Of a stretch of 64,000 nucleotides of DNA, positions 1-64,000 are shown in pieces. The stretch is from Eledone cirrhosa (taxonomy: Eukaryota), in the NCBI GenBank assembly GCA_964016885.1, contig OZ024740.1, positions 407,526,001-407,590,000 of the forward strand. Reading direction: 5' to 3'. Made by a program: the position numbers and the translations under genes. Under the pieces are notes generated by a model. The model made no database searches, was not told the DNA's origin, and saw only the letters and a list, made by a program, of their open reading frames with translations. Each line of letters starts with the position of its first letter. The first letter of the stretch is position 1.

Positions 1-2622
1 TTCACCATTGAGGCAGAATATCTGGAGATGTCGCAGCCTCAACGCATGTCTGCGCATCATTAGCCACGGCATGCCCAGCCCTCCGTGTAGAGGGTGCTGG
101 CAGCAGATGGACCGCCTCACCAACGGAACTTGTCCCCTCCACAAGAATTTGAAGAGGAGCCGTTCCAACTTGACGAGGCGCGGACGGGGGCAAGGTACGA
201 CGATTAGGCGGTAATAGATGACGGACGCGATTTACGCATTCGCCACCTCCGCGCGACCTTTCAGTGATAGCTTCCTTCCAGCCCATTTTTGGGTGAGCCT
301 GGCTACTCTGCTCGTTACCTCGTCCCAATTCTTTTCCACCTGGAGGTCTGGTCCAAACCAAACCCCGAGCAACTTTACTGGTCCGTCCGTCCAGCGCCCC
401 ACGACGCTGTTGGACGGCATGGGCTTGCCTCTCCAGGTTCCGAGCTGCAAGCCCACCGACTTTTCCGGGTTAAGTTTGGCTCCTGTCAACCTTTCATATT
501 CTTTCAATAAGGTGCCGACCACCTCGATTTCTGAGGTGTTTGACACCATCACGGTGATGTCGTCCGCATAAGCCGACACCGCCTTTCCACGTCCCGGTTC
601 GAGCGGGATGCCCTGCAACAGCTCCAGCTTCCGCAGTAAAGGCTCGAGAGTCAATACGTACAGAAGGGAAGAGAGAGGGCACCCTTGACGGACCGATCGG
701 GAGAGCCGAAATGGTTCCGAGAGGTGGCCATTAACTTTGACCACCGAGTGTGTGCCGCTGTGCATTGCAACGATCCAGCTTCTAAAGACAGGGCCGAAGC
801 CAGCTGCTTTGAGGACAAACTCCAGATACCGATGGTCGACCCTATCGAATGCTTTTGATTGATCTAAATTGATCAGTGCCCCACCGAAGCCAGGTTTACA
901 CCCTACCCTCTCTATGATGTATCGCATGAGGTGGAGATTGTCGTGTATGGACCTGGCTGGGATTGCGCAAGTTTGCACCTCCCCAACCAAATCCTCGACG
1001 ACAAGCGCCAATCTCTTTGCTAACACCTTGGCCAAAATCTTAAACTCTGTGTTGAGCAGAGTTATGGGCCTGAAGTTGTCTAATGTATCCCTCTTGTTCT
1101 CGTCTTTCCTTATCAGCGTCACCACTCCCCTGCTCACAGAACTGGGAATACTCCCATTCTGCTGCCAGTTACAGTAGAGTGCTTCAAGGAGTTCGGAGAA
1201 CAAGTCTGGCATATTTACGTAAAGCTCGTAGGGCAGGCCATCCAAGCCTGGTGACTTGCGCCTCATGCAGCCGACAAGGGCGTCCTGAATTTCGGCTGAA
1301 GTAATCGGCCTTTCGCAGCGCTCAGCGTCGACCGTCGAGATGCGCGGCAAGCCGTCAAGGTAGGGACTGAAATCCGCTACTCTCTCTGACCCGCCACTCT
1401 CCCCGAACAACCGAGAAAAGTGCTGGCGAAAGGCCTCACACATCCGCTTGGAATCACTTATCTCGTGTCCGTCTCGGTCCGCCAAAGACCGAATTGTGGT
1501 TTTATTACCACGCTGCGCCTCCGCCACGCGGGCCCATCGAACAGCTTTAGTTCCCTCGTTTCTCAGTGCACGCGCCTTAGCTCTGACAATGCAACCTTCG
1601 TGTTTGGCATTGAAGAAATGGTCTAATGCCATTCTCGCCGCTAGCACGTCAGTTGCGATGCCACTACAAATAGCCTCGTCTAACTTATCTACCAGCTCCC
1701 CCTCCTTTCTATTTTTCTCTAACGCTAGTTCTTTGCTGAACTCTATCGAAGTTACTCTAATCTCTCTTTTGAGAGCCCCCCACCATCTGTTGTTGATGAT
1801 CCCCCCTGTCAACTTTTGCTTAACTAACTTATTGACTCGGTCCCTGTAAGCCTTACGTGCCGGAAATGACATGTTCAGCTTCCAGTAACCCGGTCCTAAC
1901 CTACGCGTTTTATTTAGGTCGACCGTACAGATCACAAATTTGTGATCTGAATAGGCGACCGTTTTAAAAAGTGGACAGCCCACACTATTTCTATCTATTT
2001 TCCTAATGAAGATTCTGTCTATATACGATCTAGATGACCCCATTCGGTTGGTCCATGTCCATACTGGCACATTGGGGAAATCTAGTCGATACCTGTCAGA
2101 CAGTTGGAACTGGCTGAGTAGGTGCTTGAGGCTTTTGCACCCCCCGCTCCTATCGGCTACTCCCACACAATCCCAGCGTGCGTCTAAGATGCCATTCCAG
2201 TCCCCCGCTAACAGTAAAGGGCGAGACGTACCCAGAAAGGTCTCCAGGCGCCTAAAGAAGTCAGGTCGTCCGGCCCCTGTAGGGGCGTAGGCGGCCAGCA
2301 GTCTAAAGGCACCACCTTCGCTACTGCTCACATCCAAGACCACCAACTTACCGTCCGGGTCCCGGAAGATCGACCTTACCTCGAGATCCAGTCCTTTCCT
2401 AAACAGCACTGCCACCCCACCCCCCATTCCCGGCCTGCTAACAGATGCGAAGATCTGATAGTCGTCGAAAATGGGGGCTAGTGCACGCGTGTCGGAAATT
2501 CTGGTCTCGCTTACGGCAATCACATCCATTTCCAGCGACTGGAGGTCGTTGAGCAGGCGACCCTGCTTCCAGGGTGACCCCAGGCCGCGAACATTTAAAC
2601 TTCCTACTCTTAATATGGCCAT
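1..2622 (-). CDS. Tx1-type ORF2 (APE endonuclease + reverse transcriptase); in-frame TAA at 232-234
   Basis: Motifs SLNVRGL, SET, GDWN, YIDRIF, YSDH, KSPGLDG, DQSKAFDRV, RQGCPLS, AYADD. The same frame continues after the stop (IASVIYYRL...FLWRG...GGLGMP). Confidence 0.9.
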
Positions 2623-2631
2623 ATTGGTAAG

Positions 2632-4607
2632 CTAAGAGAGAGAGAGGGAAGGTTTACTTACCTCCCGGGTCTTGTGAAGGTCGGGTGGTTCGACCTCCAT
2701 GGTTGGTGGGGTTTCTTTTGGGAACCCCTTTAAAAGTCTTGATGTGGGTTTCACATTCGGGTTTCCCACGTCTTGAGGAAAGCTCTCTCGAATTTCTTTG
2801 AAAGAATTGAGTGACATTCGGACCAGAAGCAAATCTTCTGGCATGCAAAATGTGCTCATTTCAAAAATCTCCCCCTCTGTTTGAATGTCCTCGCTTCGCG
2901 CTAAGAGGGCCATCAGTTTATCGTTGGCCCTTCTGACAAGCACAAAGTTTTTAAACATTTTGTTGGTGTGGTTTTATTTGTTTTCGTTTTGGTGAAGGTG
3001 GTGGCGATGGTTTTGGTGGTGTTGTTTCGGGTATGTCTATGTTTGTTGTAGGTGTGGTGTCTGCAATTTCAGGTATTTGTGTGTTTATTTGTACTTGTGT
3101 TTGTTTAGGTTGTTTGCGTTTCGGGGATTGTGGAGGTGGTGTCGATGTTGCTGATGGTGCTGATGTTATTGGGGAAGTGTCTGCGTTAGTGGTGTCTGTA
3201 TTTTTTGTTGTGTGTGTTTTTGTGTTTTGTAGGGGCTTTTTTTTTTGTGTGAGTTTTCTCTGTTTTTTTGCACTTTTGGGTTTTCCTTCATCTTCGCTGC
3301 TGGAAGACAAAGGGTCTGTGTCTGTGAGTGTCTCTGTGTCTGTGTGTGCGTTTATTTTTTTTTTGTCTATGTATATAGTTGGGGGGGGGGGTAGGGGGAG
3401 TGGGAGAGCTTTCCTTGTTTTCTCCTTGGATTGGTTTTGGTGTTGGTGGTGATCCGGCTGCTTTTGATGTTGGTGTCCGTGTTTTTGTTGATGTTGTTTT
3501 TGGTGGTGGTGGTGGTGCAGCTTTCCGTGCTGACACTGGCGTTGGCAACAAAGGAGGTTTGCGACCCCCTGCATTTTTGCGCTGAGGGCAGAAGGCTTGA
3601 AGATGCGTGGCTTCCCCGCAAACGAAGCAGCGTGGCCTTCTTCCGTCAATCATGAGTTGGATTGTTGTCCCGTCCTGCAGGCGGGCAAAATCTGGGATGT
3701 TATTTATATCCTCCGGTTTCATTTGGAGAAGAATCTCCAAATCCATTCCGGACCAGTCTTCTCTCTCTGTCCTTTTGATGTCCAGGAGGGTGGTGTCTGT
3801 CCCCTCCTCGATTACGCATCCCAGCAGCCACCATATGTTCATTCCTGGTGGGATGCTGGGAATGCGTACCTTCACTGTCCTTTTACCCATATAGGACGGA
3901 TGCATGATAATGCGTTCCGTTCTGCAGGGGATCACCGAGTGCTTAATAGCGAGGGCCTCGGATTTGAACAGTACCGAGATGGTACCGAACTGTTTGCCTC
4001 TTGCTTTGTACTCTATGTTACTTCCGATGTACTCCAACGCAGCCTCTACCTCTGCTTGGCTCGCAAGTTCCACTTTTTGTGTCTGCACCGAAATACATCG
4101 AAAGAGCACCGTCCTCCTTTGCATGGCCGCTATTGCCTCGTCCGGGATGGTCAGGTTTGCCCAGGACTTCTCCCGTTTAATTAGCCTCCACGCTTTGGCT
4201 AACTGTTCGTCTTTATCGCTAATATCAATATCGATATTCAATAAGCGCTTTGTTTTTGCTGCTGCTGCTGCAGCAAATGTGGTGTTTCTGATGCTCTTAT
4301 TGTTGTTGTTGTCATTCTTGCTGTTGCCACCGCCATCCTTGTTTACATTGAAGCTGTCGGTGTTTTTGTCGTTATTGCTCTGAGTTGTTGTTGTGGTGGT
4401 GATGGTGGTGGCGGTGATGTCGTTTTCAGATGATACTGCTGCTATGCCAGAAGATTGTGATGGTAGCTTTTTAGTTTTGCCTTCACATTCAGTAGAGTGG
4501 ATGACAGGCATGACTGTAGCCGTCGTAGTCGTGGTGAAATCTGCAGTGGCTGCCTTTAAACTTTTGACCTGAACGTTGTTTACTGTTTCAAGGTCGAAAA
4601 TTTCCAT
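2632..4607 (-). CDS. Tx1-type ORF1 (CCHC zinc knuckle, long Pro/Thr/Lys-rich C-terminal region), frameshifted
   Basis: CFVCGEATHLQAFCP knuckle. The ORF is split over three overlapping frames (3288-4607, 2951-3649, 2632-2958), with homopolymer runs near the shifts. Confidence 0.75.
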
Positions 4608-6817
4608 AATTTTCTTTTGGTGGGGAAGCGATTTTTTTTTCGAAGATTTTAAAAATAAATCTGAATATTCGGGCTTAAAGCCTGAATATTGAGAGGTATC
4701 CCTCTCTTTAAATCAAGATGTGTACCTTAAGTTTCGTTAATGACAAGAAAATACAAAAAAAAGACACTTTAAAACAGCTTAAATCTACGAACCGTTTCCC
4801 CCGCAGACTTGTCTGTCTTCACACATGTGCGGCCATATAATAATAATAATAATAATGATGATTGTCCTACCAATGTTTAGGTTGGAAATCAGTCAAATGT
4901 GTCTCATCAGTGTGGGTCATTGCCCCCACCCCCCACTGCTATATATCATTAACTTATAAAAAAAACCCAATAGGTTCAGCTTTCAGTGTTTAATTATTAA
5001 TAAACACACCTCATTTTGTTCTACTTTACTCAATTCACAGAATCATTTCTTAATTTTCTTTTTTGTTTGAAAAATACAGATTTCAGTTATTGCTATCGTT
5101 TTTCTGTATTTTCAATTTATTTGCAAGACTTATCTAAATAGACTTACAGGTTATTCATTCCAAAACCATTTATCATTTCCTTTGGTTTCAGCTTTATTTG
5201 TTGATTTAGAATTTGGATTGTTATTTTCTTTCTTATTGACAATTTTCAGATGTTTCTATTTTCTTTGAAAATTCCATACATCACAATATTACTTAACTCT
5301 TTATCATTTGGAAGTATGAAGGTATGAGCTGGCACAGCCCATTAACTTTCAAGTGGTTTATCATTGGTTGTACTGCAGCAGTATTACAACTAAAACCTTC
5401 AAAGTTTCTACAACTTCAGAATTTCTAATGATTGAATTTCAATGAATGACATCACATGAAATTAATATAGTTCAGTCTAAACAACAAGAAGTAGATATCT
5501 ATAGAAAAATATAGGCAAGTAAGGGATATCAGTATGTAACAGTTCTTGGAATGAAGAATTAGGAAAGGGGTTCAGTAAAGAATTTAGGAGATAAGGTATA
5601 GTAGGGGTGAAAGAGGAAGAGTGATAAGTATGTTGGGAGGGTCTAGACAGAGGGAGATATGTAGCTAACTAGTTTAGAGGAATAGAGACTGTTGCAGTAA
5701 CAATAGAAAAGGCAGTGCACTTGTGAATTAGAAACTTATTGGTGAGTGAACCATTGGAAATCAATCATATGGTCTTATTCAGAATCTATGAAGTAATAAA
5801 CTGTTTTTATTTAGCTAAAAGTGAATGTTTAGCTGAATAGAGTAGACATTTCAAATAAAAATATATATAAAAATATAAACTTTAGTATGAATGAAATAAT
5901 ATGCAACTTCAAAAGTACTATTTTACAATTTATGTTTTGTAATTTTTGAAAACAAAAATAAGGTTAAATATTTAAATATGTAAAGAGAATGAAAAGAACT
6001 TTTATATAACAGGAAAACTGCAAAATGATAGAATAGAAAATATATATAACATTTAACATATACATCAAAATATGCATTTCAAAGAAGGCCATTTATTCTC
6101 TCTCAAATAAATTTCATATATTTTAATATTTTTAACAAAAAGGAAAGGTAAGTTGTTTTCATAAAAATGAAAATCAGTTAGTTATTTATGTGTTCAAAAT
6201 TAAATATGTAGAACTAATATTTTTTCTGGTTTTAATAAATATTATATTGCATAAAAGTTAACAATATTTATGAAAATATATTTTGTTATACAAAATAGAA
6301 ATGATTTTATCAACAATTTGTTTTTAAAAATAAAGTTGTTTGATAGACAAGACATTCAGAAATAAGCAATGGCATTTACTTTAAAGAAATTGCAAGATCA
6401 ATAAAAGCTTTTCAGTACACAAAACATTCTATAATATCTCCAACATACTTCAAGTATTTGGAAACAGCTTATTCAATTCTGCAGGAGTTTAATTAATGGA
6501 TGGCTTAAAAATAAAACTTAATTTCATTACACGTATCTAAGCAACAGAAAATGAACCTTTGAATAAGCATTATTGGGATTAGATCTTTTGTGCCTTTTAT
6601 TAAAGTTGAGATAATAAAAATATCTTTTCCTCTGGTTGAAACCAATACAATTCAATTTTCTTTGATTATGAGTGACTGGTTATTTTGAAGTAGATGCATG
6701 TAAAAGATACAGTTTTAAGTTAATGAATGAAATATTGGTGATATTAATATTGTAAAGCTGCTTTATGTAGATGCACCCTAGTGTTATAAAGTGATGTAGA
6801 TGCACCCTAGTGTCACA

Positions 6818-7040
6818 ATAAAATGCACTTAGCCCACTTTGTAAAGTTGTAGTGTTGGTACTATGATAAAATGCACTCGGCCCACTCTGTAAGGTGATAG
6901 TACTGGTGCTATAATAAAATGCATTTAGCCCACTCTGAAAGTAGTAGTAGGGGTGCTATAATAAAACGCCCCCAGCCCACTCTACACAGTGGACTGAGTA
7001 TATTTTATTGTAACACTAGCACTACCACTTTGTAAAGTGG
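6818..7040 (+). repeat. ~48-bp tandem repeat (4 units) plus one inverted unit, related to the RTE/SINE 3' module
   Basis: Units ATAAAATGCACT..GCCCACT.TGTAA start at 6818, 6866, 6914 and 6961. Confidence 0.75.
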
Positions 7041-7749
7041 TACTCTACTAGCTCTGTTATTCTGACTGTCACATCTTTCTACCAGGTCTGCCGCTCTATT
7101 ACACTGCTATCTCTGTTAATCTGATGATTCTACCAGTCTGATAGTTCTGCCTCTCTACTAGGTCTACCATTCTACCACTTCTACCAGTTCTGTGACTGTA
7201 CTAGTCCTGATAACTCACTGTGCTTAATAAAGGAGCCTTTTTGTTGTAACTTGATCTGCTAGTAAGAGAATATAAATCTCTCTTTCTCTCTCTTAAATCA
7301 CACCCTACCATCTTAAAAAGAAAAATGAAGAGCACAATAGATATTGTAGTCTTAGATACCACCTAAAACACAGTATGGATTCAACTGGAATGCCTTCAAT
7401 CATAGGTCTGATTGATTAATGCTCACCTGGACTAAATAACAACAATAACTTAATTAAGATACAGAAGCTCAGATGATCATCCAGCCCTAAATTCTTGTCT
7501 AATTGCCTCAAAGACAAATGTTAAGGTACATAAGCTGCAGCAAGACTTAGAAAGAAGACACTAATTGCTATCTCCATATATAATCTGAACAACTCTCATG
7601 AATCATTCATCAATGTCTATTTTTTTTCAAAAGACAACTGTAAGATATACATGTTTGTAGTATATCTTGCAATTTTCTCATTTAACATATATCATTTATA
7701 GACTTGTAGTTAAGTATTCAGTTTTAAAAAATAACCCTTTTATTTGCTT

Positions 7750-8192
7750 CTACCAAGGATGCAAGCATCTGTAACTACATGGTTCTTGGTTCAATGCTCC
7801 TGTACTGCATTTTATGCAAGTTTTTTTCACTATAGTCTTTAGCTGATCAATACCATGTGAGTGATAATTGGTAGATGGAAACAGTGCAGGGGCCTGTCAT
7901 ATATGTGTTTTGAAGCCTCCATTCCACACTGTAAAGTGGTCATAAGGGCAACACGGCAACAAGCATACAGTCTGCAGTGTAAAGTGGTCATGTAGGTGTC
8001 AAAACAAAAATCATTCAGTACTCACTGTAAATGTGGTTGGCATTAGGAAGGGCATCCAGCTATAGAAACCAGGCCAACATCAGTTCTGTATGAACAAGAC
8101 ATGGTCACCTGACCGGAATTGCTCACAAAAGGATAACTCATCTAACCCATGCTAGTGTGGAAAAATGGATGTTAAACGGTGATGATGATGAT
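7750..8192 (+). mobile_element. Degenerate SINE with RTE-type tail
   Basis: GGTTGGCATTAGGAAGGGCATCCAGCT module and AACCCATGCTAG...(GAT)n end. Confidence 0.6.
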
Positions 8193-8329
8193 AACAGGGT
8201 GAATAACCTGTTTGATCACAAATGAACATGAGTTTTGTATGTAGAGAGTTCCCATTCAAAGCACAAGACCAGGCAATTTGTTTTGTGGAAGACCAACAGT
8301 TGTCCATGTATACTAGTCTCCTCTCTTCA

Positions 8330-8535
8330 CACCACCAATGTCATCTAAAGAAAAGGCAAAGATCGATACTATTTGGCACTACTGACACTGCAACTAATAT
8401 CTACAGCTGAGTGAAACTGAACAATGTGAAATAAAGTGTCTTGCTCAAGAAGAAAATGCATCACCTGGTCCAAGCATTGAACTCACAACCTCACGATTGT
8501 GTGCCCAAAGCTCCACCCACTAGGCCACATGCCTT
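8330..8535 (-). mobile_element. tRNA-head/CORE-like SINE 5' part
   Basis: Similar to the SINE head at 13880-14016. Confidence 0.55.
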
Positions 8536-8882
8536 TGTATACATACATACATACATACATATATATATATTTTCACTGCTAATATATATAATGCATGTGT
8601 GAGTGTATGTCCCGCCCCCCTCTCTCTCTATATATATTTGAATGTTTATATCAGCACATTTAAACAGAATACCCTGTGGTCAAATTAGCTCCATTTACAA
8701 CAATATTTACATTGCATTTTAGATCTGAGAATGATGAAATATGAACCAGAAAAAGTACTATGGTTAATATTATTGACTAAAAATCCTCACAAATTGATGT
8801 CACAGCATGGCCACAGCCTAACAGGTGAAATCAATAAAGAAATAAAAGAGTAAAAGAAGAAACCCACCTTCACAATTTAAAT

Positions 8883-9072
8883 AATTGTTTCTACTTTTGG
8901 CACAAGGCCAGCAATTATCCCAGTATATTACTAGTACTTTATTTTATCGACCCCGTAAGGATGAAAGGCAAAGTTAACCTCAACGGGATTTGAACTCAGA
9001 CCATAAAGGACCGTAGCTCTTTGCTGCAAAGCATGGCGTCCGACCCTCTACTGATACTGCCAATCCACTGCC
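8883..9072 (-). mobile_element. SINE family 2 (Meta-SINE-like central domain)
   Basis: GCCTTTCATCCTTACGGGGTCGATAAAATAAAGTAC domain shared with the copies at 23692, 37289, 55406 and 59915. Confidence 0.8.
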
Positions 9073-9719
9073 ACAATTTAAATAATAAACTTGAATAACT
9101 CCATTTTATTCTGTCTAGTGATTCCTCTTATTCTTATAGTCATTGAGAACAATGCAATTATACTTCTCATTGTGTGTATACCTTCCCACACTCTAATTAA
9201 TTTTCAGGCTAGTGTATGATCAACCCATATTCAATATCTCAGTAACTATTTCTAAAGTTGGTCTGGTTTTCCTTTTTCCAACACATCATTAATTGGTTCT
9301 CCAGCTTTACAGCCAATCTCTGCTGATTTCACCTTATACCCACTCTATGCCATTCACATCTATTGCTTAGGAACCAACTTTAGCTTATTTCAATTATGAT
9401 GCCATTTATTCAAAAGAAAGAAGACTATATATGGTTTGAAGAGGACAGCAAAGTTAAATATTACATTATTTTGTATGGTATTAACAGTAATTGGCTGTGT
9501 GTATCTAGTTTAGAATAGCTACACAATATATCCACATGTTGTAAGAAGCAACCAAAAGGGTTGGTGCAAGGAAATTCATTCAGCTGTAAAACATTGCCAC
9601 AAAAAAGACCCCCTGTAGGCTTACAAGGCTATCTCCTGCTCTATCAAGGGAAATGGCCTTAAAATGCTGAGGAATTTTAGTTCTTAGCCTTCATTGCTAA
9701 TGGCTCTGTGAAACATACA

Positions 9720-9920
9720 AAGTCCACAAATTTGTATGCTATTGTAGTGGAACTATGTCGCCCCTTGCAATAGCAACATTTTCATATGCAATAAGGTCAA
9801 ACTGACCAATGAGAAGTTGCGTATGAATACATGGTCAATCTCTGGTGAAAAACCTCAGATAGCACCCGAGAGACCAGACAGACGGACAGACAGAGCTGAC
9901 CAATAGATGATACAGACGTG
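9720..9920 (+). mobile_element. Possible DINE/Helentron-like non-autonomous remnant
   Basis: CAGACAGACGGACAGACAG microsatellite core near the end; termini not resolved. Confidence 0.3.
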
Positions 9921-10543
9921 TGAAGAATTATTATAAAATGACTCCTACATTCCTTTCGAAAAATAAAATTATATTTATAGAGTATTGAGCGTTAAAGAGC
10001 TATTTGTTTATATCCTGGAAGTCATAACCATTTGCTACCAATAAGAAGCTACCAACTCTTCGATTAAGGTATTTCACTTATATCGCTTATAAAAACAAGA
10101 TCCTTCGAAGACTGATAACATGCAATTATAAAAAGATATAGATAAAATTTAACCCCTCATCCTATCTATACTATCAATAAACTATATGTATTTAAAAAAA
10201 ATAATTTCCCCCTGTATTCAATTTTTAATTAATTAGGATTTACAAAGAGTTGTTTTGTACATGAAAGTATTATAGATTACTTAGTGACAGCACTAACACA
10301 GTGAGATTCAGAGTAAAGGTCTTTATAAACCCACATATCACAGCTATTTCAGTAGCCAAGATAGGAGGCAGGGCCAGATATTGACCATGGGGGCCCCAGA
10401 GTACTACTGGGAAGGTACCCCTCCTCCTTACACAAAAATTATAATACACAGCAAGCCCACAAAATTCCATATCACCTCTGTTTATAGCATGTAATTGGAA
10501 TTGATAAGTTATACATAGAAATGTTAAATACAAAAAACTGACC

Positions 10544-10785
10544 ATCATCATCATCGTTTAACGTCCATCTTCCACACTTGCATGGGTTTGGATGGGAATT
10601 TTCCCACTTGAGGCAAGATTGGTTGTCTTGCTCGTATAGGACTGTCTGGCGGGTTTTCTACGGCTGGATGCCCTTCCTAACACCAACCACGTTTACAGTG
10701 TGGACTGGGAGGTTTTTACCGTGTTACCTACATGGCCACATTACAGCGTGGACTGTGTGTTTTTTTGTCGTGACACCTACGTGAC
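10544..10785 (-). mobile_element. RTE subfamily C 3' UTR fragment
   Basis: Matches 26917-27280; (CAT)n tail. Confidence 0.8.
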
Positions 10786-10974
10786 CAGTAATACATAAAT
10801 GTAATGTGGAAATAGAGATACATACATAAACGTTAAATGGAAATATATGTAATATATACACAATAGGTAAATGTTAAATATTATATATATAAATGTACTG
10901 ACATGTTAGTGGCAAGGCTGCCACAAAGACTTTAGCAAATATAAGTATCAAATCCACCATAATAAGGTTACTAA

Positions 10975-11750
10975 ATTAGATTTTCCCATTTGCATGTTGA
11001 TGGAAGAAAAAAAGGGTCTTTAACCTATGTATGAAGCTGAAATAACTGACAGCTTCACTACAGAAAGAGGCAGCAACCTGTTCAACTAGATTCAATGAGT
11101 TAGCAGCACAAGGGATGAAAACAGCTGCTGGGTTCTTATCCTTAAGTCTGGGTTGTATTCCTATGTAGTGACCAGACATATTGCTGGCAATGTCATAGAA
11201 CTGCCCTCTGCAGTCTTCAAAATCAGTTCTTTTAAAAATTATAGCAGAGAAATAGCTAGTACTTCAACCTTGTGAGGGTCAGTCTGCAGGAAAGTAAAAT
11301 ACATTTTTACCGGGTTACGAGAAACAACATATTGCACAATAACTATTAACTGATCAACATGCGCCAGGATAGCTGTCAAATCTACTAAAACTGAGAGGTA
11401 TCATATTTGATAGCATATAATACCCTCTGTCTCATTCCCATTTCATCAGAGAATATTTAGAAAATAGCCTTCTTTTTTTGGGGGGGGGGGGTATATGTTA
11501 TCAAATCTAGTACCTGGAAGTTTCAATTTCTGCCATATGTGATTCGTAACATATTTTTCCATCAACAGAACAATTTTTTCGTCACATATTATTGGTGATA
11601 AATATGACTGCTTACCACTTCCAAGGTTGTAAAATCCTTTCAAGTATTTCATCAGAAATAAATTAAATTGTGCAATAACATCCATAATTCCTAAAATAAA
11701 TTCCTGCTGTATTTAGATTTTATAATCTCTTCTCTACCTATAAATGCCAT
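10975..11750 (-). pseudogene. Degenerate hAT (ZMYM1/DUF4371-like) transposase remnant
   Basis: NMSGHYIGIQPRLKDKNPAAVFIPCAANSLNLV and GSGKQSYLSPIICDE resemble hAT catalytic-region motifs. Confidence 0.7.
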
Positions 11751-12353
11751 GCTACTCTCAGTGAGAATTATTGTCAAAGCCACAACAATCAGTCTAGTAT
11801 TTCTTGTTTCCCTGTCAAAATAAGAAGAGTTCCTACATTAAAGATTGAACTTGACCTAGGGTTTGTTCCTAAAGTTTTAGAATTTTCTCCAGAATTGCTG
11901 ATGCCCCAAGCAAACTAAATGTTAATACTTTTGCAAGAACCTATGATAATAAAACACGATGGTCACTTCACAACCACTTTGGGTAACATGGAAGTGATAA
12001 AGCAGAATAGTGGAAAAAAACAAAAAAAAAAACAAAAACAAAAAACAAACAGAAGTGCTCTTTTCATAGTTTTCTTAAATCCTCTTCACCTTTGTCAACA
12101 CATTAATGTTCTGAGATAAGTAGTATACATTGGATATTCATTATTGTCAACATATATACATGAATGAAGATGATGATGATGAATACAGAAAGACAGACAT
12201 TTATACATACATACACACTTACACACACACACACACACACACATATATATGTGTGTGTGTGTGCAAAAAAATAAACAAAAATAACAAAGCGAATGACACA
12301 GTACAATGATGAAATATATTAGTTTAATGCTTGATGTAGTAGGAAAGACGGTT

Positions 12354-12385
12354 TAACATTTTGGACTCTAGCCCTTCATCAGAAG
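12354..12385 (-). ncRNA. Decayed hammerhead-like motif
   Basis: Minus strand CTGATGA-A-GGGCTAGAGTCC-AAAATGTTA; CAAAATG is consistent with CpG decay of CGAAACG. Stem I is not evident. Confidence 0.35.
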
Positions 12386-12554
12386 ATAGAATGAGAAATA
12401 AAAGATGAAATAGAAAGAAAGAGATTGAGAAGTTTGAATTCTTTAAACATTGTTAATGCATCATTAAAAGTAATAAATTATCTGAAATCTTTCAATAATA
12501 ATACAGTTGTTAGAAACCATGCCCAAAATGTAACATATGAATGCGGTACGGTTA

Positions 12555-12790
12555 TCTGGCATGCATGATAGGGACTGGGGTGGTGGCACCTCCACGACAA
12601 AAAAGCACCCAGTTCACACTGTAAAGTGGACGTGTAGGCGCCACGGAAAAAAAGCACCAAGCATTCACTGTAAATGAGGTTGGTGTTAGGAAAGGCATCA
12701 AGCTGTAGAAATCAAGCCAGAATCAGTTCCCGTCCCACCCTTGCAAGCAGGGAAAAGCGGACATAAAATGATGATGATGATGATGATGAT
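12555..12790 (+). mobile_element. 5'-truncated SINE family 1 (RTE tail)
   Basis: Same body and tail as 13639-14016, opposite orientation. Confidence 0.75.
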
Positions 12791-13092
12791 ATATTTAAAA
12801 AAAAAGAAAAGAATGACTTCACTTGTAGTGTTAAAAAAACTTTTTATTTTTTATTTTGGATTTAATTTTATAATATTATAATATTATGAGTTGGTAGATC
12901 CAGTAAGTTCTTTGTTAACTTCGATGGGAAGAATTTTAGAGATTCCTGGTTAACTTGGGTTGGAAAACTTTCTCGCATTCATCTGTCTGTGGCGATTGTC
13001 AAACTGAGATCGTATATATATATATATATATATATATATGTAAGTATGTATGTATACGTACATACATATATGTATACAGACGTACAGTAGCA

Positions 13093-13135
<43 letters not shown>

Positions 13136-13149
13136 GTACACATATATAT

Positions 13150-13540
13150 ATGTACGTATCAGTTTAGCGGACGTTTATTATAACGCCCGCTTTGTCCGTT
13201 TGTAAACAAACGGACAGCCTGATTTATGCCGTACGGTGTTAAGGCAACTACGTCACCTTTTTGTTCAACACTGACACAGGAACGATGTACTAGTTTCAAG
13301 CTTCTTAGCTATCATCAGCACCGTATACCCTTCTGCCAGATGGTTGAACGTTCGAAAGTATATACTTTCCTTATGAAAATTAACGGCTGAGCAGCCTAAT
13401 TTGCATATCGAGTGAGTTCAGTCAGCCAGGCATACCGAAAACGATAAGTTGTAATAGAATGAAACGAAATTTCATTTCTCACTCTTAGTGCCGTACTAAG
13501 AGTGAGAAATGAAATTTCGTTTCATTCTATTACAACTTAT
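13150..13540 (-). mobile_element. PLE-like non-autonomous element in (TA)n: 5' palindrome + hammerhead + AATAAA
   Basis: Flanked by (TA)n. Palindrome with 46-bp arms at 13444-13540, hammerhead at 13282-13324, minus-strand AATAAA at 13174-13179. Confidence 0.6.
13282..13324 (-). ncRNA. Minimal type I hammerhead ribozyme
   Basis: ACGGTG-CTGATGA-T-AGC(TAAGAA)GCT-T-GAA-ACTAGT-A-CATCGT: 6-bp stem I, intact core, palindromic stem III, GUA site. Confidence 0.8.
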
Positions 13541-13603
13541 ATATATATATATATATATATATTAAAATAACAGATTAAAATATATATATATATATATATA
13601 TAA

Positions 13604-13634
<31 letters not shown>

Positions 13635-13638
13635 TAAA

Positions 13639-14016
13639 TCATCATCATTTTACGTCCGCTTTTCCCTGCTTGCAAGGGTGGGACAGGAACTGATTCTGGC
13701 TTGATTTCTACAGCTGGATGCCTTTCCTAACACCAACCTCATTTACAGTGAGTGCTGGGTGCTTTTTCCGTGGTGCCTACACATCCACTTTACAGTGTGA
13801 GCTGGGTTTTTTTTACCATGGCACTTCCACGACCACTTTGCAGTGGAATGATAGGGACCCCAGTCCCTATCATCTCATTTCTACAGCTGAGTAAACTGGA
13901 GCAATGTGAAATAAAGCGTCTTGCTCAAGGAAACAACACATCACCCGGTCTGAGAATTGAACTCACAACCTTTCGATTGCAAGCCCAATGCTCTAACCAC
14001 TAAGCCATGTGCCTCC
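13639..14016 (-). mobile_element. Full-length SINE family 1: tRNA-derived head + CORE-like domain + RTE-derived tail
   Basis: A box TGGCTTAGTGG, B box GTTCAATTC, CCTTGAGCAAGAC domain, tail CCCTTGCAAGCAGGGAAAAGCGGACGTAAAA(TGA)n matching the RTE subfamily A end. Confidence 0.85.
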
Positions 14017-14091
14017 ATACTCCTAATATATATATATATATATATATAGTGACGAAACATAAGTCAATTACATGAACTCATAATCCTTTAT

Positions 14092-14143
14092 TATATATAT
14101 TTCGATGATAGCCATTGGATGGCTATGACCTCATCAGGCAGTT
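14092..14143 (-). ncRNA. Hammerhead-like motif (core + long stem II) in (TA)n
   Basis: CTGATGA-GGTCATAGCCA(TCCAA)TGGCTATCATC-GAA-ATATAT-A followed by AATAAA; the 3' strand of stem I is missing. Confidence 0.55.
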
Positions 14144-15399
14144 AGTCAGCTCTGTGTTTTTGGTGTTGATGGTATCAGAGCCTTGGGACATATATATATA
14201 TATATTCTGTATGGTATTCTTGCTGGTGACATGACAAAAGCACTTAGTCAACCTAGCAAAGAAATCTTGTTGGTGACATGACAAAAAGCACTCAGTTCAC
14301 CCTATAAGGTAGTTATATTGATTTGCTTACTGAGTGGGTGGAACTTGTTAACATGGATCAAGGAAAGAATGTTTCCATTAGTTTTTCCATTGCTGATACA
14401 ATCTACCAGTCACAACTTTTGGCAGGAAGAGCAACAGGAAATAAAGTGTCTTGTTCAAGGATTGCCTATTCCAGGAATTGAACTCACAACCTCCCAGTTG
14501 TGAATCCAATTCTATAACCACTATGTCACATGCCTTCACCAACATACATTGATAGATATTATTGTTTAGATGTAGCTGGACTCCTAAATATGAGAATTAT
14601 GGAATTGTTATAAGTGGTATCTTAAAGTCACGGATTAACTGGTGCTAATCATAAAGAAAATGTGTGTTAAACTAAAGATTTTTCAATATTTGTTATCTGC
14701 TATTGTCACATAATCAAGAATATATCTTAATACTGCACAGGATTCTCTCAACCAGTGTCTAGAATTCAATAATCTATAAAGATAAGGTATTTACAAGAAA
14801 ATCAATGCAATAATCATAATCAATTGTGTTTGAAATGGGGGTAGACAAGATATTAGAAGAGATATTGAACAACCAGCTTATATGTTAGGAGTTCAAATTT
14901 AATACATGAGACATAGATTTCTCTTTCATCTATTTAACATTACAGTAACTAGAATTTCCTTTTGATTTGTGAATAGATTATATTGCTAGACTATTCTGCT
15001 TAATTTGGAATCTTCTAGTTTTGTATTCAAAATATTACTTAATGAACTACACATATGTGTTAGAAAGACAGAATTTACATTTATGAAAACCACAAATATC
15101 CTTAAGTTTTTAATATTGACTTTCTTCCATAAGACTAAATTACTTCTTATAGGTAAATCCAAATTGCTTCAGATGTGTAAATCGACCATTAGGTATAGGA
15201 GTGAAAGAACAATTGTCATTTAGTAGCTTATCTTCTGACACAACTGGTTGCAGAGAAAAAAGTGGCATCAACAGCAGAGATCAACTGCTGAATTGGGTCT
15301 GTGACTTCTGCATTTGGCTCCCTTCAATGATGTGTCTGGAAGAAATATCATATCTCCCTAAGGCCCAAGATCTGTCTTTTCTGCACGCTAGTCCTACCT

Positions 15400-15812
15400 G
15401 TCATCCTCTACAACTGAGACTTGGACCATCCTTAAATAGGACCTGAACAAGCTCAAGGTGTGGTTCTACCTGTCGTCCTCTACAAATCCAGCAATACAGG
15501 CTACAGTGGTTTGGCCACATCTGCAGGATGAGCACTGGAAGACTACCACACCAACTTTTGTCATGACAGTGACCCATGTGCTGGAGAATCCAGCACAGCA
15601 CACTGAAGAAGACAAAGGCTAAAAAAATCGAAGAGGACCTGAAATTGTAGTGCCTAGATCTTGACCATGCTAAGGTCAGCTCCATGGATAAAAAAAATGT
15701 GGAAGATCATCATCATTGGAGTTCATCATCCAACAGCACCCACAGCAGAATATTGGTTGAGAGGACAGCCTACCTCAATTGTCAGCTAGGGATCAAAGAA
15801 GAAGAAAAAGAA
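15400..15812 (+). mobile_element. Old RTE-clade 3' fragment
   Basis: RLQWFGHICRMSTGRLPHQLL; ends in (GAA)n. Confidence 0.55.
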
Positions 15813-17164
15813 GCTTGTCCTCCACAAAGTTTTCTTTGAGGTAAATAGTGCAAAAGAACTATGATAGTTTAAAAACAAATCTATACTAAGGAGTTGCGCA
15901 TAGCTTGTAATACACACACACACACATATATATCTATCTATATATATATATATAAACACCCATATACAGGACTAAGGAAGGTATGCTGTGTTTTAATACC
16001 AAACTGCTTGAAACTGTTCTCTATTATATGATACAAAGCTGTTTATTTTAAAGTATCTATATTTATTTAGAAATGTTTCATCATTATCTTATGTTAGAAC
16101 CATTGTTCAGCTATATTCCAAACATCAGCTTAATAATGAGAAGGTTTGTTATATTACTAAATCCCTCCAAATTCTTGGTTATTTTCAAAATTATTTGAAA
16201 ATCATAGTGTTTTCCATTATAAATAAAGTAATGAAAGAGTTAATCATCTATTTTGTGAAGAAATTCCGTAAAGTATAAATGTGATGTTCATTTAAAGCTT
16301 TACTATATTGGTTTGGTTTGGTATGTGTGATGTAGGACATTGTAATTACCCCTTGGTATAAGTGCATGGTAAGCTAGCTTGAGAGTGTTGCATAGTTTAC
16401 AACTTACATGTTTGCAAGCAAATATATAAATCACATTAGTATTTTGTTTGAGAATTTATAAGCTTGTGTTTTGATATAAATAAGATTAACAATAGACCCA
16501 ATTTTTTCTAATACAGCACATGGCTAAATAAACAGACAGACAATATACACTAGTCATAAACAAAAATAAACTACTTTTCCTCTAGAACTGCAGTCACCAG
16601 CAATTTTTTCTCAACCCCATTTTCCCTCCATGCATCAAGCTACAAAAGTTCAGGCTGATCATCAAACACTTCTATCTCACTAATGTTAGAGGCTTTACAA
16701 AGGTTATGGGTAAAGCTCTTGCTCTTCCAGTGAAATAAACATACAATGTAAGACAGCAATATTTTTAGTTACTTACCTTTCAATCTTCTTACTTTAGAAA
16801 AAGGACAGTCAGATATTTGTTCAGTGTATTAATAAATTTGAAAACTCTATTACTCTTTTCTCTGTTTCAGCCATATGGCTGAGGCCTTGCTGGGGCACCT
16901 ACCTTAGAATTTTTTGAAATTATCTCTTCTCTTTGAGAGTCACTAACAATTGCTAACAGGGTTTTGCTTTCTACCTCCTATTCAGAAGAAAATTTCAATA
17001 AGAATTTATTGCAGATGCTTATCAGTACATCATGCTGTAATGAAATTATACAAATTGATATTGGCATCTTTCATTTATTTTAATTAGCTGTTTTTTATTT
17101 TTTTATTTTCAATTATCTAGATTACTCTTCCCCCCCCCCCCCCCCAAAAAAAAATTCATAACTA

Positions 17165-17960
17165 CTTCCTTCTTCTCCTAGGAGGGTGGTGGGTGGTGGT
17201 GGTAGTGGCCCGTGGAGGCAGAGTCCTCATACACACTTTTCAGAGGGTCCTATCAGAAGCAACTGCCTGCAATTGATCTGCCTGGACCCCCAAGCAAGAT
17301 CAACCAAGCTCATGGATGTTATACAACCATTTTCATTGTGATCTACCACTGGATCTCCTGCTAGTTGGCTTTGCCTATAAAATCTGTCCAGTGAAGTCTA
17401 TGCTAAGTGTCTGGCAAAGAGATGTAGGGAGATTGTCAAGTCTAAGCTAGCTGATGATGCTGAGTGCTGCATGGCTGGAATGAAAATTAGTGCTGCGAAG
17501 ACTGAGATACTCGTCCTCTCAAGGAAGCCTGTGCAGTGCACCCTAGAGGTGAATGGAGTTCCACTGAAGCAGGTGAAGAAGTTCAAGTATCTAGGGACCA
17601 TGTTCATGAATGATGGAAGGTAAGAGGCTGAATTAAAAGCAATAAATGCAGGATCTGGTGCAACAATATGCCAGCTTCAGCACGGTCAACAAAAGGAAGT
17701 AGATACATGTAAAAGCCAAACTTGTATTATTCAGTTTAGTGTTCATGTCAATTACCTATGGTAATTACCAAAAGAATAAGATTGTGAATACAAGTGACCA
17801 AAATGGGGTACCTCTGAGGGTCTTGAGTAATGTTACACAACAGGGTGCATAGCTCAGAGATCAGGGAGTTGTTCCAGGTAGAGCTGCTAGTTCTCCAAAT
17901 TGAGAGATCACAGCTCCGATACTATGGAGATGTGGTTAAAATGTCTAAGGAAATAATAAC
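17165..17960. mobile_element. Old RTE-clade element with inverted 5' part
   Basis: Plus 17390-17960 encodes MKISAAKTE...KFKYLG...QLRYYGDVVKM; minus 17390-17165 encodes the next C-terminal part. Confidence 0.6.
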
Positions 17961-18224
17961 CATAACTCCTTTTCTATATGTAAAAATCTATTTACTGGCC
18001 TGCAGACTTGAGTAAACTGTAATATGCAGTCTTGGTCAGCAAAGATCATACTTTCATTTCCTGTGGCATGTAAATTAACTTGAGAAATTTATTCTCAATT
18101 TCTTGAAATGATCTCCAGTTCTCTTTGAGAGTCACAAAGAATTGTCTCCCACTCAGAGAGAAATTTCAATAAATTAAGAATTCATTACATACACCATTTA
18201 GTAACTTTACCTGACAATCATTTT

Positions 18225-18675
18225 AGTGTTGATGCCATGATTAAATGCAATATAGTATTAACTTGTTGAGTACCCAACAACCTTTTTAGTACTGGTGCCA
18301 TGATAAAAGGCACTCTGTAAAGAGGTTGGCAATCACATGGAGAAAATACAGAATAAGCCTATTGAGTACATGACAACCTCTTTAGTACTGGTAGCATAAT
18401 AAAATGCACCCAGCAGACCCTGTAAAGTAGATGACAGTTGAGCAGAGATAATAGAGGCTAGGGAAAACACTTCAGTCTGGCAGAACATATGACAACTTTC
18501 CTAGTGTAAGTGTCATGATAAAATGCACACAGTACACGCTGTAAAGTGGTTGGAATTAGGAAGGACGTCAAACTGATCCATTTAGTCTTGGATCAAGACA
18601 AACCATCCAACTGATGCCAACAAGGAAGGCAGGCAACATGGAAGGATGAGGATGATGATGACAATGATGATGATA
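18225..18675 (+). repeat. Degenerate tandem modules ending in a SINE/RTE tail
   Basis: Repeated TGCCATGATAAAATGCAC...CTGTAAAG units, then GGTTGGAATTAGGAAGG and (GAT)n. Confidence 0.55.
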
Positions 18676-19316
18676 CATCGCCATTGAATTTGGAGGATGT
18701 GTAAAGGCTGGAATATCCTCTGTTGTATGGGCATTTTAGTGTACATCACCATCAGCATCATCAATTTATGTCTGCTCTTGCAGGGGTTGAACAGGTCCTT
18801 TCTAGCAGATCACAAATGAGCTGAGAGAAAAACGAGGTATGAGAAGAATCAATTGTACAGACATGTGATGTGAGTGGATGATAACAATTGCGTAATTCTA
18901 GATGGAAGAAGACACCTATAGAAGAGGAAGATATATGAAGAAGTGATGATGACTGATCATGGACAGATGAACCTCATGAAAATGACAAGGGATGGAAATA
19001 AATGGTAAAATGCTGCAAAAAAAAAAAAAAAAAGTCTGGTCAAATCCATGCAAGCATGGATAAATGGATATAAAACTTATGATGATGATGATAATATATA
19101 TATGTATAGCTCTTATTAACTGACACAAATGAATTATTTTGAGTCAAGCATCAAATCTCTGTTCTTTCTGCTTGACTAATTAACTATACAGAATCCTTGT
19201 AAGCCAATAAAGCAAAGAATGACATATTGTTTGCAAAGAGCATTAGTGATACTGAAATGAAATGGCTCAACTTAAAACTGAAACTGAGTCAAGATCTCAG
19301 TTAACCGATAACTTAC

Positions 19317-19346
19317 CACTACTGCATAGTGCTCTGCAACAGCAGC
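19317..19346 (-). CDS. Candidate 30-nt host-gene exon (AAVAEHYAVV)
   Basis: TTTTTAG acceptor, GTAAGT donor, phase 0/0. Confidence 0.45.
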
Positions 19347-20484
19347 CTAAAAATCAAGTAAATACTTTTAATGGTTTAAGTTATTCTCAATTTAATTAAG
19401 ATTTTGTCTGGTCTGTCACATGTGGAAAAAAGTCTAGGATGAACATCTGCATGAAAAAGTACAGAACAAGTACTAGCTGAAGCATAGAAACACAAGAAAA
19501 ATAATATTTAAGACAAAATGAGTGAACTCACATAGAATATACAACAGCAACTACTAATTAAAGAAGCAGTGACCAAAATGAAGTATAATACAGTTTTCAG
19601 TTTTTAAGGTGATGAAAGTTCAGTTGATAATGTGTAAAAAGAAGATATCATTATATTTTCAGATAAATTTCTAATGTATTTGATTTGCTATTGATTTTCA
19701 ATGTAATATTGTACCAAAAAATAGACATATGAGATGAGTGGAGGAGAGAGTCAGTGAGGTGGGAAAAGAGAGAGAAAGAAAGAGAAGAGAGAGAAAGAGA
19801 GAAAAAGAAAGAGAAGACGGAGAAAGAGAGAAAAAAAAAGAGAGAGAGAGAGGGGATAGAGAGATAAAAAGAGGGAGGGAAAGAAGCAGGCAGATATATG
19901 AGACAGAAAAAGAAATTTACAAGCAATTCTAAAAACACCTTTTCCAATTTTATTACGTATTAGATGTGAATCTAAATAATTTTACCAATTAATTCATCTG
20001 ATTAATCTTATTTTTTACCTTCCCAACATGTTATACTTTTACAATATCTGCTAATGATGATTTCTAGTTTAGGCAAAAGGTCACAAATCATAGAGAAAGA
20101 GTATAGTTCATTAAATTAATGCTAATATTGACCATAAAAAGATATCTGCTAATGATTAACAAAACTCTTAAATGTCATAACATAACTTTTCCTCATCTTC
20201 ACAACATAATAATTTATCCCACATTTGAACTGTTTATGTTTAATTACTGATACAAACCATTACTAGTTTTCTCAGATCCTGCTGTCTGCTTTATGCAATA
20301 TCATATGAAAAAGAAGGGGAGTATTATATCAGAAAGCTATACTTAAGAAAGACATTTTTTTTCAGAGGTGAAATATAACAAATAAGAAATGGCAAAATGT
20401 TAAATTTTGTTCAACTAATTTAGTCTTGTATTTTAAATATTTGTTTCTTTTTATAGAGGCATTGGGTGTATTAGCAGAATATAT

Positions 20485-20659
20485 CATTATCATCATCATC
20501 ATCATCATCATCATCACCGTTTTACGTCTGTTCCATGCTAGCATGGGTTAGACGCGTTGTCCAGTTGTGGGCAGTGCCAGGTCAGGTGACTTTGTCTTGC
20601 TCATACAGGAACTGATTTTGGCTTGATCAGTTCCCATATGAGCAAGACAAGGTCACCTG
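20485..20659 (-). mobile_element. RTE subfamily B 3' tail fragment with fold-back 5' end
   Basis: (CAT)n tail; inverted arms at 20582-20659. Confidence 0.7.
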
Positions 20660-21323
20660 AATATATATATAATATATCATTATCTACTCACATCCGTTTC
20701 GATAATGTTGGTAATTGCAGAATTAAAGTCCTAACACTTCCTACTCATTGCCTTCTATTACATTGCAATGATATTTGCTGCCTATTTCCTATTCCTGTGA
20801 TGTATCATCACCTTGTTACTATCTGTATAGAAAATATGCTGTTATTAATTCTTTGGCCAGTGTTCATTGAGCAGACCTATTTTTGTGTGCTGATGCTAGA
20901 TGAACTGGCTTTTTATAATTGTTTTTGTTTTTAGAAAGAAGTTTTGAATTTTAATGGAAGATATACTGTAAATTGATAAGTTAGCGGAAGTTACTATCAG
21001 TAGAAATAGATCAAGGAAGTCTTTGGAAGTAGTTAGATGAAACTGTTTAACCTGACATATGACACCATATAAAGATACAAGAAGATTTGGAGTATTTTAT
21101 ATCTAGTTAATTCCTGTCAGCATTACAGAAGATAAATGACCAAGTAGATATGGTATTTGGTCATAAGTTCAATCCTTTGCAATTATATTAGAAATATCTC
21201 TTAATTGTATACATTAAGGATTCTAGTAGGGAAATTGTTTTTAGGTTAAAAAATTCTTTATCACTTTGTTTATGCTAGATTTATTTTCCTTAACATTGAT
21301 TTTAAGGATGTTATTGTTAAATT

Positions 21324-21381
21324 AATATAGATATGCTTATTATTTTAGATGTCCATCTAAAATAATAAGCATATCTATATT
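21324..21381. repeat. Perfect palindrome, 28-bp arms, 2-nt loop
   Basis: AATATAGATATGCTTATTATTTTAGATG-TC-CATCTAAAATAATAAGCATATCTATATT. Confidence 0.9.
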
Positions 21382-21778
21382 TTTAAAAATTAATATTAAA
21401 AGCAAAATATAATGTAACATTTCACTTTTTGAACTTGTCAATTATATAATACATATTTTTTAAAGTCTTTGTGAATCAGTTATTCTTTATTATCATTTGT
21501 ACACAGTTTGGAAATTTAGCAAAGTTTTGCATATTAATATTATACTAAAACTTGTTTAATATGAGTAATGTGACTGTGAGTATTAAATTTTGTTATTTAT
21601 TGAATGAAGAAATGAAGAACAGCATGACATCTACTTTTGCATTCTAATTGACCTACTGTAGGCAATGCAGCAGTAAAATAGATGAAATTTACTAATTTGT
21701 GCATGTGCACATCTTAAAGGCATCTGGCAAGATTTGCATCATAATATATCTATTATTCATGCAAACTACTCCACTTAC

Positions 21779-21888
21779 CCTCTCTGACTGACTACATTGA
21801 AGGCAGTTCATAACTTTGTTCCAGACTGATATAAGGCCATCAGATGAAGTGTTGGTAAATCTCGGAGATTCAAAGGTAGGAAAATATT
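21779..21888 (-). CDS. Host-gene exon (EYFPTFESPRFTNTSSDGLISVWNKVMNCLQCSQSER)
   Basis: CTTCCTTGTAG acceptor, GTAAGT donor, 110 nt, phase 1/0. Confidence 0.65.
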
Positions 21889-22178
21889 CTACAAGGAAGT
21901 TGGTAACAAATACAGGAATGTTTTCAAAATCCCCAACAATGAAAATTAACTTTGTATTGTTTACCAACACAAAAAACTTTACAGATTTAATTTGAAAAAT
22001 ATGAATATATAGAAGAAATAAAACAACCCCACGTTGAAAGAAAAACTTGAACTCAATTATATACTGATTAATTTGAAAAAATTAACATATTTTATGAAGA
22101 TTTCAAAGTTTCTGGAAAAGATTTCAAGTTTTAGAAAACAAATAAACTTAATATTAGATTTGCCTTGTATGAGTGTGT

Positions 22179-22256
<78 letters not shown>

Positions 22257-22258
<2 letters not shown>

Positions 22259-22423
22259 CGAAGGAATTGTGGTAAGGAACCATTTGGACCGTAACGCACC
22301 AAAGTACTCAATACTTAGGGCAGTAGAGTGGGTAATAGGAACAAGTATGACCCCTACGGCAGAATCTCGAAATAGCCGTCGAAACGGCTTGAGCTCTGCC
22401 GTCGAGGTCATACTTGTTCCTAT
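22257..22423 (-). mobile_element. Fold-back element family H1 in (TA)n
   Basis: Hairpin at 22335-22423 plus a ~80-bp tail; homologous to 28687-28881. Confidence 0.75.
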
Positions 22424-23485
22424 ATATATATATATATTATGTTTTACATCTAGATTGATTGCCATTTTTAATACTGTCAAAGGTTGAACAATTCTATAAG
22501 TTTTGAAATTTGCTTTAATGTAAAGGAAAAAAATATCACTTAACACTCAAATAAAAGTCATTTCTAGACTATAAAAGACTATTTCTACTTTTTTCTCCAG
22601 ACAAATAATAAAACAAGTCTAAAAGTATAATTGAATAAATTACCTTGAATACCATTTATTTGAATGTTTTAGGTGATTTTCATTACATATACTTAAACAG
22701 ATATATATGTATACTCACACATACACATGTATTCATGTACAAACACAAACTTCGATTTTGTGTTTGCGAACAATTTCTAAACCATTTTCTAAATCTTTGT
22801 TCTGTATTTCCTTCTTTTACTAGTTCACCAATGTTCTATATATGACAAGTAAAAGTACTTTTGTTTGTGGTATAATCTATTGTCTGACATTAACAGCCTC
22901 ATATTAATTTAACAATAACATCCTTAAAATCAATGTTAAGGAAAATAAATCTAGCATAAACAAAGAGTGATAAAGAATTTTTTAACCTAAAAACAATTTC
23001 CCTACTAGAATCCTAAAATTTACTACAGGCCTAAACAATAATATGAAGTCTTCACAAGATGATCCTTGTTTTTCCTATATTCACACTAATTCAGACATTT
23101 AAAATCCTGTCTTAACAAATGTTAAAATTAAGGCATGTAACAATGCTGATAACAATTGCCTAACACTATGATACCAATCAGTTTTGCCAAAGCTAAAATT
23201 CATACTAAATTGTACATCATTCAGAATATACTACTACTATATGGTAGTCAGTTCTACTATATGGCAGTCACTCCATATTATAAATGGCTTCTAAATCTAT
23301 TGTTCACCACAAGTCTTTTTAATACTTGCCAAGGTAGCATAGCAAATATGGAAATGCTAAAACTTGTTGATAGAAGATATATTTACTCAATGCTTTTGAT
23401 GCTTATCAAAAGATATCTTCTAAGAGAAATTTAACTTACATTACTCAGATATTATTATTATCATTATTATCATCATTATCATCAT

Positions 23486-23866
23486 AGTGGATTGGCAGTA
23501 TAGGTAGAGTGTTGGACAGAATGCTTTGCAGCATTTGTCAAGACTTTCTATGTTTTGAGTTCAAATCCGACTGAGGTCAACTTTGCTTTATATCGTTTCA
23601 GATGAAAGTGCCAGTTAAGTACTAAGGTCGATTTAATTGACTTTCCCCTCCCCTCAAAATGATAGACTTTGTCCCTAAATTAGAAATCATTTGGCAGTAT
23701 TGGTAGAGGGTCATACATGCTTTCCAGCATAGTTACATCCCTTTACGATCTGAGTTCAAATCCCGCCGAGGTTAACTTTGCCTTTCATCCTTACGAGGTC
23801 GATAAAATAAAGTACCAGTAATGTACTGGTTAATTGCTGGCCTTGTGCCAAAAGTAGAAACAATTA
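23486..23866 (+). mobile_element. Two tandem SINE family 2 copies (older + younger)
   Basis: Two TTGGCAGTAT.GGTAGAG heads and two central domains. Confidence 0.75.
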
Positions 23867-24810
23867 TTATTATTAAATGAAGTAAATACTTGACTGCTCC
23901 TTTAATAGTAGTTATACTTTTTACTGTTTTACAACTAGAATATGAAAAAAGACATTAAAAAGATGTGTCATCTGTCTTAACTGAACAACTACACAGATAC
24001 AAAGTTCCAAAGCTTTGCTTCAAACCTTTCAATTCATTTCTGGGGATACTATTTATGATATACTTACATCAGTTAGTAAATAATCTAGAGTTATTGATCT
24101 AGAGTTATATGTTCCTAGACATATCAGTATCATTTGATTAGGAAAAGTCAAGCAATTTATCAAAATTGTAAGATTTAAATAAGAATTGATGATAAATATC
24201 TACACACAAACATTTTAGAACCTGAAAGTCTTGTCGTTTTATATTTCCAATGAAGCTCACCCTCTCAAAATACCCTCTAATATATCTTCCTTATATAAAG
24301 TGATTGGGAAAAAATTAACAATTTCAGGAAATTTAATATGAATATATATTTAAAACCTTTATATATAATTGGAGAGTATTGTTTAGAGCTGAACATCAAA
24401 TCAAGGATTATTGATCTCTTGGAAAATAGTTTTTGAACCTTTTAATGTATCCATTTCATAAATATATACTTTAAATTGGTTTAATAATTACAAGCACCAT
24501 ATAGGTAATAGCTCATAGACAGAAAAGCTTGAGTGAGTATGTGTTTGAGAGAGAGAGAGAGAGGGAGTAAGTCAATGAATGATGACAATTGATATTTGCA
24601 ATTTGATATTACAAGTCCTGTACCGCCATCACTGAAACCATATCTTAATTGACTTGGTCTTTCCTAATCGATGATTGACAAAATAAATTTTAGCTCAACT
24701 TATCAAAAAAGAGAACTGATTTAGAAATAACTTGTTGTATCACAATATTTAACTTTATATTTGAACCCTGTTACAATACACACACATTATATATATATAT
24801 ATATATATAT

Positions 24811-24941
24811 GAGAGCAGACCTCAGATCGCTGAAACTCATGAGATGACGAAGGACCTGACAAGTGGTGAGATGATGTGCTGAATAGGACCTGTCCCACCC
24901 TTGCAAGCAGGGAAAAGTGGACGTAAAAAGATGATGATGAT
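24811..24941 (+). mobile_element. RTE subfamily A short 3' fragment
   Basis: Matches 26372-26510. Confidence 0.75.
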
Positions 24942-24989
24942 ATAAGATGATTGACTAAATACATACGTGTGGTTTTTTCTCTCTGTTAA

Positions 24990-26510
24990 AGGCACCAGGA
25001 GAAGTAGGCACTAAACTAGTTGCATGCATCATTAATCAAGCTATATATGGTGGTGTCATACCCAAAGACTGGTGCAGCAGTATTCTCATAAATTGCTACA
25101 AAGGTAAAGGGGATGCTCTAGAGAGGAGCAATTATAGGGCATAAAGCTGATGGATCAGGTTATGAAAATGGCAGAGAGAATATTAGCGCAACTGATTAGA
25201 GAAAGGGCCAATTTAGATGAGATGCAGTTTTGTGCCTCGGAAAAGTACAGCAGATGCCCTCTTCTTAATGAGGCAACTACAAGAGAGGTTCTTAGAGAAG
25301 AATAAGCCACTTTACTTAGCTTTTGTTGACCTAGAGAAGGCCTTTGATAGGGTACCCCGATCTGTCATCTGGTGGTCCCTAAGGAAACTAGGTGTAGAGC
25401 AATGGCTTGTGAGGACAGTGCAAGCTATGTACAGGGGTGCTGTCAGTAAAGTGAGAATAGGAATGGTATTTAGTGAGGAATATCAGATACAAGTAGGTGT
25501 ACATCAAGGTTCGGTCCTCAGCCCACTCTTGTTCATTATAGTCCTCCAAGCCATAACAGAGAAGTTTAAGACTGGATGCCCATGGGAACTTCTCTATGCT
25601 GATGATCTGGTTCTTATAGCAGAATCAGTAGAGGAGCTAGAGAATAAATTCTGGCTATGGAAACAGCAGTTGGAATCAAGAGGCCTGAGAGTGAACATAG
25701 CTAAAACAAAAGTGTTGATAAGTAGAAGAGAGAACAATACTCTGATTCCATCAGGGAAATGGCCATGTTCGATATGTAGGAAAGGAACTGGCATAAGTTC
25801 CATAAAATATATACAATGCAGATCTTGGGTACACAAGAGATGTAGTGGGATAGCAGGCAAACTAACAGGTAGGGAAAACTATGTATGCAGTAGATGTACA
25901 GGGAAAGTTGGCAGTAGTAATCGCTGTGATAGACTCATTTTTCCAATGCAGGTGGGTTCTATAGAAGTGGTTGATAGCTTCTGGTACCTAGGTGATCAGA
26001 TTAACATGGGAGGGGGGTGTTCCGATGCCATAGTATCTAGAATAAGGACAGGTTGGAAGAAGTTTAGAGAGCTGCTTCCTCTGTTGACAAAGAAGGGTTT
26101 CTCCCTGTGTACGAAAGGACGGTTATATGATGCCTGTGTGAGAAGCGCGATGCTGCATGGTAGTGAGACATGGGCAGCAACTGCTGTATAGATGAGTTGA
26201 GAAAGAAACTGAGTATAGGAGGGATAAGTTGTGTGTGCAGGAGAGAAGGCTGAGATGGTATGGACATGTGATGCCCATGGAGGATGACCGCTGGTTGAAG
26301 AAGTGCCAGGAAGTCCCAGTGGAGGGAAGACACAGTAGAGGTAGACCCCGAAAAACATGGGCAGAGGTGGTGAGAGCAGACCTCAGATCGCTGAAACTCA
26401 CTGAGGAGAAGATGAAGGACCGTGACAAGTGGAGAGATGCTGTGCTGAATAGGACTCGTCCAGCCCTTGCAAGCAGGGAAAAGCGAACGTAAAATGATGA
26501 TGATGATGAT
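24990..26510 (+). mobile_element. RTE-clade LINE subfamily A, 5'-truncated, frameshifted
   Basis: DLEKAFDRVP, GVHQGSVLSP, LYADD, PHD remnant, LRWYGHV; (TGA)n tail directly after the ORF stop. Confidence 0.92.
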
Positions 26511-26916
26511 ATATAATATTAAATTAACAACTTTAATGAATGTTTTTGACTATGAAAACTAGTCGAATAAGTTAAGTGTATACGCCCCTGATGATGGGAA
26601 AAATTGGACAGCACCACCTGAAGGACTTAACTCACACCTCAGGTATAATATGGAGATGTGCTACTATTACAATAGGCTGTTTATTTACATTTCTGGCCAA
26701 TACATAAAGCTTTCAAAAATTGGGAAGGAGGAGTCAGTCACATTTTGGCACCACATGTGGTGCTGTCCACATTTTCCCCCTCTTCAGAGGCTATTTAGTG
26801 CAACTTAGACTATTTTTTCAGTCAAAAACATGCATTGAAGTTGTTAACTTCATATTAAAAATTCCTAACTTGCTCAACAATATTAAAAATAGAATGTTTA
26901 TATATATTTATATATA

Positions 26917-28646
26917 TCATCATCATCATCATCATCATCGTTTAACGTCCATGTTCCACGCTTGCATGGGTTTGGACGGGAGTTTTCCCACTTGAGGCAA
27001 GAGTGGTTGTCTTGCTCGCATAGGACTGTCTGGCGGGTTTTCTACAACTGGATGCCCTTCCTAACACCAACCACATTTACAGTGTGGGGCTGGGAGGTTT
27101 TTACCGTGTTGCCTACATGGCCACATTACAGCGTGGACTGTCTGGCGGGTTTTCTACAGCTGGATGCCCTTCCTCACACCAACCACATTTACAGTGTGGG
27201 ACTGGGAGGTTTTTACCATGTTGCCTACACGGTCACATTACAGCGTGGACTGTGTGTTTTTTTGTCGTGACACCTACACGATCTCATTTGTTTCGGCCTG
27301 GATTTTGTGGCACCAACATAACTTTACATTGAAAGGGGCGGTGTGGATGGGGTGGGGGTGGTGGGACGGGGGTGTATTTTGTTAGAGATGCCTACTGACT
27401 GTAGTAGGTTTTACTTTGTATTTAGGTAAGGCGGGTCTTCTCTATTACTGAGTACCGCCAAAGGTCTCGGTCCAGTGACATTATCTTGGAGAGATGTAAG
27501 TGTGTGAGGTCGGAATTTATCAGCTCGTCCCAGGTTTTTCTGGGTCTGCCTACTCCATGGCTACCGTCTATCTTTATTGCCCTGCACTTTGCTATACAGC
27601 TGTCGTCTTTCATGCGCATCACGTGACCATACCAACGTAGCCTTCTCTCGAGTAAACAACATCTGATCCCTCTTATTTCTAATATTTTCCTTAGTTCGTT
27701 TATGCTTTGCCGTTCGCGTATATTACTATTACACATCCAGCGGAGCATGCAAGCTTCATTCCTCTCTAGTCTGCGTATATCCTCTGCACACAATGCCCAG
27801 GTCTCACTGCCATGCAACATTGCTGTTCGTATGCAGGCATCATACAACCTGCCTTTCATTTTTAGGGAGAACCCTTTAGCGGCTAATAGTGGTATAAGCT
27901 CTCTGAACTTTTTCCATCCAGTTCTGACTCTAGCTACTGTACTTTCAGAGCACCCTCCCCCACTGCTGATTTTGTCACCCAGGTAACGGAAGCTGTCCAC
28001 TATTTCTATAGAACCCTCTGCGCAGTTGAAAGAGCTAGTATTTTGTGGGCACTTGCTGCTACTTATTGCACCAGAGCACCGGCCACATGTAAAATCTGTG
28101 TTCTTAGTTAGCTTACCTGTGATCCCACTACATCTTTTATGCACCCATACTTTGCATTTGGGAGTTTCTACCTACGCCTTTCCTACACACTGAGCATGGC
28201 CATTTCCCGGAAGGGACCGGCGCCTTATTTTCTTTCCTACAAACTAGAACTTTAGTCTTAGCCAGGTTAATTTTAAGGCCTTTTGATTCTAGGCCGTGCT
28301 TCCATGTTTGGAATTTCTTCTCTAGCTCGGCCATTGATTCAGCTATGAGCGTTAGGTCATCTGCGTATAGGAGTTCCCATGGGCAGCCGGTCTTGAACTC
28401 CTCTGTTATAGCCTGAAGAGCAATAATAAATAGTAGGGGGCTAAGAACAGAGCCCTGATGGACACCAACTTTTACGCTAAACTCTTCACTATATTCGTTG
28501 TTAATTCTAACCTTGCTCACTGTTTCTTTATACATGGCTTGTATAGCTCTCACAAGCCATTCGTCAACACCTAGTTTTCTAAGAGCCCACCAGATAATGG
28601 AACGGGGGACTCTGTCGAAGGCTTTCTCCAAGTCGACAAAGGCTAA

Positions 28647-28648
<2 letters not shown>
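26917..28648 (-). mobile_element. RTE-clade LINE subfamily C, 5'-truncated
   Basis: ORFs 28137-28631 and 27422-28144; ~500-bp 3' UTR; (CAT)n; both ends abut (TA)n. Confidence 0.92.
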
Positions 28649-28686
<38 letters not shown>

Positions 28687-28690
<4 letters not shown>

Positions 28691-28881
28691 AGTCAAGACC
28701 CCGACGGCTGAGCTCTGGCTGTTTTGACAGCTAGATCCAACAGCTAGATCTAGCTGTCAAAATGGCCGGAGCTCAGCCGTCAGGGTCTTGACTCTTTTCC
28801 TATTACCCACTCTACTACCCTAAGTATCGAGTACTGTGGTGCATTATGGTCCACCTGGTATCTTACCACACCCTCTTTGTT
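28687..28881 (+). mobile_element. Fold-back element family H1 in (TA)n
   Basis: Hairpin at 28687-28797 plus a tail homologous to 22257-22340. Confidence 0.75.
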
Positions 28882-29432
28882 ATATATATATATATATATA
28901 TATACACAAATTGTTCTTAAGACAGAGTTGCTTTTACATAATTTTTTTTATTGCATAATATATATTTCAATGACATGGTTATGAAATGGTTATATTATTG
29001 ACAATCTCCATGTGACATCATCAGATGCTCATAAATTATGAGGTGTAGTTATGCAAGTATGCTGATATGCTGCTAGTATATTGGTGTGATGCAAGTGAAC
29101 ATAACACATGGAGACTGTGAATGATATAACCATTATGTAACCATATCATTGAAATACGTATTATGCAATAAAATAGTTCTGTAAAAGTAACCCTGTTTAA
29201 CAACTTTTCATAAATGGAAACTCCATCACACATAATCACCAACATTCTGCTGGGGATACACAACTGATGTGAAGTGCTTTTGGATTGATTAAACTGGTTT
29301 ATCCTTGCAACATTACAACGTAACCTCTACAGATAAACACCCTTATTATATCTGCACTATATATATTGTGTGTGTGTGAATGTGTACGCATGTGTGTGTA
29401 TGCATGTGTGTGTATGTATATATATATATATA

Positions 29433-32400
29433 TTTTCTGGGTGGGAAATGACGATGGGATGGGTGGTGTAGGTATCCTACTAGCTGACAAGTGGGTAGAT
29501 AAGGTAATCTCAGTGAACAGGGTGAGTGCAAGAATCATTACACTCGGACTAGTCCTGAATAAAACAATTACCACACTAATATCAGCTTACGCACCTCAAT
29601 CGGGGTTGCCAGACAAACTTAAGGATAGGTTTTACAAGTCCCTAATGCACACTACTGCTCTAACAAACGACAATGACTTCCTAATCATTGCAGGAGATTT
29701 TAATGGACACGTAGGTAAACACCATGACGGCTTCTATAGAGTCCATGGAGACCATGGGGTTGGCACAAGAAATAAAGAAGGATTTAGACTTCTAGAATTC
29801 TGCGACGCCAATGACATGTTGATATGTAACACAAACTTCAAAAAACCCGACAACCACCTGATCACCTATAGATCAGAGGAGCAGTCTAGTCAGATAGATT
29901 TTATCCTCATCAGAGGACAGGACAGATGGACCTCCCAACATAGCTTAGTTGTCAGCGACCTCATGGTCAGAACTAGACGAACCTGCAAACAGAAGCCAAC
30001 CTGGAGAAGAAAGATCTGGAAGCTGAAAGACCCCTCAGTCAGTAGCAGATTTAAAGATATTTTACTCAATGCCTACAACAGTAAAGAACAGATAGAGACA
30101 TTCAATGTAGAAGAGCACTGGGAGTTGCTAAAAAATAACTTACTAGAGGCGACGGACGAGATCTGTGGTTGGAGCAGGTCCACAGGGAGGAGGAGAGTGA
30201 CTTGGTGGTGGAACAATAAGGTAGATGAGGCAGTTAAGGCCAAGAGACAGGCATGGAAAGAATGGAAGAACGGGGGTAGCAGGGTACATTACATAGAGAC
30301 CAGGTGGGAAGCTAGGCGACAAGTATACTTAACTAGGAGGGAAGCAGAGGATAGAAAATTCAGAATGTTTGGCAATGTGAGGACCAGAAACAGGAGGTGT
30401 TCAAGATTGCGAGGCAGTGTGTCAGAGAGAATTGTGATGTCATTGGAGAGAAGTGTATCCGGAATGAGAAAGGTGAGCTTGCCCTCACAAGTGCTGAGAA
30501 GAAAGATGCGTGGAAGAGCCATTATGATAGATTACTAAATGAGGAGAATACATGGAAAGAAGAGACCCTACCCCAAGTAGACCCTATAGAGGAGTCGGCA
30601 GTACAAGTCAGCAGCAGCGTAGTAAGTAAGGCAATCAAAGATATGAAGACGGGGAAGGCAACCGGTCCATCGGGTATAGCTGCTGAGATGCTGAAGGCAT
30701 CTGGGGTGGTAGGTCACACTATAACCACACGTATTGTTAACCAGGTAATACTAGAAGGTGTCATACCAAAGGATTGGTGCAGTAGCATCATTGTCAAATG
30801 CTATAAAAGTAAAGGTGATGCACTAGATAGAGGAAACTATAGAGGTATAAAGCTGATGGACCAGGTCATGAAAGCAACAGAAAGAGTTATAGCACAGTTG
30901 ATTAGGGACCGAGTGAAACTAGATGAGATGCAATTTGGGTTTGTGCCAGGAAGAGGCACCACTGATGCCCTCTTCCTTGTGAGGCAGTTACAGGAAAAGT
31001 ACCTAGCTAAAAGTAAGCCACTCTACCTGGCATTCGTCGATCTCGAGAAAGCCTTTGACAGAGTTCCCCATGCTATAATCTGGTGGGCTCTTAGAAAACT
31101 AGGAGTAGATGAATGGCTTGTGAAAGCTGTACAAGCCATGTATAGGGGAGCAGTCAGCAAAGTTGTGATTAGCAATGAGTAAGGCGAGGAATTTAGCGTA
31201 CAGGTCGGTGTCCACCAGGGCTCTGTTCTTAGCCCTCTCCTGTTCATCATAGTCCTGCAGGCAATAACGGAGGAGTTTAAGACCGGATGCCCATGGGAAC
31301 TCCTGTATGCAGATGACCTCACACTTATAGCTGAATCTATGGTAGAACTAGAGAAGAAATTCCAAACTTGGAAGCAGGGACTAGAAAGAAAGGGTCACAA
31401 AGTCAACCTGACAAAGACTAAGGTCTTTGTAATTAGACGAGAAAACAGAACCTAGATCCCCTCAGGGAAATGGCCTTGCTCAGTATGTAGGAACTCCATT
31501 CTCTGCCCCAAATGCAAACAATGGGTACACAAGAGATGTAGCGGGATCTCAGGAAGCTTAACTAAGAATGTAGGCTTCACATGTAGCAACTGTTCTGGGA
31601 CAGCAAGCAGCAAACAGCCACAGGAAACAAGTGCCACCAAACTCTGGGAGCGCTCTGTAGAAACAGTAGACAGCTTCTGCTACCTAGGTGACCGAATTAG
31701 CAGCGGAGGTGGGTGTTTGGAAAGTACAATAACTAGGGTAAGAATGGGATGGAAGAAGTTCAGGGAGCTACTGCCACTGTTAGCTGCAAAAGACTTTTCC
31801 CTCAAAATGAAAGGCAGACTGTATGATGCATGTATACGAACAGCAATGTTACATGGTAGTGAGACCTGGGTGTTGTGTGTAGAAGACTTGCATAGATTAG
31901 AAAGAAACGAAGCCTGCATGCTCCGATGGATGTGTAATAGTAATATACGCGAACGGCAAAGCATAAATGAATTGAGAGAGAGACTGAGCATAAGAGGAAT
32001 CAAATGCTGTCTGCAGGAGAGGCGGTTGCGTTGGTATGGACATGTGATGCGTATGAAGGATGACAGCTGCATAAAAAGGTGCAGAGCACTAGAAGTCGAT
32101 GGAAACCGCGGAGTGAGGAGACCCAAGATGACCTGGGATGAGGTGATAAAAGCCGACCTTACCCAATTACACCTCCCAAAGGCGATGACACATGACCGTG
32201 ACCTCTGGTGTCATGCAGTAATACAAAGTACCCCCCCCCCCGGGTATAAGCCGAAGCTGAACCATATAGACAATATGCCCCTACACCCTCCCACTGCAAA
32301 GTGGTCGTGGAGGTGCCACGGCAAAAAAGCACCCAGCACTCACTGTAAATGAGGTTGGTGTTAGGAAGGGCATCCAGCTGTAGAACTCAAGCCAGAATCA

Positions 32401-32511
32401 GTTCCCGTATGAGCAAGACAAGGTCAGCCGACTGGACACTGCCCACGACAGGACAACCTGTCTAACCCATGCTAGCGTGGAAGAACGGACGTAAAACGCT
32501 GATGATGATGA

Positions 32512-32514
<3 letters not shown>
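29433..32514 (+). mobile_element. RTE-clade LINE subfamily B (APE + RT + PHD), frameshifted
   Basis: GVGILL, SAYAPQ, GDFNGHVG, QIDFIL, RT motifs, modular 3' UTR, (GAT)n. Confidence 0.93.
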
Positions 32515-32552
<38 letters not shown>

Positions 32553-34457
32553 TATAGAGAGAGAGAGATGCACAAACATACATATATATATATATAAGCA
32601 GGATTGATAATTACTAATAACTTTTTCTTTATAAATACCCCTCAAAACATGCTTCAATATTTGGAACTTCTAATTACCACAGTTTTCACTTGTATACTTC
32701 TTCATTAACATACACTCTTTACATATACAGGCACACAAATACACACATAAACAAAACAGACTCACATATATTATATAAAATTGAAATATCCAAACGTATA
32801 CTGTATGAATAGATTTTTAAATTTATTTTTGATATGCTAAATATTTAAAATTTTAATTATTGTTTCATTTTCAATTTACAATTAATTAAGAATTATATGT
32901 TTGCTGAACATTTATTAAATTGCTCATCACTTACATTTCTAGAATATTAAAGTATTCAATTACAGATATCATTTTAAAATTGTTCTTTATAATTCAGCTG
33001 TTAAGAGTTAAAATATGAAAGTTTTACTTTGTTCTATTATTTTACTGAAGTGTGGTAGATTGGTAGAATGGTTAAAGCATTGGATGAAATGCATTGCAAT
33101 AATTTCTTTATGGCCGTCTATGTTATGGCTTCAAATTGTTGAAGTAACCTTTGCTTTTCTTCCTTCTGGGGTTGATAAAATAATCAACTGCCCCAAATTT
33201 TAGCCTTATGCCTAAATTAGAAAACAATTTTTACTGGTTTCCTTCTTTAGGTTGTGGAAATTGCTGGAACATTACTCTCAGGAATTTTAGTCAAATATAT
33301 TATATCTTTATAGAACTTTATTTAATTGAATGGCTAGGTCTGTCTTGATGTAAAGAGATGTAGTTTGTATGGAATAAATATCACAAGTTATTTTTATTCA
33401 ATGCACTTATTTTTCTGCAATCCCATGTTGATACACACACACATACACAGACACACCACACCACACCACACACACACATACACAGACACACCACACCACA
33501 CCACACACACAAGGTTTCTGCAGTGATTCAGTCTATCAAATTTCACTCAAAAGGTATTGGCCAACTTGATTCTATAGTAGTAGTTGCACAATGGGATCAA
33601 ACTATGAGGTTGAAAAGCAAACTTTGTAATCACACAACCACACGATATATAATTTCACTAGTTCATATACATATTCATTTCTGACTCTGGTAGAAGGACA
33701 TGAATTTTAGGGAAGTTAAACAAAACTAATGAAACTAACCTTATATACCACTAACTTTATTGGTTTACTAACTTTATTGGTTCTAAAGGAATAAAAGATT
33801 AATTTGATTCAGGTGAGATCTGAACTAAGGATGTAAGAAGATAAGACTAAGTGCTGGTGGTAAGTCGGTAAGTTAGTTCAATGTTTTACTCTTCTAATTT
33901 CTTTGACACAGAAGATGTTATATTTAAGAGGAGGATGAACAACATTCTAATAAGGTAGAACAGTTTTAACTAGGGAATGAAATCATGTAATTATAATGGC
34001 TTCCAACAGCTTGTAAACATTTATTTTTCATTAAACATATTCATTTACAGATAGATTTGTAACATAAATACATTAATATATATATATATATATATGAGAA
34101 AACACATCACTAGAACAGCTGATAAAACAGTTAAATGCTGTCAAAAAAGCGATGGCCAAAAATGCCTCAGAGGACAGAGACAAGCAGCCAGTTGTCAACA
34201 GAGAATGGGATAGTGGACCTCAAGCTGTGGTGTCTGTCCTAAATAGAAAGCTAATCATAGCTATGATAAGGTTAAAACAATGTTACTCTGATCAAAGCTA
34301 TGATTAACGGCTGTTCTAGCAATGAGTTTTCTCATTTTTATATGTATTCAAATACACTCTTGCTTCGTCTTGATCAGAGACAACATTGTCATATACTGTA
34401 TATATATACATATATATATACAGTATATTGTCATATACTATATATATATACATATAT

Positions 34458-34668
34458 ATATTTATTAAAATAACAGATTAAAGTTTAAGCAAAGAATTGC
34501 TGCTTTCACCCTTAGTTTCAGAAGATCCTGTTAAGGGTGAAAGCAACGATTCTTTGCTTAAACTTTAATCTGTTATTTTAATAAATATTTGCTCTATGGT
34601 TCTTATATATTTGATATATATTTATCCTTATTGAGCCCTCTTTGGATTTTAGTCTTCACACTTATTAC
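34458..34668 (+). mobile_element. Fold-back element family H2 in (TA)n
   Basis: Inverted arms of ~54 bp plus a tail; homologous to 49195-49436 and 52944-53090. Confidence 0.75.
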
Positions 34669-34726
34669 TATATATATATATATATAGAATTCACAAGAAT
34701 CAAAGCTTTGTTCAAAGCATTTATTC

Positions 34727-34771
34727 ACTTACAATTGTTTCATCCAAACCTAGGCTTGGAGTCTTCGGAGC
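34727..34771 (-). ncRNA. Minimal hammerhead ribozyme (U4C variant)
   Basis: GCT-CCGAAGA-C-TCCAAGC(CTAG)GTTTGGA-T-GAA-ACAATTGT-A-AGT. Confidence 0.6.
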
Positions 34772-35426
34772 CTTTTTCAATCTTTGTACACATAATTGAC
34801 CTCCTTTCCAACGCAAGAGACATACAGATACATATATATATATTGATGTACAGTGGAGTGGTATATATTATACTATACTATTTTTGTACAGCAATTCAAA
34901 AGCAAAATCAAAATCAAAATTAAAATACATTCGGCAGATAACACAGATAATGCAATAGGATAGTTTTATAGTCAGTTCTAGTAGGTAGTGTATGCGTTAG
35001 TTACACGTGGAGCATGCAAGTGTGTCTCATTTTTATACTATTATTGTGTGGCAGAGTGTTACACGTAATGCAAGCACTTTAAGTGGGTAAGCAAGATTAT
35101 TATGGTGGTTGTAGTGGTAAGGTATTTTTTGTATAGAACAAAAAAGTATGTGTGCAGAAAAATAAAAATAAAAAGAAAAAGAAGAAGCAAAAGAAAGTTA
35201 TGGTTTTTGTATCCACCATCATTTTCACATTCAGAAAAAGTAAGATGTAGTTTCTATATCCATCACATAATGTATTTTAATTTTGATTTTGATTTTAATT
35301 TTGATTTTGATTTTGAATTTGAATTGCTGTACAAAAATAGTATAGTATAATATATGCCACTCCACTGTATCTGTATGTCTCTTGCGTTGGAAAGGAGGTC
35401 AATTATGTGTACAAAGATTGAAAAAG

Positions 35427-35471
35427 GCTCCAAAGACTTCAAGCCTAGGTTTGGATGAAACAATTGTAAGT
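35427..35471 (+). ncRNA. Second hammerhead copy, core mutated (CCAAAGA)
   Basis: Inverted copy of 34727-34771 with G5->A. Confidence 0.45.
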
Positions 35472-35668
35472 GAATAAATGCTTTGAACATAGCTTTGATT
35501 CTTGTGAATTCTATATAACTGCTCTGTAGAACAACTGATGTTATTACATTGAGCTATTTATCTTACTGGTAATAAGGTAGTAATAAATTACTGACCTTCA
35601 CTGTTTAGGGTTTAAAATATACATAACTATAAAAAGTTATAATATATACATAACCATAAATAGTATCC

Positions 35669-35714
<46 letters not shown>

Positions 35715-37149
35715 ACAGAAGGGAGCAGTCAATTATCTCAATACAGTTTGCTAGTACTTATTTTATTGATCCTGGAGTGATGAAATGTAAAATTAACCTC
35801 AGCAGGGTTTGAACACAAAATGTAAAGAGGCACAACTAAATACAGTAAGGCTTGTTTCTGACACTTTACTAATTCTGTTAATTCCCCACTCATATAAATA
35901 TTAAGAGAAGAAAATTTAATTTCTACATATAAACATTTTCATTCTCCTGTCAATATATGTGTACATTATTTTAATTTTTGTTTTAATAAAAAGGAACAAA
36001 CAATGCTAACAGATATGGCAAGTGTGGTAATATTCATACTGAACAAAGAATTGTGAGTAGAGTGTATTATTAAATAATAAATATTTATGCACAATGTATT
36101 ATTATGTATTAGTAATATCAATAATATATCACATATAGATATACAACTGTATATTTAAACAGAACCATATGGAGAAATCTAAGAAAATATTTCTCATGCT
36201 TAATATAAGAATGTATATAAAGAGATCTTGCATATGCTTTAGGAAATTCAAGTTAACCCAAACAAATTGTGAAAGTTAGTGTAGTTAGTGTGGGATAGTG
36301 GAACAAGAGGGGTTAGATAGATAACATTTTGAAAATATTATTTGAATAAAATCCAATCCATTATGCAGTTTATAAGATATATTGTTAGAAGAACCAAAAA
36401 AAAAAAAAGTTGTTATATAAAATAGATAATGCACCAAAAGCCCCAAAAGCAGAAGAGAAAGTGCATTTGTTAGAAACTGCAAACAATTATGTGAACTAAA
36501 AGGTTTAAAATGTAGTAAGAAGTATAACAATTTCCTGTTGCTAGACAACTCATAAATGGAAAAGGATTCAGAGGACAAACAGAGCTATGTTATAACTTAT
36601 TTCATAGGATATTTAATATTAATGAAAATACTATTTTAATGCCATATATATACTTACACACACACATACATAGATATGCAATATGCATATATATGTGTGT
36701 GCATGCATATATATATGTATACATATGTATACATATATATATGCATATATATGTATACATATGTATACATATATATATATATATGTATATATATATGTAT
36801 ACATATATATATATGTATATATATATATATATGCCAAAACTAGAACGTATGTAAGCAAGATGTGGCTTTGGTCAGTCTAGGAGGATAGTAGTTCCAATAT
36901 TAAATTTATCTGTAATGATCTGTCCAACCCATGCTAGCACATGAAAATAAACGTAAAATAATGAAGATGATGACATTGATGATGTATGTATGTATGTGTG
37001 TGTGTGTGTGTGCTTGTGTGTGTATGTTTGTGTCTGTGTGTGTGTGTGCCCCAGCATATCTATAGTCCAATGACTGAAACCAGTAAAAGATAAGAGAAAA
37101 TTTAAGTACTATAGTGTAATGAAATAGAATCAACAATGCTACTTCCTAC

Positions 37150-37204
37150 CGCAGACATTGAAGCATGAATTACTCTTAAAACTGATATTGATACCAGATT
37201 TAAT
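37150..37204 (-). CDS. Candidate host-gene exon (IKSGINISFKSNSCFNVC)
   Basis: TTTTAG acceptor, GTAGGA donor, 55 nt; phase 0/1 bridges the neighbouring exons. Confidence 0.4.
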
Positions 37205-37288
37205 CTAAAATTATGGTTTGAAACAGGTATTGCTGTATCTCTTTAAATTCTTTTCAACCCCATACACTACTAATGATACTAATTTAAC

Positions 37289-37476
37289 CGGTGGATTGGC
37301 AGTATTGGTAGAGGGTCGGACGCCATGCTTTGCAGCAAAGAGTTACGGCCCTTTATGGTCTGAGTTCAAATCTCGCCAAGGTTAACTTTGCCTTTCAGCC
37401 TTACGGGGTCGATAAAATAAAGTACCAGTGATAGACTGGAATAATTGCTGGCCTTGTGCCAAAAGTAGAAACAATT
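37289..37476 (+). mobile_element. SINE family 2
   Basis: Complete copy. Confidence 0.85.
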
Positions 37477-37652
37477 ATATATCATCGTTAGTACTAATAA
37501 ACTATGCATGAAAGCAAAGTCAGACTACATAGTTGATAATGTACAGATGTACAAGATAATTGTTTCGACTTTTGGCACAAGGCCAGCAATTATCCCAGTG
37601 TATTACTGGTACTTTATTTTATCGACCCCATAAGGATGAAAGGCAAAGTTAA

Positions 37653-37871
37653 CCCTTTAGCATTCAAACTGACCATATCCGGCCAGAATTCTCTCACCTC
37701 TTTCTGTTCAAACCAGCCATAACTGGCCACTTATACTAACATTAAGGTATTGTTCTCAAAATAAATAATATCAAAATCTCATAGATTCAATATTATGAGA
37801 TGATTACGTTAGGTAAAGCCTTTATCATGAAAACATAATAGTATATATAGAGTAATGTAAATGCTAAAGGG
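37653..37871. mobile_element. piggyBac-type MITE
   Basis: TTAA duplications flank TIRs CCCTTTAGCATT/AATGCTAAAGGG. Confidence 0.85.
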
Positions 37872-37917
37872 TTAACCTTGGCGGGATTTAAACCCAGATT
37901 GCAAACCCGGATTTAAA

Positions 37918-38902
37918 CCCAGACTGGCAACTGAAGCTGGCTGTGGACAAGTGTACCACCATGCATTTTGGAAGGAAAAATCCAGCGTCCACATACTCCC
38001 TCCACAACACTGACATCAAAAAGTCCTCTTGTGAACGTGACCTGGGCATTACTGTCAGCAACGATTTGCGTTGGACAAAGCATGTCTCTAAGATTGTCAA
38101 GAAGGCCGAGGGTGTCTTGGCATCACTCAGCAAGACCTTTGTTAGCCGCTCTCCAGCCATCTATTTAAAACTGTATACAGCTATGGTGCGACCACACTTG
38201 GAATTCGCATCATCAGTCTGGAACCCCTATCTTGCTCGGAACATTGACCTCCTGGAAACTGTTCAGAGACGTGCAACCAAGCGCATACCCTCCATCAGAC
38301 ACCTACCATACTCTGAACGCCTTGCTTCCCTGGGCATGGATTCATTGAAGCTCCGACGTCTGGCAGTGGACTTGGTGAATACCCACAAAGTTTTTAACCA
38401 TCTCGCCAACTGCAACCCTGAGCGCCTCTTTGATCTCCATGTATCTAACACACGTGGACATGCCTACAAGATAAGAAAACAGCACAGCTCCCATGACTTT
38501 CGCAGACATTTTTTCACGCTCAGAGTTGCTGAAACATGGAACAAACTGCCTGCGTCAATTGTTAGCTGCCGAGACACTGCATCCTTTAAGACACTCATGC
38601 TTCCCGAAATACGCCAAAACTACACCTGATGTGCCCCTTCCATACACATGCACACATGTGTGCACTGTTCATTTTACTGATGTTTGTGCATTGCCCTATG
38701 TACTGTACATGCACTTTTTTGATGGGTTGTGGTGCACCTGGGCACTGTGCACAATATTTCATTATTGTTATTGTTATTATATCATGACTCATACACTGTT
38801 TATTTTCCTGACATTTGTACATTATTCTATGTACTATACATGCACCTTTGATGAGTTGTAGTGCACCTGAGCACTGTACACAATAATTTCATTATTATTA
38901 TT
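37918..38902 (+). mobile_element. CR1/L2-group LINE 3' fragment
   Basis: KCTTMHFG, ERDLGI, LYTAMVRPHLEFASSVWNP, LETVQRRATK; duplicated 3' UTR; (TTA)n tail. Confidence 0.88.
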
Positions 38903-40947
38903 GTAAAGCATGGCGTCTGACTCTCTACTGATACTGCCAATCCAAATCATAAAGACATGTATATAAAATTACTTTCATTGTAAAAGGTCAAAATAATTCT
39001 AAGAAGGTTCAACAGTCTCATATGATCTATTAGAATAAAAACTAATTATGTTGAAACAACAAAACTATGAAAGTAAATAAATCACCTAAAAATGATCAAT
39101 AAACCATACAGAAAACTTAGTAAATAAAACAACATAAGGTCTATCAAAAGTATAATAACAATACATGAAAATCACAATAAGCATAACAGAAAATACTAAA
39201 GAAATAACTCTTACACAGTCATCTGATATAATAGAAAATACTGAAGGCAAAATAACTCTCACAAAGATATCTGATGTAATCTAAAGGGTTTGTCATATAA
39301 TTACTATTAAAAGGTAAATGTTGCACAAATTTAATGCTTCATAATTATCTCTATTTTTTAAAACCTAAATATATTTATTTCATGATAAGAAAAGGACACA
39401 TTAGATAGCAATATATATATATATATATATATATACGAAATAAATTAAATTAAATTAAATTAAGGGAGCCATGTCCGAGACATGCGCCATATCCACCGTA
39501 GAATAAACTCAAAGATTCCAATGAATAGATCCGAGCATTTTATATCAACTAGAAATTGATTGACATATATATATATATTTAAAATAAACACATGAAACAA
39601 TCACAATATATATATATATATATATAAATATAAGTAAGTGACATAGTCACTACTTTAAAACTGACAGCGAATGGTCTTCTAAATGTTTGTAATTAAACAT
39701 ACAGTATATTGTATATACTATACATACATTCAATTATACATCGCTATTTCAGAGCACCAATCCTAACACCTAATTTTTGCTGGACCTGCAATCACTCTGT
39801 GTAATCAGCTCCTGATTATTACTGGAATTCTATAAGAATCCAGCTTCTATAATTTTCGGCAAAGGCAGGGGAGTGCATGGTTTTGATAAATGCCAAACAG
39901 CAAGAAACAGAATGACGGCCTCTCTCCCTACCTTTGCCAAAAATAAGTGAGTGACATAGTCACTACTTCAAAACATACGGTATATTACCAAATATACTTT
40001 ACATACATTCATATTCATCATTCATTTCATTTTTTGCCAAATATACTTTACATACATTCATATATATATATATATATCCAATGCTATACAACTATTACTG
40101 TATATATGCTTAATTTTTTCTATTTTTTCAATTATGTAGAAGTGAATTTACCTAGCCAATATGGTATTAGATTGCAATCCCATGAAACCTAAGGTCAAAT
40201 CTACTACAGATGTTTTATTAGATCAGTGGACAGAACACTTTACATATTTGAACTAGGTATGGGATAGTAGATATCAGAACTTTGGAAGCTTATTTGTATC
40301 ATAAACAGCTATTGTACCCAGCAATAGAGACCTTAGAGACCCTTATGTTATATGGACGGATTAACTTCTATTATTATTATATCTTATTAACATTATTTAA
40401 GTGTTATATGAATGTGTTATTTTCTTTCTTTGCTACATCAATTATATTTCAACTACCTTTTCAATTTACAAGATTCTGAATTGCATAACAAGTTGGACAA
40501 TTAAAATGAAGCCATCTTCTAATTTGAATGAAATTCCTTACACTTCGATAGTGTATATGTTGAATAATTAATTTTCAAGTAAATCAAATATTTTTTCATA
40601 CAGTAACTGAATGCAGAATCAAACTGTGAATCACTTTATATAATTTTACCAATCAATTTAGTTTTAATTTCAATAATCTGTTATGTTGCTACTTAGAATT
40701 TCTCATTGTGTGCAATACTTCAGTCAACGAAAATCATCTTGAAAGATTGAACATACTGAGAAATTGTTGATGGAGTGAATCATCAGCTTCAAATAAATAA
40801 ATAATATCTATGATATGTATTGTATATTCTTTCATTTGTTTGTACATGCTTTTGTATATATATATATATCATATACATATTATATATATCATATATATAT
40901 ATATATATATATATCATATATATATATATCATATACATATCATATAT

Positions 40948-40986
<39 letters not shown>

Positions 40987-41325
40987 TAAATAATGTCCTT
41001 AGAATTATTAGATAAAATATATACAATTTCCTCTCCCAATAGGCATAATTAACCATATAAAAATCAATTAGACCAGGCTATAAGAATAAAGGCTCCTATG
41101 AAGAAATATTTGATAAATAACCGAAAGCAGCATCTTCGCGGTTGACCACAATAGAGTATTTACCCAACATTTCAACAGCATGTAGAAACTGACCAAATAT
41201 ATTGTCAACCATACACAATTAGGTATAAATTTAAAGTTAGAAACATGTACATACCGTAATTATATCCCATACCGTAATTATATATATATCATATATATAT
41301 ATATATATCATATATATATATATAT

Positions 41326-41376
<51 letters not shown>

Positions 41377-42048
41377 TATATATATATAAATCATCATCAA
41401 TTATTTAACGTCTGTTTTCCTAGCTAGCAAGAGTCAGATGGGTCTTCATAGACTGAGTCAATACTCAAGTAGGGCTATTGACCTCAAAGACAGGCCAGGG
41501 GTCAACAGTTTGCTTACATACTCAACCAAATGCATTTTATCATGACACCAGCAATAAAGTGGTTGTCATGTCTTTGATATAATTCAAAGTTCTTCCCAAC
41601 CCTTTGTTTGGCAAACTTTCTATTGCTGGATGTCCTTCCTATCATCAATTATTTTACAGCATGTACTGGGGGTTTATCATGTAAATCACTAAAACTAGAG
41701 AGCTTGTCATGTCCTTGACACAATTAGAGTATATATATACATTATTTGATATTCAAGCTTTAAAATATAGTATTTCTTTGATTTAACTTGAAATCTTTCA
41801 GAAGCATATGCAACTCATATATACTCATACAAATCCCTCAATATATTATTTAAAAAATAATTCTAAACCTCCACTAGCTAAAAAGGACTTCTGTAATGTT
41901 TACTTCTGATAATCTTGTTAAGAAAATGTCACTGACATTGTAATATTGCTATTTGTATATCTAGAAAAACTGCCATCACTGTATTATACTTGGATTTAGT
42001 CAACATACAATACAGGAAAGTTTCAAATAGTTTTTCTAGACAATTTAC

Positions 42049-42283
42049 CCTACTGTTGTCTTCCAGTATAGTTGAAATCCTTGTTCTCCTGAAATGAGGG
42101 AAAGGCCCTAGTTTGTTGTCTGAATTCTCATCTGTATCAGAGTTGTCTGCCCCTGTTGGCTCACCTCTTTCACTGAGGCTGTGTAGCTTAGAATCTTTTA
42201 CTATTTGATTTTTCTTCAAAAGTTTGCGTTCATCTACCAGTGGCGAGGGGTGAGGGGACAATGAACTCGGTCGAATAAGATAT
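42049..42283 (-). CDS. Host-gene exon (YLIRPSSLSPHPSPL...TILEDNSR)
   Basis: Polypyrimidine tract + TTTAG acceptor, GTAAAT donor, 235 nt, phase 2/0. Confidence 0.75.
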
Positions 42284-42945
42284 CTAAAGAAATAAAACAA
42301 AATAAAATAATCAATAGTTATTTTAAAATAAATAGTTATCAAATTCTGACAATATTTACAGGAAATAGTCACAAAATAGCAATTTTTTATGATCAAATGC
42401 AGATTCAATAGAACAATCCCTAAACATTTCAGTAAGAGGTTTCACCTATAGAAAGCTTTGTATTTACAATTTTCTAAATTCCATACCAAGATAAATCTTC
42501 TTAATTTTGGTATTAATATACAGTATAGACTTTAAAATATTCATAGAAATTATCAAGACACATGTGCAAATAATAATTTGTTATAATAGTAGACTTACAT
42601 TCTTGTCTTTATAGTAATTTTTTTATTATCTAAAATATATTTTGGAATGCAGAGTAAAGCAATTACCTTTTTAAAGATTTGTATAGTCATTCTATGATAA
42701 GTATGTTATGGAGATAATTTGATTTTTAACTCTCTATTTGCTTAATTTTGAGGATGGAGTACAGAACAACTAGTTAAGGGCTCTGCAGTTTATATCTTGT
42801 TATCTGCACTGTGCTGTACTTATAGCTCAGCCAATTAACTTTTAAAATATCTAATTTTAGAAGAGGAAAAACACCTTTCTATCAGCAAAAGAAGCACTAT
42901 ACAATTGACAAGTGTTATATTAGGTTGCAGTACTGAATTCAATTC

Positions 42946-42985
42946 CTGCTAAGAGTGTAGCCTGGAGATGCTACACTCTTAGCAG
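42946..42985. repeat. Perfect hairpin, 16-bp arms, 8-nt loop
   Basis: CTGCTAAGAGTGTAGC-CTGGAGAT-GCTACACTCTTAGCAG. Confidence 0.8.
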
Positions 42986-43502
42986 CTAACTGGTACACAA
43001 TGTAGTCCAATATACAATGTGTCTAAAAAGACAGGAGGATCATTGTTGGAATGCTTTTCAATATAGGTCTGCTTGATCAGAAGTAGCCTGGGCTAAACAA
43101 CAGTAACTTCATTCGGAAACAGCAGAGCCACCTACTTTATAGTTAGACACTAAATAAAATAAAATAATTTGTTTTGCAAAAGGAACCCAACATAATATTT
43201 CTAGCATGGTCTGAACTCCTAAGCATTCCTTTAGTAGTCCTTTGATTAGCCAGTTGACTGCGTCTCTCCTTGAAGATATTACAAGTTGAGGAAAATGAAG
43301 GCCATAACTTTAGGACCATTTCTTTAAATTCAAACTTATGGATTATCAAGACAAGACCACACTGAATATTGAGGTTGCATGATCTCTGGCATAATAGAGA
43401 ATGCCAAAATAAAGAATGAGTGGACACTTTCGCTTATCTTTTTAGCTGTCAAATAATATTTTTTTAACTAGAAATAGTTAAGTTATTCAAAAGCTTTGTT
43501 AA

Positions 43503-43718
43503 CCCTTTAGCATTTAGACTGGCAGTATCTGGCCAGAACTCTTTCACCTTTTCTGTTCAAACCAGCTGTAATTAGCTGCTCATACCTACATTAAGGTATT
43601 GTTCTCAAAATAACGTCAAAAGCTCATAGATTCAATATTGTATGAGATAATTATGTAAGATAAAGCCTTTGCTGTGAAACTACAATAATATATAGAGAAT
43701 AATGTAAATGCTAAGGGG
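43503..43718. mobile_element. piggyBac-type MITE (second copy)
   Basis: TTAA-CCCTTTAGCATT...AATGCTAAGGGG-TTAA. Confidence 0.85.
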
Positions 43719-43816
43719 TTAAACTAATTTTCACATTAAATATCCTCATGTCATAGTGAAGAAAATAGGTGGAAAGAAAACATTATTTGTAAATATTTCT
43801 GTTAAAATATACTTAC

Positions 43817-43901
43817 ATGATATCGTCAAGAACTAATTTTGTGTCATAACTAGGATTAGTGATGACATATGATAAACAATTTTTCTTATCACCACAATCA
43901 T
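43817..43901 (-). CDS. Host-gene exon (DCGDKKNCLSYVITNPSYDTKLVLDDI)
   Basis: TTTTAG acceptor, GTAAGT donor, 85 nt; phase 1/2 links 50106-50238 to 42049-42283. Confidence 0.7.
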
Positions 43902-44217
43902 CTAAAATGATATAGTACAAAATTAATTAACTTCAGAATAAAAGACAAAATTATAAATTCAGGGGAAAAATAATTTGTACTAAGATGAATAGAATAATTG
44001 CAAGAACAATACAAAAGGAAAAAAAATATTGGTTAAAAATTGATAAATTTTGTTTGCCCAATTGACAACACATTGGTATTAAATTAATTTATCAACAAGA
44101 AACTACTATTATCGTCTCCTCTAAGACATAGTTACTTATTCTAGCTAGACAATTTAATTTACTTCAACTTGTTAAGGTATGGCAGCATTTTTTAACACTA
44201 TTTTTGTTAATTCCTTT

Positions 44218-45238
44218 CATCATCATTTTACGTCCGCTTTTCCCTGCTTGCAAGGGTTGGATGGGTCCTATTCAGCACAGCATCTCTCCACTTGGCACAG
44301 TCCTTCGTCATCTCCTCCATGAGTTTCAACGATCTGAGGTCTGCTCTCACCACCTCCGCCCATGTTTTTCGTCGTCTTCCTCTACTGTGTCTTCCTTCTA
44401 CTGGGATTTCTTGGCACTTCTTTACCCAGCGGTCATCCTCCATGCACATCACATGTCCATACCATCTCAGTCTTCTCTCTTGCACACCACAACTTTTCCC
44501 TCTTATACCCAGTTTCTTTCTCAACTCATCTATGCTTGGTCGTTCACGCACATTGACATTGCACATCCAACAGAGCATCCTTGCTTTATTTCTCTCCACC
44601 CGTCGCATATCCTCTGCAGTTGCTGCCCATGCACATGTCTCACTACCATGCAGCATTGCGCATCTCACACAGGCATCATATAACCATCGTTTCGTACGCA
44701 GGGAGAAACCATTCTTTGTCAACAGAGGAAGCAGCTCCCTAAACTTATTCTAGATACTATGGCCTCGGAATCCCCCCCCCCCATGCTAATCTGATCACCT
44801 AGGTACCAGAAGCTATCAACCACTTCTATAGAACCCACCTGCATTGGAAAAATGAGTCTATCACTGTGATTACTACTACCAACTTTCCCTGTACATCTAC
44901 TGCATACGTAGTTTTCCCTACCTGTTAGTTTGCCTGCTATCCGACTACATCTCTTGTGTACACAAGATCTGCATTGGATACATTTTATGAAATTTATGCC
45001 AGTTCCTTTCCTACATATTGAACATGGCAATTTCCCTGATGGAATCAGAGTATTGTCCTCTCTTCTACCTATAACACTTTTGTCTTAGCTATGTTCACTC
45101 TCAGGCCTCTTGATTCCAACTGCTGTTTCCATAGCCAGAATTTATTCTCTAGCTCCTCTACTGCTATAAGAACTAGATCATTAGCATAGAGAAGTTCCCA
45201 TGGGCATCCAGTCTTACTCCTCTGTTATGGCTTGGAGA
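44218..45238 (-). mobile_element. RTE subfamily A, 5'-truncated
   Basis: Homologous to 25550-26510. Confidence 0.9.
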
Positions 45239-45409
45239 AATATTTTTTTGCCCTCTGCCAATATCATAGGAAACCACATAACTGTTATTTCGCAGAGAAT
45301 AATCTAATCCGGCTAAGAAAAGCGTTGAGACAGAATAAGTATTGTACTGCTATATATATATAGTATAAAAGAACAAAAAATCAGTGATGCATCTGGACTC
45401 AATTTATTG

Positions 45410-45500
45410 CGTGTTACAATTGTTTCGCCGGCATGTAGCTCGAGACATGGTCACTGTATGGATCTGGCTGATTCTACGGCTGCAGGTTCCTTCAGACACG
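45410..45500 (-). ncRNA. Type I hammerhead-like ribozyme with extended stem II
   Basis: CGTGT-CTGAAGG-...TGCAGC..GCTACA...GGC-GAA-ACAATTGT-A-ACACG, then AATAAA. Confidence 0.65.
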
Positions 45501-46039
45501 GGTAGTTCGTTCGGAGCAAATTTTATCACTGGGGTGTTATCATAAAAAAAACACCTTCAAAAAACTTTTTCCACTCTTGTCATGCCATTGGCTGTTGTTA
45601 CTCCACGTCATCTAAAGTTCTGATCACTATTTACTGCTACACGGGTCATCAGCCATTTTCCGCCCGACACACTTCAATGGAGTCATGCTGGGTTTGGTAT
45701 CTCACACGTCTGTTCACACTCCAGAGTATGTACCCACACATACATATACACACACAGGCAGACACAGACACATGCGTGCATACACATATGTACGCATACA
45801 TGCGTAGACACCCCCCTCCCCCCACATATATATATATACACGCGCACACTCTCCCTCTCTTCCACAGACCCAGGCACACCCACTTCTAGATACATACCGC
45901 CACAAGGCTATTAGCGCCTGCCTAAGTCGCGCCATATATCCGGTCCGACACACACGACCCACACAAACATACACACACATACGCGCGCACACATACCTAC
46001 GCACAACCTTATATACATATATATACACACATATACAAA

Positions 46040-48392
46040 CAATAAGGTAGATGAAGCAGTCAAGGCCAAGAGACAGGCATGGAAAGAATGGAAGAACGGG
46101 GGGAGCAGGGTACATTACATAGAGACCAGGAGGGAAGCTAGGCGACAAGCATACTTAGCTAGGAGGGAAGCAGAGGATAGAAAATTCAAGCATGTTTTAC
46201 AACGTGAGGACCAGAAACAGGAGGTATTCAAGATTGCGAGGCAGTGTGTCAGAGATAGTTATGATGTGATTGGAGAGAAGTGTATCCGGAATGATAAAGG
46301 TGAGCTTGCCCTCACAAGTGCTGAGAAGAAAGATGCATGGAAGAGTCATTATGATAGATTACTAAATGAGGAGAATGCATGGGAAGAAGAGACCCTACCC
46401 CACGTAGACCCTATAGAGGGACCAGCAGTACAAGTCAGCGGCAGCATAGTAAGTAAGGCAATCAGAGATATGAAGATAGGGAAGGCAACCGGTCCATCGG
46501 GTATAGCTGCCGAGATGCTGAAGGCATCTGGGTCTGTAGGTCACACTATAACCACACGTATCGTTAACCAGGTAATACTAGAGGGGGCCATACCAAAAGA
46601 TTGGTGCAGTAGCATCATTGTCAACTGCTACAAAGGTAAAGGCGATGCACTAGATAGAGGAAACTATAGAGGTATAAAGTTGATGGACCAGGTCATGAAA
46701 GTAACAGAAAGAGTTATAGCACAGCTGATTAGGGACCGGGTGAATATAGACGAGATGCAATTTGGGTTTGTACCAGGGAAAGGCACCACTGATGCCCTCT
46801 TCCTTGTGAGGCAATTACAGGAAAAGTACCTAGCTAAAAGTAAGCCACTCTACTTGGCATTTGTCGACCTTGAGAAAGCCTTTGACAGAGTTCCACGTGC
46901 AGTAATCTGGTGGGCTCTTAGAAAACTAGGAGTAGATGAATGGCTTGTGAAAGCGGTACAAGCCATGTATAGGGGAGCAGTCAGCAAAGTTAGGATTGGC
47001 AATGAGTATAGCGAGGAATTTAGCGTACAGGTTGGGGTCCACCAGGGCTCTGTTCTTAGCCCTCTCCTGTTCATCATAGTCCTGCAGGCAATAACGGAGG
47101 AGTTTAAGACCGGATGCCCATGGGAACTCCTGTATGCTGATGACCTCGCACTCATAGCTGAATCTATGGTAGAACTAGAGAATAAATTCCAAACCTGGAA
47201 GCAGGGACTAGAGAGAAAGGGCCTCAAAGTCAACATGACAAAGACTAAGGTCCTTATAAGTAGACGAGAAAACAGAACCCAGATCCCCTCAGGGAAATGG
47301 CCTTGCTCAGTATGTAGGAAAGGTGTAGGTAGGAACTCCATTCTCTGCCCCAAATGCAAACAATGGGTACACAAGAGATGTAGCGGGATCTCAGGAAGCT
47401 TAATTAAGAATGTAGGATTCACATGCAGCAGCTGTGCTGAAACAGCAAGCAAACAGCCACAGGAAACAAGTACCACCAATCTCTGGGAGGGCCCTGTAGA
47501 AACAGTAGACAGCTTCTGCTACCTAGGTGACCGAATTAGCAACGGAGGTGGGTGCTCAGAAAGTACAATAACTAGGGTAAGAACGGGATGGAAGAAGTTT
47601 AGGGAACTACTACCACTGCTAGCTGCAAAAGGCTTCTCCCTCAGAATGAAAGGCAGATGTATGATGCGTGTATCCGAACAGCGATGTTGCATGGTAGTGA
47701 GACCTGGGCGCTGAAGGTGGAAGACTTACGTAGATTAGAGAGAAACGAAGCCTGCATGCTCCGATGGATGTGTAACAGTAATATACGTGAACGACAAAGC
47801 ATAAAGGAATTGAGAGAGAGACTGAGCATAAGAGGAATCAAATGCTGCGTGCAGGAGAGGTGGTTACGCTGGTATGGACATGTGATGCGTATGAAGGATG
47901 ACAGCTGCATAAAAAGGTGCAGAGCACTAGAAGTTGATGGAAACCACGGAGTGGGGAGACCCAAGATGACTTGGGATGAGGTGATAAAAGCCGACCTTAC
48001 CCAACTACACCTCTCAAAGTCAATGACACACGACCGTGACTTCTGGCGTCACGCAGTAATACAGGGTACCCGACCTCCCATGGGTACATGCTGAAGCATA
48101 TAAACAATATGCCCCCCCCCCCCACCGCAAGGTGGTCGTGGAGGTGCCACGGCAAAAAAGCACCCAGCCCACACTGTAAAGTGGACGTGTAGGCGCCACG
48201 AAAAAGCACCCAGCACTCACTGTAAATGTGGTTGGTGTTAGGAAGGGCATCCAGCTGTAGAAATCAAGCCAGATCAGTTCCTGTATGAGCAAGGCATGGT
48301 CAGCCGACCAGACACTGCCCACAACAGGACAACCCGTCTAACCCATGCTAGCGTGGAAGAACGGACGTAAAACGGTGATGATGATGATGATG
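46040..48392 (+). mobile_element. RTE subfamily B, young, 5'-truncated
   Basis: ORFs 46266-47714 and 47657-48094; nearly identical to 60139-62356. Confidence 0.93.
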
Positions 48393-49086
48393 ATACACAC
48401 ACATATATACATACATATATATATATATATATTTATATATACACACACATGCACACACATACATACAAAATCCACATACGTACAGGAAATTACATACACA
48501 CATACATACACACACACATATATATATATATTTAAAAAACCCTACATGCATACGCACACCCACAAATATACATACATATATACATGCAGACATATATATA
48601 TCTACATATACATACGCACATGAACTGCCACATGCAGACACATGCACATATGCATATTTGCTTACCCACACGTTTCCACATATAAATATATAAACAAAAC
48701 CGTAAAATAAAAATACATTATAATAAAAAACACAATATACCATAAAATAACGGTAAAATAACATAACATAAAATATCAATATAGTATACAATATAATATC
48801 TATATATCTATATACACATGCACACACATTCATACATACATATACGGATATATACAATGGATATATGATAAAATAATTAAAATAATAGTAATAACATGTA
48901 TATATAATCTATATATAATCCATCGGTACACATTCCTGTGAGATGTACACAAACATACATGCATACACAAATACACATACATAGAGGCCCACATATGCAT
49001 ACACCCGCACCCACACATATATATACATACGCACTCACATACACACACACATACTCATACGTAGCTATACGTACATACACACACAC

Positions 49087-49122
<36 letters not shown>

Positions 49123-49194
49123 TCAACCACATGCGTACAAACATGTACATGCATGCACACACACGTGCTCATACTCTGATGCATATACATACAC

Positions 49195-49436
49195 AAAGTA
49201 TCGTCTTCCTGTCTTCCTCCGGTTGCAACGTTTTTTGAAATATTCACTTCTGCGTTTACAGATTGACTTTGTTAGTTTCAGAAGATCCCGTTAAGGGTGA
49301 AAGCAGCGATTCTTTGCTTAAACTTTAATCTGTTATTTTAATAAATATTTGCTCTACGGTTCTTATATATTTGATATATATTTATCCTTATCGAGCCCTC
49401 TTTAGATTTTAGTCTTCAAATTTATTATTATTACTA
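49195..49436 (+). mobile_element. Family H2 copy without fold-back
   Basis: CAGAAGATCCCGTTAAGGGTGAAA motif, AATAAA and tail shared with 34458-34668. Confidence 0.7.
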
Positions 49437-50105
49437 TATATATATATATACAATATTAATAAATGGAAACTATATTTATAAAACCATATTTATTTCATTA
49501 TAAATATTTGTCGAGTGCTTTATATCAGTTATAATAATATTTGCTTGTTGTATCCCAACAATTTAAATAGAACTTTTGCATATATATATATATATATAGG
49601 ACAGTGCAGTTGTCACATAAATATATGCACAGACATTCTAGACTATATTGTTAAAGGGCCATTTGGCTGATAAATAAATCTCACTCATCCCAAAGATACA
49701 CATAGCCACCTCTCCTTACTTTCTCATATCAACTATATTTCACTTTCCAAACAGTGTGCTAAGTACTATATTTGATACTTTCTTTCTAGAAATGAAACAC
49801 TTCGGAATTTTCTTACGTTTTGCCAATGATTTTACAAATATTCTAAGTAATATTTTCTTATATATATATTGAATATGAGTTGTAAAAGCATAAGGCAGAG
49901 ACTGTGATCAGTCTTTTAAATCAAGAAAGTAAATACATTTTGCTACAGTTTTCATTGAAAATATCTTCAAAATAGCATTTCTGAGGATTCAAGGAGTAAA
50001 ATTGATTTTTGTGTGTGTGAGAGAGAGAGAGATAAAAAGAGGGAAAGATGAAGAGAGACTACATTAATTCCAAAATCTTACTAAAAGATCACACAAAAAA
50101 CTTAC

Positions 50106-50238
50106 TATAATCTTTTAATGGAAGATTTAGATGAGCCATGCGACATTTAACCATCTGTGCAATCTCTTGACGTTCAGGAGTTGTGTTAGTGTGGTAAGTA
50201 GACTGCTCTTCATTTTCATGATTCATACTTAGAGAAAC
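50106..50238 (-). CDS. Host-gene exon (VSLSMNHENEEQSTYHTNTTPERQEIAQMVKCRMAHLNLPLKDY)
   Basis: T-rich tract + CCAG acceptor, GTAAGT donor, 133 nt, phase 0/1. Confidence 0.75.
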
Positions 50239-50513
50239 CTGGAAAAAAAAATCAATGAGAATTTTCAACAGTTCTTTTTTAAGTCAACATAATCATCAGA
50301 ACATATTTTTAAACAAACATTTTAAATATTTATCCAAGGTGACAGGACAAGAGTGGCTCTGTAAATTTTAATATTTGAATGTATCAGAATAAATATTAAC
50401 TAGTTGGTTTTGAGCCTAATATTTTTGGAACTTCTTTAACATCATATAGCTATAATAATAAATAAATAAGAAATTAAATACAAGCAATAGAAATAAAAAT
50501 ATAACATATGAAT

Positions 50514-50850
50514 ATATGTATTTGAATTTCGTATTTCTAAAGAAATCTGGTATGTTTATAAATAAACATTTAGAAAGCCATAGCTATGTGTGGCAGAAGC
50601 AAGGGGAACAATCGTTGATGCATTTCGAACTCAACTGGTTCTTGTCAGGAGAATCAGTTGAGTTCGAAATGCATCGATGATTGTTCCCCTTGCTTCTGCT
50701 GGGCACCACATGGTGGCGTTAGCTGCCAGTGTGTTTTACATAGCTATGGCTTTCTAAATGTTTATTTATAAACATACTGTATTTCTTTAGAAATACGAAA
50801 TTGAAATACATATTTGTATACAGCTATGTTCGAAGCTAAATCCTAATTCT
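50514..50850 (+). mobile_element. Fold-back element H3
   Basis: Arms total ~125 bp with an asymmetric bulge, plus a short tail; ATATGAATATATGT repeated at 50506 and 50851. Confidence 0.75.
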
Positions 50851-51347
50851 ATATGAATATATGTTTGTCTGTTAAAAGAGTAATTGAATTCTTAAGAGAG
50901 CAGGCAATTTACTTAGAGAAAAAACTTGTATTTAAATCAAATATAAGTGATATTATAAAAATGGAGCTGGAAATATTAAAATTTAGTTCTAGACATCACT
51001 GATGCTTGGTATTATATAGATTAGTTTGTAATTCCTTGAATTCTGTTATATCTGCAATAGATGTTTCTTCAGAAGAATGATAATCTGAATGCAAAATTCA
51101 TTATATTCAAATTAAATATATTAAATAAAATATTTACACACAGGAAAAACAGAAACAAAAAATGAATATTCATGAAAAAAATTCACACAATTTGAATTTC
51201 TATTGTTTAACTAATGGTAACATTTGTTTTTGACACAATTTACTTGGTGAAATATACACAGAAACATATACACATTTACATGCACACATGTGTGTGTGTA
51301 TGTATGTGTATATATATATGTGTATGTATATATATATATATATATAT

Positions 51348-52880
51348 CTATACAAGCCATGTATAAAGAAACAGTCAGCAAGGTTAGAATTAACAACGAA
51401 TATAGTGAAGAGTTTAGCGTAAAAGTTGGCGTCCATCAGGGCTCTGTTCTCAGCCCCCTACTATTTATTATTGCCCTTCAGGCTATAACAGAGGAGTTCA
51501 AGACAGGCTGCCCATGGGAACTCCTATACGCAGACGACCTGACACTCATAGCGGAATCAATGGCCGAGCTAGAGAAGAAATTCCAAACATGGAAGCACGG
51601 CCTAGAGTCAAAAGGACTTAAAATTAACCTGGCTAAGACCAAAGTTCTAGTTTGTAGGAAAGAAAACAAGGCGGCGGTCCCTTCTGGGAAATGGTCGTGC
51701 TCGGTGTGTAGGAAAGGCGTAGGTAGAAACTCCATTTTATGTCCTAAATGCAAAGTATGGGTGCATAAAAGATGTAGTGGGATTACAGGTAAGCTAACTA
51801 AGAACATAGATTTTACATGTGGCCGGTGTTCTGGTGCAATAAGTAGCAGCAAGTGCCCACAAAATACTAGCTCTTTCAATTGCGCAGAGGGTTCTATAGA
51901 AATAGTGGACAGCTTCTGTTACCTGGGCGATAAAATCAGCAGTGGGGGAGGGTGCTCTGAAAGTACTGTAGCTAGAGTCAGAACTGGTTGGAAAAAGTTC
52001 AGAGAGCTTATACCACTATTAGCTGCTAAAGGGTTCTCCCTAAAAATTAAAGGCAGGTTGTACGATGCCTGCATACGAACAGCAATGCTGCATGGCAGTG
52101 AGACCTGGGCATTGTGTGCAGAGGATATACGCAGACTAGAGAGGAACGAAGCTTGCATGCTCCGCTGGATGTGTAACAGTAATATACGTGAACGGCAAAG
52201 CATAAACGAACTAAGGAAAAAATTAGAGATAAGAGGGATCAGATGTTGTTTACTCGAGAGAAGGCTGCGTTGGTATGGACACGTGATGCGCATGAAAGTC
52301 GATAGCTGTATAACAAAGTGCAGGGCAATAAAGAAAAGATAGACGGTAGTCACGGAATAGGCAGACCTAGAAAAACCTGGGACGAGCTGATAAACTCCGA
52401 CCTCACACACTTACACCTCGCCAAGACAATGTCACTGGACCGAGACCTTTGGCGGTACTCAGTAACAGAGAAGACCCGCCTTACCTAAATATATAGTAAA
52501 ACCTACTCCAGCCAGTAGGCATCTCTAACAAAATACACCCCGTCCCACCACCACCACCCCCACCCCATCCACACCACCCCGTTCTATGTAAAGTTATGTT
52601 GGTGCCGCGCCATCCAGGCCAAAACAAATGAGATCGTGTAGGTGTCACGACAAAAAAACACACAGTCCACGCTGTAATGTGGCCGTGTAGGCAACACGGT
52701 AAAAACCTCCCAGACCCACACTGTAAATGTGGTTGGTGTTAGGAAGGGCATCCAACTGTAGAACAGTTGCCACACAGTCCTATGCGAGCAAGACAATCAC
52801 TCTTGCCTCAAGTGGGACTACCCCCGTCCAAACCCATGCAAGCGTGGAACACGGACGTTAAACGTTGATGATGATGATGA

Positions 52881-52883
<3 letters not shown>
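51348..52883 (+). mobile_element. RTE subfamily C, 5'-truncated
   Basis: ORF to 52342 with YADD and an intact PHD; (TA)n at both ends. Confidence 0.92.
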
Positions 52884-52943
<60 letters not shown>

Positions 52944-52948
<5 letters not shown>

Positions 52949-53090
52949 TAAAATAACAGACTAAAGTTTAAGCAAAGAATCGCTGCTTTCACCCTTAATT
53001 GGATCTTCTGAATATCCCGTAATTCTTTGCTTAAACTTTAATCAGTTATTTTAATAAATATTTGCTCTATGATTTTAGTCTTCACATTTG
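52944..53090 (+). mobile_element. Family H2 fold-back copy
   Basis: Inverted arm starts at the same TTTATT as 34461; different junction. Confidence 0.7.
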
Positions 53091-53112
53091 TTATATATAT
53101 ATATATATATAT

Positions 53113-53370
53113 CACCATCATCATTTTACGCCCGCTTTTCCCTGCTTGCAAGGGTGGGACGGGAACTGATTCTAGCTTTATTTCTACAGCTGGATGCCCT
53201 TCCTAACACCAACCTCATTTACAGTGTGGGCTGGGTGCTTTTTTGCCATTGTACCTCCACAACCACTTTGCAGTGGAATGATATAGACCCCAGTCCCTAT
53301 CATCTCATTTCTACAGCTGAGTAAACTGGAGCAATGTGAAATAAAGTGTCTTGCTCAAGAAACAACACTT
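53113..53370 (-). mobile_element. 5'-truncated SINE family 1
   Basis: Matches 13639-13940. Confidence 0.8.
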
Positions 53371-53434
53371 TATTTCACATATATATATATATAGTGAAAG
53401 AGAGAATTAGTTCCACAACAAATTAGCAAACCAT

Positions 53435-53526
53435 ATTCGGTGACATGTTTCACTGGAGGGATTTTCAACCCATGTATGGCTGCAGTGAGAACTAGCTCTA
53501 TACCAAACTCATCCTTTGGACTGAAT
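53435..53526 (-). ncRNA. Decayed hammerhead-like motif between (TA)n tracts
   Basis: ATTCAGT-CCAAAGG-(long stem II region)-GAA-ACATGT-C-ACCGAAT. Confidence 0.45.
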
Positions 53527-54029
53527 GCTTTACCAACTTCGGATATAACTTCCCAGTTTTTTACCACTATATATATATCATTCTTCTTCATCCATTTTTC
53601 CATGTGTGCATGGTTTGGACAGGTCTTCTTGAGCACAATATCATGCCATTGTTGAAATCATTTGTAATTTCTTTTGTGATGTTGAATATTTTGATATCAA
53701 TTTTCACCACTTCCCATATGTTTTATGGTCATTCTCTTCTAAAAGATTTTTCCACTTGACTCACCAGACTGATTCTTCATATATCCATATTTTCTCTCAG
53801 CTCATTTATGATCTGTTATTCATGCAGGCTATGAGATACTAATATTATAAATATTGTTTTCCACCTGTTTATGGTGGGCCTGATAATGTTGTTAAAACTA
53901 AATGTAGCCTTGAAGAGCTGGTTTCAACGCGGTTAGGTGGGGAGTGCTATAGTTTTTGTAGTAGGCTCTCACCACATAAGGTTGCCTCAAAGATTCTACT
54001 CAAGCTACAGAGTCGTTTATATATACACA

Positions 54030-54309
54030 TGTATTGAACAATGAAAATAAAACAAAAGTCGAAGATGGTTTCTTAATTAGTTCATTGTTTTACAATCGTT
54101 TTTGAGGGTTGATTGATCATTGTAGATTGATATATCGAAACAATTGTTTCTGAGGAAGACGGTGAAAATAGTTCAGGGATTTTGAGACTTGAAATAGGTA
54201 GTGATATATTGATCTACCATGATCAATCAACCCTCTGAAACAATCATAAAACAATGAACTAATTAAGAACCTATCTTCAAGTTTTATTTTATTTTCATTG
54301 CTCAATACA
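54030..54309. mobile_element. Older fold-back element H4
   Basis: Imperfect inverted arms of ~105 bp (54030-54135 / 54203-54309). Confidence 0.7.
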
Positions 54310-54329
54310 CACACACATGTTAGTACAAG

Positions 54330-54620
54330 GCATCATGGCATTGGACCTGGCTCTACCCCAATAGAACACACCACCAGATTGACTACATTATGGTGAAGGA
54401 CCAGTTTCAGTCTGGAATCAGGAGGGCCAGAAAAAAAAAGAATTTTCTTAGGAGTAGATATAGGGAGTGACCACGACTTCATGTTGCTGAACTTCAGAGT
54501 CAGGCTAAAGAAGGTCAAGAAGTACAAGAACAGCAGACTGAAGTTCAACAGTGACTGGCTGAATGACCCCTCTATTGCCGAGTCCTTTCAAGTAACTGTT
54601 GGTGGAAAATCTGCAGCGTG
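54330..54620 (+). mobile_element. RTE endonuclease C-terminal fragment
   Basis: HHQIDYIMV...DIGSDHDF...RVRLKK. Confidence 0.65.
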
Positions 54621-55405
54621 TGTTATTAATTGATCAAAGAATAACTACTCAATACCGAAATAGAGTTTGAATATACATTTATTATGGCTAAGTAGTGAGC
54701 TCACCCCTTAGCGATGATAAATGAACACACACACACACATATATATATACACACATAAATTGAACTTTGAAAAAAAAAAAAGGTAAGTTTGATGAGAAAG
54801 AATAAATAGAAAAAAAAGAAATCAATTCTATTAATTTTTCAACATCCATCTATGATGTGGTCCCATTGACTTAGCAAGTATTTTGAATCATGTTACTAGT
54901 TTTAGGGATGGTGTCATAATACTAAGTGAAACACTAGGTGTTACAGTATTTTCATCTTGCACTATCATAGCTATTTTCCTCACATAATTGTTTAATTGTC
55001 TATATTTAAATATGTTTTGTTTTCAATTTGACATCTTAAGCACAAACACTCGACATCTTAAAAATGAAAATGACGATGAAAAAATAAAAGAAATATTAAT
55101 AAAAAAATATGTAGTTATACTTGTTTGGGAAGTATCATGATCTGAGAGCAGGTGTTGAAAAAACTGAAGCAATTACATCATGGCAGAGATATGTTAGCCA
55201 CTTGAAGAACACACAAAAACTGTTATATCCAATTTTCATTTATTTCATAGTGTCAAAATAAAGGAAATATGAATATAAGAGCTTTTGGGCATTTTAAAAT
55301 TGGCTAAATGTCTTTTCTATTATGTAAATACTAATAAAAAATTATATTTCTGAATTTGTATAAAAATGTAGATGAATAAAACAAAGGATGGATTGATCAT
55401 ATATA

Positions 55406-55595
55406 TAATTGTTTCTACTTTAGGCACAAGGCCAGCAATTACCCAGTACATTACTGGTACTTTATTTTATCAACCCCGTAAGGATGAAAGGCAAAGTTAA
55501 CCTCGGCGAGATTTGAACTCAGATCATAAAGGGACGTAACTCTATGCTTCAAAGCATTGTGTCCGACTCTCTATCGATACTGCCAATCCACCGCC
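55406..55595 (-). mobile_element. SINE family 2
   Basis: Complete copy. Confidence 0.85.
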
Positions 55596-56768
55596 TTAAT
55601 ATATATAATGATACATTTTATATACACAAGAAAATAAATTATTGAATCATGCACAACAGTACCTTTTGTTAAATTGATCACATCTTTATACAAGAAATTA
55701 ATAAAAGGAAACTGAAATAAATGTAAGCTAAAGCAAAGCATTTAACGAATACAGAAGTTTAAATATGTTTGTTCACATAATGCCTGAAAGATGATGTATG
55801 AAAAATATTAGCTTTCTTACAACACATTGCATACATATACATACTATTTAGAAAACAAACATTTATTAGCAATTCTAACATTGAGCAAGAGCAGCTAATA
55901 GAAGCATATAAAATAATTTATAATGAAGCCCAATACAAACTTTGAAGGCATAATGATGATTAACTTATAAAAGTTTAGGAAGGTCTTCCTTGATGCTGAA
56001 TAATATTTCAAAAACATGGGTGGTTTTGTAACAATTTTAATGTAATAATATAATTTAGCAATATAACTATTCTTGAATTATTCCAGAAATAACTTTTTCT
56101 ACTATTGCATATTTTCTTTCAATGCATATCAGAATTACAGTGCACATACATACACACATATATATATGTATACATATCTTGTTTAGAAATATGTATTTCT
56201 GAAGTTAAATCATTAAATCCATCATAATTTGATTATTGTTACTTTTACTGATTAAGTATATATACTTACATTATATTTTTGGAATATAAATGATATAACT
56301 GTTCTTTTTTGATTGTGTAAACTTATTTAATATTTCATACTTATACCTCTGATAACCTTTTTGATATCAAACTACCCGAAACCTGTTTGTTTTAAATTTA
56401 TCTAAAACCTTCCATCATAATTTTATGTAAGAATGCTCCAAACACCAACTTAATAATGAGTATATTAGTTATATCACAAAACCCCTGCAAATTCTTGAAT
56501 ATTTTCACAATGATTTGAAAATCATAGACAATGTGTTTCATTAAAAATATGGTAACCAAAAAGTGAACTTTTGAGAATTAGATAGATAAGGTAATCGATA
56601 GTTTAACAAAAAGTATAATTTTGATAAATAGTTCCTTACAAGTTGTATTTCTTTTTCTCTTAATTCATTAATATTATCATGTGTTTCATGTATGGAGATC
56701 CCTCCTGTTATATTTGCAGTATTCTAAATAATTACTTATTTTGTTCTCTAGTCAATCATTAATATATA

Positions 56769-56961
56769 TGAAGGTTAGCTGAAAAGTTCATAGGCTCACA
56801 ATGAAGGAGTGATGCTAGAGCTGTGAAATTTTGCATGCATTAATTTCAACTTTTTATTAGCTGCATTGTTTCTTTCCAGGGACTATGTAGGAAAATAAAC
56901 CTCATTTGGCCATTTCATGAGAGTATCTTGGTCAGCCTGTGAACTTTTCAGCCAGCCCCCA
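56769..56961. mobile_element. Tc1/mariner-type MITE
   Basis: TA-flanked ~28-bp TIRs TGAAGGTTAGCTGAAAAGTTCATAGGCT / AGCCTGTGAACTTTTCAGCCAGCCCCCA. Confidence 0.75.
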
Positions 56962-59489
56962 TATGTATGTGTAGTAATCAAAGGCCATGAAAATAACAGG
57001 TTTGACATTTCTGTCTGAAGATCACTTGTAGTGTGTTATCTAGATATCATTGGTGAGCCCCAATACACAGTAACAACAGATGTCTGAGGATTTTAACTTA
57101 TTCCTGATACTGGATTCCTTACTTTATTCCTGATTATTCATGCCTTCATTTACCTTTGAAATAAATTACAATAGGGGACTTATTTAATATAAACACAACA
57201 AATTGGTGATGGAATTTTTTCAACTCCAATAATCAGCTTACAATACTAAATTGGAGTTTAATAAATTAAAGACGGAGATGTGTGGTTAATATAATTTAAC
57301 TCAAAACATCTAGATGACACTAAGCTTTAAAAAATTAAGCCCACATTATTTGCCTTATGTGGCATCAATGCAATAATGAATCTAAAATAATCTTATAACA
57401 TACAACAAGTCATCATTATTTAATTAAAAATTTAAAATATACTCTTAGACTACAAAGAAAGGTTTATCATCTTAGATGGTTTCAGATTTTTGGATCCAGA
57501 ACAAAAGCTAGGTGAACTGGCTTATGACTTCCTGCTGAAGCTCAATGCACATGCTTAAAATAAATATTCTCCATCGTGTAAAGCTTTCATCAGAGATCTG
57601 GTTATCTTTGTTTTAATGGGGCAGAGTGAGCATTTGATTTTGATTCAGTAATACAACCAAATTTTAATTCAGAAGTATTGTTTGCTACTAACAAAGACAC
57701 TTGTCAAGGGAAGTTGTGTAAACAATACATGACTAGGCAAAGCTAGTTTTAAAATAGTAGTAATTATAGATCATCACATCCTAATTGTGAGACATTTCAG
57801 CAAATTCTGCAAATCAAAAGCATGGTATTCTTCTAAGTCTTAATATTAATTGAATAAATCCTAAACAATCTGACAATGAGGAAGTAACTTGAATAATAAT
57901 TGTGCAACAAATGATAATTTACAGCAGGTTAATTTTAAATTTCATGGACATTCAGTTCAAATGCAATTGGATATTAGTGCATCACATGCATCATCATCAT
58001 TTCAGTTTTGCAGCTAATAGAAGGAATCTGTGACAGAGAAAGACTAGAGTATATAGGAGGAAGTTGTCAAATCAGGATGTTGATATTTCACAGATATTGT
58101 GAGAGGTGATAGTATGTCATACTGCAGATCTCTCTAATCTATGCTATTACAGAAAAGTGGCTGTTAAAAGAACAATGACAACCCCCATTGATGATTTATG
58201 TATTAAAATAGTTTCAAGTTACTTTATTAAGCAATATAATATATATCATGAAATATATCCCAGTTATATAACTGGATACATTTTCTGATTCTTTTCAGGT
58301 ATTTTAACATCTTGACAATACATTTGCAAATAAATAGTTCTAAAATAAGAATCATTTCCAAATAAATTTGAAACATTACCTTACATTAAAACTAATAATT
58401 ATATTTAAAACCCTAAACTGGAAAACAATAGTTATAATACTATTTTAAAAACAATAACATTAAAGGAAGACTGGCAGATGTTAAAAAATATAAATATAAG
58501 GAGTATGATTTATAGGAATAGTAAATGAGACTGTGTGCTGTTTATGTTATTCTCCAGAACATTAATGATGTAATTGAAGTTAAATGAACATAACCCAGGA
58601 TTTGAAACCAGATTATGTTCATTGGCAGCTGAGTCTCATTCCATAATATTTACCAAATTGTTTAATATATTAACAGCTAACATTTTATACATTGCAAACA
58701 CTAATTTAATATTGAGATATAGCAATAAACACAGCAAGAAAAAAAAAAACGACTTGTTTATCAGACAGATATCCTATCATTTATATTTCCAAATCTCATC
58801 TTAAAAATAGAGAACACATAATGTGGCCCTTGATGCTCTGAGTCTGAATAAAAGATAGAATGGTCATGGCTGGAATGTATTTCATCATGTATATACTTAA
58901 TTAGGGTTGATCTGAGGTTAGACAGCAACTTTAGGTATCAGATACAAAGAGAAAGATATCACTGCGTTGTTAAAAGAACCCTACTTTGCAGCCTCATGGC
59001 TTTAGACTTGATCCCACTGCTCAGTTATTTGGGCAAATGTCCTCTAACATAACTGAGTTGACCAGTATATTATGAGGGGAGTTTGCTAGATTGAAACTGT
59101 AAGAAAGCTTATCACACACACACATATATATATCATCATCATCATCATCATCATCATCATCTTCATCATCATCCTCATCGTTTAACGTCTATCTTCCACG
59201 CTAGCATGGGTTTAGATGGGAATTGTCCCACTTGAGGCAAGATTGGTCATCTCATTCATCAAACAGTTATATATTAGAAATGTTGACTAATCAGGCTTGC
59301 AGAAAAACAGACCAACAAACAGTACTATAATGATTAATAGCTACTATATATTTACACCTTCTACACACATGTACAAATACAAACAATAACTCTCAAACAA
59401 ATAAAATACCTTCAGTACAGTTGCTTTGCCAATTTTTGTGTACTCATAATCCAGTAAAGCAAATAAAAATAGATATAGATACAAATATA

Positions 59490-60087
59490 ATGGTTTCTGA
59501 TTTAAGTACAAGGCCAACAATTTTGGGGGAGAGGAAAGTCGATTAAATTGACCCAAGTGCATTACTGGTACTTTATTTTATGGACGTTATAAGGATGAAA
59601 AGCAAAGCTAACCTTGGTGGGATTTGAACTTATAATGTAAAGGGCCGTAACTCTATGCTGCAAAGCATGTTGTCCGCCACTTTATCAATACTGCCAACCC
59701 CTATTACTGCTACTAATAATGATTTCTTGCATATATAATTTCTAAAAAAGACACAAGATTACAAATTTGAAGGGGAATATAGTTGAGAGGGAATCTCAAT
59801 ATCAGGACTGCTACTTTACTTTATCGATCCTGACCTGAAAAAATGAAAGTCAAAGTTGATTTCCATGGAATTTGAACTCACTATGTCCAATGTTTTAATG
59901 ATTTTGCCAAATAATAATTGTTTCTACTTTTGGCACAAGGCCAACAATTACCCAGTACATTACTGGTACTTTATTTTATCGACCCCGTAAGGATGAAAGG
60001 CAAAGTTAACCTCGGCGGGGTTTGAACTCAGAATGGCAAGGGCCGTAACTCTATGCGTCAAAGCATGGTGTCCGACCCTCTACCGAT
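59490..60087 (-). mobile_element. Cluster of SINE family 2 copies of different ages
   Basis: Copies at ~59490-59700, ~59740-59910 and 59915-60087. Confidence 0.7.
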
Positions 60088-60138
60088 AATAATAATGATT
60101 TCTTTATTTGCTAACATACAATAACAATAAATAAATAA

Positions 60139-62356
60139 ATCATCATCATCATCATCATCACCGTTTTACGTCCGTTCTTCCACGCTAGCATGGGTTAGAC
60201 GGGTTGTCCTGTTGTGGGCAGTGTCTGGTCGGCTGACCATGCCTTGCTCATACAGGAACTGATCTGGCTTGATTTCTACAGCTGGATGCCCTTCCTAACA
60301 CCAACCTCATTTACAGTGAGTGCTGGGTGCTTTTTCGTGGCGCCTACACGTCCACTTTACAGTGTGGGCTGGGTGCTTTTTTGCCGTGGCACCTCCACGA
60401 CCACCTTGCGGTGGGGGGGGGGGGGCATATTGTTTATATGCTTCAGCATGTACCCATGGGAGGTCGGGTACCCTGTATTACTGCGTGACGCCAGAAGTCA
60501 CGGTCGTGTGTCATTGACTTTGAGAGGTGTAGTTGGGTAAGGTCGGCTTTTATCACCTCATCCCAAGTCATCTTGGGTCTCCCCACTCCGCGGTTTCCAT
60601 CAACTTCTAGTGCTCTGCACCTTTTTATGCAGCTGTCATCCTTCATACGCATCACATGTCCATACCAGCGTAACCGCCTCTCCTGCACGCAGCATTTGAT
60701 TCCTCTTATGCTCAGTCTCTCTCTCAATTCATTTATGCTTTGTCGTTCACGTATATTACTGTTACACATCCATCGGAGCATGCAGGCTTCGTTTCTCTCT
60801 AATCTACGTAAGTCTTCCACCTTCAGCGCCCAGGTCTCACTACCATGCAACATCGCTGTTCGGATACACGCATCATACAGTCTGCCTTTCATTCTGAGGG
60901 AGAAGCCTTTTGCAGCTAGCAGTGGTAGTAGTTCCCTAAACTTCTTCCATCCCGTTCTTACCCTAGTTATTGTACTTTCTGAGCACCCACCTCTGTTGCT
61001 AATTCGGTCACCTAGGTAGCAGAAGCTGTCTACTGTTTCTACAGGGCCCTCCCAGAGATTGGTGGTACTTGTTTCCTGTGGCTGTTTGCTTGCTGTTTCA
61101 GCACAGCTGCTGCATGTGAATCCTACATTCTTAATTAAGCTTCCTGAGATCCCGCTACATCTCTTGTGTACCCATTGTTTGCATTTGGGGCAAAGAATGG
61201 AGTTCCTACCTACACCTTTCCTACATACTGAGCAAGGCCATTTCCCTGAGGGGATCTGGGTTCTGTTTTCTCGTCTACTTATAAGGACCTTAGTCTTTGT
61301 CATGTTGACTTTGAGGCCCTTTCTCTCTAGTCCCTGCTTCCAGGTTTGGAATTTATTCTCTAGTTCTACCATAGATTCAGCTATGAGTGCGAGGTCATCA
61401 GCATACAGGAGTTCCCATGGGCATCCGGTCTTAAACTCCTCCGTTATTGCCTGCAGGACTATGATGAACAGGAGAGGGCTAAGAACAGAGCCCTGGTGGA
61501 CCCCAACCTGTACGCTAAATTCCTCGCTATACTCATTGCCAATCCTAACTTTGCTGACTGCTCCCCTATACATGGCTTGTACCGCTTTCACAAGCCATTC
61601 ATCTACTCCTAGTTTTCTAAGAGCCCACCAGATTACTGCACGTGGAACTCTGTCAAAGGCTTTCTCAAGGTCGACAAATGCCAAGTAGAGTGGCTTACTT
61701 TTAGCTAGGTACTTTTCCTGTAATTGCCTCACAAGGAAGAGCGCATCAGTGGTGCCTTTCCCTGGTACAAACCCAAATTGCATCTCGTCTATATTCACCC
61801 GGTCCCTAATCAGCTGTGCTATAACTCTTTCTGTTACTTTCATGACCTGGTCCATCAACTTTATACCTCTATAGTTTCCTCTATCTAGTGCATCGCCTTT
61901 ACCTTTGTAGCAGTTGACAATGATGCTACTGCACCAATCTTTTGGTATGGCCCCCTCTAGTATTACCTGGTTAACGATACGTGTGGTTATAGTGTGACCT
62001 ACAGACCCAGATGCCTTCAGCATCTCGGCAGCTATACCCGATGGACCGGTTGCCTTCCCTATCTTCATATCTCTGATTGCCTTACTTACTACGCTGCCGC
62101 TGACTTGTACTGCTGGTCCCTCTATAGGGTCTACGTGGGGTAGGGTCTCTTCTTCCCATGCATTCTCCTCATTTAGTAATCTATCATAATGACTCTTCCA
62201 TGCATCTTTCTTCTCAGCACTTGTGAGGGCAAGCTCACCTTTATCATTCCGGATACACTTCTCTCCAATGACATCACAACTATCTCTGACACACTGCCTC
62301 GCAATCTTGAATACCTCCTGTTTCTGGTCCTCACGTTGTAAAACATGCTTGAATTT
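60139..62356 (-). mobile_element. RTE subfamily B, young, uninterrupted RT-PHD ORF, 5'-truncated
   Basis: ORF 60443-62404 (RTE part from ~62356); (CAT)n tail. Confidence 0.94.
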
Positions 62357-62514
62357 TAATAAATAAATAAATAAATAAATAAAATAAAGGGTCAGTATTT
62401 TCATTCAAACAATATATTTACTACTCTCATTTCATAGAATTATCTGGAAAGTAGCATTCTTTCACCTTTCATTGATACTTGAAGAAGTTGATGTTTTTTC
62501 TTGAAATAAGAAAA

Positions 62515-62564
62515 AAAACTATCTTCAGGTTTTCAACTGGAGTTGAAAACCTGAAGATAGTTTT
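62515..62564. repeat. Perfect palindrome (24-bp arms) containing CTGAAGA
   Basis: AAAACTATCTTCAGGTTTTCAACT-GG-AGTTGAAAACCTGAAGATAGTTTT. Confidence 0.85.
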
Positions 62565-62653
62565 CCACCATATATATTTTCCCCTCGAGCTCCCAGATAC
62601 AGGAAAACTATCTATTGGGCAATTTTCACAATGGATAACAACAGATTTTGTTA

Positions 62654-62714
62654 ATCATCATCATCATCATCATCATCAATTAATGTCTATCTTCCACGCT
62701 AGCATGGGTTAGAC
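62654..62714 (-). mobile_element. RTE 3' terminal tail fused to a U1 copy
   Basis: GTCTAACCCATGCTAGCGTGGAAGA...(TGA)n, as at the ends of RTE subfamily B. Confidence 0.8.
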
Positions 62715-62719
62715 TTTTT

Positions 62720-62881
62720 AGGTGAGCGCGAATGCAGACCCCACACTTAGGAATAGTGCACCCGAGTCGCCCACATTTGGGGCAATCACAAAGGTCAACC
62801 CAACCAGAGTGCAATGGAAGGGCCTCACTCTGGGAGAACCACCTAGCTGATCATGGTTAACCCCTGTGCCAGGTTAAATGT
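62720..62881 (-). ncRNA. U1 snRNA-derived sequence (variant or retropseudogene)
   Basis: ACCTGGC...ACCATGATCA..AGGTGGTT.TCCCAG.G.GAGGC...TCCATTGCACTC.GG...CCCCAAATGTGGG..ACTCG...GGGG.CTGC.TTCGCGCT is colinear with metazoan U1. Confidence 0.88.
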
Positions 62882-63149
62882 GTGATAAGTCATTTCACAT
62901 AATTTCACAGCAATATGTAGATACTAAATACATGTGTGGAAGAGGGTTTTACTATTTATATTTAGATTTTGAACAGGTCCAATTAATAGCACTACCATAC
63001 CTATAAAGCTTATTTTGAACAGACAACGCTCCCCAGTAACACTACCAAGCAAAAGCCTTTTGGAGATTCTTCATAATCCCAAACTTAAATTTCTTCAGAA
63101 AAGGCATTACCTCATAAACCTTCAAAATTTTCACAAGCTCATTGTTACT

Positions 63150-63620
63150 CATACCCTCCACTAATTCTTTATAAAATATAAGAATTCACATTCTGCTTAC
63201 TGCATTGTATGCACATAAATAGCCATAGTCTCTCAAGACATTTCTTCCAACCAGAGGGCATATTGACAGTAGATGGATCTTTAGAACAAAGACTCTTGCC
63301 ACCTCGACAAAAAGCAAAAAATCAGATATTCCAATCTAGTAATATATTTCCTGGGTCAAGCCATGATAGTTAAGTCATAGAGCATCAAGATGATTTAGGC
63401 ATTAGCTCCATATGCTTAACCTTTATAGTATAACTCCATCTCAGCTAATTTCTCAGTGAGATTAGCCATGTCATGCTTCACTGCCTCACTTCCTAAACAC
63501 CAAGCAGACCCCTAGTCTAGTAAAAATCGATGCTTCTTTTCATTTTCTCTAGATATGTGGTTGGAATGTCTACTGGTAAAAAAACCCAGTAATATCTTAA
63601 CCTACACCAGCAAATTCTCA
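63150..63620 (-). pseudogene. Ancient Tx1-type ORF2 remnant
   Basis: ANLTEKLAEMELYYKG*AYGANA*IILMLYDLTIMA*P aligns with ARLTQKWAGRKLSLKGRAEVANA*IASVIYYRLIVVPCP of the element at 1-4834. Confidence 0.5.
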
Positions 63621-64000
63621 GTAAAGAAATTTATATAGATTGGTGGAAATAAACCAGGTACACAAGAAATATTAACATAGCAAATAAGTATTGGTCATAA
63701 ATCTAATGTATACATTGGACCCAGTCTGTATGAACCTATTCCAGTAAGACTACTGCAATATTAACATCATAACTAAATAAGCATCTGAAAAAAGTATGCG
63801 GATATGTTGACCAATTTCTGATCAACAAGACTAAAGTGTGACAATATAGAAAGAATATGGTCATGGTCTAGTTGGATTACAATGTGTTTAATTCTGTTAC
63901 CTTTATATAGTTCATAGGTTTCCTATTTTGTTAAACATCCAGAAACAATAGTCAGAGTCCAAGATGATCTGACTTCACACTGGTAAGTGATGTCGATATT

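Follow-up and report, generated by a model that had tools for sequence, protein, structure and literature searches.

A single U1 snRNA copy joined to a LINE 3' terminus in a KCNT2-like gene of Eledone cirrhosa

The locus and its host gene

Within the window (the whole 64,000-nt stretch of Eledone cirrhosa DNA analysed here), a composite element on the minus strand reads, in order, U1 nt 7-160, a T+A5 linker, a 36-nt LINE terminus and (TGA)8, with the snRNA copy lying directly 5' of the LINE 3' end and in the same orientation. An Rfam scan of the window places a U1 match (RF00003) at 62717-62881 (-), with 98.9 bits and an E value of 1.2e-23. The original prediction had described a full-length U1 of about 162 nt; the match to U1 holds and the full length does not, as the copy spans 154 nt (62721..62874 (-)), corresponding to nt 7-160 of the native variant at C2:27.9 Mb and C11, and is, besides its loss at the 5' end, without the last 3-4 nt of U1. 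It contains loop I, the U1-70K site (62843..62852 (-)), loop II, the U1A site (62809..62815 (-)), and the Sm-site region (62746..62756 (-)). The linker at 62715..62720 (-), which sequence comparison places outside the LINE, had been given as A5; the A run is there, and in full form the linker is T+A5, six bases long. Next come the predicted 3'-terminal stem-loop of the LINE subfamily (62685..62714 (-)), whose exact 5' base forms the junction, and the last 6 nt of the LINE with the (TGA)8 tail (62655..62684 (-)), in agreement with the terminal sequence of about 40 nt and (TGA)n described earlier. The whole composite is flanked by a candidate 5-bp target-site duplication (TSD), TTAAC, with its 5' copy at 62873..62877 (-) and its 3' copy at 62650..62654 (-). 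This candidate is weak, since a match of at least 5 bases occurs in 2.3-11.7% of random flanks allowed 1-4 nt of boundary slack. Folded without constraint, the whole chimera is unremarkable (z -0.51).

The host is a KCNT2-like channel gene. For the exon at 42049-42282, the match to KCNT2-like channels is 100% in three Octopus species and 96% in Argonauta. The next coding exon downstream of the chimera (50107..50238 (-)) shows 95% identity to P0001 by tblastn, and the exons upstream of it fall outside the window, at G000:C1:407.601-407.605 Mb. Because KCNT2-like exons are thus found on the minus strand on both sides, the chimera is intronic and, as originally predicted, in sense orientation to the host transcript. 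Two further minus-strand exons, at 21776-21889 (-) and G000:C1:407601188-407601259 (-), match only the KCNT2-like isoform P0003 and are therefore likely, judging from these alignments, to be alternative exons.

The 36-nt LINE terminus at the locus also occurs in many repeats of the window, and an exact 35-nt version has 1160 copies in the genome. In 30 inspected copies of this terminus, the LINE 3' UTR nearly always precedes it and A5 never does. The longest tail-bearing copies extend into a reverse transcriptase (RT) ORF with an RVT_1 domain (E 4e-32; tblastn of tail-bearing copies, 57-79% identity). The donor LINE thus runs from an RT ORF into a 3' UTR with a predicted terminal hairpin and a short-repeat tail, and clear TSDs are seen in only a minority of its copies. 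We take it to be RTE-type from clade hallmarks rather than from an RT tree; a protein-atlas look-up returned RVT_1+PHD clusters only, without a clade name. RTE LINEs have been reported to be active in octopus (PMC9115989, PMC13282606).

Other retroelements of the window were also recorded. RTE-type ORFs, among them those at 60443-62341 (-), 45915-47714 (+) and 29324-32352 (+), carry a PHD-like finger (PF00628, E 6.7e-6) after the RT domain, and two long RTE-type copies are nearly identical and mutually inverted. A tRNA-headed SINE at 13630-14020 (-) has a LINE-like terminal hairpin and a (GAT)n tail. The LINE at 232-4712 (-), presumably Tx1/L1-like from its motifs, has a 799-aa ORF that encodes endonuclease and RT domains, preceded by a 474-aa ORF1-like frame.

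The U1 copy beside the native U1 genes

Native U1 genes form clusters at C2:27.9 Mb, C11:40.1 Mb, C2:169.4 Mb, C2:181.0 Mb and on C1128. Common to these genes are TCAGT at about -58, TATA-like sequence at about -30 and an A-rich box downstream, and similar upstream and downstream motifs accompany a U2 gene. Around the U1 copy of the chimera, none of these motifs of native U1 and U2 genes was found.

The closest source of the copy is the C2:27.9/C11 variant, with six differences over nt 7-160, compared with nine to the array variant. Five of the six substitutions are CpG transitions: changes fall on 5 of 18 CpG positions and on 1 of 136 others (Fisher p 7e-5), a skew that is the pattern of unconstrained methylated DNA. 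CpG-type changes are present in both the U1 and the LINE halves.

Measured against native genes rather than the Rfam consensus, most of the alterations that had been ascribed to the copy disappear. Loop I, thought to be altered at the U1-70K site, is the same in the native genes at C2:27.9 Mb and C11:40.1 Mb and departs from the Rfam consensus only. The supposedly altered 5' splice-site-pairing end is flanking DNA, as identity to the native gene begins at U1 nt 7 (62874). For the Sm site, the claim survives for a single base, a T>C change at 62751 (U1 nt 130) relative to native genes, where the native base has high depth in read runs X1 and X2; the remaining oddity of the site is native. Loop II is intact, both in the Rfam match and in the comparison with native genes, as had been noted. 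We accordingly rejected the reading of the copy as a U1 variant, its differences being lineage-native, flank or CpG decay. The copy thus has no native-type promoter motifs, an incomplete 5' splice-site-pairing end, a changed Sm site and no signs of constraint, and on this sequence comparison the locus is not a functional U1 variant gene. With no promoter of its own, it is predicted to be read only as part of a KCNT2-like intron and to make no snRNP.

A separate observation concerns the native genes themselves. In every native U1 gene seen (for example L068, L080 and L088), loop I and the Sm region lie off the Rfam consensus, and a U1-70K protein or Sm ring co-adapted to them in this lineage is possible; the literature searched holds nothing on such co-adaptation. 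For loop I, no difference is listed in the read runs of organisms B and C, where coverage is thin.

Copy number and other snRNA-derived copies

Across the 3.0-Gb assembly, the pattern for the U1-LINE junction has one match. An A4+tail pattern occurs at five loci, with U1 at the chimera locus only. The pattern for the U1 3' end, which allowed for CpG decay, gave 42 matches, of which gene clusters and C11 account for 40, C1466 for one without a tail and the chimera locus for the last, and that for the U1 mid-region (up to 3 mismatches) gave 49 without a second chimera; such patterns would miss old copies with more changes. DNA and Rfam searches, scored for the top 40 of 341 and 42 candidates, likewise returned no second chimera. 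The fetched loci contain 72 partly redundant U1 hits; only four of them have a tail within 400 nt, and each of the four is the chimera locus. Read run X1 is possibly the source sample of the assembly, in which case it is not independent; there, depth is 10 on the junction contig and 10.5 on its flank, compared with about 400-460 on U1 contigs.

The original prediction had considered a member of an RTE-mobilised, U1-headed SINE family. With one junction locus in the genome, no other tailed U1 copy and single-copy depth in X1, this reading fails on the defining feature of a family, and the chimera locus is not a SINEU member. The single copy with a unique junction fits instead the one-off chimera, the outcome that had been named in advance as speaking against a family. 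A daughter copy is conceivable in another form, in which a U1 gene gained the LINE hairpin and its U1-promoter transcript was mobilised by the LINE. Most native U1 genes have T-A4 directly after the gene, so the linker could be gene flank with a 3-nt deletion, and the U1 arrays may be incompletely assembled. Set against this are the single copy, the absence of a master locus, the depth of the junction contig in X1 and the 137-7,700 copies reported for known SINEU families (PMC4494074), and we regard it as highly improbable. Among the fetched native genes, with unassembled array units outside the comparison, none carried a LINE tail. We give very little credence to an invertebrate SINEU at birth, whose master has been lost, is polymorphic or sits in a U1 array that escaped assembly; if true, it would be, by the literature searched, the first U1-headed, RTE-mobilised element outside crocodilians.

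Six other dispersed U1 copies are without a LINE tail; each is short of 4-14 nt at the 5' end, and five are truncated at the 3' end as well. By eye, the ends of the other dispersed U1 pieces are ragged and a clear TSD is missing, which would suit a DNA-level origin, with a fragment of a U1 gene inserted by break repair and the LINE stub incidental. The copy in the chimera, however, has its two limits only a few bases from the ends of the mature RNA and brings no promoter or 3'-box DNA with it, and the adjacency of the stub would be left unexplained, which makes break repair a very unlikely source. At one further locus (L100, G000:C24:16.86 Mb), two U1 fragments stand head to head, inverted, with the same U1 end position and mirrored flanks.

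Other snRNAs were surveyed in the same genome. All 48 scored Rfam matches to U2 lie in gene clusters. For U6, a 3'-end pattern has 131 matches, and we examined 41 dispersed copies (the 14 top Rfam hits plus 27 more in list order). As many as 29 of the 41 join retroelement sequence, of six kinds (L120, L121, L137-L178), and 12 are unclassified. Five are joined to the donor LINE type, at four different points, two to a tRNA-headed SINE whose tail is of the donor LINE's kind, seven to another tRNA-like SINE, and three and two to two further tails. The remaining ten (L139, L140, L146, L150, L156, L157, L160, L165, L167 and L172) join a short tail of about 60 nt that closes with AAGAGT repeats; their join points all lie within 0-5 nt of a single position, and their junction bases differ. 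BLAST classes here divided one 12-copy U6 cluster 10+2. The ten represent either a hotspot of ligation or switching or a small family with U6 heads. Clear TSDs accompany some U6 chimeras (L148, L142 and L137). Given this number of U6-retroelement chimeras, the machinery for snRNA capture works in this genome.

A different kind of U1 repeat was seen in read runs X4 (organism B) and X7 and X9 (organism C), over window positions 62721-62838. It comprises U1 nt ~43-160 only, is CpG-decayed and has a very high copy number (summed depth 5,000-28,000 against contig depths of 8-24, with more than 100 contigs per variant site). A shared AT-rich stretch precedes it, a 3'-box-like sequence and a T run follow it, and the loose ends shown contain no LINE tail. 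It looks like a true U1-derived family of gene origin; the patterns searched in G000 found no family like it.

The junction, its proposed origin and known systems

The hairpin base at which U1 meets the LINE is a truncation hotspot, with 577 genome matches to a pattern requiring six non-C bases directly before it. Of 30 such matches inspected by eye, 26 are stand-alone stubs, mostly beside (TA)n; the stubs inspected (loci L179-L218) are about 60 nt long, and some have TSDs of 5-9 bp (L180, L197 and L211). A boundary this discrete would be expected if a trimmed LINE 3'-hairpin RNA had been joined to U1 RNA before reverse transcription, by an RtcB-like ligation, and the ten U6 copies joined to one short tail, all within 0-5 nt of a single position, are what a discrete trimmed RNA would produce. 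Yet none of the 30 sampled stubs carries an snRNA head at the Rfam gathering threshold, nor do 10 more examined by eye. U1 RNA ends in a 3'-OH and the U1 copy in the chimera ends in an A run, both of which count against such a joining. The mechanism has been demonstrated for U6/L1, where it needs a 2',3'-cyclic phosphate (PMC6789731). Overall, we consider RNA ligation distinctly unlikely here.

The junction between U1 and the LINE is without microhomology, and the linker has three possible sources: oligo(A) added to U1, as the original prediction had it and which is thus just one candidate, the T-A4 of native genes with a 3-nt deletion, or the target flank, copied with 5 of 6 bases the same. 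Two other explanations of the A run were tried and rejected. Templating by the LINE was dropped as two of the five A4+tail loci fall in an older family whose terminus differs, and the idea that truncation at the hairpin base generally yields A5 was dropped as A5 occurs in 1 of 100 among the matches listed, this one being the chimera locus. In a search for the empty or orthologous site, which no run showed, RAD-seq data from three runs contributed 4, 0 and 3 reads over the locus and no joint, and in the runs of organisms B and C the flanks of the chimera are uncovered at 80% likeness.

The agreement between the linker and the first six bases of the 3' flank (five equal) also provides a rival duplication around the stub alone, and with it a history in two steps. 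A tailless U1 retrocopy would have inserted first (TSD TAAC), and a hairpin-base stub later at its 3' edge, duplicating six target bases of which one has since changed, to leave the T+A5 linker. Tailless dispersed U1 copies do exist, and hairpin-base stubs are numerous, some with TSDs of their own. On the other side, two steps require an extra substitution within six bases, most stubs lie beside (TA)n runs, unlike the chimera site, and by chance a stub should adjoin any of the 8 dispersed U1 ends only about 4e-6 times per genome, or about 0.005 times for any tail copy. We therefore favour one event over independent adjacency and think two steps unlikely, while the weak TSD, the linker-flank match and the lack of microhomology between U1 and the LINE weigh against a single event. 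The human data on U1/L1 and U6/L1 chimeras, given below, also count against a template jump.

The locus is best read as an snRNA/LINE chimeric retropseudogene formed by a template jump during retrotransposition. More specifically, we consider it probable that a single U1 retrocopy, now decaying neutrally, was joined, by a template jump within one insertion, to the final 60 bases of an RTE-type LINE. Under this template-jump model, the LINE protein would prime at a TTAAC target on the (TGA)n tail by target-primed reverse transcription. The reverse transcriptase would copy the tail and the terminal hairpin, halt at the hairpin base and jump to a U1 RNA at its 3' end, which would bear a few A residues, and copying would then proceed through U1 almost to its 5' end. 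The second strand could join through a 2-nt microhomology, since the AC of the candidate TSD coincides with U1 nt 7-8 (the last two bases of its 5' copy), with U1 nt 1-6 lost.

On its own, the locus is a dead pseudogene, which had no promoter and hence did not spread. Its interest is that it extends snRNA/LINE chimeras to U1 and an RTE-type LINE in a cephalopod, and that it puts on show a step proposed for the birth of SINEs, in which a small-RNA head gains exactly the LINE hairpin and tail required for mobilisation. Template switching was suggested to add small-RNA heads to RTE-derived elements (Kojima 2018, PMC5786205). The chimera class itself is known, and what is rare is the pairing, in an invertebrate, of U1 and an RTE-type LINE; the literature searched, with supplements outside its scope, reports no U1/RTE chimera and no cephalopod snRNA chimera. 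The available text of a mollusc SINE survey mentions SINEU for crocodilians only (PMC4758252), and an O. vulgaris annotation contains automated SINE classes 'U' (19 insertions) and 'U-L1' (2 insertions), undescribed in its available text (PMC13282606).

The nearest relatives are the U6 chimeras with L1, L2 and RTE LINEs (Doucet 2015, PMC4476161), which include U6/L2 and U6/Mon-1 in platypus and U6/RTE in Anolis and opossum. As in those snRNA/LINE chimeras, the snRNA here lies 5' of a 5'-truncated LINE 3' end in the same orientation, with a unique junction and no further spread; U6/L1 chimeras are likewise described as not self-propagating (10.1101/2025.02.02.635956). The study gives 5'-truncated U6, a short LINE piece and a TSD of 1-9 bp as the pattern for L2 and RTE; the L2/U6 cases resemble the present locus further in the slight 5' truncation of the snRNA and, if the candidate TTAAC is real, in the short TSD (PMC4476161). 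Unlike the U6/LINE chimeras of that study, the present one involves U1 (Pol II, Sm class), has a T+A5 linker, retains only the terminal hairpin and tail of the LINE and resides in an invertebrate host. U1 is named among the RNAs known to form L1 chimeras (10.1101/2025.02.02.635956), while for 33 human U1 copies the available text of Doucet 2015 gives no U1/L1 switch chimera and classes 18 as polyadenylated processed pseudogenes (PMC4476161). These pseudogenes share with our locus a U1 followed by an A run, for which surveillance adenylation was proposed there; here, the run is 5 nt long and internal, and the LINE terminus would prime.

The crocodilian SINEU-1, -2 and -3 also carry a U1-derived head on a retroposed element, and a template-switch event was proposed for their origin, as it is here (Kojima 2015, PMC4494074). 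They are multi-copy families, kept apart in that work from independent chimeras, with 137-7,700 copies and inferred Tx1-Mar mobilisation, compared with one copy and an RTE-type terminus here; for SINEU-1, the available text gives no LINE with the same 3' end, whereas the present chimera carries the LINE terminus. Finally, in human cells U6/L1 chimeras arise by RtcB RNA ligation rather than switching (Moldovan 2019, PMC6789731). Such RNA likewise joins an snRNA 3' end to a truncated LINE without microhomology, through a cyclic phosphate on U6 for which nothing here shows a U1 counterpart. For this question, the hairpin-base hotspot and the many U6 chimeras with several retroelements are more useful than the locus itself, and octopods would be a good test of template jumping versus RNA ligation.
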